DNA of 63,976 nt, filler included, from Folioceros fuciformis (lineage: Eukaryota): NCBI GenBank assembly GCA_049999805.1. It is 23 parts of 23 records of this genome, joined end to end, with 100 filler letters (N's around TTAATTAATTAA, not from the genome) between each part and the next. Parts side by side here need not be neighbours in the genome. Positions count along the whole stretch, not along the records: positions 12,001 to 15,214 come from JBNGIO010006912.1; 22 more parts are not named here. The stretch is one strand, 5' to 3'. The notes beneath the pieces were generated by a model. It was not told the DNA's origin, ran no database searches, and saw nothing but the letters and a program-made list of their open reading frames with translations. The position numbers were made by a program, and so were the translations under genes. How positions within the stretch are numbered: position 1 is the stretch's first letter; every line of letters starts with the position of its first letter. Positions 1-63,976 of this stretch are shown piece after piece.

Positions 1-466
1 CTCTTGGGGCGAAACCTGAGCTGGGGGCAGCTGCCAAGCTTGCTTTGTCACCAGTGGGCACGTGGTCATCCCAGGTTTTCAGAGGGCTGGCCTCCCCTCC
101 CATCGGTATCAGAATCTTTTTTTGTAGCGGGCTTTCGTGAAGGAGCCGGAACAGGAGAAAGCAGGATGGCGATGGTGAAGTCTGCCCTATAAAAGGAGGC
201 AGGGGCAGCAGGCGGAGGCAGCAAATATTCTCAATCCTTGAGCGTAGAGGAGCAGCGAAAGCGGCAGGCAGCGGAGAAGTCAGATTATTGGTGTCGCAGG
301 GTTGATTGAGGCTCAGAAAAAGCGAAGGGAGGAAGGGCCTGCCGTTGCAGACTATTTAGTGTGATGTTGCCGAGTTGGTAGGGCAAAGCTTTTGTGCGCT
401 GGAAGGTGAGAACCGGGAAGGAAGGTCGTGCGATTGGGACTTGTGTGCGATCTGCTCGAACGTGCT

Positions 467-736
467 ATGGCGGATGAGACAGTGCAGCGCATAACTGGCG
501 ATGAGCAGGAGGAGACGGTGTCGGTTGATAAGGAGCAGCTTGCGCGATCCCGCCTTCTCAACATCTCCCTGGCGTCCGAGGAAGCGAGCATCCAGGCCGC
601 AGCTGGTGCTGCTGCTGCTGCTGAGACTGCGAAGGGTGCAGAGGTGAAATTGGAGGATGAAACTGAGAGGTTCAGGCGGAATCTGATGTCTGTGTCGTGC
701 TTGCCCGGGTCGTCATGCGCTCCCGAGCAAGCGTAA
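467..736 (+). CDS. hypothetical small acidic, Ala/Glu-rich protein (89 aa)
   Basis: ATG at 467 gives MADETVQRITGDEQEETV...; TATAAAA at 188-194 and CACGTGG G-box/ABRE at 59-65 upstream; no recognised domain. Confidence 0.35.
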   Translation: MADETVQRITGDEQEETVSVDKEQLARSRLLNISLASEEASIQAAAGAAAAAETAKGAEVKLEDETERFRRNLMSVSCLPGSSCAPEQA

Positions 737-3700
737 CGGCAGGTGTGAGAAGAGCAGTGATGGCTAGTCTAAGGCGCAGACTCCAGCCAGCGCGAGCTGA
801 TGTGTAGCCTCTGTGAGGCGAGGCTGGTGCTTGTGAAGTACGTAGATGTAGTGTAACATGGTGGCGTAGTGGGTATGGACTCCCGAGTGGTGCCTCAGCC
901 CGCGAGGTTAGAGACGGGAGGTGAGCAGTGGGTAGATTGGTGGGGCGATTGCAAGCCAAGCGATTCAACGATTGTTTTGATGATATGATGTGTGTTGTTA
1001 AGACTTGTGGTGGTGCGCATTTAGAGGCCGTGATCGAATTGTGTATTGTTGGCTTTGCCCCGCGGTGTTGATTTCCAAAGTTCCGTGGTGAGACATGCAC
1101 GTGGTGGTTGTCATCGTTTTGGTTTACGTTCCTGTGCCGAGAACGGGTCGTCGGTTGTATTGGTTTTGGTCTGGCCGACTGTGTGTGAAATGCGGAGAGG
1201 CAGCGTGAGACAGATAGAGGAGATGTGGGGGTGGGGAAGGGATTGGTAGCGGAGAATGAGCGCTCACACACGGCATACGTAGCATAGGTGTGTGAGTGGG
1301 AGACAGGCCGGCATGCCATCCCACGATGTGTGGAGGAGGTGGAGGTTTGGTTTTGTATGTAGGTGGTAAATGGGAGCTCTGCAATGCCACGGACACGGAC
1401 ACGGCCACGGCCACGGCCACGCCCATGCCCAGGCCCATGCCCGCGCCCTGGCCCTGTACATGGTAACGAGCGGCAAGCATGTGATATGACAATTGCAGTT
1501 GGAATCGGGAGGTTGTTGGGCTCCCCTGTTGTGGGAACGTGACTAGAGAGCGTACTCACAGTGTAGAGTGTGGAGCTTTTAGGCTGGAGGCTAGCGTGGT
1601 GAGGTGTGGAGCACGAGGTGGTGGTAGTAGTAGTAGCAGCAGCAGTGGGAGAGGTGCTTGTGGGCAGCAGGGCATGGCAGGGGAGGGGAGAGCAGGGCAT
1701 CGCGGGGCAGGGGCAGCAGGGGCAGGACAGAAGATGCGTGGCTGATTTTTGAAATGGTGGGGTTCCTGGTTTAGCTCCTGATGTCGCGGGGCGTGGTGCT
1801 GCGGCTCGTAGGGCACGAGCTGCGTGCTGGTGCTGGTTGACTGGATAGCCAAACCGCTACTGCAACTGCAACTTCAAACAAAATGTTGTGTACCATATCA
1901 TATCCTATCCAGGCGGGCGCGTCGGCTGTGGAAGCCCGACTGCCATGCCATGCCAAGTTGCTTCTGGCAGTGGAGTGGAGTGAGAGTGAGAGAGCNNNNN
2001 NNNNNNNNNNNNNNNNNNNNNNNNNNNNNNNNNNNNNNNTTAATTAATTAANNNNNNNNNNNNNNNNNNNNNNNNNNNNNNNNNNNNNNNNNNNNAGCTC
2101 TCCGGCGCCAGCTCGGTCGGACGCCACCGAGCCCACCCTCCCGGGGGCCGGGCCCTCTCGGCGTTGTGACGTCGCATTCCTGGAATTTGCATGGCGATCG
2201 ATGCCTGGGCCGGGCCCCGGGTCTTGCCTCGGCCCTGCAGGTCTGCACTGCACACATGGTGGCATCTCGTTATTTACTGAGCCGGTTGCGCCACGCGCGT
2301 CGCGCACTGCAGGTGGATGAAGAGAGGAAAAACAGCACGATGTCCGGGGTCCGTCTGGTCGCCGACTGGGACTGAGGACGAGGCACGACCGGGACGCGGT
2401 CGCCCACTCGCTGGATACATACATACAATATCTGACTGGACTGGACTGGACTGGAGGTTAGGGCAAGAGCCAGGAGAGGCGCAATGTTCTGTTTGTCTCA
2501 TGCTGCTGCACTAGGACACGGTAGTGGCAGTGGCTGTGACTGTGGCTGTGGCAGTGGCTGGCTCTCATGAAAGTCATCCGGCTACATGGCGTCACTCACC
2601 GCCACGACGTTGTGTGTCATGACACACACCCATAGAAAGAAAGACGGAGAGAGAAAGTGAGCGAGGAGCCGGGGCCATCTGGTGAAAAGGAGGCTTGGCC
2701 CCAGCACCTCACTCTCTCTCGCTCCTTCCCTCTCTCCACACTCCATGACTTTAGTAGACTCGAGAACGCGCCACACTCCAGTCCAGTCCAGTCCAGTCCA
2801 GTCCAGTCCGGTGACCAGCCCCAACCAACGAGACTCTGCAAGCTGCAAGAAGAAAGAGCAAGAGAACGACAAGGAGGCAAACAACAACATGGAAATTCAG
2901 GACCCTTTTCGGGCTGGGCCAAGCGAAGCCTGGCCTTGTTGCCCTTGCTTGCCTTGCCTGGCCTCGCTCGCTCGCTCCTAACTCTGGTCAGAGTGAAGAC
3001 TGATGTCATGTTTCCCACACTTGCTCACGCTGTACCTGTCTTGGTGGGCTGGTTTTGTGGGCTCCGAATATACCCAGTCGTCCCACCTCCTATTACAAGC
3101 CAACAACGCACCGGCGGTCGCTCTTGGTACATGTGTGTACAAGCCAATGCCCTGCATACGGCTGCATAGTCCATAACCTACCAATTCCCTTGTACATAGC
3201 CAGCCAGCCAGCCAGCCAGCCAGCCCAGCCCAGCCAAACAAGGAGAGAAACAAAAACAGGAGCTCTCATCACGTCTCGTCTCGTCCCGTGTGCTGGCAGA
3301 TGCAGTGCAGCTGCAGCTGCTCGTACTGGATATACATACATATGTACCAATACTCATGTCCCACAATCAAGTTGTATAAGGAGCTGGGACAAGTATGTAC
3401 TGTCCTACCCCTAGTGTAAAGCACAAAACTGTACATAGCCATTATAATACATAAAGGAGGGTTGGAGGAGCGGGGATGGGATGGATGGTCTACCGGCAGT
3501 ACGGACGGTCGGTTTTCGATTGTTCCGTGCCCCCTGCCGTGTGGACGTCCCCTTCTCCGTCCCACCTGCCTTTTTCTGACATGCCGACAATAGTGGTGGT
3601 ATGCCACCCTATGGTTGGTTTCTAGGGCCAAAGGGGCAGGAAAGAAGCCAAGGGAAGGGGAGGGAATGGAATGGAAGGCAGGCAGGCAGGCAAACACAAC

Positions 3701-5920
3701 CAACCCCACTTCCTGCCGCTGGATGCCAAGGGTTTGTCAAGTTTTAACCCGTGCGGCGCCGCAACAAAAGGTGGTGAGACAGCCAAACGCTCGCACACTC
3801 CTAATAACCATCTACGTCAAAGACTTGAGAGAGAGAGAGAGAACAAGAGAAAGAGAGAAAAGGAGGAGTAATAAAAAGGGTCTTATTTCATCAACAGGTC
3901 CAGTCCACAGCAGTACCTGCCTTTCCCACATGATGGTCCGATGCCACGAGCCTAGGGGCCCCGCCCATAACGTGTGTCGTTGTAACGGGACGGGATTCGC
4001 CATGGACGGTGTCAGAATCCATGCTTATCCGATGGCCCCGCCCCAGGCCCAGGCACAGGCCCGGGCCCCTGCTGTAGCGAATGTCATTTCATGTCCTGAC
4101 GGTTACGCCTCCTGACAGGGCATTGTCCGAGACGGGATACAAGAGACTGGGAGACGGAGAAGGAAGACCGACATGGCAGGCAGTCCCCGTTCACACTTAC
4201 ACACGGAACGGAACCTGATTTGCGAGCCCCGCCTGCCCGCGCTTCCTTCAACTTGGCAGTGCCACGCCACACTCTGCCCCAAATATGACAAAGCGCTTTT
4301 ATGGACAGAATCAGGCTGGCGAGGCCAAGGCTCGAGCGCGCGGCAGTCGGGATGCGTGCAGAGGCGCTCAGACCTCATCATTGTCTCTGCAAAACGTGGA
4401 GAAAGATGCACCGCGGCCAGGCTAGGGCAGGACTGGCCCTGGCCTGCCCCGCTGCTTCCTCAATGCTCAATGCTCAATGCTGCTGCCTTGCGTCTCCCCG
4501 AAGCACTCTTTCACGCCATGTTCCTGCATCATGACCGCTCCCTCCTGCTGTTGCCAGAGAGCCAGTAGCACAGCGGGCCACTGTCTCACTCGCTGGCTGC
4601 CTGGCCGCGGCAGCAGCAGCGGCAGCGGCAGCGGCTCTCAAATCCATGCAACAAAACAAAATGCAAGTGCAGTCCAAACTCCTCGGCGGCATCATCCTAG
4701 TGATACAGTGCTGCAACGGCACTCGTCCTTTCTCCCTCATCCGGGCCCCTCTCCTCTCCTCTCCTCGCCTGCTCCTGCTCCTGCTCCTGCTCCTGCACTG
4801 CATCATACGTACTGGAGTAAAATAATGACAGAACCGCGCAGGCACAGGCCAAGGTGCAGGACACTGCCATCCATGTCTCTCCTTCGCCATTGAGCTGCAT
4901 ACCATTCCAAATCAATTTGTACTGCACAAATCGCAGCTCAGCTCCCGTCCACTGGCTTCTGGCCATGGATACATACCCTGCACTGCACGACACAGATCGT
5001 ATCATATCAATTGCACCTCTGCCAATTGCAACGTCTTCGTCCCGCTTGGAATAGAGGATCGACGGAAGCACGCAGGCGCAGGCCAACCGGCTTTTCTGGC
5101 ACCACCTAGTCATGTGCCACATGTGGGACAGGCAAAAGGGAAAAGAAAACAAGAGCGGGCCAGGAGCGAGGAGAGCCAGGGAGGGCTGCTCACAGACAGC
5201 AACCGACATGCCGCGTTTTCTCTTTCTCTTGCAGTATCCGGCGGACCGCACACCACGAAGAAGCGCTAGCGCAACAAGGCACCGCACCTCACCTCCATCC
5301 TTCCCACCTCATCAAGTCCGCTAGGACAAGGAATCCCCTCAAACCAACGATGCCACCGGGTGCATGCGCCTCGGGAACGCAACGGAGGCAACAACGGGCG
5401 CGGCAACGGCAACGGCAATGCCAACGGAAACGGAAAACACAAAGACACAAGCAACCGCAATACGTGTACTGTTACTAGAGAGAGAGCGCCAGGGGGGAGG
5501 ACGGACCTGGGGAGGGAAGCTTCTGGACTAGACTGGATAAAAACCGTCATGGCAGGTAAGAAAGTGCATGGTCAGGGCCAGACAGCTATAAGGACAAGGA
5601 GCAAGAACATCATCGTCGTCACCATGCGCATGTCTGGAAGGGGGGAGAGAGAGAGGGCATCTTGCTTTACCTCATCTCTCTCAGCACACTTTCATCAGCG
5701 CAAACAGCGACTCCCACTTGACAACAACACACCCTGCTCATCAGATGGCACACACGGACATGCCAGATTTCAAAAACAGTATGTACATTTACATACATGG
5801 AATTCATTCGTACAGGATACACAGTACTAGTGTATGTGTCCAACCAACTTCAGCCTTCTCTTCCCCAATGACAATGGGTACAGGCTCTGTATAGCACTTC
5901 CACTTGCAGCGAGCCAGCAG

Positions 5921-5996
5921 GATGAAGATATAACTATAGGATGGACACATAACTGTAGACTGAAGATATAACTGCGGGATGAAGACATAACTGTAG
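5921..5996. repeat. 19-bp tandem repeat, 4 copies (GATGAAGAYATAACTRTAG-like), downstream of the ARF stop
   Basis: Units start at 5921, 5940, 5959 and 5978. Confidence 0.8.
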
Positions 5997-6146
5997 CATC
6001 ACTGATTGTCCAGGCCATGACCAGGTTGCAAGTATAACATATCGAATAGGTAATTAGACAAGGCAAAGGTGAAATATAGTTGCTGGTGAATGAAACTCTT
6101 GTTGAGGCTGTTTTGCTGGACTGGTCTCCCTCCATCCCTCTCCTCC

Positions 6147-7817
6147 CTATGATCCGCAGCTGGTGGCGTCGGGAAGAATGGTGAGGCGACGCACGGATTG
6201 CATGAAAATTCTGCACCCACAAGCAAGCATTGGTAGTGGTGTGAGGGGGAGTTGGGTATGTGGGTAGGTTGTGAAATAGGAAGAGACGCAGTTACTACCT
6301 GTAGGGCTCATAGCCGACTTGAAGAGTGGAGCCTTCCGAGTTACGATACACCAAGTTCTTCTGCAGTTCCACCTTGTCCATGCAGAACATGCTTGCTAAG
6401 CGGCCAAAAAGTTCGTCGTAGTTGCTGAAGATAGCCAGGTCCACGGTTCGACCTACCTCCTCGCTGTCTTTGAACACCTTGCAGTGCGAGAAAGAGTTGA
6501 AAAAGAACCTATCCGCCTTCTCCTTCAATGCTGGCAGGGTTTGATCCTTCATCCACTTGGGCCCGCCCGCAGCAGCAGCGGCAACAGCGGCATGTGAGTA
6601 GAGCCTGTGTAAGTGGTCAACCTCGTAGCCTCCCCCTCGAGCCTGCACCGAATCCCCTGATACGTTTTGAACTTCACCGGGACCGTTGGTGGAGAAGGAG
6701 TCATGCTGGTGCCGAGCGGCAGATGAACCGGTCTTGTCGGCCAGGTCTATTGCCTGCCCAAAGAGCAGAAACGGAGCCGTCTTGGATGAACCGTTAGTCA
6801 CCGGGGCTGCGGCCACCTGAGACACGGTACTCGCAGTCTTGAAGCCCCCAGGCCAGTCCTGCTGCTGCAACCCAGGGCTGCTTACCGAAGTATACAACGA
6901 CAGCCCGTGGCTCTGCACCACCACTCCACCACCACCAGCAGTAGCGGTGCCAGTTCCTGCACTAGCCCCACCTCTCTCCTGCTGACGATACACCTGGTCC
7001 AGAAGCATCCCAGCCGGAACTGGGACAGAGCCCTTCTTGGCACGCAAGGCTGGAAAGAGTTGCCCGTCGAACCGTTCTTGCCTGGCTTCCTGCATGCCTG
7101 CAGGGATATCTTCCACAAGACCCCACGGAGAGATGGGCCCTAGAGCCGCCGCCATGGACATGCCTTGCAGAGCATACTCCGAGTTTCGCGGATTCTTCTT
7201 GGGCAGAGCGAAGGGAGGAAGCTGCATGGGCAGGGTGGACACCAGGTCCACCTGCCAGGGGCTCACCCTGCTCACTCCCTGCAGCAAGTCCGGCTCGTCC
7301 CAAGTCACCTGTTCCACACACAGCCACAGGACGGGCAGGGCAGGGCAAGGCAAGTCAAGGCAGGAAGAATTCAGAAATGCGTCGTGAACAAATGCATCCC
7401 TGCAAATGATAGGTTCAAGCTCCCGCAGTGAAGCAAGAAGGAGGAAATAATAGCATTGACAGGAAAAGAGATAAAAAGAGAGGCGGGTAGCCACCTGCAG
7501 CACACGCCAAGGAGAATTGGGCCAAAAGTGAGGATCCGCCGGCTGCACTGCCGCAATGGTGCCCATGAACCAGCTGATCCTGGACGAATCCTCCGTCTCG
7601 AACGGCATCTTAAACCTCATCCCCGTGTACCAGGTCTGCTCCAACGCAGCCTTGACAGCCTTGGCCTTGACGCAGAATTCAGCCGTGCTGGCCCTGGGGT
7701 AATAGACGACCTCAAACGGATGCCCCGCCACAGCCAACGACGCCGCCTCGACCACGGACTTGGCGGTAACCCGGGCCCGGTTCCTGGCAAAGCTGCTAGC
7801 GCTGGTCGCTCTCCCGG
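6147..7817 (-). CDS. ARF: class C auxin response factor (ARF10/16/17-like), 3' part: ARF domain, middle region, PB1; exons 7817-7495, 7308-6299, 6210-6147
   Basis: SFARNRARVTAKSV, FEVVYYPRASTAEFCV, GMRFKMPFETEDSSRISWFMGT, LLFG motif, PB1 HCKVF..GRTVDL..EPYR/IFMQSVRRLTIL; GT-AG introns 7494-7309 and 6298-6211; 5' truncated at contig edge. Confidence 0.96.
7079..7099 (-). promoter_or_regulatory. miR160 target site, variant with a mismatch opposite miRNA nt 10
   Basis: Plus strand TGCCTGGCTTCCTGCATGCCT vs canonical miR160 UGCCUGGCUCCCUGUAUGCCA; at the expected position in the class C ARF middle region. Confidence 0.9.
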
Positions 7818-9779
7818 NNNNNNNNNNNNNNNNNNNNNNNNNNNNNNNNNNNNNNNNNNNNTTAATTAATTAANNNNNNNNNNNNNNNNNNNNNNNNNNN
7901 NNNNNNNNNNNNNNNNNACAGAGGCCTCTGCACTGGGAGCTCCTCCCACACTCTCTTCCACTCCAAGTCAGGCTCACTCCCGGTGACTTGCAGCCGGATG
8001 GATGCGCAAGGCCCGCAGATGCCGCAGAGAAGGACCCCGCCGGCAGGAGAGACATGGTACCTGACGTTGGGTGCAGCGAATCTACAGCCCGCCGAGTTGT
8101 TCACAACTTGACACCACATGGTGCCACGATGTGCCTGGGACCGATCCATGCCACCGCCTGCCACCCACTCATCCGATTCTGCTGCGCTTCCTGGGACACC
8201 ACACAGACGGGATGGATAACGGATAACGGGGCGCGTACTGACGCCCATTTATATCTCTGTTACCTCAATCCCGGTTACCCCACACCAGGCTTTTTTTTTC
8301 ATACTTTCCAAACTATGAGTAGTCATTAAAATTTCATTATTGTAGTCGACTAATATATTATATTGAATCTATTATAATGATTATTTTATTCCGGAACCGG
8401 AACTGATGGATTAACAGGCTCCCCATCCCATCCAGATGGCCCTGTACCACCACTACTGTTAGTGGACTGGAAGACCAAAAACACAAGCCTGAACCGGTTG
8501 CATACAATCTGTGTCCCCGAGGAATCAAGGAACCCACCCTAAGACCCCAAAAATATGGGATGTCAACACGACAAAACACAGGACAGGCCTGTCTGCAAGC
8601 TCGACCTCCAGCTCAAGCTCAACCCTAGTAAGTGAAGACAAGTCTAGACTGGACTGGACTGCACTGCACTGCCAGCCACCAGAATACATACATTGGACCT
8701 GGGACAGAAACATAATCTAGGAAGGAGCTTCAGCCTCAGCTTCGTTCCAGATTCTGTGAGAAACAAATGTGTGAGTGAAACTCGCCTGCAAGCAGGATTA
8801 GGGTTTTCAGAAAAGGACAAAGGCAACTCAGGTACGTACATAGGTGAGAGAGATCACAGCTTGAATGAATGAATGAAGCTCCCGCGGATGTAGGTGCAGC
8901 AACTCTGTGGCAGCTTCACAAGAGATCATGGCGTGTAATGGACTAATGTCACTCAGCAGGGAGACTAATCTCTCTGGCTGGAAGGACAGCCCTCATGTAT
9001 GTACAAGGCAGGATAGGACGGGACAGGACAGGACAGGACAGGAGGAGGTTATACGTACATGCATACATGTGTGGCGTGTGTACCGGATAGGGTATGGGTG
9101 TTGTATGGCAGAACATATGCGACAGGAAGCCAACATAATGCGGGTAGGTGGCATCGGTAAATGTCCGGTCGTCCGGGAAGTAGGTTAGGAGGAAACGGAC
9201 AAAGGTTGCGGATTAAAAACAAAAAAGAAAAACAAGGCAAAAAAGAAACCAGCTTCTCCGGTGCCTGGGCCGGGGCCGGGGCCGGGGCCGGTGATAGCTG
9301 GGCCCGGGTTGAAAGGTGATGGCGATGTCGGAAGAGGTGAAGGAGAGTGTCACGGCACCCCCGCAAGTCCCATACCACTTGGCACTCGGCACATGCGCCG
9401 GCCTTCCTCCCTCATCATGCCCCTTGCCTTGTCCTGCTTCTCCTCCTCCTCCTCCCATCCTTCTCCTCCTCCTCCTCCCATCCTTCTCCTCCTCCTCCTC
9501 CTCCCCATTCTTCTCCTCCTCCTGCACCGCATTTCTCCTCTCCACCTGCTTCGTGTTGCTTGCCGGCTCGGCAAATGCGTCAGCTCCTGGACCTGTCCAT
9601 GGGAGCAGTGGCAGCGGCAGCGCCTGCCCTTCCCCAGCGAGAGGAGGGGGAGGAGGTGGGAGAAGTAGCGTAGCGCAGCACAGCACAGCACAGCACAGCA
9701 CAGCGCAGAGAGGCGGAGCGGAGCGGAGGGAGGGTTTGTGGTGGCGGAGCGGCGGGGTGGAATTGGAGGAGGAGGCGAC

Positions 9780-9939
9780 ATGGAGCGGGGGCTGGACTCG
9801 CAGCTATGGCACGCGTGCGCGGGAGGGATGGTGCAGCTTCCCACGGTTGGAGCCAAGGTGATCTACTTCCCGCAGGGACACGGCGAGCAGGCGGCCAGCA
9901 GCGTGGATTTCCCGCGCAGCCTGGGGCCTGCCGGCACCA
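9780..9939 (+). CDS. ARF: class C ARF N-terminus (start of DNA-binding domain), truncated
   Basis: [39 protein letters not shown] is the characteristic class C ARF N-terminal motif. Confidence 0.93.
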
Positions 9940-10039
9940 NNNNNNNNNNNNNNNNNNNNNNNNNNNNNNNNNNNNNNNNNNNNTTAATTAATTAANNNNN
10001 NNNNNNNNNNNNNNNNNNNNNNNNNNNNNNNNNNNNNNN

Positions 10040-11150
10040 GTTTCATTGTGCATCCCGCTCAATTGTCCTGTCTAAAACTATGAGCACCTTGCATCACGAT
10101 TAAAAGAACGAAAAAGTTTCTTGCAGTTTTGGTCGAAACGAACAAAATCCTCGGTAGTTTCTTCACTTCTCATCAGTTGGGTCGTTACCCGGATGACTCG
10201 CGTTTGGCCCTTGACACGTCCCAAGCAACTTCCTCCTCCTTACATATCTCGATAACATGTATGGATATGTAAGGAGACATCAACTCGATATGTATCCTTG
10301 TACTAACTAAATATGCTACTAGATATACTAATGCATAACCTTACTTGGGAGTTTGCTTTTTGACATTCCCCCTCAAGCTCGTACTATTTTTAATATTCTA
10401 AGTAGTTCACAAAAATGGAGGATGTGCCGAATGTTAGGTTTATATTCATGCAACCTCTCATATGGTGTAGCACCATGAATCCCTGCTTTGGAAGTTTGAT
10501 TCAACACATATACCATAGTCATGACAACTTCTGCCCAATATGTATCAAGTAAGCATTTTTCATTTAGCATTGCCCTTGCTAATTCCATTAGCACACTATT
10601 TTTCCTCTCTGCAACACCGTTTTGTTGCAATGTATATCAACAAGTCAGTTGTCTTCGTATCCCATATTTCACAAGATACCTATCAAATTCATTTGAGATA
10701 TATTCTCTACTTCCATCTAATCAAAGACAAGAAACGGAGAAGCTAAATTCATTTTTAGCATGCTTCTTGAAGTTTCTAAATGCATTGAATACTTCATTCT
10801 TATGCTTGAGTATGTACAACCAAGTTTACCTATTGAAGTCATCCACAAATGAGACATACTAATGCGCTCCACCAAATGATTTGTTCGAGGATGGACCCAA
10901 CACATATGAATGTCTTAGCTGCACTAGTTTTGTGCTATTTTGCACATGTCGCATAAATAAAAATCTTATTTGGTTACCAAATTGACATGCAGGAAACACA
11001 TGTCCAAGATCAACATACTTGAATCTAGGCAATTCAAGCACTACACCTTTTTGTTGCATAGATTTCAGCTTCTATATGTTCACATGTCCAATCCTTTTAT
11101 GTCATATCTCGCCATCACGTATGGCACCTTCATCATTTGCAAACATGGCT
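10040..11150 (-). mobile_element. degenerate Ty1/copia relic: GAG-pre-integrase and integrase, then polypurine tract and 3' LTR start
   Basis: H-K-R-I-G-H pre-integrase remnant; QQNGVAERKN..LMELARAML..YWAEVV integrase with stops and frameshifts; GAGGGGGAA-TGTCA (PPT then TG) at about 10374-10361. Confidence 0.88.
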
Positions 11151-11519
11151 ATGTTTAGCTCTGGAGTAGATGCATTCAAAGTGTTTTGAAGCAAGATTGA
11201 GGAGACCAAACGAAAGGAGAAGGGGAAGACATCGGAAGAATCAGCCTTTGTGACCAAGAAGGTTGGCGACGGATCAGCCAACCTTGTGAAACAAACCGAG
11301 GCCTCTTCATTCACGGGGAGAAATCGTGTTCATAAATTGAATTGCGTGTATTACCACATATTCACACAATTGCCAAAAGCAAAGTATATAATTTTAGAAC
11401 CTGATATGTCTTATATACAATATATCAAGAGTCACGACTGTTCATTAATCTCTCATAATCCTAACTAGCTAACATAAGCTACGTTTATATGTATGTAACC
11501 CTAACGAGGGGTTTTACTT

Positions 11520-11900
11520 CAAACAAATCGTAGATCTAATCTCACTTGCAATTATTGTGGCAAGGTTGGACATTTTGCAAGGAATTGCTTCAAGAGAGAT
11601 CGAGATGAGAAGGCAAAGAGTCAAGGAAACTTCGTGGAAAAGTATGAGGAAGCTTTTGTGTGCACACATCATCCCTCCAAGCAAGTCGAAGAATGGTACA
11701 TTGATTCGGGAGCTATGGAGCACATGACCAATAGGCATGAGTGGTTCCAATCTTTCAAGTCCATTCCTGCTACCAAGATCTATTTGGGTGATAATTCAAT
11801 CCAAATATGTGAGGGGGAAGGTGTTGTGGCAATGGATATGACCACACCTAACGGAGTAGTGCGTGGGATGTTGAAAAGGGTGCTATACGTACCAGGCTTG
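11520..11900 (+). mobile_element. Ty1/copia gag zinc knuckle and aspartic protease fragment
   Basis: CNYCGKVGHFARNC (CCHC), WYIDSGAMEHMT protease active site, LKRVLYVPGL. Confidence 0.9.
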
Positions 11901-12680
11901 NNNNNNNNNNNNNNNNNNNNNNNNNNNNNNNNNNNNNNNNNNNNTTAATTAATTAANNNNNNNNNNNNNNNNNNNNNNNNNNNNNNNNNNNNNNNNNNNN
12001 CCCCAAATCATTCACCCCAGAGCCAGCCCTGCTCCTGCCTCTGCAGACCCCAGCTGCCGCTCCCTCCCCGCTCCAACTTCTGCATCTTGCAGCCGCAAAA
12101 CACATGAAAGGTACAGTACATACTTCAAAGGTCAGGTACAAAGCCAGCGCCGACGACACAACCTGCCTCTCAAAAGACGAGATCCAGATCTGGCGCTTGT
12201 GGCTCGCCATCATTGACAATACGGATTGAATCCATCAAGGATGAGTCAGTCTTCCTCCCTAACAACAGGGCCCTAGGCTAGCCCCAAAAACCAAGGGGCA
12301 GTACTTAAGGATCCTCACATATCGTCACACAACAACCAATGTGGATTCATCTTCGTCCACTTCACGAAGAGCCGGTACCGAGGGCTGGAGGCCCTTCCAC
12401 TCATTCCGTTGCGCTCTGCAACTCGAGTGGTCAGACAAAACTCATTCCCTCACCTGCTCATACACCCTACGGCAACGACACTTGCCACCGCAACAGATGC
12501 AATCCATACTTCCTACTACTCCTGCAATGGGCTAAGTGCCGTAGGAGGGGCAGCACACCATCTCTTATTCCTTGCCCCACTGGTGCCAGCACCCACACCT
12601 CCTCTACAACAAGCCAAGGGACACTTCTGGAAACAAATGGTTGACCAGGCTCTGCCTCCTGCTCCATAGCTAACTCCAGA

Positions 12681-14984
12681 TCAATCCAGCAAAGCCGACA
12701 ATAATTTGCGGGAATTGCTGGCAGGGGGAGTGAAACCCGGAAGCGACCGAATGTTTTTGTTATTTGGATTTACAATCTGAAAACCAAACCATCAAACCAT
12801 ATCAGCATCACCGAACAATGAGCTCGCACCCGACACAGACAAGGCTAATGCAGTCAACAGAAACCTTCACCAAACGGCAAGGCACGAGGGTACCTTGACA
12901 ACAATTATGGCGATTACTCCAGCGACGATCAGCAAAAGAAACAGCATAATACACTTGTCGGTAGCCAGCTGCACAAAGGCCACAACAGTTGCAACGAAAT
13001 GAGCACAACCACCGTCATCTACAGCCAATTCTCCATGCACCACAACAAATTCCCCCTGGTTTGCCTCATGCTCGCAACTTTGAGATTTCTCTGCCGAGAA
13101 GGGGGATATGACAGCATACATACCTGCCTACCGATTTCCTTCACAAGTTGTGAAGCTTTCTTTAAGGAGAAGGAAATAGTGTCAAGCTCATTCACAATCC
13201 TTCCCATTTGCTCCGTCTGTCAAGCAACGCAGTGAATTAGATGGGGCTAAAACTCTGTGCAAGCAATTCGGAATCCACGCAGCTAATAGACCAGCAATGA
13301 GAATGGATCAGGCCATCTCAAGGAGACTTCACATCAGACGCCTGGTAAACGGTAAATACCTGAGACTTAAGTGTCGAGGCTGTCTGCGCACCCACGTTGA
13401 TAGTGTCCTCCACAACCTGAAAAAAAAGTAGCCCACGCCTCAGACGACATTTTCCTACGCGTGCAGACCGTGCACTGAATTTGAAACAGCTTTCAACTTG
13501 CTCACTTTCTTAGCCCGGTCAATTGCTTGGTCAGTCTCATCCATTTGCTTTCTCCCACCATCAATTAACTCCTGATTCGACATTGCTACAAATTCAACAC
13601 GATCTATAAGCAAGCCACCTTTCCATAATCCTCGTGCAAACTGTGTCAAAGGCGAGTTCTATTTACGTCATAAACAACCAAAAGGACGAGCAGACCAACT
13701 TACTTGAAGCCATTCGAACATTAGGGTCAACCAAAGGTTCACCGCTCGTTCCTCCCTCCAACAACTGGTCCTTTTTGTTTCCCAGTGTACTAGTATACCT
13801 GCAACCAAACCCGATGAGATCACGAGAAACTCTGGGATACAATTTCATCATCCCATAATCAGGCACATAAACGTTGAGACGGCCACCACCAAATGTCACG
13901 AACCCTATGCTACAGTCGCAAATGACTCAATACTCGGTGACCAAAGCCCGACATTAGTTCACACTATAAAACGAAGCCGCAACAAAGTTCTCCAGACCTT
14001 ACAGGCGGGAAGCAATCGACCTTGCCCAAGGAGACTCTGCTAGACACATACAAGGTCTCACTAGTCTTGCAGAACCTACGGACAATCCGAGATTGTTCAT
14101 TAGGAGAAGGTAACCACCGTGGACTCGGATCAACTGTGTGTAGCCAATGTATATGGTGGAAAGTCAGATGACACTAACCATCATCTTCTAACAGGCCTTA
14201 ATATGGGCCCTATGCGGCAGAAACGTCCACCAGGGATAAGGAGACCACTGCTATGACTCAGACAGGGCCGTCCAAGACTGCAGACACAGGAACCAAATGT
14301 CGCTAACACATATGGTGGGAAGTCATCTGTCACTAACCATCATCTTCTAGCCAGCTTTCATCTAGGCCCTACGCGGCAGATAGTTCACCATAGATAGGGT
14401 GACCACTGCTAGACTCAGATAGGGCCCCCAGAGATTCGGAATTAACACGACCAGTGAAAGAAAAGTCACGGCAGAAGGGAGAACAGTACGTTTTCCTCAG
14501 GGCAACAAATGAGTTGAGCTCTTTAATCTGTACAGGCAACCAAGAACGTACTATAAATAGATCGCCATAGATTCATGTTGCAGAAAATTCAAGAACGAGA
14601 AAGGGACAGAGACGGTTCAAAGCAGACTTGACAAAAAAAAGTGGGAGACCATCCAGAGTACTCACGAGCGATTGCTTCTTCTCATTAAGTTGCTTGTTCA
14701 TCTCAGGAGGATTTTTAGAATCCTCTTCCTTGATCTCCCTATCGAATTCCTTGATGAGCCTGAGTACAACAATCCAGCACCAACAGCGTTGGCGGTAAGA
14801 AAGCAGCTGAAAATTCTAAGGCCTGAGAGTAAAGAGGCCTTCACAGGACGAGATTCGACGATCCGACATGCCAGATGTCAAGACGGCATACCTTTTGCAT
14901 TCACGCATTTTTGCCGTGAGCTCTTCGAGCTGCTTACTCTGTCTCTTTTCATCTTTGATCTTGTCCAATTTTTGGAAACCAGTC
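12681..14984 (-). CDS. NPSN: novel plant SNARE (NPSN11/12/13-like Qb-SNARE), multi-exon, first exon missing
   Basis: QSKQLEELTAKMRECKR, IKELNSFVALRKT, MSNQELIDGGRKQMDETDQAI, EQMGRIVNELDTISFSLKKASQLVKEIGRQVATDKCIM plus TM; stop at 12681. Confidence 0.95.
14136..14269 (-). ncRNA. candidate intronic box H/ACA snoRNA, copy A
   Basis: Hairpin GGCCCTGT...ATAGGGCC, H box ATATTA (14204-14199), second hairpin, ACA+3 nt; 134 nt; sense to host intron 14489-13799. Confidence 0.7.
14295..14426 (-). ncRNA. candidate intronic box H/ACA snoRNA, copy B (paralog of A)
   Basis: Hairpin GGCCCTAT...GTAGGGCC, H box AGATGA (14363-14358), hairpin GCTGGC...GTTAGC, ACATTT; 132 nt. Confidence 0.75.
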
Positions 14985-15314
14985 CTGGGCAAACGTCACA
15001 GAAAAGGGGTAAACCCTAGGGAACCACACAATTCCGGACGAAAAAAACTGACGCAGTCCATTCCATTCCATAACGGAAAGCGCTCACACATCCACCATGG
15101 AAACTTCGATCAGAAACTCCTTATAAAGGTTTGAGAGAAAACTAGCAGCTGAGACTTAAGCTAGACAGCCTCATATAATCAACTGCATTCTAGAACAGTA
15201 TGCAGCAAAAGACANNNNNNNNNNNNNNNNNNNNNNNNNNNNNNNNNNNNNNNNNNNNTTAATTAATTAANNNNNNNNNNNNNNNNNNNNNNNNNNNNNN
15301 NNNNNNNNNNNNNN

Positions 15315-18181
15315 GCTCCCACTTGGACTGCGGCGCTTCACAGTACGAGGAGGTGGACTCCTGCTGGGGCTCCTCCTCCTTCCAGCACGACTGAGGGGAG
15401 GGCTCCTGCTCAAACTTCTTCTTTGTCCACCACGGGGAGGGTGGGGAGGACTCCTGCTCAAACTCCTTCGTTGTCCACCACGAGGAGGCTGGGGAGGGCT
15501 CCTGCTCAAGCTCCGTCGTTGTCCACCACGGGAAGAGTGGGGAGGGCTCCTGCTCAAACTCCTCTGTCTCACACCGCGAGAACGTCGACGAGGGGGGCTC
15601 TTGCTTGGACTCCTCCGCCTTCCAGCACGAGGAGGGGGTGGGGCAGGGCTCCTGCTTGTACGACCTCGTCTTGCACCAGGAGGAGGAGGGCTCCTACTTG
15701 GACTCCTCCGTCTTGCAAGCACAGGAATCCGGACAGGACTCTTGCTTGGACTCCTCTTCCTTCCAGGAAGAGGAGGAGGGCTCCTGCTTGGACTCCTCCG
15801 CCTAGCGCGAGGAGGAGGAGGTGGGCTCCGGCTTGGCCGATTATGTCTCCCTCGGGCAGGAGGCAGGGTAGGAGGAGGGCTCCTGCTTGCACTCCGACGC
15901 CTCAACCTTGAAGGAGGCGGGCTCCTGGTCCACAATGCTTGACCCCATCAGATAAAAAGCTTTCAAAACCGATATACGGAACAACTAGCAAGTTAAGCTT
16001 CTGAAATTTACCTTCGCTGATCTTTGGCAGGCGAGGCTGATGAACTTGGAGACCGTCGCTTCCAAGGAGAGCGGGAACCAACTGGACGTTGGCGTCGTGG
16101 GGACGGTGATCGAATAGGAGACCGTCTCCGAGAACGAGGCGAACGTGGAGGAGGAGGAGAGCGGTTAGAGGGAAATTTCCTGCGGCGCGGAGGTGAGTAG
16201 GAATACATGGGAGATTTTCTTCGCCTCGGAGAAGACCGCACACCACGGGGTGATCTTGGACGCCTAAAGGGCGATCCCAAACGCCTCCTCCTCGGAGGCG
16301 ATCTGGAAATGCTTCGACGACGCCAAGGCATTGGAGACCTGAAAGGAAGTTCCATGCGAGCTCGAGGTCAGAAGCCATGAAGAATTACAATAAACAACCA
16401 CACTAGCACCGGTCAAGCTGAAAGAACAAAATACTTCTTAGCCAAGAATTAAAAATACCGATGAGGACTTGAAGATGGAGAACGAGATCTGGCAGGTGAC
16501 CTTGAGCGAGAGCCCCTACGTGTCCCAAACCTGACAACCAGGAAAAACTACATCTAACTCATCCACACAACGACGCAGAAAAGAGTTCTCATTGATACAT
16601 TACCTATTCCCCCTCCCCGCGTTTCGCCGCACTAGAGGTGACCGATCACTACCTCCCGCAGCTCCAACACCACTGCAAAGCCATACGCCGATCATGTACG
16701 TCATAATTCATGTCAGCTCAGCAGACAGATGCCACAAGACACCAATAGACGAGAAGGCAGAGCTGCCAACAACAGAAGACATTGCCGCTCACGCCATTCC
16801 CAACCCAAGAGGCAAACAACCATGAACTAGAAAGAAGCAGCGGAGTAGATTTGACTAGGAACTACACCGAGCTTCCACCCACAGTAGTATTCCTTGCTTA
16901 ACAGGAACCAAGCACAGAGTGATCAGCAGTATCGTCTAATTACTTGTTGTGTAAGCATGGTCATCCAGTTGGAATCATGGGTTTCATCAAGAAAGTAAGT
17001 TGTGTGGAAATTCAAGTGAGAACAAACCTACAAAACGATCAAAACCAAAGACAGCTTTGAGCTCCAGAGAAGAAGGAAACAAAAAGCAGGATCCCAAACA
17101 TCAGAGTGAGACGTCAGGGCGTAGCAGGCGAAGACCACACTTTCGACAGCTGCAAATTGAAGCAACAGGCAAAAGGCTTCTGGTGCCCTATATCCAGTGT
17201 ACACCCGGTTCAGCATCCCTCAGACAAGTAATACAAACCAGACGAGGTTGGACATAAGCCGTTGGAAATACCCATCTCTGCCACCATGATGCGGTTCATT
17301 GCCTGCTTCAGGCAGTTCCGTGTCACCATCCTGCCTTGGCGATGACTGACCGAACTTGGAGCCTGTAGTTCCCCCTTTGGCTGCCTCAGAAGTCGCATTC
17401 TGCAATCGCCAGAGCCAGAGTGAGATTGCTTGCTACCATGCAGAAACAAAAAAACGTTCATAGATGATACAAGAAAGCCAGTTCATGAGAAGGGTCAAGA
17501 ACAACCTTAGACGGGCGATTCTGGTCAGCTTCTTTCTCTTGTTCCTCTCGTTTGCGCACTTCAGACAGGATTCGCTGCTCTTCGTCCTGCCAAGAAGGAA
17601 CACATCAACTCAATGTCCGGCGGCTTTGCTGCGCTCACAAAAACAAGACCCCCGGAAGGAGAGCAAACTAGAAAATATGCATTCTTCATCACCCTGCAAG
17701 AGCATATCATGGTTCCCACCATAGTACACGAAGTTAGAAGTCAACAAACAGGCTTCCAGTATGTCAAGCGCAGGCAAACAAGAGAGACAAAGTTGAGGTC
17801 CTCAGTAACCTTTTTCTTTTTGGTCTCCTCGGCTTTGGCATCCAAAAATTGTTGAGGTATTCCACTCTGATTGCTCTGCGCACTGGCGAGAAGCCCCCAA
17901 AGCTCCTTCATGAACCGTCCAGCATTCTTCTCCATGAAACCAGTGATTTGAATTTGAATATGCTTTCCATCCACCTCCTGTTATGGGACATACCCAGTCA
18001 ATTCGGCGCACGAGGCTGGAAACCACACAGGCAGTGGAGGCGGGTTTAGAAGTCCAACCTTGCCATCCAGTAAACCGTAAATGAAGTTGATGAGCACCTC
18101 GTCCTCAAACCCCAGCAGTTCAGTCACTCGTGTGGCAATCCACGGGCGGATAACGTCCATCTTCACCTTGCTGACGTCCAC
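15315..18181 (-). CDS. SRRM1: SRRM1/SRm160-like PWI-domain Ser/Arg-rich splicing protein, internal part
   Basis: VKMDVIRPWIATRVTELLGFEDEVLINFI and IQIQITGFMEKNAGRFMKELW (PWI), then many RRRSPSRSPPP repeats; both ends truncated. Confidence 0.92.
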
Positions 18182-19050
18182 CTGCCGAGCCAGCCCACAC
18201 GGCAAACGGATGCCAAGCCCCGTCAGACCGCCTCCCCGGCCACGACCAAACCTCAGAAGCAGCACGGGCACAGGGACGGGGTCAGAAGAAGCTCANNNNN
18301 NNNNNNNNNNNNNNNNNNNNNNNNNNNNNNNNNNNNNNNTTAATTAATTAANNNNNNNNNNNNNNNNNNNNNNNNNNNNNNNNNNNNNNNNNNNNGCCTT
18401 GTGCTGGCGACGATGCAAATGCTTCATCCAAACCCTTCGCAAAGAAATTGCGCAGCGCGCGCGTCGAGCGGATCGTGGGGAGGCGGGAAGTCTGAGGACC
18501 CGGTGCCCGGCAGCAATCACAGTGGCAGAGCGTGCCAAAGCAGGAGGCGAACACGAAGACACAAAGAAGGTTATTTGCTGCTCTATTCCCACCCGTAGCC
18601 CTGTGGAAGGTACTCCCTTGAGTCGTGACGAGCCAACCCCACCTACTCCCGCCTGCGGCGACCGGTAGGCCATGACCTCTGACGGGTCGCCGCACGCGGG
18701 GTTGCCTGTTGGGTAGGCCTCCGAGACCCGTTCACCTTTCAGGAGATGGTTGTTGGTGAACTACGTTCTCTTCGATAGTTACCGAAACACGCGAGAAACT
18801 GCGATGTCCGACCTCGCAAACTACAGGAAACTAGGAATCTGGAGACAGCTTCTGAGCGCCAAAAATTGCGTTGAAGAAACGGAAAACCTGAGATTCCTCA
18901 CAACTTTCCTCATTCGCATGGAAACATCGAGGAGCTGACACTCCAAGGTACTACAGAACTAACCATCGATAGGACTCGATGGTACGTAGGCAAAATGACC
19001 GAGTAAAGCCCGGACTGAAACCAGCCTATCCGCCGGCGAGAGTTACTGAT

Positions 19051-20091
<1,041 letters not shown>

Positions 20092-20110
20092 TCATACTGT
20101 ACTTACCTCA

Positions 20111-20306
20111 AAAGCCCTAATTCTACCTGCTGAAAGTGGCTCGTCAATAATTCAGGAACCGGCCGTAAACAGAGACAAATTGTCTGTACATATTATACGT
20201 TGTTTTTTTCCATTTTGTTTTTCTAAAATGAATAAGACACATACTGACCGTATGTATTACAGAGATATGTGACCGTACGTATCCTTGGCCAGCTGGTAGG
20301 GCCCAC
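20111..20306. promoter_or_regulatory. ribosomal-protein-type promoter motifs: telo-box-like AAGCCCTAA and site II GGGCCCA
   Basis: AAAGCCCTAA at 20111 and GGGCCCA near 20300, upstream of RPL40. Confidence 0.4.
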
Positions 20307-20687
20307 AGTTACCATTTTTCCTGTGGCCTTTTTTCGCGTCAAGCCACGAGGGACGAGAACATACTCGGCTTCTTCACAGGAGGACCTCCCATCTGCGCCT
20401 CCAAATGTCTGCACTTCTTCCCTCCAGAATCCGCGGATGCAGCAGGAGCAGGAAGGGATTGGCGGAGGTGAGGTGCAGTGGTGAGGAGAGACNNNNNNNN
20501 NNNNNNNNNNNNNNNNNNNNNNNNNNNNNNNNNNNNTTAATTAATTAANNNNNNNNNNNNNNNNNNNNNNNNNNNNNNNNNNNNNNNNNNNNTACAATAA
20601 CACCACATGTCTTATCTTAGTGTTGGGTAAACTAGGTAAGACAAAATAAAGAAGAAATAAAATAAAATAAAATATAAATAGCAATAC

Positions 20688-21882
20688 CTGAGCATCAAGC
20701 ATTTTGGATGAGCCAAGCAGTAACCGGTCATATAACCTACTAACTTCTTCTTGCCATGTGACTAAGTCACTTTGATGGCGCTCTGCATTACTGGTGAATT
20801 TGTGAAATGCATTTTGGCTTTCACTTATAGATTTGAGGGCTGTATCTTGCACTTGCTTTAGAGCTAACAATATTGAATCTTGAGTCTCTGTTAAGATATG
20901 TTGATCACCCATTGATTTTTGTAAACCATTTGTGATTTCGATGGTTCTATTATGAAGCTTCGTAAGCTCGCTTGTCATGAATTCAGAAAGCTCTGCGTTG
21001 GTATTAGCTAAATTTTGTTGCGAACTTGTTATGGTCTACTACAAAAGAAGACTATCAAAATTCATGCCTTACATTCTATTGAAAGTAGTATAGTTTATCT
21101 AATGTCATTTAAGAATGAGTATGAAGTGAGTTGTTAATTTACCTTCAGATGTGCATGTGTGTTCTTTGCAATTTCTTCTAACTCACTTAGCGATTTGTAA
21201 AGTGAACTCTGCATTACGTTATGTTGATGATGCAGGTTTCTTTGGTATGACAATACGTTCTCTGATTTTTTTAAAATGTTATCAGAACTTTGTTCCATCT
21301 CCTCCAGCACTGTATCCAAATGACTTGCATCTTCTTTGATATCCTCCACTAATTTTGCTGTTTGGAGATTGAAAGCTTCACTTCTGTTACAAATTGAGTA
21401 AACCACACCATTAGACAAACACATTTGGTTACCATATGTATTTTTATTTATTTTTAAATGATTAAAATGAAGTACATCGTACTCTAGATAACTGCAAGTC
21501 TCCTCAATTTCCAGATAAAATGCTAAATAAATTTGGTGGTTGTGGTTACTAAGAATACTAATACATCTTAAAATAGCGATAGAGGAAGGACAATCAATAT
21601 CCTCTCTACCAGAGGAAAGTAAAAAACAATTCATGAGCTTAAAAGATAGCCTTGCTTTTTGCATTTCATCGTGTAAAATTGTGCGACAGTTTTTTAAGAA
21701 TCCTGCATAAGCAACATGGAAGCATATATTGCCGATGTTACGTCCACCGTGGTGTAAATGGAGCATATTCATAGCATTATTTTGGAGTGAAATTTGATCA
21801 GTATCTCGTTGAGACGCCCAACATACTATAAGAGAATTGATGTGCAATACACCGATGAGAATCCATGCACAATTCCATCTTT
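20688..21882 (-). CDS. GEX1: GEX1/Kar5/Brambleberry-like nuclear fusion protein, N-terminal part; exons 21882-21483, 21383-21143, 21035-20688
   Basis: Hydrophobic N-terminus, Cys-rich domain CF..AY....NC...KARLSFKLMNCFLLSSGR..C......C...L....HQIYLAFY.....C..L, then long coiled coils; frame kept across two GT-AG introns. Confidence 0.82.
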
Positions 21883-21982
21883 NNNNNNNNNNNNNNNNNN
21901 NNNNNNNNNNNNNNNNNNNNNNNNNNTTAATTAATTAANNNNNNNNNNNNNNNNNNNNNNNNNNNNNNNNNNNNNNNNNNNN

Positions 21983-22742
21983 GTTCCTGCCAGACTCATT
22001 TGCCTCAACCACAGATAAAACAGCAGGTCTGTACAAAAGCATTTGAGATTCTTTTCTTGCATCTCATGGGGCCATTGAAGCTAAATCTATCGGGGTTGCC
22101 GGGACCAGGACATCAAAGAATGTATTTCCAAGTGGAGGCTAGAGCCAGGGTACTTTTGTTTGATCACACCTCACTTTCTTCAGAGTATGTGGGGCCATCA
22201 CCTTTCCAATCTCGAAAGTCCCTGATTCCAAGGCTCCTAAGCCATGAGCAGCTTTGCGCCCCTCGATCTGCCCACTCCGGGGAAGGTGCCAGCAAACGAA
22301 ATGTGGATTCACGAGCGCCTAGAGCATATGCTTCTTGTTACACAGCCAGAGCATTACAGCTTGGTCTATTTGGCAGTGAGGTAAAGCAAACTACGATCAA
22401 CTCGTCTCTTGTTGCAGCTGATTGCGAAAGAAATTGTTGCAAGAATCTTACATACCATTGCGGCATGTGCAGGTAAATCCTGCTGATGGATGTACAAGCC
22501 ACTCTCATCTCCAGCCTGCTTCGCGTAGCCAGTCCTATCCCTCTGTTGTAAGGAGGGTTCTTTCAAGACAACACCGACATTCCTCCCCTTTCCATTCTAG
22601 CGATGTCCGCAGGTCGGGTACATTGGCTGTGCGGCGGGGGGAAGATTCTAGTGACAATTCTGACGGAGAAGATCATATTGTGGAAATTATGTCACCAAGC
22701 ACCCTCTTCCATCAAGACAGTGCAGCAGGTAGTAATGTGTGA
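21983..22742 (+). CDS. SOS1: SOS1/NHX7-like Na+/H+ antiporter, C-terminal tail exons (last exon 22473-22742)
   Basis: ARALQLGLFGSE (cf. RAMQLSIFGS), SQSYPSV, acidic DSSDNSDGED then HIVEIMSPS (cf. IVVRIDSPS) near the stop; only the tail is visible. Confidence 0.68.
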
Positions 22743-23223
22743 AATATCTGGCCAGCTATTTCTCCTCAAATCCGCTGGATGTGAGCCTGGTACTCCCAGT
22801 GAGCTGGTCGATGGATAAATGATTCTTGCTTGTGAGATTGGAGGAATGATAACTCTAGAGGTTCATTTTCTCCATCACAAACCAAACAGGCTGGAAGTGA
22901 GACAAAGTTCGGGATGGAGGGGAGTATCATCTGTTACAATCCCCCTCGCAAATCGAGCTGCATTTTGCAAGTGAAGCAGCAGGCGATGAAAGGTTATACC
23001 AGCCCTCAGATAGTATCCGCCGTCCTCGGCAGACAAGCAGTGCATATAAATAGATGTGTGTGTCTACGTCGATGTAGACGAGAAGGAATAAATATACCTA
23101 CTAGGCTTTGATTCAAGTACCTTTGAAGATTAGATTGTCGTTATCCATAGGCATCATCATTCTGAAACGAAGTTATAAATGACAATTTGTCCCACAATTA
23201 GCAAATGGATACAACCTGTTTAA

Positions 23224-23873
23224 CTAGATTTTATTATAATATCGGAGAATCGAACATATCACAAAAAACACCCATAAAACGAGAAAATACGCAGAAGAGA
23301 TCCAAGCCAGTGGCCTTGCCCCTCCAAACTCTCCACCCAATACAAACCTACGCATAGTCCACGCCAGCACACACAAGACGAAGACAACGAAATACAGAAC
23401 CAGAGAAAACCCAAGCCCACTGGTTGGAACGCGGAATGTGCTGTTCAGGACAGCCTGATTGTAAACAACGTGTGCCAACCACGGTATCCCGACACCAGCG
23501 TAGACGTTGATGGAGTTGCTGTAGGACGAACGTCTCAGTGAAAGGAAAACTGCCTTCCACAGACTAGACACACACAAAGCATCAGCGGGCTTACCTGCAG
23601 TTGACATTAGCAATAGCCGCATCGGCTGTGGAAGCAACTTTTGTTGAGATTTTGCTTGCCATGAGAACAGGCCACGAGCTGCCTGCTGCCAAAATGCTGA
23701 CCGCCAACGCATATTCGCTGATACCTGCGCGACGTGCGGGTGTACATGAAAAGCGCAGTGCAGCAAGCATGAACATTCAAAGCAGGGAGGACAATATTTA
23801 CCTGTCACGCATCCAAGAAGAGTGGCAAGATCAATCACCATGTCGGAGATGATGCTGATCAGAGCTATGGCGA
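23224..23873 (-). CDS. MHX: Mg2+/H+ exchanger (MHX; CaCA/NCX family), C-terminal 3 exons
   Basis: AAGSSWPVLMASK...[25 protein letters not shown]...RRFVLGGEFGG..AWISSAYFLVLW matches the MHX alpha-2 repeat and last TMs. Confidence 0.9.
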
Positions 23874-25352
23874 NNNNNNNNNNNNNNNNNNNNNNNNNNN
23901 NNNNNNNNNNNNNNNNNTTAATTAATTAANNNNNNNNNNNNNNNNNNNNNNNNNNNNNNNNNNNNNNNNNNNNGTCAAATGATGTCCTTTGAAAGGGTAG
24001 CACAGCGTACGTACTGCTCCTCAATTCCTAACCAAATGAAAAACACGTGAAGACTGCATTTATGTTGTACTGTTCTTCAATTCCTAACCAAAGAAAAAAC
24101 TGAAAAATTCTAGAAAAATCCAAGGACCATTCGTCCTGTCGAACGGTTGTGACGAGGTATGGCCTTCCTAAATATATGCTTTTCTCTCCTTTTTTTCTCG
24201 GATAAAATTTGCAATGATTAATCACAAAGATGGACAATTGGTTCCCACAGCCTATCTACCTCCACAAAAAGTCTTTTGCAATAGCATCTAACAACCTATA
24301 CCATAAGAGTAAGGCCTAGAGCTTTATGTTCCAAGTCGGACTTGGAGCATTTGGTAAAGTGTACCATACTCAAATTATTGTTGGGTGTATTGGCTACTGT
24401 AGCAAGTGATTGGCTGCTTGAGCTCACACACCAAATTCACTTTGTGCCTTAGCATCTTAAGTATCTCAATTGATGGAGACCATTAAATGCTTAGCTTTAT
24501 GGCTATCTTACATTCTTCTAGCACTCAACACCTCCAAACAACTCTTTTGGAGCATCTTGCATACACCACAACAACAAAGAGATGAAGATTAACTAGTTAA
24601 CTATGACATAGGTTATTCATTCTTCCCATTAATGTTATTAAAGGTGCTTATGGAATACCCATATGGACATACCATTCTCCATTAGGTTTTTCTTCGAATC
24701 GTATGTTTTACGTGAATATTCTATGGCATCTTCCACATACATACAAATTTTAGGGTTTTTTTCCTCTGTCATTGTCACTTCAGTGGACCAATCAAGAATC
24801 GACAAGAATCTTCTTTGGTCTAGAACTTTGTTTCTTCTCCATCAACAATTTTTTCTAGTCCATACCTTTCTTTCTTCACAAGCTTCATCTTGTATATTTT
24901 CTACCCCTATCATGCCTTGGATTTCATATTGTCATTCTTCCACACTTCACCCTAGAGCTAAACGGGCGGAGGGCATACATCTTGTCCCTGGGTATGGATG
25001 GTTTAGGACGAGGGTGCAAACTCTATATCTACTTTACGCATTAACATTGCAAATGCATAAGAGGCCTAAGCTTCAAGTCTTGGTATGCAAGTGCTCACTC
25101 TTCTCTCAGGATTTAGGGTTATGTTGGAAGCAAGGGCGCACGCATGGTTTGCAAAAAGGGTGTGTAATTCTCTTCAATCTTAGACTAGGGTCACAGTCTA
25201 GGAACGAATACATTGGGTTGCTTGCAAGAAGATGTATCATTCTCTTCAATCTNNNNNNNNNNNNNNNNNNNNNNNNNNNNNNNNNNNNNNNNNNNNTTAA
25301 TTAATTAANNNNNNNNNNNNNNNNNNNNNNNNNNNNNNNNNNNNNNNNNNNN

Positions 25353-26047
25353 CCGAGGAGAAGCAAGCTGCGGCAGAGGAGAGCCAGCCCACCAAGGCGC
25401 CTGCCAAGAAGGGCAAGACCAAGGCTGCTGCCGAAAAGCAGCAACACACGGCACCTTCCGTGGGCACCAGGTCGTCCAGGAGCGCGGAGGAGGGCAAGAA
25501 AGGGGCTGTCGCTGCTGTTACCACTAGAGGGAGGCCCACGAAGAAAATTGCGGACGCAAAGAAGGTGCCTGCGGAGGAGAAGCGGTCCTCTTCCAGGACC
25601 AGGAAGGCCAAGACCAACGGGGCTGCGGCCGCGGCTGCCGCAGCGGATGTGAAGGAGGTGCCTGCTGCCAAGCCCGTTGAGCGGAAGAAGACCTCCACGG
25701 CCAAGGCCAAAAAGGTGACCAAGGCCAATGGTGCAGACAGCGCCAAGGAGCTTCCTGCCAAAAAGGCCTTGGCCGTCAAGAAGACCCCCATCAAGGCCAA
25801 AAAGGCCACCAAGTCCAATGGGGCTCTGGCTTCGCAGGATGCATCCGCCAAGGGGGGTGCTGCTGCGGATTCCGGGAAGAAGCAGGCTGCCAAAAGCAGG
25901 AAGAAGCCCAAGAAAGAGGCAGCAGCCGACACCAAGGCCGCCCTTGCTGACAAGGAGGCTAAGAAACCAGGCCGGCCAAGAAAACGCGCTGCCGAGGCCC
26001 CCGCCGAGGTTCAAAAAGGTCAGAAGAGGAAGAAGGCAGCTTCATGA
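25353..26047 (+). CDS. Lys/Ala-rich chromatin protein C-terminus with AT-hook motifs (histone H1/HMGA-like), 5' truncated
   Basis: KKA/PAK-rich ORF with RGRP and KPGRPRKR; globular domain not visible. Confidence 0.7.
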
Positions 26048-27114
26048 GAGACTGCAGGCAAAGAGAGAGAGACAGCTATGGCAAACAACGCAGGTTGCCT
26101 GCCTGCCTTTCTTCCTTTCTTCCTCCCTGCCCTTCCTCCTCCTCCTCCTTGTACCTCTGTCTCTCCCTCACCGCAGATCCATCATGTAACATGAAGGTGC
26201 ACGATCACACCACCTCAGTCACAACCGTCTGCTACGCATAGGCGTGTCAGCATGGTGGCTATGGTTTCCGGCCTCTCTGATCTTGTCGCTAGAGAACTCA
26301 GCCCTGGGGATCGACCGAACTCGAGAAGCTGGAGCCTGCGCCACCTAGGAATGCACTTGTTGCTGTAGAATGCTAGGCTATTAGACCAAAAATTCTCTTG
26401 GCAGTTTCATTTTTTTTTTTCCTTGTGTGATCCTCTTCAGTGAACATCTAGTGTCTGTTCGAACTTTGCCCAAACCAGCATACCTTCATGACTCCTTTCT
26501 AGTACTCTAGGAAGGATTGAAGGAATGCTGCTTTCTTCTCTTCCCTTCCCTTGCCATTCCATGGTCCCCTGTTGCAAAGCAGGTGTGTTCACGCAGGAAG
26601 GTGAGAGCCTGGTTAGGTTGTAGGTAGTAGTACTTTGATCAGCCAGTTTTCTGTCGTGAAAATTTGCTGACTCTGTGAATAATCTTGCGGGATGTTCACT
26701 ACCTTCTCTAGCTAGTAAGGTGCATCTGTACTCTTTTCTCGAAATGTCTGCAAGCTTTGCTACTTCTTGCCTTTGGCTGTGTTGATGTAATTTGCCCACG
26801 CAATGTCAATTCTTCTCCTCCCTCGCACACGTTCTTGGGACTCGCGTCTCCAACCAACCTGAAGGGGAGGGCACACTTCGTCCAAAGTGTGAAGCAAACA
26901 TAGACTGGACTCCTGCTCATGACAGTCTCCTCACTCTGGGAAGAGAAGGCTGCGTGGCGTTGCGACATGCACATCATATGTACGTATGTATGTATGCATG
27001 TACGTACATGCAAANNNNNNNNNNNNNNNNNNNNNNNNNNNNNNNNNNNNNNNNNNNNTTAATTAATTAANNNNNNNNNNNNNNNNNNNNNNNNNNNNNN
27101 NNNNNNNNNNNNNN

Positions 27115-29056
27115 GTAGTATAAAGATTACTAATACTAGTATAAACTATCTAAATAGTTAGGTTTATATTAAGTATAGTAATTCTAGAGCTAAAAGAGGT
27201 AAGTATATATATAATAAGTCTCTCTATAGTTCTAAAGATTAGTTTCTTTTTCTAAAGTATCTAAAAGAAAAGTTTCTTACTCTTAGTTTATATATTTAAG
27301 TATTATTAACTTCTACTACTTTACTTTAACTCTATAGCCTTCTTATAAATAGTATATATAGACTAATAGAAATTATAATTTAGTCTATTCTAAAGATATA
27401 ATTAAAATAGGTTTATATAATAAGAATTATAAAAAGATAGAAATATATTAATTAGTATACTATAGTAGTAACTATAAAAGTATAAAGCTTTATATAAAGA
27501 GTAAGTAGAGTAAATACCTAATATATAAAGAAATATCCTTATACTTTCTAGAGTACTAAAAGACTAGTATCTTAGTAGATACTCTAAAGACTATATATAA
27601 ATTAGTTTAGGCTATAATAAGAAGTATATAAACTTTTTCTATAAAGCTCTATATTATATACTATATATAACTAATATTATTTAAATTAAGAATCTAGTAC
27701 TAGATAAGTACTAGAATATCTTAGAAGAGTATTTAAAAGATCTAATATATAAGAATTCTAGATTTATAACCTATAATATATATCTACTATTAGCCTAAGC
27801 TAAGAAATCTTTAATAAGATTAGTATAGACTTTATTACTCGCCTTAATTATATAGATTATATCTAATAGTCTACTAGATATAACTAAGAAAATATAGAAT
27901 AAAGCTATAAAAGATTATAAGAATCTCTAGTTTTTAGGCCTATATAATTATATAAAGAGTACTAAAGCCTATTATATTTAAGGCTCTATTTAGATTAGCT
28001 TAAGTATTATTTATAGTCTAAGCTACTAAAATACTTTTACTTCTAAAATAGAGAAAAAGAAACTAATTTATATTAATAGTATATATAATTACTAATCTTA
28101 TACGCTACTTAATCTTAATAGTAGATCTAATTCTTTAATTTATAGGTACTATAGTTATTATAAAGCTTATTATTTCTATAATAAAATTATTAAATACTTT
28201 AGAATAGCCTAAAATTATATAATCTATCTTCTAAGTAGTTTACTTATAATTATACTACTCTTAGTAGGCCTTTTTATTATCGAGCGTCTATATATATACT
28301 AATATCTTAATTTTCTTAAATCTATAATTACTAATAGAATAATCTAGTATAGAATAAAGTCGTTAATTTTATAAATCGTAGTAATTATATATAAACTAGA
28401 GTAATATACTTTATACTTAGAATAGAAGAAAGATTCTAGAGTATATTTTAAGAAGCTAAAGTATAGACTAACTAATAGTAACTAATATATCTTATAGTAG
28501 AATATTTATTTAATAGTAATATAGCTACTAAGTTTATAGAGAATACTATAGTTAGAAGGTATAAGTTACTAGAACTTCTTTAGAGTACTACCTAGGTCTA
28601 CTAATATAACTAGATAGACTAGTAAGTAGTACTATTACGTAAATAGATATAGTATCTATATCTTTTTTTTACTAAGTAGAAACTATATCTATAAATATAA
28701 ATACGCTATCTTTACCTAGAGGTATAGACTATACTAGACTCTTTAACTAAGTTATAGAGTATACTAGAAGTTAGTCTAATATTATAAACTTTATATTCGC
28801 TTATAAAGATATTAATTATATTAAAGTAGTAGTAAGTTATCTTATTTTATAGTAAATACTATTTAATTAGAGAGAATTAGCTAATAGAAGTTCTAGAATT
28901 AGCTTATATAAGAGATTTAACTAATATTACCTAATAATATTAAAGAATACTTAAAGAGCTTTACTATCTAAAATATACTTAAACTTTTACTTAATTTAAG
29001 AGCTAGTATTAGACTAATATACTATCTTAATTATTAAGGTATACCTAATATTAACT
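27115..29056. mobile_element. RIP-inactivated repeat, probably from a filamentous ascomycete (foreign contig)
   Basis: Extremely AT-rich; CpA/TpG essentially absent; TpA/TAG/CTA saturating; a few CpG kept; no ORF of 60 aa or more. Confidence 0.85.
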
Positions 29057-29156
29057 NNNNNNNNNNNNNNNNNNNNNNNNNNNNNNNNNNNNNNNNNNNN
29101 TTAATTAATTAANNNNNNNNNNNNNNNNNNNNNNNNNNNNNNNNNNNNNNNNNNNN

Positions 29157-30620
29157 CCTCCCCCACCCGGTCGTGTAGGTGGTCCTCCTCCACCCCCGCC
29201 TCCTCCGGGAGGCAAGGGACCTGGTGGCCCTCCTCCACCACCTGCAATGCCAGGCAGAGGCAGGGGTGCCCCACCTGGGCCGCCTGCTCCACCAACCCTC
29301 CCAGGAGGACGAGGCAGAGGAGCAGCTGTTGGTGAGGCCGCAGCTCCTCCCCCTCCTCTACCCAAGAAGGCTTCCTTGAAGCCTCTGCATTGGGTGAAAG
29401 TCACAAGAGCAGTCCAGGGTAGCTTGTGGGCGGAGAATCAGAAGCAGGAGGAGCAAGCAAAGGGTCCTGATTTCGATATGTCAGAACTGGAAAGTCTTTT
29501 CTCTAATGCAGTGGCTACCGTGTCTGAAAAGACACATGCACGGCGACCTTCTGGTGGAGCCAAGCCAGAGAAGGTGCATCTCATTGACATGAGGAGAGCT
29601 AACAACTGTGAAATTATGTTGACCAAAGTCAAGATGCCCTTACCTGACATAATTAATGCTGTTCTAAAGCTGGATGAAAGTTTGTTAGATGTCGATCAGC
29701 TGGAGAATCTCATCAAGTTCTGCCCCACCAAGGAGGAGAGTGATACGCTAAAAAATTTCAATGGTGAGAAGGGGACTTTAGGAAAGTGCGAGTTATTTTT
29801 CTTAGAGATGATGAGGGTACCTAGGATGGAGGCCAAGTTGAACGTGTTTTTGTTCAAGATCCAGTTTTCCTCTCAGATCAAAGAGCTGCGTGAAAGTTTA
29901 AGGGTTGTGAATGACGCCTCGAGGGAGGCCCGAGAGTCTCAACTGCTGCGGAGAGTAATGTCAACTATACTGTCCTTAGGGAATGCCTTGAATCAAGGAA
30001 CTGCTCGGGGGTCAGCGGTTGGGTTCAAGCTGGATAGCTTGCTGAAGCTTACAGACACTCGTGCTTCCAAGAACAGCAAAATGACTCTCATGCATTACCT
30101 GTGTAAGGTACTTGATGAGAAGATCCCAGAGTTACTCGAGTATCACAAGGATTTAGCACACCTAGAGAGTGCCACAAAAGTCCAGTTGAAGACTATGGCA
30201 GAGGAGATGCAAGCTGTCAGTAAAGGTTTGGAGAAGGTGGAGCAAGAGCTGACAGCATCGGAGAACGATGGGCAGGTATCTGCAGAGTTTAGGAAGGTTT
30301 TGAAGGAGTTTCTGAACACAGCAGAGGCAGAAGTGAGGTCACTTTCTTCGCTTTATGCAGAAGTGGGTAGGAATGCAGATGCACTGGCAAGGTATTTTGG
30401 TGAAGATCCAGCACGCTGTCCGTTTGAGCAAGTGATATCCATTTTGTTCAACTTTACTGTGATGTTCAAGAGAGCACTTGAGGAGAATCACAAGCAAATA
30501 GAGTTGGACAAGAAGAAAGCAGAGAAAGATGCGGAGAAAGAGAAGTTGAAGCAGTCTCATCCAGCTGTTGAGAACGAGCGTGTCAGAAACTCTCCTCTGA
30601 AAAGAACACAGGTGGCCTAG
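29157..30620 (+). CDS. class II formin, end of FH1 plus complete FH2, intronless
   Basis: Poly-Pro with GRGRG, LKPLHWVKVTRAVQGSLW, RRANNCEIMLTK, LGNALNQGTARGSAVGFKLDSLLKL, YFGEDPARCPFEQV. Confidence 0.97.
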   Translation, partial: PPPPGRVGGPPPPPPPPGGKGPGGPPPPPAMPGRGRGAPPGPPAPPTLPGGRGRGAAVGEAAAPPPPLPKKASLKPLHWVKVTRAVQGSLWAENQKQEEQAKGPDFDMSELESLFSNAVATVSEKTHARRPSGGAKPEKVHLIDMRRANNCEIMLTKVKMPLPDIINAVLKLDESLLDVDQLENLIKFCPTKEESDTLKNFNGEKGTLGKCELFFLEMMRVPRMEAKLNVFLFKIQFSSQIKELRESLRVVNDASREARESQLLRRVMSTILSLGNALNQGTARGSAVGFKLDSLLKLTDTRASKNSKMTLMHYLCKVLDEKIPELLEYHKDLAHLESATKVQLKTMAEEMQAVSKGLEKVEQELTASENDGQVSAEFRKVLKEFLNTAEAEVRSLSSLYAEVGRNADALARYFGEDPARCPFEQVISILFNFTVMFKRALEENHKQIELDKKKAEKDAEKEKLKQSHPAVENERVRNSPLKRTQVA

Positions 30621-30786
30621 TGTACTGTTATATACATTGCGCTNNNNNNNNNNNNNNNNNNNNNNNNNNNNNNNNNNNNNNNNNNNNTTAATTAATTAAN
30701 NNNNNNNNNNNNNNNNNNNNNNNNNNNNNNNNNNNNNNNNNNNGCTGCGGGGGCAGGAGCGCATCCCGGCCCTCGGTGCATGAGAA

Positions 30787-32147
30787 ATGTCGCTTTTCCG
30801 CAGGTTCTTTTACAGGAGGCCGCCAGACGGGCTCCTGGAGATTACTGAGCGGGTCTATGTCTTTGACTCGTGTTTCTCCACCGATGTGCTGGATGACGAC
30901 AGCTACAGGGTTTACATGCGCCAGATTGCCAACGAGCTGCACGATCAGTTCCCCAAGTCTTCGTTTCTTGTTTTTAATTTTAGGGAAGGGGAGAGGAAGA
31001 GCCAGCTCACGGAGATCTTGTCGCAGTATGAGATGACTGTCATGGACTATCCCAGGCAGTACGAGGGATGCCCTATTTTGTCCATGGAGATGATCCACCA
31101 CTTTCTGCGCTCCAGTGACAGCTGGTTGTCTCTGGAGGGCCATCAGAACATCGTGTTGATGCATTGCGAGAGGGGAGGATGGCCGGTGCTTGCTTTTATC
31201 CTTGCAGCCTTCTTGATCTATCGGAAGCTGCATACCGGGGAGCAGAAGACGCTGGACATGCTGCACAGGGAGGCTCCCAAGGGCCTTCTGCACCTCTTGT
31301 CTCCTCTTAACCCTGTGCCCTCGCAGCTCAGGTATCTGCAATATGTGGCCAGGAGGAGCATATCGGCGGAGTGGCCTCCTCCTGATCGGGCTCTCACTCT
31401 CGATTGCCTCATTTTTCGTGTGGTGCCTAGCTTTGATAATGAAGGGGGTTCCAGACCGGTGGTGCGTGTCTACGGCCGGGATGCTAGGGTTAAAGGTGGC
31501 CGTTCCACTCAGCTGCTCTTCTCCACCTTGAAGAGGGGCAAACCTGCTAGGCATTACAATCAGATTGATTGTGATGTCGTCAAGCTTGACCTGCAATGTG
31601 CAGTGCAGGGGGATGTTGTGTTGGAATGCATTCATATAGATATTGAGACAGATAGGGAGGAAATGATGTTCAGGGTGATGTTCAACACGGCCTTTATCCG
31701 CTCCAACATTCTTATCCTCAATCGCGATGACATAGATGTTTTGTGGAATGCCAAGGAGCGTTTCACCAAGGATTTTAGGGCAGAAGTGCTGTTTGGGGAG
31801 ATGGACTCTTTCCCTCCCCCTGTCGTACCTGTCGTTACTCTTGGGGGTGAAGAGAAGGGAGGACTGCCCATGGAAGCCTTTGCTAAAGTACAGGAGCTCT
31901 TTAGTAGTGGAGATTGGGTGGACGGACATGGAGATGCTGCTCTCAGGTTTTTGCAACACTTCTCTGCAGGACATTTTCAGGACCTGGAGAAGCTTCTGCC
32001 CGCAGAGACCAACGGCAAATTGACACCCAGGGCACGACCACCGCAGTCGGCGTTCTCGGTTTCTCCTCCACCCCCTGCACCAGCCTTTGCTCCCCCACCT
32101 TCACCACCACCTCCGCCCCCACGAATTGGGGCTGCACTCTCTCCTCC
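30787..32147 (+). CDS. class II formin N-terminus: PTEN-like and C2 domains plus start of FH1, intronless
   Basis: MSLFRRFFYRRPPDGLLEI, MDYPRQYEGCP, HCERGGWPVLAF, MMFRVMFNTAFIRSNIL, GGLPMEAFAKVQELFS. Confidence 0.97.
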
Positions 32148-32247
32148 NNNNNNNNNNNNNNNNNNNNNNNNNNNNNNNNNNNNNNNNNNNNTTAATTAAT
32201 TAANNNNNNNNNNNNNNNNNNNNNNNNNNNNNNNNNNNNNNNNNNNN

Positions 32248-33200
32248 TTATTATGAAGCTTCCTTGGGAGCTCTTCTATAGGATATAAATACCCTATTGA
32301 GCTCCCTTGCAATATTGAGATACAGAGTGTGAGATCTGTCTTTCTCCTCTCCTCCTTGCTTCCTCCTCTCCTCCTTCACCATGTGGCTCTTCTAGCGATT
32401 CTTCAACACCTACCTACACTACTAAGATGGAAGTAGGATTTGAAGTCAATTTTTCTTGCATTTTTTGCGCAAAATGCAAGAGAAAATAAGTTGATTTCGG
32501 CACTTAGTTTTAGGAATCCACAACTTGTAAGTGGATTCCCAAAACTTGTATCCCCTCCTTCTATAGTTAGCATATTTAAAACCGTGGTTTTTTACAAGTA
32601 CCTTTACTTAAACAACCTCTTGGTGTATATTCTGAACACACATGATTTAAACCTTTTAAACAATATGGTTTTCTTCTCATTTTTGTCACTTGTTAATATT
32701 GCTTCTCTATAGGGACTCAAAGTGTCTTGGTCAATGATGTCCACCATAATGTGATTCACATACCTCCAAGCTCAACAAGAATTCTAGGGAGGATGAAACG
32801 ATGCCTAAGAGGTAGCTTGGTCAATGTGCAAAGAAAGATTATGCTTAAATGGACTTCTTAATGTAAATCAAGCAATATGGACAAGTATAACTCACTCTTC
32901 TCCCAGCTATCCCTTGGTAAGGTGTATGCATAGTGGGAGGCATGTTGTACACTTTTAGTGTGAAGCCTTGTCTCAGAAGACTTTCCTACCTTCTAGGTAT
33001 CTCTCATGAAGGCTTGGGTATCCTAGAACGGAAGTGCTTCTAGGTATCTCTCATGAAGGGCTTGTGTGAGGAAGAAATGCTACTCAATCTTAGGTTTTCT
33101 AATACAACATTAACTCAACTTTAAAATTTTGTGGTGGATTAGTAGGAGGATGGGTATCCCACTTGCTTGCCATAGCTGTGGACTGTCCGGAGTATGGTCA
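32248..33200 (+). mobile_element. probable degenerate LTR/transposon remnant
   Basis: TATAAATA then CT-rich tract ending ...TTCAACA near 32408 (LTR 3'-end-like), AT-rich, local 26-bp duplication at 32991/33038; no protein motif. Confidence 0.3.
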
Positions 33201-33669
33201 AAAGGAACAAAAGTTCAAAGAGGATGTGGATTTGGATTGATACGATTGGCAAGGTGCCAGTAGGGATTGGATGTGGGAAACCTTACGTGGCACATACTTC
33301 CTAAAACATGGGCCAAGAAAAGAGGCGGCTTAATGCGTGAGAGCGGAAGGGGCTGACAAAAAGCGTACTGGAAGGAAGGAAGGAACGGGAAGCTATGTAC
33401 TGTTGGGTCACACAAGGCCGCTGGAGTGAATCGGAGCTTAAAGTGAGATGTGGTTATCCGAAGAAACAAACAGGATTAGCTCAAGAGGGTTATCGTTGCA
33501 AGTTGTTGGTGAGGGAGAAGGCATGCGCAAGAGCAGACAAGATTCGTTGCGTTGACAGAGGGGTGAAATGGAGCAGGTAAAGTGGAGGCGGTGACCGCAG
33601 GTTGCACGCCGTCGTAACGGATCTCTGCGACGCAAACTCATCCCAGTTCCAGAGGGCCAGACACAGACG

Positions 33670-33780
33670 AAGTCCCAGTCGCAGTCCCAGCCCGATTCCG
33701 ATTCCGATTCCGGGTGTGAGTCCCAGTTCGAGTCCCTGTCCCAGTCGCAGTCCAAGTCCCAGTCCCAGTTCAGTCCCAGA
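33670..33780. repeat. degenerate hexamer array (AGTCCC/GATTCC)
   Basis: Direct inspection. Confidence 0.8.
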
Positions 33781-34672
33781 CAGCGCGCTGACAGGCAACA
33801 GAGATGCAGGAGCAGCAGCGGCAGGAGTCGGAGCAGCAGGACAAAGGTACCCGGGGGGGAAAAATTGGTTAACCTGACTCGACTGGCCTAACTGCTAACC
33901 GGAGCTCAGGTTGGTTGGTCCGGAAAAATTTGAATTGGCGGAGGCGCTGGCAGCGCGGAGGCGGAGGCGGAAGCCAGGCCCTGCTAGCAGCAGCGCGAAG
34001 ACCACAGCCCAGGCCAGAACCGACTAGGAGAGCAGAGGAGAGGGGCCGGGCGACCGGTCCCGGTCCTTCTCCCGCTCGCTCCCCCGCCCTCGCCCCGCCC
34101 CCGCCCTCTCCCCGCCCCCGCCCTCTCCCCGCCCCCGCCCACTCCCTCCCCGGTCCCGGTCCCGGTCCCGGCGTCCCGTGCTTNNNNNNNNNNNNNNNNN
34201 NNNNNNNNNNNNNNNNNNNNNNNNNNNTTAATTAATTAANNNNNNNNNNNNNNNNNNNNNNNNNNNNNNNNNNNNNNNNNNNNAGGCTCTTGGTAGAGGC
34301 AGGTAGACAATGAACGCAACCCACGCCATTCTTCTTGTGATGCAATGGAACGGAACGGTGCGCAATTCGCACGTCTCTGGTGATGGCAACTTTTTTCCGA
34401 AATCCCGCATCTTATTTGACTTGCGTCGATCGTCGGCCTCATGGCGCTGCCCGCACACACATCGCCCTCGCATTCAGGGTTTGTCCTCAAAGGCAGTGCT
34501 TGCCAAATTTGAACTTGTCGGACGACGGACGCTATTTTACGCTGGGAAATGTGCTAAAGTGTGCTCAAACTTCTTCCAGCAACTTGTGTGTTTTACGGCC
34601 ACGGGAAAGGAATCCGCGAGATTCTCCACGATGTAGGAGAGTGCGGTATCCGCCGCGGGGAGGCCCACGATT

Positions 34673-36040
34673 ATGGAGCGCTGCGTTGTGGCCATGAAGG
34701 CGGCGCAGTTGCTGTCTCCCTTCGCGGGTGCCGTTCACACTGCACCGTCCCGGCTCCAGCTGGGAAGCCACTCGCGCCTCTGGAACATCAGCAACAGCAG
34801 CACAAGCAAAAGCAGGAAAAGTAGCACGAAGTGGAGAGTGGAAGTTGCTGCTGCCGTCGTAGGGTCTGGATTTGGCGGGGACGGGACAGCCAGGCGGAGG
34901 GAGAGGGTTGTTTTCGCTCGGGTTTCGGAGGAGCAGGTTGTCAGTAGTAGTGAGGACTCCCACGACAAGGCGGGAAAGGAACCTCACAGGGCGTACCTCA
35001 AGGCGAGTAAGCTGGAGAAGCTTGTGTTGGAGGAGAGCCAAAGACCCCTCGGTGAGCAGCGGAAGCAGCCAATGATGTCTGTCTTGTCATTGCTCGTACT
35101 GATGAGCGCTACTTGCGTGCGCAGCGGAGTACATGAGTCTGCCTGCTAGCCAGTATTCTGTCCTGGATGCGGAACGCATTGAGCGAGTTGATGAAAACAC
35201 CTTCCTCTGCTATGTATACCGCCTCAAGTTCTTCACACTGGAGATTTGTCCTGTTCTCTTGGTCCGGGTGGATGAGAAACCTGACGGCTGTTCCATCACT
35301 CTTCTCGCCTGTACAGTGCGTGCCTGATGCCCACCACCTGTATGTGATGACGCAGAGAAGGCGGGCAAGTAGAACGGCACCTTGCAGCTCTAATGCAAAC
35401 CTGTTTTCATGACTTGCAGCTGGATGGCTCCTCTCCCCTTTCGACTTCAAAGAACGAGAAATTCAAAGGTAGGGTTTGCAGTTTTAGTTCGTTTGTAACC
35501 TCCTTCCTCGCTCACTCCAGAAACGATCGTCGAGCGATCTTATGTCCTGGTGATTTCGTCACGCAGCTTCCATGGTGAACGACGTCTCATGGAGGAAGAG
35601 TGAAGAGTCTGCAACAAGAAGTGAACTCCTTTCTGATGCCACGATTCAGGTAACACTAGCCTTCAAATTCTTTCTTGTCCAAGTCTCCCTAGTGTTGGAG
35701 CCCCATTTTATTGCAGTAGCAATTTGAGATTTCTTATCCGATGCAGGTAACACTGGACATACCCTTTGCCTTCCGAGCGTTCCCAGTGGAAATTCTGGAA
35801 AGCACCGGGAATCAGGTACTGGGCCAGGTGTTACGAGTCATGCTGCCCCGTTTCCTGGATCAGGTGTGCTGCACAACTCTTCCATGAGTTTTACTTGGGG
35901 GCTCCTGTTCGAAAGTGCACCTCTACTCACCATGAGTTCTCTACTCTGCTTCACAACTTCGTGTGCAGCTTGGCAAGGATTACCGTGCATGGGCTTCCGG
36001 GGACTCGTCGAGGCAGCCTTTGGGAACAGGACAGATCTGA
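34673..36040 (+). CDS. DUF1997-family protein with predicted plastid transit peptide, 6 exons
   Basis: EYMSLPASQYSVLDAERIERVDENTF.CYVYRLKFF..EICPVLLVRV...VLRVMLPRFL.QL.KDY.AWASGDSSRQPLGTGQI; Ser/Arg-rich N-terminus. Confidence 0.88.
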
Positions 36041-36424
36041 TGGAAGGCCCGTCAATCATTTTCTAGATCTCACATTAGCCTCACACATCGTCGACCCGGT
36101 TTTGCAATGCCAAAAGTGTGGCTTGTAACACTGAATCTTATTTGCACAGGGAGGGAAAAATGTCTTGGCTCATAGCTGCACATGGACTCGAAGAACCTCG
36201 CAGATGCCCAACACACTGGAATACAACGCTGTTAAGTAAAAAGAACTGCAACGTTGCCACGTATACTGAAACACAACGTACCCAAGTTTACTAAAATAGA
36301 GTACATCCATTCATCCTCCCCATTTTCGAGAAACGTTCCCATATGCTTAGGAACTGTAGATTGAAAGGCAGGACAACAGCTTCGTCACAGAAAGAAATCG
36401 CCAACTTGAAAAGCGTCACAACCC

Positions 36425-39015
36425 TCAACAGCAGCTAGGGGTCCCGTGCAACCATCTCTCGGACATGCAGAGCATCTGTCTGGGACTTCGATAATGGGCA
36501 ATGATGTAACCATCAGCACAGCCTCCGTGCATGAAATTATCGTTGTTGATGAAGTCCACTTCGCTACGTGTTCGGTTCTGGAACTGTTGTATCCATATAC
36601 CCATGGCCACATCCTCGAGCTTGAATATCTGCCAAAATATTATTTCCGAAGTTAGCTAAAATCACAATCTCAAGGAAGCTTCCGGGAGGAGGACAAAGTG
36701 CGAAAAAAAGTTACCTGCAGTTCTCCACGCTGGTGGCTATGTACAACGTAAGAAGCGATGTCCTGGGAGATGATGTACCCAGGCCCGTGCGCCCACGGTG
36801 GATACACGGCGTCCGGAAACTCCTGGAAATGGAGGACGAGGTAGACATTTAGTTTCCCAGCGTGAATTGGGCAACGAGTAGCACCAGTCAGGAAGGAGAC
36901 GATTACGAACGAAGTCAATTCCATACCTCCTCACTGACGAACCACTTGTCGTCCTTGGTCCTATGGGGTGTGGCCTCGAATTCCATCCGGCCGTAGAGGA
37001 TGCTCTTTTGTGTCTTTGAAGAGATTACGGACGATAACACCTCATCAACGCGGACAAATGTATCATCATCCGTCTTCATTATGAAGTCTGCGTGAAGAAC
37101 CTTGGTCTGACCATGACACAACAACAGTTCACATTCAGACAAGGACAGACAAGGGCAGGTAAATACGTATTCTGAACCTTACAAACAAAGGAAAGCAAGA
37201 CATCAACTCACCCCAATTATGCACACAGCAAGAGTCTTGAGCGTTATCAGATCGTAGTAATCGACAAAGGGCATCAGCTGAACATCCCCATAGGTAGACG
37301 CTTCTATGAGGAGCTCCTTGTTCACTTGCTTGGTTTTGTGCTGCAGGGGCCAGACAGGATGTCAGGGCCATCTTACTTGACAGTACTTTGGTCACAGCTA
37401 CTGAAAGGCGTTTGCTGGTGAAAAACTGGCTGATGTGCTCACCAAGCCTACGAAGAAACGCACTGCCACCTTTCCGGATTTCACCTCTTTGGCTTGCATC
37501 CATGACCTCCGAATGGCCATTCTTCTGTCAAAATTGTTGCTAGTGGAGAAGACTCCAATTAACATGGTCAAGTTCGAATTTACAGGCAGTGGAGATGCTT
37601 TCAGAAACTCTAGATCAAAAATACGGTCGAGGTCCTCGACGTATGGCAGCCCATTCACCATCAAAGAAGTGGTTTGTATATCACCTTTAACTTCTACGCC
37701 ACTAACCAGCCAAGGTTCCAGATTCTGCAAGAGAACCCTGTCAGATGCTGACAATCCACAGCTACCTAGAACGGATGTCAAACATTTCCAAATTTGGGTG
37801 AGATCCAACCTGTTTGTATGCGTAAGAGGTAATATGCTTGCCGTTGACAGTCATATGAAACCCTTCCAAGCCCACTCTCAGTGTAGCAGCGAATGGGAAG
37901 CCCTCCACAAATGGAAACCAAACCCTTTCCTTCATTCCCCTTTTTGCGCCGGCCGGCCACCTGCCTTCTCCAGCTCTCCTTTCTGCAATCGGCTGCCCAA
38001 CTTGACCGATGCACTTACTCAGGCCATCCACTGTGAAAGAGAAGCAGGGCACATGCCGCGTAAGAACTCTGCAACACAAGACTAAGACAAACGACATAAC
38101 ATGCGTCATGACGAAAAAACTCCACAAAACCTCACCTGTTCTGTTATCCTCCTTTCCCTCGGGTGCCGGACACCGGACCTCTTCTTCCCAATCCTTCGCA
38201 GGCGTCCAGCTGTTGTGAACTATAACAGAGGTGTTGGTTGAAAGGTCCCCGTGAAGTCGAACATTGTAGTGCAGAATGATGGTAGCCTTCTCTCCCGGCA
38301 GTCTCTCGCCGAGAAGATTGATTCGGAAGTCACCCAATAATCCTCGGGGAATGCCAACAACTGTAATTGACGAGTCCACCACCAAACCGCAAGGTATGTC
38401 CAACACAAATTCTTCCCGTGACAGCTCAGTCGTATTCAACGCACTCACGGAGTAAGGGCACTGTTTTACTGCATCATCAGCCGAAGGAGCTGACGCTTCA
38501 GCTGCCTTCTTCTTTTCCTGTTTCACGTCGTCGAGGAGAGATTTTGTGGCCTCTATCCAGAGAGGCAGCCCTTCTTCCATAGCGTTCATAGACTGTGGTA
38601 AGAACTCAGCTCGGTCAAGGATAGGACTCCAATACGGCCATACTCCTAGCATGGCACTGCTCACAGAAATGTTAGCCTTGGACAGCGAGATAAACTTGTC
38701 ATTGAGCTCCATCACCTCCAGCAGGTCGCCTGGTGTCAGTCTCGGTTTCTGCCTCTCCGGAGGATAAGCCTTCTGAACAATCTCATCACTTTGCACGTTC
38801 AATGGAGAGTCATCAGCAGCCCCTTTACGCAAAGGTTGTTCCGCGTCCGAGGATGCGTGCGGTGAACATGCCCCTTCATCCGGCCAGGGGACAGCTCCCC
38901 CATGCCACAGGTTGAGGAAATCTCTGCTCTCCATGACCCCAGATGCCATCATCCAGAGGGCAAATACCAAGGCAATTGTCAGCACCCCTATCAGCTTGCT
39001 CCTGAGACTGGACAT
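36425..39015 (-). CDS. GALT1: GT31 beta-1,3-galactosyltransferase with galectin domain (GALT1-like)
   Basis: N-terminal [83 protein letters not shown]. Confidence 0.92.
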
Positions 39016-40597
39016 GGTTACGCCTTAAACTGCAGACAGCACCAGAGTCCATATACTCAGCAATGAGCCAAATCTCTCATCTCCACTCGTCCGGCCCTTC
39101 CTCAAATCCTCACCGACCACAATGGGAGGAAGCTATCCCAATCCAAACTCGACCCCTGCAGCTACACCAGCCTTCCTATGTTCCAAAACCAATCCCACGT
39201 TCCTGAAAGCAGCTCATATCGCCACTCTGCATCCATTTCCAACATACGTCCGCTCAGATCAGGCCACCGAGGCACCGCAACCAGCTTCCAGATGCCGCAC
39301 CGATCTGAGACACTCTAGCCTGGCTTCATATTCCCTTAAGTTCCCTCGCTGCTCTCTGACATAGAACCGAGTCAATCCCGTATCACACGTGGTCTACACA
39401 CGGAAACATTCCACTCAGAACCTCCCTCCATCCAGGGGCGACAACAGCCATCGCCTAACGGGGCCGGCATTATCACCGCTCCAAACCCGCTGCAATTCCT
39501 GCAGATCCGATCGCCAAACCTGCTGCAAAACCGCACACCTCAGCCTCGAAAACAAATTCCACAGCTCCGTATCACGGCACCCGGCCTCACAACGGGGGAA
39601 GCGCACATGGAATTCCCGTCACAGTCAACCTCATCCCGTCTCCATCTCCAGTACAGCGGCGACTCAAGTCACGAGGTGAAAGGACACCGAATTGGCAGCA
39701 GATGCCGCCGGCTTGCCGCAGCCTGAACACGGATCGGGCTTCCATACGCGTTAGGAGCTGCACGGCAGGATTAGTGCTGGGGCAATGAGCTAGTGGTCGT
39801 CTCCAAACATGAGACTGTTGAAGCGTCCTCGCTCTCGGGAGCTGAAGGCCGCCTCCGCCCGCCTCGGTAATGCCTGGGCAGGTGTGNNNNNNNNNNNNNN
39901 NNNNNNNNNNNNNNNNNNNNNNNNNNNNNNTTAATTAATTAANNNNNNNNNNNNNNNNNNNNNNNNNNNNNNNNNNNNNNNNNNNNGGGGGGAGGCCCAC
40001 GCTGATGAGAGGCAACACAGGATTGACAGCCACGGGTCCCGGGACAGCCGCCCACGCGGTTGCTTCACGAGACCACGCTCCAACCCAAGTACACAACATA
40101 GAGCAGTTTCGCGGACACAGTCCCGCACCGCCGCAGTCGCGGTCCCTCGCGCAGTCCGCTGCTCGGTTTGAATTCCTGCCGTTTGCCCATGCCGCCGCCA
40201 ACTGCCGGTGTCCGCCACGTCACGTGAGCTTTCCCCAGGCCAGCAGCGGCCCGTACGCGCTCGCGCCTACCGGGAGCGGGCCCCACGCGGTTTGGGCTTT
40301 TCCGCTGAGCATACACATTGGACCAGGTGGAGGACACATGTGCACCAGTGACGTGCGCGGTAGCAGCCGGGGTCCGCGGAGGACGGGGGAAGCCGGACAG
40401 TCGGATGAGCCGGCTTTCACCCTTGTGTGCTGTTGGGAAAGGGTCCGAACGGGAGAGAGAGGAAGCTACATATGTACAAACCACGCACAGCTGGTCATGT
40501 CCATGTCCATCCACACACGGATGCAAGGTGATGAGAGCTATACGATACTGGGACACGCAACATGCCTCGGGGATAGGATGGGGAAGAAGGCGTGGCG

Positions 40598-42809
40598 TCA
40601 CCGTCTCATGAGGCGGGCTTGGATGGCCTTGAACTGTGCGTGGGACTGGGCGAGGCATTCCACGCTCTTGCGCACGCTGGTGCACATGCTTTCCAAGGGG
40701 AGGACGGAAAAGGGTTCTTCGATGAGCACTCCCACCTACACGACAAAGTACAGCACCGAGTTGGGTTGCGTACAGTACTGGGAACGGAAGGCAATGGAAG
40801 GAAAAGGAAGGGGAGGGAAGCGTGATTCACTGTGTCAATGACACATCTGGTTTATGGCAGCATAATGTAATACAGCTTGTAAAGTGACGAGAAGGAGAGG
40901 GGTGAGGGATGCCACCTCGTCGATGAAGAACAGGGCCGTGGAGCTGAGGAAGGTGGCGGGCACAACTGTCCATCCGCACTGATCCCACAGTGCCAGTGGG
41001 AGTACCACATGCCAAAACACCAAGAAGAGGGATGTCAACCTTGTGTAGGATACAGGGACAGGTGTACGAAAAATGCGCTCGCATGCCCCCAAGTTGTCAT
41101 GCAATTGTGTTACGTTGCCATCCTACAAGGACGGGGTGGTAGCTATGTAAGTGGGTGGTTAGGAGGCAGATGACAGACTGCGACCTGCAACAGATACTGT
41201 CCATTCTATCCAAATCCGACGCAACTAGTGTACTGTTAAACTGGTGCGAAAGGCAAACATGTGAGGGAGGGGAAGAGGAGGATGTTGTGCAGGGAGTGGG
41301 AGTTGGGGGGTTCGTACCCCTCCCTGCAGCTACCTGCACTCATGAACAACTGACCATTAAAGCTAACTTCATGTCGCTTAATTGGCAGCTTTGGATGAGT
41401 CCTGATACCATCTGCAGCACATGGTTTGGCCGGTGAGGGGATGCCAGCAACGAGGCCAACTCATCCTCGTCCAGCAGGTTCAGGAGCTCTTCCTCCAGCT
41501 TATCCCCTGGCAGCAGCTGGTGTTTCAGGCACACGGGGAACGCCACCTGCGGGCCATTCACAGGAGGTTGAGGGTTACGTAAGAGGCGTACGTGTGATAT
41601 TCCAGGGCTGGTACTCGGAGAAGAGAAGGCAGCAGTATAATTCTCATCATCACAAAGCTTGTTTATTTGCTTGCTTGCTCGCTGAGATGTGAGATGATGC
41701 GTTATACTGCAGCCCTGGAATCACAGGCTGCCCTTCCTTGTCAGACACTGTGGACTTTATGACATTGGGGGGAGGAGAAGGTGACCAGGTCTGACAATGT
41801 AATCCAGGAGGCGCTGAAGAGAGTCCTGGCGTTCCGCGTCGTTGATCCAAGACAGAGCCTGCCTCGCCAGATCTCTGCTCCTGTTGACATTGGAGCCCCA
41901 GGCTTTCCTTGCCTCATCAAACCTGCCGTAGCACGCGTTGGTCCGGAACACCAGCAGCAGCGCCAGCGCCGGGGCTGTGAACTGGAAGGGAAGGGCGGAG
42001 ATGTGCAGAACCGGGATCCAGGCGGGAACCACTGACACTGCGCAATTGAAGGCAGCCACCGCTGCGGCAATCAGTGTCAGGGCCAGCACCGGAGCTCTGA
42101 GAGAGAGCAACACCCTGGAGGAGGAGGCGCAGAAGAGGTAGCGGACATGGCGGCTGCTGCTCCTGTGCCTGCTCCACTCATCGTGATCGTAAACTGTCTG
42201 CAACGACGACTGCATCATGCGCTCTGCAACCGTCTTCTTCCTCCCGAACCCTTGCTTCTGTTCTGGAGGAACGATTGCAGCCCCGGCAGCGGGAACGTCC
42301 TTGTCCCAGAATGCATCCGACCCACATTCTTGCTCTGAATGCGGCTCCGACGAAACCGCACACCGATATTTCTTGGGCTTCGATCCCTTGCCGAGCTCTT
42401 GCGGGAAGGCCCGTTGCCACTCCTGGCTGGACTTGAAGAGGCCGGGGGCGTCCTCCAACTGCCGCTGGGGCCTCATCGGCCGGGTGTGGAATAATGGCGT
42501 TCCCAGTGCCATGTCCTCTGCAGTTCAATCCCACACAAGAACCGTGTTACCACCCACCGCAATGTACATCGTCGCCGTCGCAATTGAGACCGGAATCTCA
42601 CCATCGATGGCTTTCCCGGGCCGCCACGAGGCACTCAACCGCCGGGTCTTTCTCCTGAGAATGGGAATCACTGGCCACACCACAGGATCGTCTTTTCGTG
42701 GCAGTGTCATGGTCTCGGGACTCGGTGTCTCCCGCTCTGGAATGGCACCGGGATGCACAGCAGCCCTAATTCTCGGGGTTAGCATTCGACCACGACCAGA
42801 AGCTTCTTC
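40598..42809 (-). CDS. bestrophin-like (UPF0187; BST/VCCN) anion channel, multi-exon; true start may lie further upstream
   Basis: LALLLVFRTNACYGRFDEARKAWG, PHRPN, GACERIFRTPVPVSYTRLT, IDEVGVLIEEPF; in-frame upstream exon via intron about 42601-42518. Confidence 0.92.
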
Positions 42810-43540
42810 TGTAGCAGCAGTGTTTGCCCAACTTTACGGCACATTATAGACATTGGAGATGAGCCTGCTTTTTCTGGGACAATCCCAAGGGGATTTGGAC
42901 CACACAGAAAACGATGTACATATTCCTGGGTGACGAGACTTGTTTGACTGGGCGTGGGCGTGGCTGGCCTTTGCACCACCGGAAAGAAGCAAACAGAAAA
43001 GGCAGAAACGGCACATGTCATTACTTTGCATTTCATGTCGGAAACAGATAGCACAGGCTGTAAAACTTGATTCCCGTGGAGTGCGGTAGGCATTCTTCGG
43101 GAGGACACGACAAAGGAACACATCAGTCCAGCAGCCCCGAGATGGAAGGAAGCGGAACAGAGCAAGCGAGAGAGAGCCCTAGTAAATACATGTGTTAGTG
43201 GGACGGTGTAAAAGCCTGGGCTACCAGCAGAAGATGAATGGAGAAATGTTGGCTCCAACCCAAATCCGTCACCGCAGGCCCCAGAACACAGCTACGACTG
43301 CTACTACTAGAAACGAATCCCAACCCACCACGCCACCATGGCTGCTATTCAATAGCTAACAGCTCAGGAAGCGAAAGAATTTGAAAATTGTGTCCTCGCC
43401 TGTTCTTTTTTTGGTTTGTCTCCCTTGTCCACTTCAGGTGGTGCTGTACGTAGTATAGCAGCTTGCCTGGAGAGTATGCCTTTTTTTGGTCTCCAAAGAG
43501 GGAAGCAGGGTTCCCAAACTCGCAACTTCTGCCTCCAGCA

Positions 43541-44440
43541 CTAGCTGGAATCGCAATTCCACTTAGATGTGGGCACGCAGGACAGGTAATGACACCACTT
43601 GCAGCCCTTGTTCGGATTCACGCCCTTGAATAAAAGAACAATAGCTGCAGCATACCCGGCCACGAGAAGCACGGCGGCCAAAATCCACAGAGCGTACTGG
43701 TACCTCTTGTGCTTGGGCTTCACAGGCTCTCCGGGCGCAGCGTCGCGCTTGTGCACCCACCCGAACTGAGGCCGGACAAGCAACACGAAGCCGAGCAGAA
43801 ATCCGGACAGGAAACCTCCGAGATGCGCGAAATTGTCCACACGAGGCATTAGCCCGAACGCAAGGTTGACGAGGATGACGAAGAGCAGGGCGCAGAGAGC
43901 GGTGCAGCGGCGCGTATAGATAGACCAATTCACCAACAGCTCCGCAAGCGTAGCCCCCAGCAGACCGAACAAAGCACCCGACGCTCCCACCGAGATCAAT
44001 GTCCGACTGAAGAGCGCCGACAGCAGACTGCCTCCGAAGCCGGACAAGAGGTAGATCAACCCTATCCTGACGAAACCAAACTCCTGCTCCAGCCGGAGCC
44101 CGATGAACAACAAGCCGAGCATATTAGCCAGCAAGTGGAACAGCCCCGCGTGCAACCACATGCAAGTGATGAGCCGCCATCCCCGATGCCGATAAACCAC
44201 CAACTGCGTGTCCAGCGCTCCAAGGCTGAGCAGTGTGTCCGAAGACGGCCCTAAAAGAGGATTCTCCCGCCACGGCTGGAAAGCCAACCTCTTCAACCAT
44301 CTGGCGATGCATCCATTAGCCGAGTTCACCGGGCAATCGTTCTTGTACATGGTGACCATAAACATAACAACGTTGGCCAGCACAAGCACCGGAACCAGCC
44401 ACGTCCGCCAGTACTCCGTCGCCTTCTTGCTGGCAGCCAT
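43541..44440 (-). CDS. RBL: rhomboid-like intramembrane serine protease (RBL1-7 type), intronless, 299 aa
   Basis: ENPLLGPS, GWRLITCMWLHAG..HL..N, catalytic GASG and DNFAHLGG, C-terminal C.WCHYLSCVPT..W.C. Confidence 0.96.
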   Translation of the reverse strand: MAASKKATEYWRTWLVPVLVLANVVMFMVTMYKNDCPVNSANGCIARWLKRLAFQPWRENPLLGPSSDTLLSLGALDTQLVVYRHRGWRLITCMWLHAGLFHLLANMLGLLFIGLRLEQEFGFVRIGLIYLLSGFGGSLLSALFSRTLISVGASGALFGLLGATLAELLVNWSIYTRRCTALCALLFVILVNLAFGLMPRVDNFAHLGGFLSGFLLGFVLLVRPQFGWVHKRDAAPGEPVKPKHKRYQYALWILAAVLLVAGYAAAIVLLFKGVNPNKGCKWCHYLSCVPTSKWNCDSS

Positions 44441-45013
44441 GGTCTCCGCCGACCCCTGCGGCGGAGGAGACAGCGGGTAAACACCGTTCCCCTTCCCTCT
44501 CTTCTTCNNNNNNNNNNNNNNNNNNNNNNNNNNNNNNNNNNNNNNNNNNNNTTAATTAATTAANNNNNNNNNNNNNNNNNNNNNNNNNNNNNNNNNNNNN
44601 NNNNNNNATGTATACCACATAGCACACAGGGTTTGTCCACGACTGGGTTCAAATTGGACTGTAAATTGCGCTACCCGGCTATTTATGTACATCCTCAACA
44701 ACGGAATGTTTTGGCTGGCCTGATACATGGACTTCGCGATTGGAAGTGGCAGTCAGCTGGCAGCTTGCTCGATGGAGCGTGAAAGCTGCGCACACTGGTG
44801 GCCGGATGGGCAGAGGCAGTCTACTGCAGCGGCAGCGGCCGCTGTACATCTCTTCTCCGTTACATGCAACAGAATGCTGCATGAGGGGAGTGAATATGGC
44901 CATCTCCGGCTCCCGGCCGCGGCTGGCTACATATGACAAGGTGGGAGGCAGGAGCAGCATTGACAAAAGGACTGCGGGAAAGAGAGCCTCGGAAGGTGTC
45001 GGAGTCCATCAAC

Positions 45014-46598
45014 ATGGCCAAGTTGCTGGTGTGCTTGAGCTTGCTCCTGGCGTGCTTGAGCTTGGTGGCACTGGGAGCCTGGGCAGCTCCTTCGAATTCC
45101 AATGAATACTCCGAGCGAGAGCTGACGCTGCGGCCGCCCAAGGAGGCCGAGATCAAGTCAGATGGCGGGCAGGTGGAGGTGTGGACTACGGCCGGCGACG
45201 AGCCCCTGAAGCATGTCCGTCTGGGGTTTGCTCGGATTAGAGTCAAGGAGCGCGGCCTCGTTCTGCCCAAGTACGCCGATTCCTCTTTCCTCGGCTACGT
45301 GCTGCAAGGAGAGGGAGTCGCTGGCCTCGTGTCGGGATACTCCTTGTCGGAGACGGCCAGGCGGCTGAAGCGCGGCGACGTCATCAGCATCCCTTACGGC
45401 GCGCCGTACTGGATCTACAACAGCGGGAAGGAGGAGCTTGAGATCGTGGCCATTTCTGACTCCTCCAGGGCAGCCACTCCTGGGGAATACACGGTGCGAG
45501 GGGATCCCGCGCGTGGATGTCGGGAATTTGGTGACTGTGTATGCTGGGAGTGTTAGGTTTGATTTGATTGCGTGTGTTGCAGGCCTTTCATCTGGCGGGA
45601 GCGAAAGAGGATCGCTTAGGGGCCGTGTTGCACGGCTTCAGCAAACGGTTGCTGGCGGACGCGTGGGACGTGAAGGTGGATAGGGTGGAGAAGCTGCTGG
45701 CTAGGCAGCCGGGAGTGGGGATTGTGCGCGTGGAGAAGGATCTGGGGATCAACCCCAGCGATGAGGCCGCGGATGAGGCCGAGTCCCAGAACGGCGGGCG
45801 GCGCCAGGACGAGTTCGTCTTCAGCTTGCGCGATTCCGCACCTGAAGTGAGCGTGAAGAACGGGGGCCAGCTCTTCTCCGTGAACCGCTTCAAGCTTCCT
45901 CTGCTGGAGAGGACCCGTCTTGGTGCCAACTACAACAGGCTGGAGCCGGTGAGCGTCTGCACCGCCAATTGTGGTTTATCTTCAACTCTCCATCTCAGAC
46001 TGACTGTCGTGTTTGTCGTCTTGAATTGTGCACTTTGACTCTGCAGAGAGCCTTGAGTGCGCCGTCCTGGTTCCCCAACGCGGATCACGTCGTCTACTTC
46101 ACCAAGGGCTCCGGTCGTCTGGAGATTGTGAGCCACGACGGGAGGAGGCTCCTCGAAGCCGAAGTCAAGGAGGGTGAAGCTTATTTCCAGCCGCAATTCT
46201 TTGCGTCCATCAAAGCGGCGGGCGACGAAGGCCTGGAATGGATCGCTTTGTTCAATCACGATCTGTACGACGACAGCTCATACTTTTTCTTTCCTTGATC
46301 AATCCAATGCGTACCAGTTCCCCTTCCTGACTTGCAAGACTTTACCTCATTGTGTTGCAGGCCAATTCCCGAGGCGCTGGCCGGAAGCACATCGGTCTAC
46401 AAGCACATTCCACTTGAGGTGGTGGCAGCAGCCTTCAATATCGACGAAGACCTGGAGCTCGAGTTCCGCGATCGCCGCCGCCAACAGTCTCTCATCCTCC
46501 CTCCCCCCGAAGAGGAGGCCGAAGATGTGGACAGCGCCGTTCGTGAGAAAATTGAGGAAATGATAGCCAATTTTGTGAAGTCGGAAAACACCAACTGA
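45014..46598 (+). CDS. secreted bicupin, 11S globulin/legumin-like; 4 exons
   Basis: Signal peptide MAKLLVCLSLLLACLSLVALG, GLVLPKYADS..GYVLQGEG, LKRGDVISIPYG.PYWIYN, FHLAG, APSWFPNADHVVYFTKGSGR, LAGSTSVY. Confidence 0.9.
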
Positions 46599-46974
46599 AA
46601 TCAGCCAGGCACCATGCATTCAGACTTTGGAAACTAGTCCGACAAAATAAATACTTTAATTGACCTCTATAAGTCTACATCTTTTCACTTCCTTTTCTTT
46701 TACGTGAATAATAGTCACAACACACTGTTTACATCCAACACTGGATAAAATACATGTTATGAGTCGATACGAGATCCCACTATATTCCAAGCACAAAAAC
46801 ATCCTCTCCACGCACGAAAACGTTCGCATGCGCAATGTAAGAAATCGCATCTTACCCACGTGCGTAAGGAACCTGTTCAAAATCTTCATCCCACGCTAAT
46901 CACTTGAAAGCACAAAGAGCTGGCGCCACCCCCTTGAATCCTTGCAATCCCACATCAAGACCTACCCTCGCCAT

Positions 46975-47806
46975 CTAGATCCCCGACCCTACCTCTATAT
47001 CTCCCCTAGTGGGAGTGGGAGAGATCCAACTGCCAGCCCCGTCAGTCCTGTTGTTTTCATCCATTGTTCTCAAGGGAGCCAAAGTAGCGCGATATATAAA
47101 CGCAGTACCACCTGGCAACACACAAACGGTGTGTCACACTTGGCACCATCCGCCACGAAAAACCCAAGTGTAGCAGCACCCAGTCAAAAGAACGCTGAAA
47201 CAGGGGGACTCACAATCTATGGAGGTTACGGGAGGAAAATGTTGATGATACACGATAGTTGCAACCGATAGACCTGCACATTCCGCATGACCAATCAGAA
47301 GTTGTCCATAGTTTTTCTCCAGTGCCTCAAGATAAACCTACGTGGCAGCCCTTACCAAGCAGTCCTCCCACCAGCACGTCTTGCCAATGGTGCCAATAGT
47401 CAGCCACTCGAGAAGCCGCAACCAACGAGGCCATTAACAGCGGGAGCAAAACAATCGGCAACTTGAAGGTGTGGCCCTGCTTGTCATAAACAGCTAACTT
47501 TCCTGCCAAGTACCAGGACAGATAGCCAAGGCCTGCGAACGACCCTGAAAGCAGAACACGAACTATCAGCTGCAGACGTTATTGCTTCTCAAACAGAACA
47601 CTCATATCATACTCGGAGCATGCACGATAGCTGAGCTTGCACCTTCAATCTAACCCCATCACCATTCCCTAAGCTTGAAAAACTGTGGTACACCAGTTGA
47701 ACACATGATCAGAGGCATGCAATCAGCACACAAAACTTCACCCTCAGGACCTAAGAAAAACTTACAAGAGGTATGGCCGCTTGGAAAGCTTTTGTAGCCT
47801 TCTTTG
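46975..47806 (-). CDS. LPP: lipid phosphate phosphatase (PAP2/LPP), 3' exons
   Basis: [44 protein letters not shown]; stop at 46975. Confidence 0.93.
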
Positions 47807-48779
47807 NNNNNNNNNNNNNNNNNNNNNNNNNNNNNNNNNNNNNNNNNNNNTTAATTAATTAANNNNNNNNNNNNNNNNNNNNNNNNNNNNNNNNNNNNNN
47901 NNNNNNCTCCTCCTTTACCCTCTGTCACTGAGAGACCTTTCTCAGCAAGATACCTACGATTGACCGCCCTGTTCACCAGTCGAGCATAGCTTGGATCTCG
48001 CATGGCAATCTACGAGCCCAGATCGTCCTCAACAACCTCAACCTCCACAACCTCGGACTGTCTCAGAGCCCAGGTTGAGGAGAAACGGGACTGCCAAAAC
48101 CCAGCCTACCGCCTCGCCATCGGGCAGACAGCCTACACCGGGCTTGAGAATACCCTGAGGTGCGCCCGGCACCTCTTTTCTCACAAAGTCGGCAGATCTG
48201 ACGAGTATCTGGAGCCGGAAAGAGGGTTGGCCAAGGATCAAGGCTTCCTGCGGTTGCTATTACCCGTTTAAGGAATGTTGCCAAAACCAGGAGAGTTGTT
48301 TCCCTTTTCCTCTGCACTTATGCGAGGCGGATCGACCCTTCAGGCTCCCAAGGCAGCCGCACTCACGGACGTGTCCCACCTTCCTTTCACACCAACCACA
48401 ATGACACGATACCAAACCTCGCGCACAGCACAACGTCTAGGAGTTGAGCCCAGCAATGTCCATAGCCTACTCCAGTTTGCCTACAAGGGCATACAATATA
48501 GTCTTATGAGATGGGTCAGGCTTAAGGCTCTTTCGGTAATTTCCTATTACATATATACACAACCACGGGAATCGGGATTATCGTACTTTTGAGCCTCTAA
48601 GTAGGTCCATACCCCAACCCTTGCCTTGCCACGAGTTACCGTACCCGGGGTTACACAGTTCTCATCGGTAGGTCTGTCACGTGACCATGTGTACGTATTA
48701 TATTTTACTTTGCTTAACTTGGATTAGTTTTTTTTTTCAATCAAGTATCTATTAATCACATATTCTATTCTCCATTGGA

Positions 48780-49704
48780 ATGTAGTGATGATATCCTTTT
48801 TGTCAATATACTATATCTAACTTGACATCTACTTTCACGATCCCCTAACACCCATAATAGCATCACCATGTACATGTCATTTAATCACATTGTACTCATA
48901 GAGCTTAATAGTCAGCACATTATAACTAAGCTAAATATATGTGCATGCACTTTATCACTTTTGCCTAGTAAGATACCCCTAAGCTTGACTTCTAATGTGC
49001 TTAAGTATAGTACTAGTTTCAGCTTATGGGTCCCTCCTACTTTTGCCAACATATCATTTATATGTAGAGTAAGGCATAGCTCATTGTATAGACAATTTCT
49101 ATCTCTAAATGTTTGGTTTGTAGTGAATCACAATAGTAATAAGTCTATGATCTCAAGGGCACAACGTCTAGCAAGTAGTCTAGATTTATGGCATGCTATT
49201 GTGTCATTCATCTTAAGCTTAGTCTTAAAGATCCATTAATTAGTTAGCTTACTACCAATTAGTAGATCAAAAAGCTCCCAAGTATTATGATGTCTCACCA
49301 AGTAAGACAGATCTTCGAGGGCATGTCCTAGAGATTATAGTGATCGATCATAAATTATCTCCATTGTTACAATCACTTGTATTCAAGAGATCAACATCTT
49401 TAACAACATTGTCTTCTTCACCTTATTCAAAAGTAAAAATGTTCAACTTCTCAATCTCTGTTTGAGTACAAGGCTCTATATCTCATGCTAGACATTGATG
49501 AAATAACACATGCTATTCAATATCCAAGTCTAGAAAGCTCAATTGAGGATGAGGCTAAGGTTACATTGGCAAAGTAGTATTGATCTCATACCTTATTCAC
49601 AAAAGAGTCATTCTTGGGTGATGCAAATTTTGTGAAGCAAACATTTCTAAACAAGGATTCTTAGAAGTAAGAAGACATGCAATTTTGTATGCCTTAGATT
49701 CTTC
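48780..49704 (-). mobile_element. highly decayed copia-like reverse transcriptase relic
   Basis: KLKMNDTIACHKSRLLARR resembles K..DG.I.RYKARLVARG; downstream VDVK; many stops; AT-rich. Confidence 0.45.
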
Positions 49705-50176
49705 NNNNNNNNNNNNNNNNNNNNNNNNNNNNNNNNNNNNNNNNNNNNTTAATTAATTAANNNNNNNNNNNNNNNNNNNNNNNNNNNNNNNNNNNNNNNN
49801 NNNNGGCAAAGCCAGGGAGGGGGTGGTGGCTCGCCGCTTTATCTGGATAAAGCCCTCTCAAGTAAGTTCCCTGGACAAGACACATGCACATGGTGGTAGC
49901 AGCACCATCGGCCCCCGCAACTTTTGGGTGCTGCAGCCAGCAGCAGCTATGTGTATGCGCTGCACAGCGCAGCGTGTGAAACGCGAGGTGATGGCTCTTC
50001 GTGCTTGTGTTTGATATATTTGTGGCGTGGTCGCCAAGCCATGCCAAGCCAAGCCCAAGCCTTTAATCCCTCCTAGCTATATAGCCAATGACAACTCCAA
50101 AGTGATGACGCATAGTGTGCCTGTAGGGGACCTCAGAGGGCCCAGGGCAAGCCTGCCGCTAACGGTACAATGTTGG

Positions 50177-50228
50177 GATGGATGGATGGATGGATGGATG
50201 GATGGATGGATGGATGGCTGGCTGGCTA
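50177..50228. repeat. (GGAT)n/(GGCT)n microsatellite
   Basis: Direct inspection. Confidence 0.9.
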
Positions 50229-51592
50229 GGGGACTGCAGGATGCCACGCCACGATTCTTCACGCCATGGCAATGGCAATGTCTATGGCACATGCGGATGT
50301 TGCCCAGCCTGGAAACGAAACTATAACGCCCCATGGCGCTGCCCAAGGACGTGAGACGCACATAGGCAGACCGGACTATATGGCGGTGGAAACAGATGAT
50401 GGTCGCGCGGCCCCTCCCTCCATCGTGTACTAATGAACTTGAAGGAAAGGAAGCTCCATGCCGTAAACTAGCGAAGCGTGCCTAGAGAGAGAGAGGGACT
50501 TCCCATTCCCGGCGTGCGTTTGGATTTGCGTTTGTGAGTGGGGGGATCACCCTGGGATGATGGGATGGGATCCCGAATGAAAAGGAGGGGTTCGCCCAAG
50601 CTGACCCCGCCACCTCCAGCTCTCTGCTATGAACTAAAAACAGGTGCAGCCTGCGGATTAAATGCCGCACCGCACACGCACACGCTCCCGCTCACGCTGA
50701 CGTGCCGTGCGACATCTCCAGGGCAACTCTCCGCTCGTTCAAGTAGAGCCAAGCCAAGCCTGCCGCCTAGCCTAGCCTAGCCTAGCCTAGACAAACCTGA
50801 AACCCCACCGGTAGCAGTTACTACGTACCACCAGGTGATGACACGACGTGCGACGTTCAATGCAGCGTTTTAATGGCTTCCCCTTCCCGTAAGCTTTTGT
50901 CTCATAAGAGCTTCTGATGGAGGAGGTCAGGGTCAAGATGGGACATGGAGGGAGTTATATACGTACGTGCCAGGCCTGTTTAACTTTACCCTGCCACCGC
51001 AGTGCACTGTTAGGGTAAAGTATGTTGCCCCTTGCGCGCTTGGGAACCTAAGTAAGTGCACATACATAACCTACACACTGTAATCCAAAACTAGGATTGC
51101 AGTGGTGCAGGCCAGACTTCCTGCAGGGGAAGCCTCATCAGTGGAAGCGGATGGCGATGCAGATCTGGCTGTTAGCAGTGCAAAAATAGCATACGCTGCA
51201 GGATGAGCATAATACTATGTCAAGGCACCCGTCACGCGGGGCTGCAGCCGGACGCCGGAACCTCCCAAGTTGGACCCACGCTACACCTCAACAGTGTTGC
51301 ACATATAATACGGCAGGAAAAGGCCCATGCCCAGGCCCCAGGCCCAGGCAACATGCATGCATGAATCGCGGATGTCCCCCCTCTGCCTTTGTGCCCTGTG
51401 TGGCCTCTGCCTTTTCCCTTGCCCGGGACCCCCAAATGCCTACAGTCAACGCCCTCTCCCCTCTGGAGTCTAGAGACCTTCATCTTCGGTGTNNNNNNNN
51501 NNNNNNNNNNNNNNNNNNNNNNNNNNNNNNNNNNNNTTAATTAATTAANNNNNNNNNNNNNNNNNNNNNNNNNNNNNNNNNNNNNNNNNNNN

Positions 51593-51926
51593 CGCTAACA
51601 ATCTGTGAGTTGATTCCGTTGTAACTCCGCTCCAAGTCCTTCAACGCTTCAAGCCTGGAGGCATCCACGTAGCTGGTCGGGTCGGGAGGATCTCCTTCGC
51701 GTTGTTCGATATGGTGCAAGTACTTGTCAATCACATAGTCCACATTCGGGCTGCCGTAGGAGAAGACCTTCCCTGCCTGCGAGAAGGTCACTAACGCAAT
51801 CTCCGCACCACACAAAATTGCGAGCTCATTCGCTTTCTTGAACAATCCTCCCCGTCTCTTGGAGAAGCATACTTGCCGCGAGGTGGGATCCGCGATCTTG
51901 GCTATTTCTATCTTCTTCCTTCCCAT
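51593..51926 (-). CDS. type I (M-alpha-like) MADS-box transcription factor, 3' truncated
   Basis: MGRKKIEI.KI....RQVCFSKRRGGLFKKANELAILCGAE..VTFSQAGKVFSYGSPNVD.VIDKYL; no intron after the MADS box. Confidence 0.9.
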
Positions 51927-53420
51927 CGTGCTGCATTACCAAATGCAAAACAATTGTATAATTACCAGATAACGCTAACATGGGAAACCGATCGCAATTT
52001 TGCCAACGCACACCTGCCTGCTCCTCACAAAGAAGCAAGCAAGCACGCTCGACAGGACCCACTCCTGCCGCAGTACTTGCCCGAAGTAGCACCTCCTACC
52101 TGCACGGAGCCAAAAGTTCCTAAAGCGGTTTAGGGCTCATCTCCAACTCCTTGCTCAACACGAATTTATGAACAGGACAATGATAAGTAAGTTCTCCATT
52201 TGTAGGTTTTAAAGCGGCTTGCATGGTTTAGACAAGACACAAGAAAGCGATTTGGGACCCGCAAGCTTCCGGTGAGGGACCTCCATGCGGAATCTACGTA
52301 GCTCGGCCCACTGCCCGTTCGGGATTCATGCTCACCGGTGTAAGCTGCGGTTAAGTATGGTCTTCTACTTGGAGGCCAAGTCAAGAATGAGGCTGGCTGG
52401 CGGTGTCGTGGACAATCCTCGGCATCGACACCACGGCGGGCTGACTAGGTTGATGAGTAGTCCCGTTCCCTTGGATATGCGGATTGGTGATGTTGGCTTT
52501 CCTTCCAAGGACAAGTCTCCGGGTAGTTTTGAATCTGGCAGGCCACAGACAGACTGTCCTTTGTTTCTCAGTTGTTTGGTATGATCTACAAAAACTGAGT
52601 ACAGCTGGGAAGGATGTGGTCGTGGGTTGATGAGTTCAATCACCTCACTATCAAACACGCATTCGATTAGTTGAGGAACCATGAGTTGCACATTTATGGA
52701 TGGGGAGGTAGGCTACAGGAGGCCATGGGTGTTATCACCAAGCTAGGCAAACCAAGTGCCTTCATGTGGTTGTCAGACTCCCGCTGTTATCCTAAACGTG
52801 GGAAAGAATGACGTTAACGAAGCTAGGCAACTGGTTTAAGAGGTAGGGCCAGGCATGAAGGTTGATGATAGCCATGCCTCGGGCCTGTGATTTTGCTGAC
52901 GACTTGGGATTGAACGCGGATGTGTTGCACTGTGGCATTCCCCCTGATGTGTCGCACAGTAGCATCCACCTGACTTGTCTGTTGGCAGCTGACTGTCCGA
53001 ACTGTGGCGAACCGAAAGCTGCACGCCAGGCTTTCTGATGGTGGCATGGACGGTCCGCATTTTGGCTGTGCAAATATTGGTCTCGTTAAGAGCCAATTGT
53101 TCTACATGGAGAAGAGTAAGCGGGCTGATTGCGGCTGATCATGTCACAATTACACAGGCCGTACGAGGGGCAGGCACGAGCCTTCGGAACAACCTTGTGG
53201 GAAAAGGGATCCAGTGATTGTGAGCATTTTGGCAGGCAGCTCAGAATTGGTTCTTGTTTTTTGCTGTAGGACGGGGGCTGTCTACAGCATTGGCGAACAT
53301 TGCAGAACCCAGTGAGCGTATCTTTCATGAGATCTTTCCTCATTAGAGTCAGTGGCTGGCTGTGTTGCGTCTCTGTCGATATGGTTTCTTGTTCTGAGCC
53401 TTGCGTAGGGTGTCTGGGTG

Positions 53421-53810
53421 TGTAGCAGTCCTCGTGTTCCTTACACAGGATAGCAGTCCTCATCTTCCCCACGCAGGGTAGCCGTCTTCATCTTTCTTAC
53501 ACAGTTTTGAATCTTGTGTAGGGTATCTGAGTGTGTAGCAGCTCTCATCTTCCTTATACGGTGTAGCAGGCCTCGTCTTCCTTACGCAGGGCAGCAGTCC
53601 TCATTTTCCTTACGCACATTAGCAGTCCTCATTTTCCTTAAGCAGAGTAGCAGTCCTTATCTTTCTTAAGTAGAGTAGCAGTCCTCATCTTATGCAGAGT
53701 ATCAGCCCTCATCTTCCTTACGTGGCGTAGCAGTCCTGATCTTCTTTACGCAGAATAGCAGCCCTCATCTTGCTTTCGCAGAGTAGCAGTCCTCATTTTG
53801 CTTGCACAGA
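53421..53810. repeat. 28-bp minisatellite, about 13 degenerate copies (TAGCAGTCCTCATCTTCCTTACGCAGAG)
   Basis: Direct inspection; unit length not a multiple of 3. Confidence 0.9.
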
Positions 53811-55063
53811 CGCGCACAGAACTATCAAAGTTCTCTTATGGGGCAGCGTCCCTTCTGAGCACTTTGCCAGAAGTGTTTCCTGATGGTACTGATGTTTCTA
53901 GACTTGACCTTGGAACAAGTAAAGATTGCTAATTGTAAATATGAGCCCGCAGGCATGCAACTGTAGTGCGTGGGGAATCGCACGTTTGTTGTATTGTCTG
54001 CATCACCATACTCCACCTGTTGTAGCTCTGGTGGTTCTGACCAGCAGACCATTGCAGTGGCAATTGCAGTATGAAATTGGAGGCTATTTTACAGCACCAA
54101 ATCTAGATAGTCAGGTGCCCGTGTGACGATTTCTGATAGTCAGATGCTGATCATTTGCTTAGCTGTTCGTTACTGTCTGGGCTTGAAGATCTGAGCTCGT
54201 GTACCGCTGTGGGGCGTTACGTTCGTATTTTGCGTATCAGCCTCGAGGTAATATGTGCTTCATGAGTAGTTTTGCCCTTGGTTTTGTTCCCTGGAATCCT
54301 GGCATTTGTGGTGTCGTCCTGGCGTCTCTGTTGTTCCTCTGCTAGAAGTCCCCTGGCCATGGGTTGATAATGATAATGGGATGTACAGAAGGAGAGTGGG
54401 GCTGTTTTCATATTCCGGGCATGGAGACTTTCCCACCGTGCTGAAGACCTGGTGCATGCTTATTAACGCTACTCCTTGAAAGTTCAATATCCCATGTATT
54501 GCATCCCCCCAGGATCGCCCCCTTGCTCTGTTGCAGATCTTCGGCAAAGCCTCCTAGATGTAACCATGTAATCACGGAAGTCCCAGTCCCCATTTCCAAA
54601 TCACAGATGGTGATGTGTTTTCCACCAAATTGTCGTGTGTACACCAAATTGTTATGTGTATTTTGGTTCTGAAGTAGGGGAGGAGTGGTGGGCTGTTTCT
54701 CGGATAGAAGGAGGAGTAGTGGGTCCTTTCTAGAATAGGCTATGGAGTAGTGGGCTGTTTTGCTATTCTCCTCTGGTAGACGTCGGGTATGTGGCTACCC
54801 CATTCCCTCGTCACTTCAGTACTCTATTTCTTTGGCCGAGTTCGGTGCCTTGCCCAACATTGACTGTCCAATCATTTCGAGTTCAACCAATACAGAGGTG
54901 CTATCGTGGAAAGGCACAGGAGCTTTGTGCTGCCCTTCTACCATGAATTGATAGAAATGTGGGAGAGGGATGCTAGCCCTCTAGTGCGAAGTCGGGTAAG
55001 CATTTGGATCCTGGGCATAATCTGATTGATGGCTTATCACTTACCAACGACCGGCAAGTCGAA

Positions 55064-55355
55064 TCTGCTTGAAATGAATGTCACACACAGTCCTTTAGGG
55101 CCAGTAGTAAATCATGAACTAAGGCCGTATCTACGACTTAGCCCTGACAAGGTAGCAATAGAAACAAGCGAGGGAGCTTTCAACTCTGGATGAACTCATC
55201 TCCAGAACATCTGCTTGAAATGAATGTCACACACAGTCCTTTAGAGCCAGTGAATCATGAACCAAGGCCCTAGCTACGACTTAGCCCTGACAAGGTAGCA
55301 ATAGAAGAAACAAGTGAGGGAGCTTTCTACTCTGGATGAACTCATCTCCAGAATA
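55064..55355. repeat. tandem duplication of a ~146-bp unit (2 copies)
   Basis: TCTGCTTGAAATGAATGTCACACACAGTCC... starts at 55064 and 55210. Confidence 0.93.
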
Positions 55356-57283
55356 TCAGAGAAAGCCTTCCAAGCTCTTGATTCGCAACCGATGCATTAA
55401 GCACAGCGAAATCCGATTCTTGGATTAAGCCTTCACAGTTCTTGCACTAAACTAAAACTCTACCTCCTTTGCTCGTAGTTTTTCTTCCTCTGATTTAAAA
55501 GATCGGTTAGGAAAACTGTAAAAGTTTGGCCGTATATATGTACATCTCCTTTCGCAGTTCCTATACATAAGCTTCTGGCATCATCCAAACCTACAAAGCC
55601 TGAATCCTGGATTTCCTCGCCATACCCTAAAGCATACAAATAGTCCTGATCCCATCATGCACATGTCCATGCAAGGGTTAGAGTGTGGCTTGAAAGGCGA
55701 AAAGGACCCATTAAAAAGAAAAAGATAGCTGCAAGCAAAGTGTGTCACACCGTGTAGAGGAAAAAAACTTTCAGGAGTCCCATTTTGAAGAGCAGAATGA
55801 ATGATTTGATAGGATTGAGTGACAGGACCAAGGAGAAGTGTGGGCGAGNNNNNNNNNNNNNNNNNNNNNNNNNNNNNNNNNNNNNNNNNNNNTTAATTAA
55901 TTAANNNNNNNNNNNNNNNNNNNNNNNNNNNNNNNNNNNNNNNNNNNNTCAGGGTAAGTACCATCCACTACTTTCCAGACTCCACGGGCAACTAATATAG
56001 ATTTCATGTTGACTTTTCAAATATCATAACGACTTCCATTAAATCTGTCTTTTTCTTTCAGGTCTCCTGTGAAGGATGAGGACATTGCTCCTTGTTGGAT
56101 AGGAGGGGTAGGAGCAGCCATTACTGAGTCTACAATAAGCTAGACTACGGGGGAAACTGTCCAGGTGAGAATCATTTCAGAGGAAGTTGTAAGTTGAAAT
56201 CAGGACCCTAACAGAAAACCATTTGACTAATTGGGGCTATTTCAAATTGTTTGTTATTTGGAAATAACTAGATGAAAGTAACTGATATAACTTTTGTTCA
56301 ATGCGACGAGAATTGAAGTGACAGCCCTGAAATTTGTGGATGAAGCACGCAACAACTGTTGCCACTCAGGAACCCTACCTGCTGCCACTCAACCACCTCA
56401 TAAGCGATTTTCTCAAAATTAGGGTGCGACAAGGCTTGCAAGCCTGCGCAATCAACAGTCTCATTGGGAATTACATGCATAGATTGCAACGATTGTGTGA
56501 TGCACTTGATGCCGTGATCAATGTCATAGCTCATATTGTTGATTTTTTGCCGTAGACGTTCTTCCATGTCATTAATTGATTCCAAAAAAGATTCCTGCCT
56601 AGAGCGCAATTGAGAAAATCTAACTTCAATTCTCTCCAAATATTTTTGAATTGTTTCTCCATACAAATCTTCTCCTCTCTCTTGGCTAGAATCTTGAAGG
56701 GCGTCCAATTTAAAAGATTTCTCCTTCAATTTTGGATTTTTCGAACTCGAATAAAGATTCTGCTTTGTACAAGATGGTAAGATTTTTGCTGCTGGAAATC
56801 ACCTTCAAAATCTTGCTCACGTAGCTGAATTCGATGTCGTCTTCATTCATGGGCCTGCTTGTGCCAAAATGCATGAAGTTGAGTCCGATATTCGTCGAGA
56901 TATTCTTGGCTCCATGGATCTTGTCGGGGTGGCGGAATCCATTCCACTCCTCGACGAGTTTGATGTTGCAACTCCCAGAACAATGGTGGATCAACTACCC
57001 TCCTACGAGGCATGGTTGTAGGCCCACAAAGATCAGCATCTAGAATTTGGCTCCAATACCATGTGACGGAGCCTCAAGCATCTAACATCAAGAATATGCA
57101 AAGCATGCAAGAGGGGAAGGAGCACCTAAGAAAAGGTGTAAAATGTTCAACTAACTTAATAAACCCAAAAGAACACACATATATACATATAGGGTATGTG
57201 CCCTAATTAAAGTATGTATAATTAACCCTAAGAGGTTATTAATCTAACAATGCATTCATCACGTTGCCATCCAAACTCACATG

Positions 57284-57503
57284 GCCATGGGCAAGAGTTT
57301 CACCACACTCACATTGGCCATGGGTAAGAGTTTCACCAAGTTTGTCAAGGCATGTGCCATGGGCAAGAGTTTCACCACATTCACATTGGCCATGAGCAAG
57401 AGTTTCACCACATTTGTCAAGGCTCATGCCATGGGCAAGAGTTTCACCACACTCACATTGGCCATGGGCAAGAGTTTCACCACGTTTGTCAAGGCATGTG
57501 CCA
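57284..57503. repeat. 72-bp higher-order repeat x3 built from alternating 33- and 39-bp monomers
   Basis: Core GCCATGGGCAAGAGTTTCACCA at 57284, 57317, 57356, 57389, 57428 and 57461. Confidence 0.93.
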
Positions 57504-58081
57504 AGGCCTATCACAGTAATTAAACTAGGGCTAGGCTTCCCCTTTTGTGTATAGTTGTTTTCTTTTGACAATGAATATACTGTGTGCACTATAGAACTGC
57601 ATGGCCAATATTTTGTGCATGACATTAGTGTATATATCGTGCTCAATAAAGCTCACGGGCTTGCATGTTGTGATTAGGAGATTCGGCTTGTTCAAGCTCT
57701 ATGGCAAGTACATCCTTCCACATCCCTAACTACGAAGTTCTTTAAGTAGTTGATAGTTTTAAGAGATAGTTTTTTTTATGGAACATAATAGTCCCCTAAT
57801 TTTGATACCTTCCCTTGGTTGTTCTCTTTTTCTTAAGAAAATGTATTTGCATCTCTTCTTTTATGATAAAATATATTCACTACTAAACCCGCTGTTGTAA
57901 ATGGTGCTATCGGGTTACTTTAAATATATCTTACCCTAGGCTAGGTTCAAAAAAAAAATGTCTAGATGAGTATGAATTGTCGAGCAACTTGCCCGTTCAC
58001 GACTTTGCATTACTCATTTGCTTTGCTCAGTAGCCGTGCTGTGTGGCGCCGGGATCTAGAAGAGGGGGAAGTGGAAGTGTC

Positions 58082-59968
58082 ATGGCTTGGATCAATGCAC
58101 GCCGCGGAGTTCTGCGCGTCGGCTCCTTGCTGGAGTCTGCTTGCGAGCGGTCGAAGTGGTCCGCGGCGCGGAGCGCCCTCTCTGAAGGTTGCTGGGAGGT
58201 AGCTCCTTTCGGTACCCGCATGGTCTCCAATCAAGTGGGTAGGTCTTCTCGCCTTCTAATTTTGCTCCTCACCTTGATCTGTACACGATCCGCCATGCTG
58301 CACGAGAATCATGTATCATCCTTTAAGGGGTCGTCTTACATTGTTCCAGCTTAGGAGTGAGGCACCTCCTGATTGTGTTGCGGGTTGGAACCTTGCGTGT
58401 CAGTGAGAAGCAGGATGAAAAGTGTGAAAAGTATCCAGAAAATCACTAAGGCCATGAAGATGGTAGCTGCTTCAAAGCTTCGCGGTGTACAGGTGAAGGT
58501 GGAGGCTTCTCGGGGAATTCCTCAACCATTTGTTGTCACACTGGGTGATGTGCCTGGTAAGGGTTTGAGTCTCCAGGATCTCTCCGGCTCACTGCAGCGA
58601 TGGTCAGTCAGTGACTTATCCTAATATCCGGTCCTCAGATGTCAATGTCGACAACCACGTGATTGTCACCGTTACAAGCGATCGGGGCTTATGCGGTGGC
58701 ATCAACACGACGGCCGTCAAGTTCAGCAGAGCCATACAGAGGCTGGTGACGGGTATGATTTGTTGTTCTCATCCTCTCCGACTGGTCCTTAGACGTGTTA
58801 TGGCCGCAAGATCAAAGTTTTTTTCAGTTCAGGTGTTCTGGCCCCTTGCCCGAGTGTTGGACCAGCAGAGCTTACTGTCCTATTGAATGCTTGTTGCCTT
58901 TAGGCGAAGGGAAACGGGTCAAGTTTGTTATTATCGGGGAGAAGGGCAGGGCCCAGCTGGTACGAGACTCAAGGAAGGACATAGTTCTTACTATCTCGGA
59001 GACGCAGAAAGTAGACCTCAGTTTCACCCAGGTCTCAACTCACTCTGCTATCCTGAAATTTTGAGATGCTGGTAGTGGCATAGTGGTAGTACATGAACCA
59101 GTAGTGTTTGAATGTTTTTCGTCAGGTGTCGATGATGGCAGATGAGATTTTGAAGAGCTTGGAGTATGACATGCTGAGCTTGGTGTTCAACAAATTCCGC
59201 TCTGTCGTAGCATTTCAACCCACTGTGACTACCGTGGTTTCACCAGAGGTGGGTAACTTGTTGGAAAATTTTCAGTCAACCGATGAGTCTCTTTGTTTGA
59301 AATGTGTGTGCAAGTGTGGTCTTGGTTTCTTCTGTACAGGTGACAGCCAGGGAGTCTGAGGGAGGAAAGCTCGCATACCTGGACGGTTATGAAATTGAGG
59401 GTGCGGAATCCACAGCCGAAGTTCTTCAAAATTTGAGTGAATTCACATTTACCGCGGTATGGAGCGTTTTTTGTCTCATCCGCTCATAGGGGTTATGGCT
59501 GAAACCATGAGCTCAAATTCCATAGTCTTAGATATCCCTTGTTACGTGCAGCGTGCTCTTGAAGTCCTTGAACGCGAGGTATGAACGTTTGTCTGATTGT
59601 AGCGTTTGACGTTTGCAGCACTTATTCAATGGCATCTTGGAAAATACTGCAAGTGAAATGGGTGCAAGGATGTCTGCCATGGACAGCTCTTCAAGAAATG
59701 CCAGTGAAATGCTTGAGCGTCTGACTCTCAGCTATAACAGGTTGGTAATCCCCTTCGGATAATATCCTACAATGGTTGCATCCCCAGGTTTCGGCCGCAG
59801 TCTTCCCGCTCTAGATGGTACTTAGGCCGTATCTAGGATGTGCTGAGCATTGGTTGACTCGGGGCTAAATATTTTTTGTCTATTTTTTGCAGATCACGGC
59901 AAGCACAAATCACCACAGAGCTCATTGAGATCATATCTGGAGCCGCAGCCTTGGAGGCTTCCGACTGA
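58082..59968 (+). CDS. ATP3: mitochondrial ATP synthase F1 gamma subunit, multi-exon
   Basis: Presequence, [70 protein letters not shown]. Confidence 0.97.
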
Positions 59969-60271
59969 GTTGCACAGGTGGAAGGGTTTGCCTTACAGCG
60001 CTGGTTAAAGCAAATTGCGTTGATTTCTAGCCGGACAAAGCACTAATTGTTTGTAGACCCTGTTGTGTGTCGTTCCTCGTAGTTCCGAAGCATCTACCGA
60101 AACCCCGTAACGAGTGCAAGTCTCATNNNNNNNNNNNNNNNNNNNNNNNNNNNNNNNNNNNNNNNNNNNNTTAATTAATTAANNNNNNNNNNNNNNNNNN
60201 NNNNNNNNNNNNNNNNNNNNNNNNNNGGTCTGTTTGGGAGTGACAGACTAAAGTTGTGGTTTGCGCTGCAG

Positions 60272-61121
60272 GTTTTGGTGGTCAGAAATGAATTGAAAAT
60301 GGGGAAGGGCAAGATTGCAGCGCAATGCAGGTGGGCTGCATGTTGTTTGGTGAACACGTCGATCTAAAACATTTATGGTCTATGCATTTTTCCTGGGTGG
60401 AAGCATGTAGGATTTCCTCTGATCACGTTTCGTCACAGTCATGCAACTCTTGGTTTGTACAAGAAGATTTTTAACAGGGCACCCAAAGCCCTGCAGAGGT
60501 ATGCCCTCCGTTTTCCTACATCACTGAATTTGCATGCGTTGCTTGTGTAAGCGGCGTTTTGTGACTGGTTTCTTTCAGATGGGAAGCCAGCTCCCAGGTC
60601 AAGGTGGTTTGCAAGGTTGAAAGCGAGGAGGAGATGCTTCAGTTGCAGGTCAGTTGTCAAGTCATGTGTTAGCCGCTCACTCGACAATTCTGTTACCTCG
60701 TCCTACTCTTGCTTTTGGCCTTTCATGCCACGTACTGGTTTCGTGTTGACACAATACAGCTTCCTAATCTGAATGCAGAAGGATGCAAAAATCATGAAGT
60801 TGCCAACACACATAACAGTGGATGCTGGCAGAACTCAGATAGCTCCCAGTAAGTAGGTCTTGGAAATGCATCATCTTGTCATATGCACATTTGACGCAGT
60901 CCCAAGCAAGCTGAGTCTTGTTTAATTTTTTTTTCTCCTTTCAGATTCGCGAACAGTAATGGCCGTCATTGGTGAGCATCTCTCTCCTCGGAGCTCATTG
61001 TCAAACGGGTCATTTGCACATTCTCGCTCCTTGGCTTGATGTCCTGAATGGTTTGCTGTGCTTTGCATTAGGCCCTCGGGATATTGTGGACGAGTTGACA
61101 GGGAGCCTTAAACTCCTCTAA
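60272..61121 (+). CDS. PTH2: peptidyl-tRNA hydrolase 2, 3' exons
   Basis: [47 protein letters not shown]-stop. Confidence 0.95.
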
Positions 61122-61888
61122 CCTCCTAAAGGTGACAGTGCATCTGCTCCACAACTAGGTGGGATTATTTCGGGATTGGGTTGGACCGGTGTCATCCGTG
61201 GTGTGTCCTTTGTATCGAACCAGACAGTTTTGCCGAAGGACGGCTTGACAGTTGTCCCTTAGGAGTTTGACCTATCGTTAGACGCTATTGAGCTCCACTT
61301 CCTCAACGTGTGAAGCTCGAAAATAAGGCTGTCATCAGCCATGACATGGAGACCTTTCGAAACAATTGTTGCAGTCAAGAGGAGGTCCGATAGATAGAGG
61401 ACCAGCCGACCGCAGTATTTCATTGCTCATGCTTTCATTTCCAAGGTACTCTTGAAAACACCCTCTTTACAGTCTAATTACACACTATAATAGGAGATTG
61501 TCTTTTTAGTCACTTTGAATTACCGGTAGCGTCAGTCCTGTCACGAACACTGACCGGCCTAATATTGAATGTCACGAGGTAGCGAATCGCTGGCTTCTAA
61601 AAGCGAGCGGTACAGCTAACGTGTTTGGGGCTGGTGATAAGCGGCGATTGTTGCCTCCAATCACCACAATGCGTATGAAGTCTGATAACCTGAAACCACT
61701 CGCTATGGGTTGAAACTCGTGTGCCTCCTCTCCTGTGGGAAAAATTGCAGCTACCTTTTTCCAGATGCACCTCGAGCTGACAGAACATAGTTTCACATAC
61801 GCAGGGAAAGAAGTGGTGCCCACTGCATCAAAGCAGTGGAAGCCAGTCTTTCAACTCCCTGTATACAAGGTTTCATGGTTGTTGTGGC

Positions 61889-62537
61889 ATGCAGAACACT
61901 TGGTCCTCTGATGTCATCTTCCCGATCTCTTCCAACCCGGTGGGTGTGGCCTGCATGGAGGCAATGCGGCAATGGCATCAGAATCCTCAGAATCCTCTTG
62001 CCGTGCCCTTTGTAAAGATCAAACAATTGCCTCACAGTTCAAGCGATGGAAAGGATGTGGTTACTCAGGTGCAAGGTGCACCCGAGCGGACTGTTTACCA
62101 GATAGACGTACGCACTGCCTTTCCCACCCTCACCCAGGCGCTTCAATTTCCGATGAGCCAGCAATCTGCAACCGGAAAGCACGTTGGAGTTATGTGTTGA
62201 AACAAGCATCGTACGAAACATGACTGCACACTGTGAACAGTAGCAGAGTTCTTACAGTCTCAATGCTTTGCTGGTGTCGGGATTGTTGCCTAAAGTTAGG
62301 CGTATTAGCTTCTCAGGAACGCTCCCTTCTCCCACAAATTTCAAGATGGTTTTTGCGTATCGCTCCACTCGCGTCTCTGACTTTCTTCGTCCTTTCTTTG
62401 AGAATCTGGAAGTGGATTCTCCAAGCGTTGCGCAGTGGCGCTTCGCGGGGAGAGATGAACCTGTTGATGGCCCTCCAGAACCACTCTCCTTTTCAGATCC
62501 TTGGGCCATTGAGATGGAGCTGTCAGCAGAGATATGA
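61889..62537 (+). CDS. hypothetical protein (two probable exons)
   Basis: Two consecutive protein-like ORFs (61889-62200, 62268-62537) joinable by a short GT-AG intron; no family recognised. Confidence 0.35.
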
Positions 62538-63976
62538 TCACTGCATTCGAGTTTGCAGGTCTTCGTTTCAAAATGCGTTGAGCTGTAGAGTAGATTCAAA
62601 GTAGCTGGCCAGCTTCTTGCCCCTGCCATCTCAAGGTCTGGAATAATTTGCAGAGCCTCAAATGCTTTGAATTGAAGTTTTCTCGGTGTTCGTCGTTTCT
62701 TGAGATCCTGCAGTCATCAAATTGCACTATCAGGAACACTCTCACGTACATACCCTCACGGTAAGAGGAAATGGAGGCGTTGCACGCTGGGGTGACTCAT
62801 AGAGCAGGCTGAGCATGCGCTTTGCACGCTTCCCTCTCGCACATTCCTCTAGGCAAGGATGCGAGCTAATTTTATTCCGCACCTTTCCGGGCTTTAGTAC
62901 GGTAGACAGCCTTCTTGAAACTGAATATGGTGACTGGAGAGATTGTGGATCACAGGCCACTGTTGCAAGGTGAGCCAGCCGCATTATGGACAGGTCAGGC
63001 GTCCACTCTGAGCTGAAGGCATGGCTGAAAAAGATGCCCGTCCCAGGTGCAGTGCCTGCGGCGCCCTGAGAGACCTGGTTCTTGTGGCAACTAGCAGTGT
63101 TACTAGGCGTCATAATTGACGTGCACTTATTGATCGTTGCTGGTGAACATCGGGATGTGCTCTCACAGAGGTGTTGCCAATCCTCAGCAGATAAATTGCT
63201 GCATATTTTGTTCACTTTGAAGGTGCCGGAGTCCACTGTATCAGGCATATTGCTAAGTTCGAGACTAGACAAGTCTTCCGCAAGCTGGTCGACGATTCTC
63301 TTCTGCGAGGCTCTGAGAAATAGCTTCTGCATCTTGATCACTAAGTGGATACATGTACAAGGTTGAATCCGCAAGCACTTCAAAGGAAAAGACTACGCGA
63401 CGCCGGCAAATTCAGCACAAACGTGTAGATAACTCGGATCTAAGCTTCCACAGATGCGCTTCAAACATGATCACGTTTGAAAGTTCGCTAGTGGCCAATT
63501 GATCTGCAGATACTTGAGCCTCAACTTTGGCCACAGACTACGCACACTTGAAGTTCCTGCAAACAACCAAGACGAAGTAATGTCTGCAATCTGCAGAAGC
63601 CTGCTTCACATTGGTTCAAGACTGCGGACAAGGCAAGCTCAACGGGAGACAAATTCTAGAGGCGAATTTCGAGGGTGTGAGTTATCGAACCTCGAAAAGG
63701 GCTCAGGCAAGCAAATTTTCATATTGAGCCGGAGGCACAAAAGCTTGTGCACGTACTAATCCACTGATTTTGCGCCGAAACATGTGCGCTGCAATAGAGA
63801 TCCAGAGCCGCAGGGGACGACAGCATCTTGCATGCACAGCTGCTGCTAGAGCCAGCAGCAGCGCAGCGTGACCAAGATTATTTTCGAATGTGAGAATCTG
63901 CCCCACTGATAGGATCTGTTTGAAAGGAAATGATAACGATGTGACCGCCACGTCCTGAGGTGAGCGTGAGAGCTCA

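Follow-up and report, generated by a model that had tools for sequence, protein, structure and literature searches.

The window analysed here is a stretch of 63,976 nt in which 23 short contigs are chained by 22 linkers of the form N44-TTAATTAATTAA-N44 (44 runs of N between 1996 and 60226); owing to this construction, the order and orientation of its pieces relative to each other carry no meaning. The assembly of the source genome is very fragmented. The contig at 2096-7817 holds the body of an ARF gene with a miR160 site, and we compared this gene with sequencing runs from the same and related organisms. X1 and X2 are DNA runs with the same organism label and are possibly the source of the assembly; the DNA depth is approximately 10. 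X3, which has the same organism label, comes from another sample and another study, is eight years older and is putatively RNA. X4 and X6 are runs of two related organisms (B and C), the orthologues of which are approximately 95% identical to the ARF gene.

The gene body lies on the minus strand. Its upstream exon (7495-7817), truncated by the contig end, encodes the ARF ancillary (dimerisation) domain (...FEVVYYPRASTAEFCVKA...SPWRVLQ), which was recognised by PF06507 over 7495-7815 (E 9.8e-22, 77.1 bits, cut-off 27). It is followed by a GT..AG intron of 186 nt (7309-7494), and the corresponding joint (7305>7492, cut +3) was found in two contigs of X3, two of X4 and three of X6 and in none of X1. 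The large exon (6299-7308) encodes the end of the ancillary domain, a variable middle region that contains the miR160 site, and the start of PB1. A last GT..AG intron of 88 nt (6211-6298; GTAGTA..GTGCAG), for which X3 has the joint 6210>6299, precedes the last coding exon (6147-6210). This exon, ...(R)IFMQSVRRLTILPDATSCGS plus a stop codon, completes PB1 and fits the homologue consensus R.F.K...RL.IL, and its terminus, ...EPYRIFMQSVRRLTILPDATSCGS-stop, agrees with the PB1 tail of the homologues. The 3' UTR extends at least over 5798-6146, and record 8 of X3 covers 5798-6213 with 0 other letters. The frame is open over all 464 codons on the contig (GC3 0.69). As a profile match, PB1 (AUX/IAA III-IV; PF02309) was weak, at E 0.0048 and 17.2 bits under a cut-off of 22.7; the gene model and its class C homologues share the pattern HCKVF...VGRTVDL...EPYR.F...RL.IL in the alignment. 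We also observed one X3 contig (record 9, depth 70.8) that spans 6184-6328 unspliced through the last intron. Retention of this intron would place a stop directly after ...EPYR, with loss of the final PB1 segment, and the contig may represent pre-mRNA or an isoform.

The B3 domain was found on neither ARF contig, and the contig with the ARF body begins after it. An ARF first coding exon is located at the end of the next contig (9780-9939, plus strand; alignment columns 164-215), on the strand opposite to the body, and may either supply the absent 5' end of this gene or belong to a paralogue. The preliminary description had called the gene a class C ARF, and the domain matches, the named best matches and the alignment all agree with this. 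The named best matches are all class C, comprising ARF10/16/18-type proteins of lycophytes, ferns, mosses and angiosperms as well as a class C protein of Marchantia; the grouping is drawn from these best named matches, and the tree described below was built without class A or B outgroups. In a search for closely matching proteins, none was identical or approximately 95% identical to the ARF, and a further search with residues 1-110 returned nothing.

The miR160-complementary site, AGGCAUGCAGGAAGCCAGGCA, occupies 7079-7099 on the minus strand. The plus strand there reads TGCCTGGCTTCCTGCATGCCT and the mRNA reads AGGCATGCAGGAAGCCAGGCA. The site is in frame and forms part of the peptide AGMQEARQ, which the minus-strand open frame encodes at 7101-7078, and by alignment its place is homologous to the (A/V)G(M/I)QGAR motif of class C ARFs. 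For pairing we used the consensus letters of Rfam RF00247 (MIR160) as the reference, in which nt 10 of the miRNA is C. Against this consensus the site has a C-A mismatch at nt 10 (position 7088), a U-G wobble at nt 15 and an A-A mismatch at nt 21; all of the remaining positions are Watson-Crick pairs, such that the site at the homologous position retains near-perfect complementarity, with 18 Watson-Crick pairs and one G:U. The predicted duplex has a dG of -38.4 kcal/mol, which is 85% of that of the perfect duplex, and an Allen-type score of 3.5. The slicing position itself, nt 10 and 11, is incompletely paired with the consensus letters and becomes fully paired only with a form that carries U at nt 10 (U10), such as the 21-mer of the metagenome locus L005 described below. 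The letter responsible is an A in the mRNA (T on the plus strand) at 7088, the second letter of a GAA (Glu) codon, which in homologues is GGN (Gly). When both strands were scanned for the 21-mer with up to three mismatches, the window contained this one occurrence, with 0.01 expected by chance, and no second miR160-like 21-mer; an Rfam scan of the window found no family, MIR160 included.

The site, its peptide and its three departures from full pairing had been noted in the preliminary description, and all were borne out by the sequence and by pairing with the Rfam consensus. A further statement, that the G:U at nt 15 is common, holds at the level of the peptide only: the codon at the wobble encodes Met (ATG) in all of the non-seed-plant homologues that we saw and mostly Ile in seed plants.

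The same description had left room for the base at 7088 to be an assembly error. The X1 contig that covers 5473-7775 (record 4) matches the window with 0 other letters, and so does a contig of 1,545 nt from X3 (record 10, word depth 144), which covers 6299-7305 and 7492-7817 with the 186-nt intron spliced out. The 88-nt intron is missing from another X3 contig, and neither intron joint occurs in X1. As the spliced contig carries the A at 7088 in a second sample and a second study, both an assembly error and a difference between DNA and RNA are removed, and the suspicion of an error is refuted. That the letter nevertheless arose by faulty assembly or sequencing, or belongs to a decaying pseudogene copy, is scarcely credible: the fragmented assembly and the DNA depth of only about 10 would allow it, but 464 open codons, the spliced contig and the presence of Glu in a distant relative all speak against it. 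The ARF gene is genuine, transcribed and correctly spliced, and has a G-to-A change (Gly to Glu) opposite nt 10.

To place this change we turned to homologues. Gly occupied the motif position in 15 of 15 homologues in a first alignment. We then searched 143 fetched proteins for the motif G[MILV]Q.[AS]R; 69 were fragments without the region, and among the 74 carriers Gly was present in 72 and Glu in two. One of the two, P0019, is encoded on a public contig of 5.5 kb and is much closer to the ARF gene than any other relative found (E 5e-70). As Glu codons are GAR, P0019 must also carry an A opposite nt 10. The other is an ARF of Cuscuta epithymum (P0057), which reads GIQEARH; a Cuscuta europaea protein of the same cluster (P0144) also has Glu. 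The Cuscuta variant belongs to an angiosperm class C ARF on a long tree branch and arose independently, in a parasitic plant, which indicates that the protein tolerates Gly-to-Glu.

The tree comprised 23 rows, namely the ARF gene and 22 of the 143 fetched proteins (the named ones and five unnamed close matches); a partial model from Marchantia polymorpha (P0008), P0017, which is without the motif, and the remaining unnamed matches were left out. The ARF gene and P0019 formed a clade with 100/100 support, a stem of 0.43 and tips of 0.31 and 0.42 changes per column, separate from lycophytes, from ferns, from liverworts and mosses, and from angiosperms. Their divergence is similar to that between Selaginella and Diphasiastrum in the same tree. 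Glu is older than a deep split whether P0019 is a distant orthologue or an old paralogue, and the change is a trait of the lineage, not a private mutation. As for the identity of this deep land-plant branch, hornworts are our guess, being the obvious group with no member in the tree and one that short introns and a high GC3 would suit; none of the other results hinges on this guess.

The surroundings of the site have been kept over this split. The ARF gene and P0019 agree at all 13 residues of DIPAGMQEARQER; outside this stretch they agree in 47 of 157 columns of the middle region (30%), and an island of this kind is what miRNA sites typically form in sequence that is otherwise free to vary. 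The bases that fit miR160 include the third positions of the Gly, Gln, Glu and Ala codons and the choice of AGG for Arg; with the codon usage of the gene itself, precisely this complementary set would arise with a probability of approximately 0.007, or approximately 0.08 if wobbles count. A paralogue in the same organism (record 5 of X1, record 11 of X3) has 3 differences in the 48 nt around the site, against 21 in 120 letters and 29 in 161 for adjoining pieces of exon, and the site region is thus about three times less diverged between paralogues than adjacent exon sequence. The locus thus holds a variant, fixed in the lineage and under continuing constraint, of a miRNA site that ranks among the most conserved in plants. 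The conservation of the island could also come from binding of canonical miR160 without slicing, or from constraint at the protein level.

Several observations concern the number of copies. According to contigs of X1, X3, X4 and X6 over 7075-7653, the same organism expresses one paralogous C-ARF or more and the related organisms have two or three copies, and the flank of the paralogue downstream of the site reads differently. Contigs from organisms B and C stop at the borders of the site, at 7074-7078 and 7100-7102, and those of organism A run through it. Under assembler rules that we presume to apply, such ends can be read as a sign of several ARF copies with an identical site word; we did not count them as such, the overlaps of 27 and 25 nt being shorter than 30.

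A retained and expressed change at the slicing base suggests either that the microRNA has changed too or that cutting has been replaced by a milder control. Our preferred reading, at a probability of roughly 0.4, is that miR160 of this lineage has U and not C at nt 10 and that the site still works. The path to this state would be short. A change of C10 to U in the miRNA would have been tolerated by canonical GGA sites as a G:U wobble; a subsequent G-to-A change in the target would have regained a perfect A:U pair at the slicing position, and AGO1 would then slice between 7088 and 7089, as it does in other land plants. The price of the compensatory double change would have been Gly-to-Glu in the ARF protein. 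Seen across the lineage, a deep branch of land plants, possibly the hornworts, would have rewritten the base pair at the slicing position, from C10 to U10 in the miRNA and from G to A in the targets by way of G:U, and we hold this version with the same tentative weight, short of even odds.

Public metagenome contigs were scanned for the complement of the site with either base at nt 15, which yielded five loci. We rejected four of these (L001-L004) as MIR160 genes; they are chance matches with neither ARF context nor an Rfam match. The fifth, L005, is a non-coding, plant-like contig of 1,617 nt with a truncated MIR160-like precursor at 1-59 (minus strand) that has U at nt 10. It aligned to positions 1-61 of the 90 of the RF00247 model with 35.2 bits (E 7.7e-5), below the gathering score of 48, and unlike the Rfam precursors it has no star arm, the contig ending before it. 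The aligned letters extend beyond the mature miRNA and include the loop-proximal CAC..GUAG.CCAA; the available piece, its 3' end cut by the contig end, formed no hairpin on its own (z 0.81). The 21-mer of L005 pairs with the site from nt 1 to 20, with the G:U at nt 15 as the sole wobble, and the predicted duplex has a dG of -42.9 kcal/mol as compared with -38.4 for C10. A U10 form is thus predicted to be chemically sufficient. L005 and the window had nothing in common beyond a 20-mer, and the locus would show only that the required variant arises in nature, with no shown link to the lineage of the ARF gene.

To our knowledge, every isoform of miR160 has C at nt 10, which counts against the U10 reading. 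The paper on the Anthoceros angustus genome lists, in the part available, miR160 among the conserved miRNAs by comparison with miRBase (PMC7027989); a miRNA found in this way may be canonical, which would again count against a U10 form if the lineage is indeed that of the hornworts. Literature searches for miR160-site variants in hornworts and lycophytes brought up no main text that describes a Glu/A variant of the site or a U10 miR160, the main text of the Anthoceros genomes paper mentioned neither miRNA nor ARF, and a literature search with the U10 letters in DNA spelling returned only an unrelated human primer.

The strongest competitor, in our judgement unlikely though to be taken seriously, is that canonical C10 miR160 binds the site, that the C:A mismatch weakens or blocks slicing, and that a milder control, by translational repression or slow cleavage, has been kept by selection. 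The C10 duplex, with 85% of the energy and a score of 3.5, lies within common prediction limits, and the conserved island would suit any mode of control that needs pairing. Conserved non-cleavable sites exist: the 5' miR390 site of TAS3 is likewise deeply conserved, has a central mismatch, cannot be cleaved and is kept by selection, although it differs in its miRNA, its AGO protein and its purpose, which is to set the phasing register. For several species, rule sets derived from degradomes permit nt 10 to be mismatched, according to the available part of one article (PMC7049721). The same article, summarising Liu et al. 2014 at second hand, reports that one mismatch, at nt 9 or 10, was enough to make miR164 sensors unresponsive (PMC7049721), which makes it less easy to see why a mismatched site would have been retained for so long; with control so weak, the keeping of all other pairings over a long time would be less expected. 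This result and the easy path through G:U are the reasons for which we rank a U10 miRNA above impaired slicing.

Less probable still is that the G-to-A change freed this ARF, or all of the C-ARFs of the lineage, from miR160, and that the motif persisted through a role in the protein or through slow drift. A central mismatch at the slicing position and the tolerance of Glu in the two Cuscuta species would fit such an escape, as would the viability of engineered miR160-resistant ARFs, which show gain-of-function phenotypes in the portions of the literature available. A survey of ferns and lycophytes did not, in its accessible part, detect miR160 in the small-RNA sets of four lycophytes (PMC5569507), so that a lineage could conceivably have lost miR160 or express it at a low level. 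Simple escape, however, predicts decay of the island, and the island is intact over a deep split amid 30% identity; all other bases of the site except for the nt 21 end still pair with miR160, synonymous ones included, and between paralogues the site region has diverged about threefold less. These observations, together with the Glu shared within the island, argue against simple escape and for a site that is read by miR160, and at the level of sequence they favour continued constraint on the RNA. Very improbable is a last alternative, a natural target mimic, in which the mRNA would serve mainly as a sponge that binds miR160 uncut and shields other C-ARF paralogues. Endogenous target mimics have a three-base bulge opposite nt 10-11 and are non-coding. 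As in the IPS1:miR399 mimics, the slicing position here is disturbed with strong pairing on both sides, the transcript is present, and there are paralogues in the same organism (records 5 and 11) to be shielded; but the disturbance is a single mismatch with no bulge in an intact coding mRNA with its domains preserved, and the closest relative keeps the same coding context. Of the three explanations offered in the preliminary description, simple escape is thus disfavoured by the shared island, a strict mimic is unsupported given the coding mRNA with no bulge, and the evidence leans towards a site read by miR160, by a U10 form or, with weak slicing, by the canonical one.

The ARF gene belongs to a well-described module. 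Its gene class, the place of the site and its frame ((A/V)G(M/I)Q.AR) are those of the miR160:class C ARF pairs of Arabidopsis (ARF10/16/17), Marchantia (MpARF3) and Physcomitrium (C-ARFs); it differs in having A and not G opposite nt 10 and Glu for Gly, a state shared by only 2 of the 74 other motif carriers. The available text of one study describes the miR160 site as almost invariant, with conserved flanks, in ARF10 and ARF17 homologues (10.1101/2022.09.07.507021), and accessible parts of two others treat the role of miR160 and MpARF3 in Marchantia (PMC9291395, PMC10721683). The engineered miR160-resistant alleles rmARF10 and mARF17 and the gain-of-function alleles of Mparf3 are, as far as the sources were available, also changes within the site that lower pairing with miR160. 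Those engineered resistant alleles carry several silent, man-made changes, whereas here a single natural and non-silent change is fixed in a lineage with the remainder of the site kept. The miR160:C-ARF module is a textbook example of a frozen miRNA-target pair, and a slicing base that was changed and then kept would be a natural experiment on the evolution of such pairs, with two possible outcomes: a compensatory change in the core of the miRNA, or long-term selection for a site that is sliced weakly or not at all. If the U10 reading is true, two compensating changes would have struck the core of one of the most invariant plant miRNAs, in a pair that is approximately 450 million years old. 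Either outcome would also bear on how the dosage of the auxin response is set in an early-diverging lineage of plants.

Open frames were also noticed on other contigs of the window. Two adjacent contigs, 29109-30617 and 30784-32196 (both plus strand), are almost wholly single intronless open frames, one with an FH2 domain (E 3.6e-119) and the other with a PTEN C2 domain (E 3.9e-38), and the pair resembles a class II formin; frames of 1.4-1.5 kb free of introns are unusual in genomic contigs. Long open frames at 37765-39024 and 41760-42524 (minus strand) matched a galactoside-binding lectin (E 5.4e-22) and a bestrophin-type domain (E 9.7e-30), respectively. An open frame at 10373-10636 (minus strand), in a contig that is richer in AT, resembles by eye part of the integrase of a copia-type retrotransposon.

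Follow-up and report, generated by a model that had tools for sequence, protein, structure and literature searches.

Two predicted box H/ACA snoRNA units and a diverged third in a long intron of an NPSN SNARE gene

An NPSN SNARE gene in the window (the whole 63,976-nt stretch of DNA analysed here) has one intron that is several times longer than its neighbours, and the locus raises the question of what this additional sequence is. The intron carries repeated units with the layout of box H/ACA snoRNAs. We consider it likely that the intron is a polycistronic host for H/ACA snoRNA genes, with two intact paralogues, units A and B, and one decaying member, unit C. The H/ACA snoRNA genes represented by units A and B are probably genuine and, at present, orphans.

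The host intron and the layout of its units

The assignment of the host to the SNARE (NPSN) genes, proposed in the first-pass annotation, was borne out by a protein similarity search, in which a 59-aa read-through ORF with a 30-aa exon matched 'novel plant SNARE 11/12/13' proteins with E-values of ~1e-9 to 1e-6 and one outlier of 3.9e-18. Three of the sequencing runs, X1, X4 and X7, hold cDNA, since spliced contigs are present in them, and in two of these three, X1 and X7, exactly 691 nt are missing from the spliced contigs (joint 13795>14487, cut +3). On the minus strand, the intron begins with GT at 14489-14488 and ends with AG at 13800-13799. Its neighbours, defined by joints in X1, are 118 nt (13586-13703) and 138 nt (14528-14665) long, and the sequence together with loose contig ends gives ~130 nt and ~86 nt for two more NPSN introns. 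The spliced RNA contigs thus confirm the earlier description of this intron as oversized relative to the other NPSN introns (about 86-138 nt), and the tandem units would explain why it is five to eight times as long as its neighbours. The features of the locus are as follows.

14490..14527, minus strand: upstream exon, 38 nt, IKELNSFVALRK (X1 contig pieces and joints, translation)
13799..14489, minus strand: host intron of the NPSN SNARE gene, 691 nt, GT..AG (sequence and spliced contigs of X1 and X7)
13704..13798, minus strand: downstream exon, 95 nt (X1 contig pieces and joints, translation)
14295..14426, minus strand: unit A, predicted H/ACA snoRNA, ~132 nt (MFE fold with both hairpins; orthologous contigs 91-93% identical)
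14426-14365, minus strand: hairpin 1 of unit A (fold)
14358..14363, minus strand: H box of unit A, AGAUGA, of the form ANANNA (box scan)
14355-14302, minus strand: hairpin 2 of unit A (fold)
14298..14300, minus strand: ACA box of unit A, 1 nt past hairpin 2
14136..14269, minus strand: unit B, predicted H/ACA snoRNA, ~134 nt (alignment to unit A; hairpin 1 in the MFE fold)
14269-14206, minus strand: hairpin 1 of unit B (in the MFE fold)
14199..14204, minus strand: H box of unit B, AUAUUA, differing from that of unit A only at N positions 2 and 5
about 14196-14143, minus strand: hairpin 2 of unit B (canonical, suboptimal fold)
14139..14141, minus strand: ACA box of unit B, the first of three overlapping ACA triplets in ACACACA
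13891..14057, minus strand: unit C, diverged third unit, possibly degenerate (repeat search, families D3 and D4; alignment, folds and box scan)

Units A and B lie in the same intron on the sense strand of the host, separated by 25 nt (14294-14270) according to their predicted ends, the 3' end of unit A being assumed to lie 3 nt beyond its ACA. In both, the ACA box follows the basal stem after 1 nt. Alignment, folds and box positions therefore agree with the first-pass description of two sense-strand copies, each of the form hairpin-ANANNA-hairpin-ACA, and the H boxes ATATTA and AGATGA named there correspond to AUAUUA of unit B and AGAUGA of unit A.

Unit C is new relative to that description. 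Its 5' hairpin (14057-13995) is homologous to hairpin 1 of units A and B, while its 3' hairpin is longer than theirs and is followed by an ACA at 13896-13894. No ANANNA was found in its hinge by the box scan; unit C has lost its H box and is probably decaying. A C/D snoRNA in the tail of the intron was also considered and rejected on reading the sequence, as no D box precedes the 3' splice site.

Chance, duplication and conservation

The MFE fold of unit A (-45.8 kcal/mol) has a z-score of -2.36, with 3 of 200 shuffled sequences folding as well, while unit B as a whole gives a z-score of 0.04 and 102/200 shuffles that fold as well. On the opposite strand, folding is not better than in shuffled sequences (z -1.24 and 0.33). 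The canonical hairpin 2 of unit B lies 4.9 kcal/mol above the MFE (-33.0 vs -37.9), a cost attributable to one U.U pair in the basal stem. A loose H/ACA descriptor, composed of two 6-bp-based hairpins, ANANNA and ACA, has 7 matches on both strands of the real window and a mean of 6.3 in 40 block-shuffled windows. Boxes and stems by themselves therefore do not rise above chance, and the argument depends on duplication, on compensation in the stems and on conservation. What is above chance is that the unit is duplicated, compensated and conserved across species.

A MAFFT alignment of units A and B (14426-14292 vs 14269-14133) has 107 identical columns out of 137, and the repeat search reported pairs of 83 nt at 80% and 29 nt at 83% identity, spaced by 158-159 nt. 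An 18-mer common to the two units occurs twice in the window and in none of 100 shuffles. CTGAGTC, TCTGCCGC and the 19-mer TAGAAGATGATGGTTAGTG are identical in the two copies: in hairpin 1 the loop strands CUGAGUC and UCUGCCGC are invariant, and hairpin 2 contains invariant stretches of 19 nt and 9 nt. The variation is located in the apical loops, hinge, basal stems and tail, which upholds the earlier observation of invariant internal-loop segments and differing apical loops. Differences between the H boxes are confined to N positions, the three conserved A positions being kept.

The claim that divergence preserves pairing also stood, since the basal-stem substitutions that separate units A and B (A-U/G-U and U-G/U-A) are compatible with wobble pairing. 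Across units A, B and C, all 24 cells of basal stem P1 pair; in two of its pairs both partners are substituted (G-C>A-U and C-G>U-A), and two more have changed by wobble. In basal stem P3, 11/12 cells pair, and both partners are again substituted in two pairs. When the partner strand is shifted by 1-3 columns, pairing in P1 and P3 falls from 93-97% to 32-49%. The covariation counts, obtained from only 2-3 sequences, are not significant relative to shuffles (49/500 for P1 and 112/500 for P3).

Conservation was assessed in assembled contigs of public sequencing runs, where X4, X7 and X19 represent organisms B, C and D. All three carry the units in the orthologous intron at about 91-93% identity, a level like that of the exons; conservation in relatives was what the first-pass annotation had made its proposal depend on. 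Unit pieces in these runs differ by 9/130, 13/160 and 22/253 letters, and the exons, in the same contig comparison, by 4-8/82 and 7/93 letters. Three stretches of the intron outside units A and B, one of them being the 3' half of unit C, are replaced by unalignable sequence. Contigs of X4 and X19 join across 14078-14137/14141 with 94-97 other letters instead, and those of X4, X7 and X19 join across 13853/13856/13861-13980/13991/14001 with 197-209 other letters instead. In organisms B, C and D, alignment to unit C is limited to its 5' hairpin region (about 13980/13991/14001 to 14078). The 3'-terminal part of the intron (13799-13856) is conserved too.

Among the substitutions listed, all three inside unit A (14327, 14329 and 14392) fall in apical loops. 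The H box of unit B reads AUAUCA in organisms B and D (14200 A>G), and in organism C the listed changes at 14204-14205 abolish the ANANNA of the unit aligned there. A 1186-nt contig of organism C runs from exon to exon with joints that go back 157 and go back 74, and can be read as carrying four units of the A/B type. On this reading, the number of A/B-type units ranges from 2 in the present intron to 4 in a relative. In the DNA run of organism D, unit A is covered by a unitig of depth 24.5, against 8.39 for the single-copy flanks, and this ratio of about 3x fits a small local tandem array.

Tandem arrangement, a copy number that varies between relatives, and a loose descriptor met by chance about 6 times per window could also be expected of a repeat of mobile or satellite-like nature (MITE, SINE or tandem repeat) whose folding is fortuitous. 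We regard this origin as very improbable, because the unit occupies the same intron position in four organisms, its unitig depth in the DNA run is only about 3x that of single-copy flanks, the interval 13500-14800 contains 0 inverted-repeat pairs in the repeat search, and neither the motif search nor a covariance model yielded a further copy in the remaining ~60 kb of the window. The dispersed MITE/SINE that the first-pass annotation had named as a possible refutation is accordingly not upheld. The covariance model built from units A and B recovers both, misses unit C and gives one additional match at 44366-44466, which was rejected as a further copy, being GC-rich, inside a long ORF and scoring only 21.7 bits. 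In metagenomes, the shared 18-mer was met at six loci, all six of which share nothing past the motif.

The state of unit C, which has no H box and whose 3' half is not conserved in relatives, together with the U.U pair and suboptimal 3' hairpin of unit B, would also suit relics that no longer form functional snoRNPs, whether H/ACA-like pseudogenes or members of a tandem family of one-time snoRNA genes now in decay; Kim et al. (2010, PMC2875012) describe gene fragments and mutated copies of this sort in plant clusters. Such relics would not be expected to retain exon-like identity of units A and B in three other organisms while adjacent intron sequence was replaced, H-box changes that spare the three conserved A positions, or internal-loop strands invariant between paralogues, and we therefore hold the explanation to be unlikely.

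Contigs that contain the intron were found in X1, X4 and X7, representing three organisms, with depths some 6-17% of those of the exons. In X1 the intron-bearing depth is 16.2, compared with 69-137 for exon or junction contigs; the corresponding values are 3.6-5.9 vs 34-99 in X4 and 10.3 vs 151-181 in X7. Both neighbouring introns are seen in X1 only as spliced joints. The contigs carry no discrete ends, strand or level of a 130-nt RNA, and the unspliced ones may simply represent retained intron. Along with the conserved 3' end of the intron, they are what would be anticipated if the hairpins were cis-acting elements of the pre-mRNA, regulating for instance NPSN splicing or intron retention, rather than independent stable RNAs. 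However, a cis element has no need for ANANNA and ACA at the canonical positions of every copy, what is repeated is the complete unit with its architecture, and a variation from 2 to 4 copies between relatives is not expected of it, which makes this role quite improbable. The preferred reading remains that of an intronic cluster of H/ACA snoRNA genes: architecture, sense orientation, compensatory stem changes and H-box changes confined to N positions fit box H/ACA snoRNAs.

Family assignment and possible targets

Rfam gave no matches at gathering scores in the whole window, and none at E<=10 on 14125-14435, H/ACA models included. The only Rfam matches at E<=10 were to archaeal C/D models (E 1.7-6.6) on the GGGAUGAUGA stretch at 13808-13875, outside the units, and were discarded.

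Plant 18S, 5.8S and 25S rRNAs recovered as contaminants of bacterial assemblies were scanned as targets, along with one other eukaryotic LSU/SSU and one fungal LSU. No rRNA target stood above shuffled controls in these scans, and the best scores with free geometry fell mostly within the range of the shuffles. The best rRNA match is U1058 of plant 18S (numbered on the plant 18S in L033), with 4+7 bp, which was reached by 16/500 shuffles of unit A and 35/500 of unit B. Since its distance to the ACA is 11 nt, it was kept only as a lead. The lowest shuffle counts, 1/30 and 2/30, belong to two 25S sites in L064, both of which were rejected: at the first, 10/30 shuffles reach the same site in plant locus L065, and at the second, 12/40 do so for unit A in L029 and 16/40 for unit B, with a mismatch in L033. 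Further candidates set aside were plant 25S CAG-UC-GACUCAGA (3+8 bp), where the guide arm is not adjacent to the upper stem, the 25S expansion-segment site GCGCGGCGG-UC-GCUGC (9+5 bp), which is variable between plants, and 18S U1055, a recurring lead that was not accepted. With no target found in these scans, the RNAs are orphans for now.

In active guides, the expected spacing between the pocket and the downstream H or ACA box is 14-16 nt. On the best-supported and MFE folds of unit A, 12 nt separate the top of the pocket from the box in hairpin 1, and 11 nt in hairpin 2. Of the earlier proposal that the units are pseudouridylation guides, the H/ACA features stand, while the guide role was overstated, given that no target was found and that the pocket-to-box distance is 11-12 nt. 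These short distances and the outcome of the rRNA scans also speak in favour of relics. The CAB box of scaRNAs is ugAG in apical loops; no UGAG occurs in the four apical loops of units A (CUAUCUAU and GACAGAUG) and B (UUAUCCCU and GUCAUCUG).

The invariant 19-nt and 9-nt strands, the 11-nt pocket and the lack of an rRNA match above background leave room for a non-modifying role. Units A and B could then form a lineage-specific orphan H/ACA family that does not guide rRNA pseudouridylation and whose copy number, 2-4 among close relatives, is tuned by tandem duplication; this seems to us unlikely. The role could be pre-rRNA chaperoning near 18S position 1058, or action on mRNA or snRNA. The snR30/U17 RNA has two conserved motifs in the internal loop of its 3' hairpin, whose conserved strands are functional, and the longest invariant stretches of units A and B also lie in the 3' hairpin; their pocket, unusually close to the ACA, may be counted as a further likeness. 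On reading units A and B, the two U17/snR30 motifs were absent, with just a 5-letter part of one present, and the units are much shorter than yeast snR30. In Streit and Schleiff (2021, PMC8351944), snR30/U17 (SNORA73) is described as a non-modifying H/ACA snoRNA needed for 18S processing, and as not yet identified in Arabidopsis.

Proposed expression and comparison with known clusters

For the preferred reading, an intronic cluster of H/ACA snoRNA genes, we infer stable processed RNAs, snoRNP assembly and guide function by analogy with the established biology of intronic and polycistronic snoRNAs in plants. Each unit would be transcribed as part of the host pre-mRNA, and dyskerin (Cbf5/NAP57), Nop10, Nhp2 and later Gar1 would bind each hairpin-H-hairpin-ACA unit. 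The spacers would be lost through endonucleolytic cleavage, exonucleolytic trimming of the excised intron, or both, yielding RNAs of about 130-135 nt in which the conserved internal-loop sequences may act as guide or recognition elements. If confirmed, the cluster would represent an uncatalogued H/ACA snoRNA family in a lineage of non-seed land plants, a setting in which snoRNA inventories are sparse, and an example of birth-and-death evolution of an intronic snoRNA array, with two copies here, four in a relative and one decaying.

Like the intronic snoRNAs of vertebrates and yeast, which are expressed with their host gene, the units are intron-encoded on the sense strand. The rule in vertebrates and yeast is one snoRNA per intron, whereas the NPSN intron and its counterparts appear to hold two to four units. 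Intronic snoRNA clusters also exist in Chlamydomonas and rice. With plant polycistronic clusters, the NPSN intron would share several snoRNAs per precursor, short spacers, and tandem duplication and decay; many plant clusters mix C/D and H/ACA snoRNAs, while this one is homogeneous, consisting of paralogues of one H/ACA RNA. A search of the literature for snoRNAs together with NPSN returned nothing related, the match being a maize small-RNA study that is unrelated by its title.

The closest parallels are found in Arabidopsis, for which Kim et al. (2010, PMC2875012) describe intronic clusters of H/ACA isoforms in non-ribosomal hosts too, including snoR79a-c in an intron of At1g31860 and snoR90a/b in intron 3 of At2g33430, as well as the further clusters snoR87-2a/b, snoR100a-c and snoR110-2a/b. 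The snoRNAs of these clusters are 138-199 nt in size, some of them, such as snoR110, are orphans, and snoRNA clusters of maize and Arabidopsis are processed from polycistronic precursors (PMC2875012). The arrangement in a non-ribosomal host, initially thought to be unusual, thus proved to have precedents, and because Arabidopsis intronic H/ACA clusters in non-ribosomal hosts are documented, the understanding of snoRNA genes is unchanged. The present cluster differs from those of Arabidopsis in its NPSN SNARE host, in having no similarity in Rfam, in coming from a non-seed land plant, as indicated by protein similarity, and in that its processed RNAs are predicted. Like those Arabidopsis clusters, it comprises two or three tandem H/ACA isoforms in one intron on the sense strand.

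Host gene and repeated units of the enlarged intron

The contig at 12001-15214 carries, on the minus strand, part of a novel plant SNARE (NPSN) gene: in a protein search, a 59-aa read-through ORF including a 30-aa exon matched 'novel plant SNARE 11/12/13' proteins (Pfam PF12352/PF03908) with E-values of ~1e-9 to 1e-6 and a single match at 3.9e-18. Exon boundaries were set by Logan contigs of four public sequencing runs (X1, X4, X7, X19) aligned to 13400-14900.

Introns skipped by spliced contigs, and repeated units
13586-13703, intron, 118 nt
13799-14489, minus strand, intron, 691 nt, skipped in X1 and X7, GT start and AG end
14528-14665, intron, 138 nt
14426-14295, minus strand, unit A
14269-14136, minus strand, unit B
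14057-13891, minus strand, unit C

Two more introns of the gene measure about 130 nt and about 86 nt. The first-pass annotation had called the 691-nt intron oversized, and it is so, because spliced contigs skip it in full and the other introns span only about 86-138 nt. About 23 short contigs, separated from one another by the same spacer (44 N, then 12 letters, then 44 N; e.g., 11901-12000 and 15215-15314), make up the window, and features on either side of a joint cannot be assumed to be neighbours; the contig adjoining the SNARE contig ends in a plus-strand ORF (11505-11900) with a CCHC zinc knuckle, gag-pol-like and, by eye, probably a Copia-type retrotransposon fragment.

A repeat search returned two direct-repeat families spaced 158-159 nt apart. 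When 14426-14292 is aligned with 14269-14133, units A and B carry the same letter in 107 of 137 columns, in line with the tandem pair described at first pass. Sequence and folds gave the same order in both on the host sense strand, matching the proposed hairpin-ANANNA-hairpin-ACA layout: an 8-bp basal stem (P1), an internal loop, an upper stem with apical loop and ANANNA, followed by a 6-bp basal stem (P3), an internal loop, an upper stem with apical loop, one unpaired base and ACA. The H box is AGAUGA in unit A and AUAUUA in unit B, both changes falling at N positions with the three conserved A positions retained. Internal-loop segments had been described as invariant and apical loops as differing, and the alignment agrees: CUGAGUC, UCUGCCGC, the 19-mer UAGAAGAUGAUGGUUAGUG and CCACCAUAU are unchanged, while apical loops, hinge, basal stems and tail vary. 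The minimum free energy (MFE) fold of unit A holds both hairpins (-45.8 kcal/mol, z -2.36; 3 of 200 shuffles fold equally well). Over its full length unit B is no more stable than shuffled sequence (z 0.04), and a U.U pair in P3 places its canonical 3' hairpin 4.9 kcal/mol above the MFE; the plus strand of the units likewise does not outdo shuffles.

Unit C was reached via two short repeat families. In alignment, its 5' hairpin is a clear homologue of hairpin 1 in the other two units. Unit C has a longer 3' hairpin and ends in ...GUGACAUUU, as does unit A; a fold and box scan found no ANANNA in its hinge. All 24 P1 cells across A, B and C are paired, with two pairs altered on both sides and two by wobble; in P3 the figure is 11 of 12 cells, again with two pairs altered on both sides. 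When the 3' partners are moved out of register by 1-3 columns, pairing falls from 93-97% to 32-49%. The earlier claim that divergence preserves pairing fits these double-sided changes, but with two or three sequences the covariation is not significant against shuffles (49/500 and 112/500), and statistical covariation is not claimed.

A loose H/ACA descriptor gave 7 matches on both strands of the window, where 40 block-shuffled windows gave 6.3 on average, so the box-and-stem architecture alone is no more than chance; the above-chance signal sits in the A/B substitution pattern, stems, orthologues and copy number. The other matches (47050-47202, 49547-49677, 41033-41192, 20098-20244 and 3289-3433) are probably chance, since the match number equals the shuffle expectation.

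Orthologous introns and copy number

A small part of the intron words recurs in seventeen runs from three other organisms; one run per organism was compared.

Differences of unit pieces in related organisms
Organism D (X19), 14297-14426, 9/130
Organism B (X4), 14297-14456, 13/160
Organism C (X7), 14264-14516, 22/253

On the same contigs, exon pieces show 4-8 differences in 82 letters and 7 in 93. X4 and X19 contigs bridge 14078-14137/14141 with 94-97 other letters inside, a stretch through most of which X7 aligned, and all three runs bridge 13853/13856/13861-13980/13991/14001 with 197-209 other letters. By these difference counts and replaced stretches, units A and B, present in all three relatives, are kept at exon-like identity together with unit C's 5' hairpin, whereas the sequence separating and flanking them is replaced. 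The 3' half of unit C falls inside the replaced stretch in organisms B, C and D, which fits decay. Decay of the whole array is improbable. Among the unit A substitutions listed, 3 of 3 lie in apical loops. In organism C one listed change combination (14204-14205) abolishes the ANANNA of the copy aligned there.

Between units B and C, an 8-bp hairpin AUCCGAGU...AUCUCGGAU (14085-14131, minus strand) is probably non-functional, since organisms B and D have 94-97 other letters in its place. The intron 3' end (13799-13875, minus strand) is conserved in the three relatives (pieces 13769-13853/13856/13861) and includes a C-box-like motif, GGGAUGAUGA; no D box was found between it and the splice site, and archaeal C/D models gave only chance-level matches (E 1.7-6.6).

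Copy number varies. In organism C, one 1186-nt contig spans the intron from one exon to the next; its joints go back 157 and 74 nt, and it is read here as four A/B-type units with the unit C hairpin after them. The DNA run of organism D has a unitig equal to unit A at a depth of 24.5 versus 8.39 for single-copy flanks, that is, about three collapsed copies. Within the window, a motif search found the 18-mer shared by A and B in these units only; six metagenome matches to it were all rejected as chance. A covariance model of A and B recovered only these two units and one weak GC-rich match (44366-44466, minus strand; 21.7 bits, GC 0.66) inside a long rhomboid-like ORF (43541-44551), taken as chance; the hairpin 1 interior is missing there. 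The array is small and local rather than a high-copy element scattered through the genome. A mobile element or a repeat, such as the MITE or SINE considered at first pass, is a very remote explanation of the repeated units.

RNA-type contigs and candidate targets

Runs X1, X4 and X7 hold cDNA, since each contains spliced contigs.

Depth of intron-bearing versus exon/junction contigs
X1, one 748-nt contig (13769-14516), 16.2 versus 69-137
X4, 3.6-5.9 versus 34-99
X7, 10.3 versus 151-181

In X1, two neighbouring introns are present solely as spliced joints. Stable intron-derived RNA would give such intron-bearing contigs, as would slow splicing of a structured intron; assembled contigs resolve neither a discrete 130-nt species nor RNA ends nor strand. 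A cis-acting structured element of the intron is quite unlikely as the explanation.

Units A and B match no Rfam family: there was no family match in the window at gathering scores, and none with the 311 nt alone even at E<=10. This silence is unsurprising in a land plant that lies outside the seed plants and lacks a close named relative in the protein database. Elsewhere in the window, a 487-aa formin FH2 exon reaches no more than about 70-72% identity with named proteins, the best being from liverwort, fern and moss. CAB-like UGAG is absent from the apical loops of A and B, and so, by reading, are the signature loop motifs of U17/snR30.

For the guide function proposed at first pass, two-arm H/ACA pairing was scanned against shuffled controls in plant 18S, 5.8S and 25S rRNA, the complete LSU of another eukaryote and a fungal LSU, all taken from eukaryotic rDNA contaminating bacterial assemblies. 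Such contaminants in public records comprise plant-type rDNA in isolate assemblies or MAGs (L033, L029, L042) and eukaryotic contigs in L019/L064, L047 and L003; L047, labelled Bryobacteraceae, holds an rDNA repeat with an LSU group I intron (4418-4760). With free pocket boundaries, no rRNA site was reproducibly better than shuffles. The lowest counts (1/30 and 2/30) were at 25S sites in L064, and both were rejected: 10/30 shuffles reach the first at the same site in L065, and in L029 12/40 (unit A) and 16/40 (unit B) reach the second, which contains a mismatch in L033. With MFE-fixed boundaries, the loop strands of hairpin 2, UAGAAG and AUGU, paired best with plant 18S AUGU-UA-CUUUUAG, candidate target U1058 in L033 numbering (4+7 bp including 3 G.U), a score equalled by 16/500 (unit A) and 35/500 (unit B) shuffles. 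In active H/ACA guides the target is expected 14-16 nt from the box; the MFE pockets lie 11 nt from ACA in hairpin 2 and 12 nt from the H box in hairpin 1. The main text of Arabidopsis modification papers mentions only sites other than the U1058 equivalent. Units A and B are for now orphans with respect to the rRNA scanned, since no target was accepted.

Comparison with known plant clusters

The intronic tandem H/ACA observation was confirmed and extended by a third unit, orthologues and copy-number variation. The most likely explanation, and one we hold with reasonable confidence, is that the NPSN intron would hold a small array of box H/ACA snoRNA genes that are genuine but orphan, one of its members being in decay. 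A literature search for snoRNA and NPSN returned only a maize study, unrelated judging by its title. Most plant snoRNA genes sit in polycistronic clusters (PMC2875012). That paper also tabulates intronic clusters of H/ACA isoforms in Arabidopsis: snoR79a-c lie in an intron of the histidine-synthesis gene At1g31860 and snoR90a/b in the third intron of At2g33430, which encodes a plastid development protein; also listed are snoR87-2a/b, snoR100a-c and snoR110-2a/b, snoR110 being an orphan. The array described here is of the same kind as these clusters, while its host gene and lineage are new.
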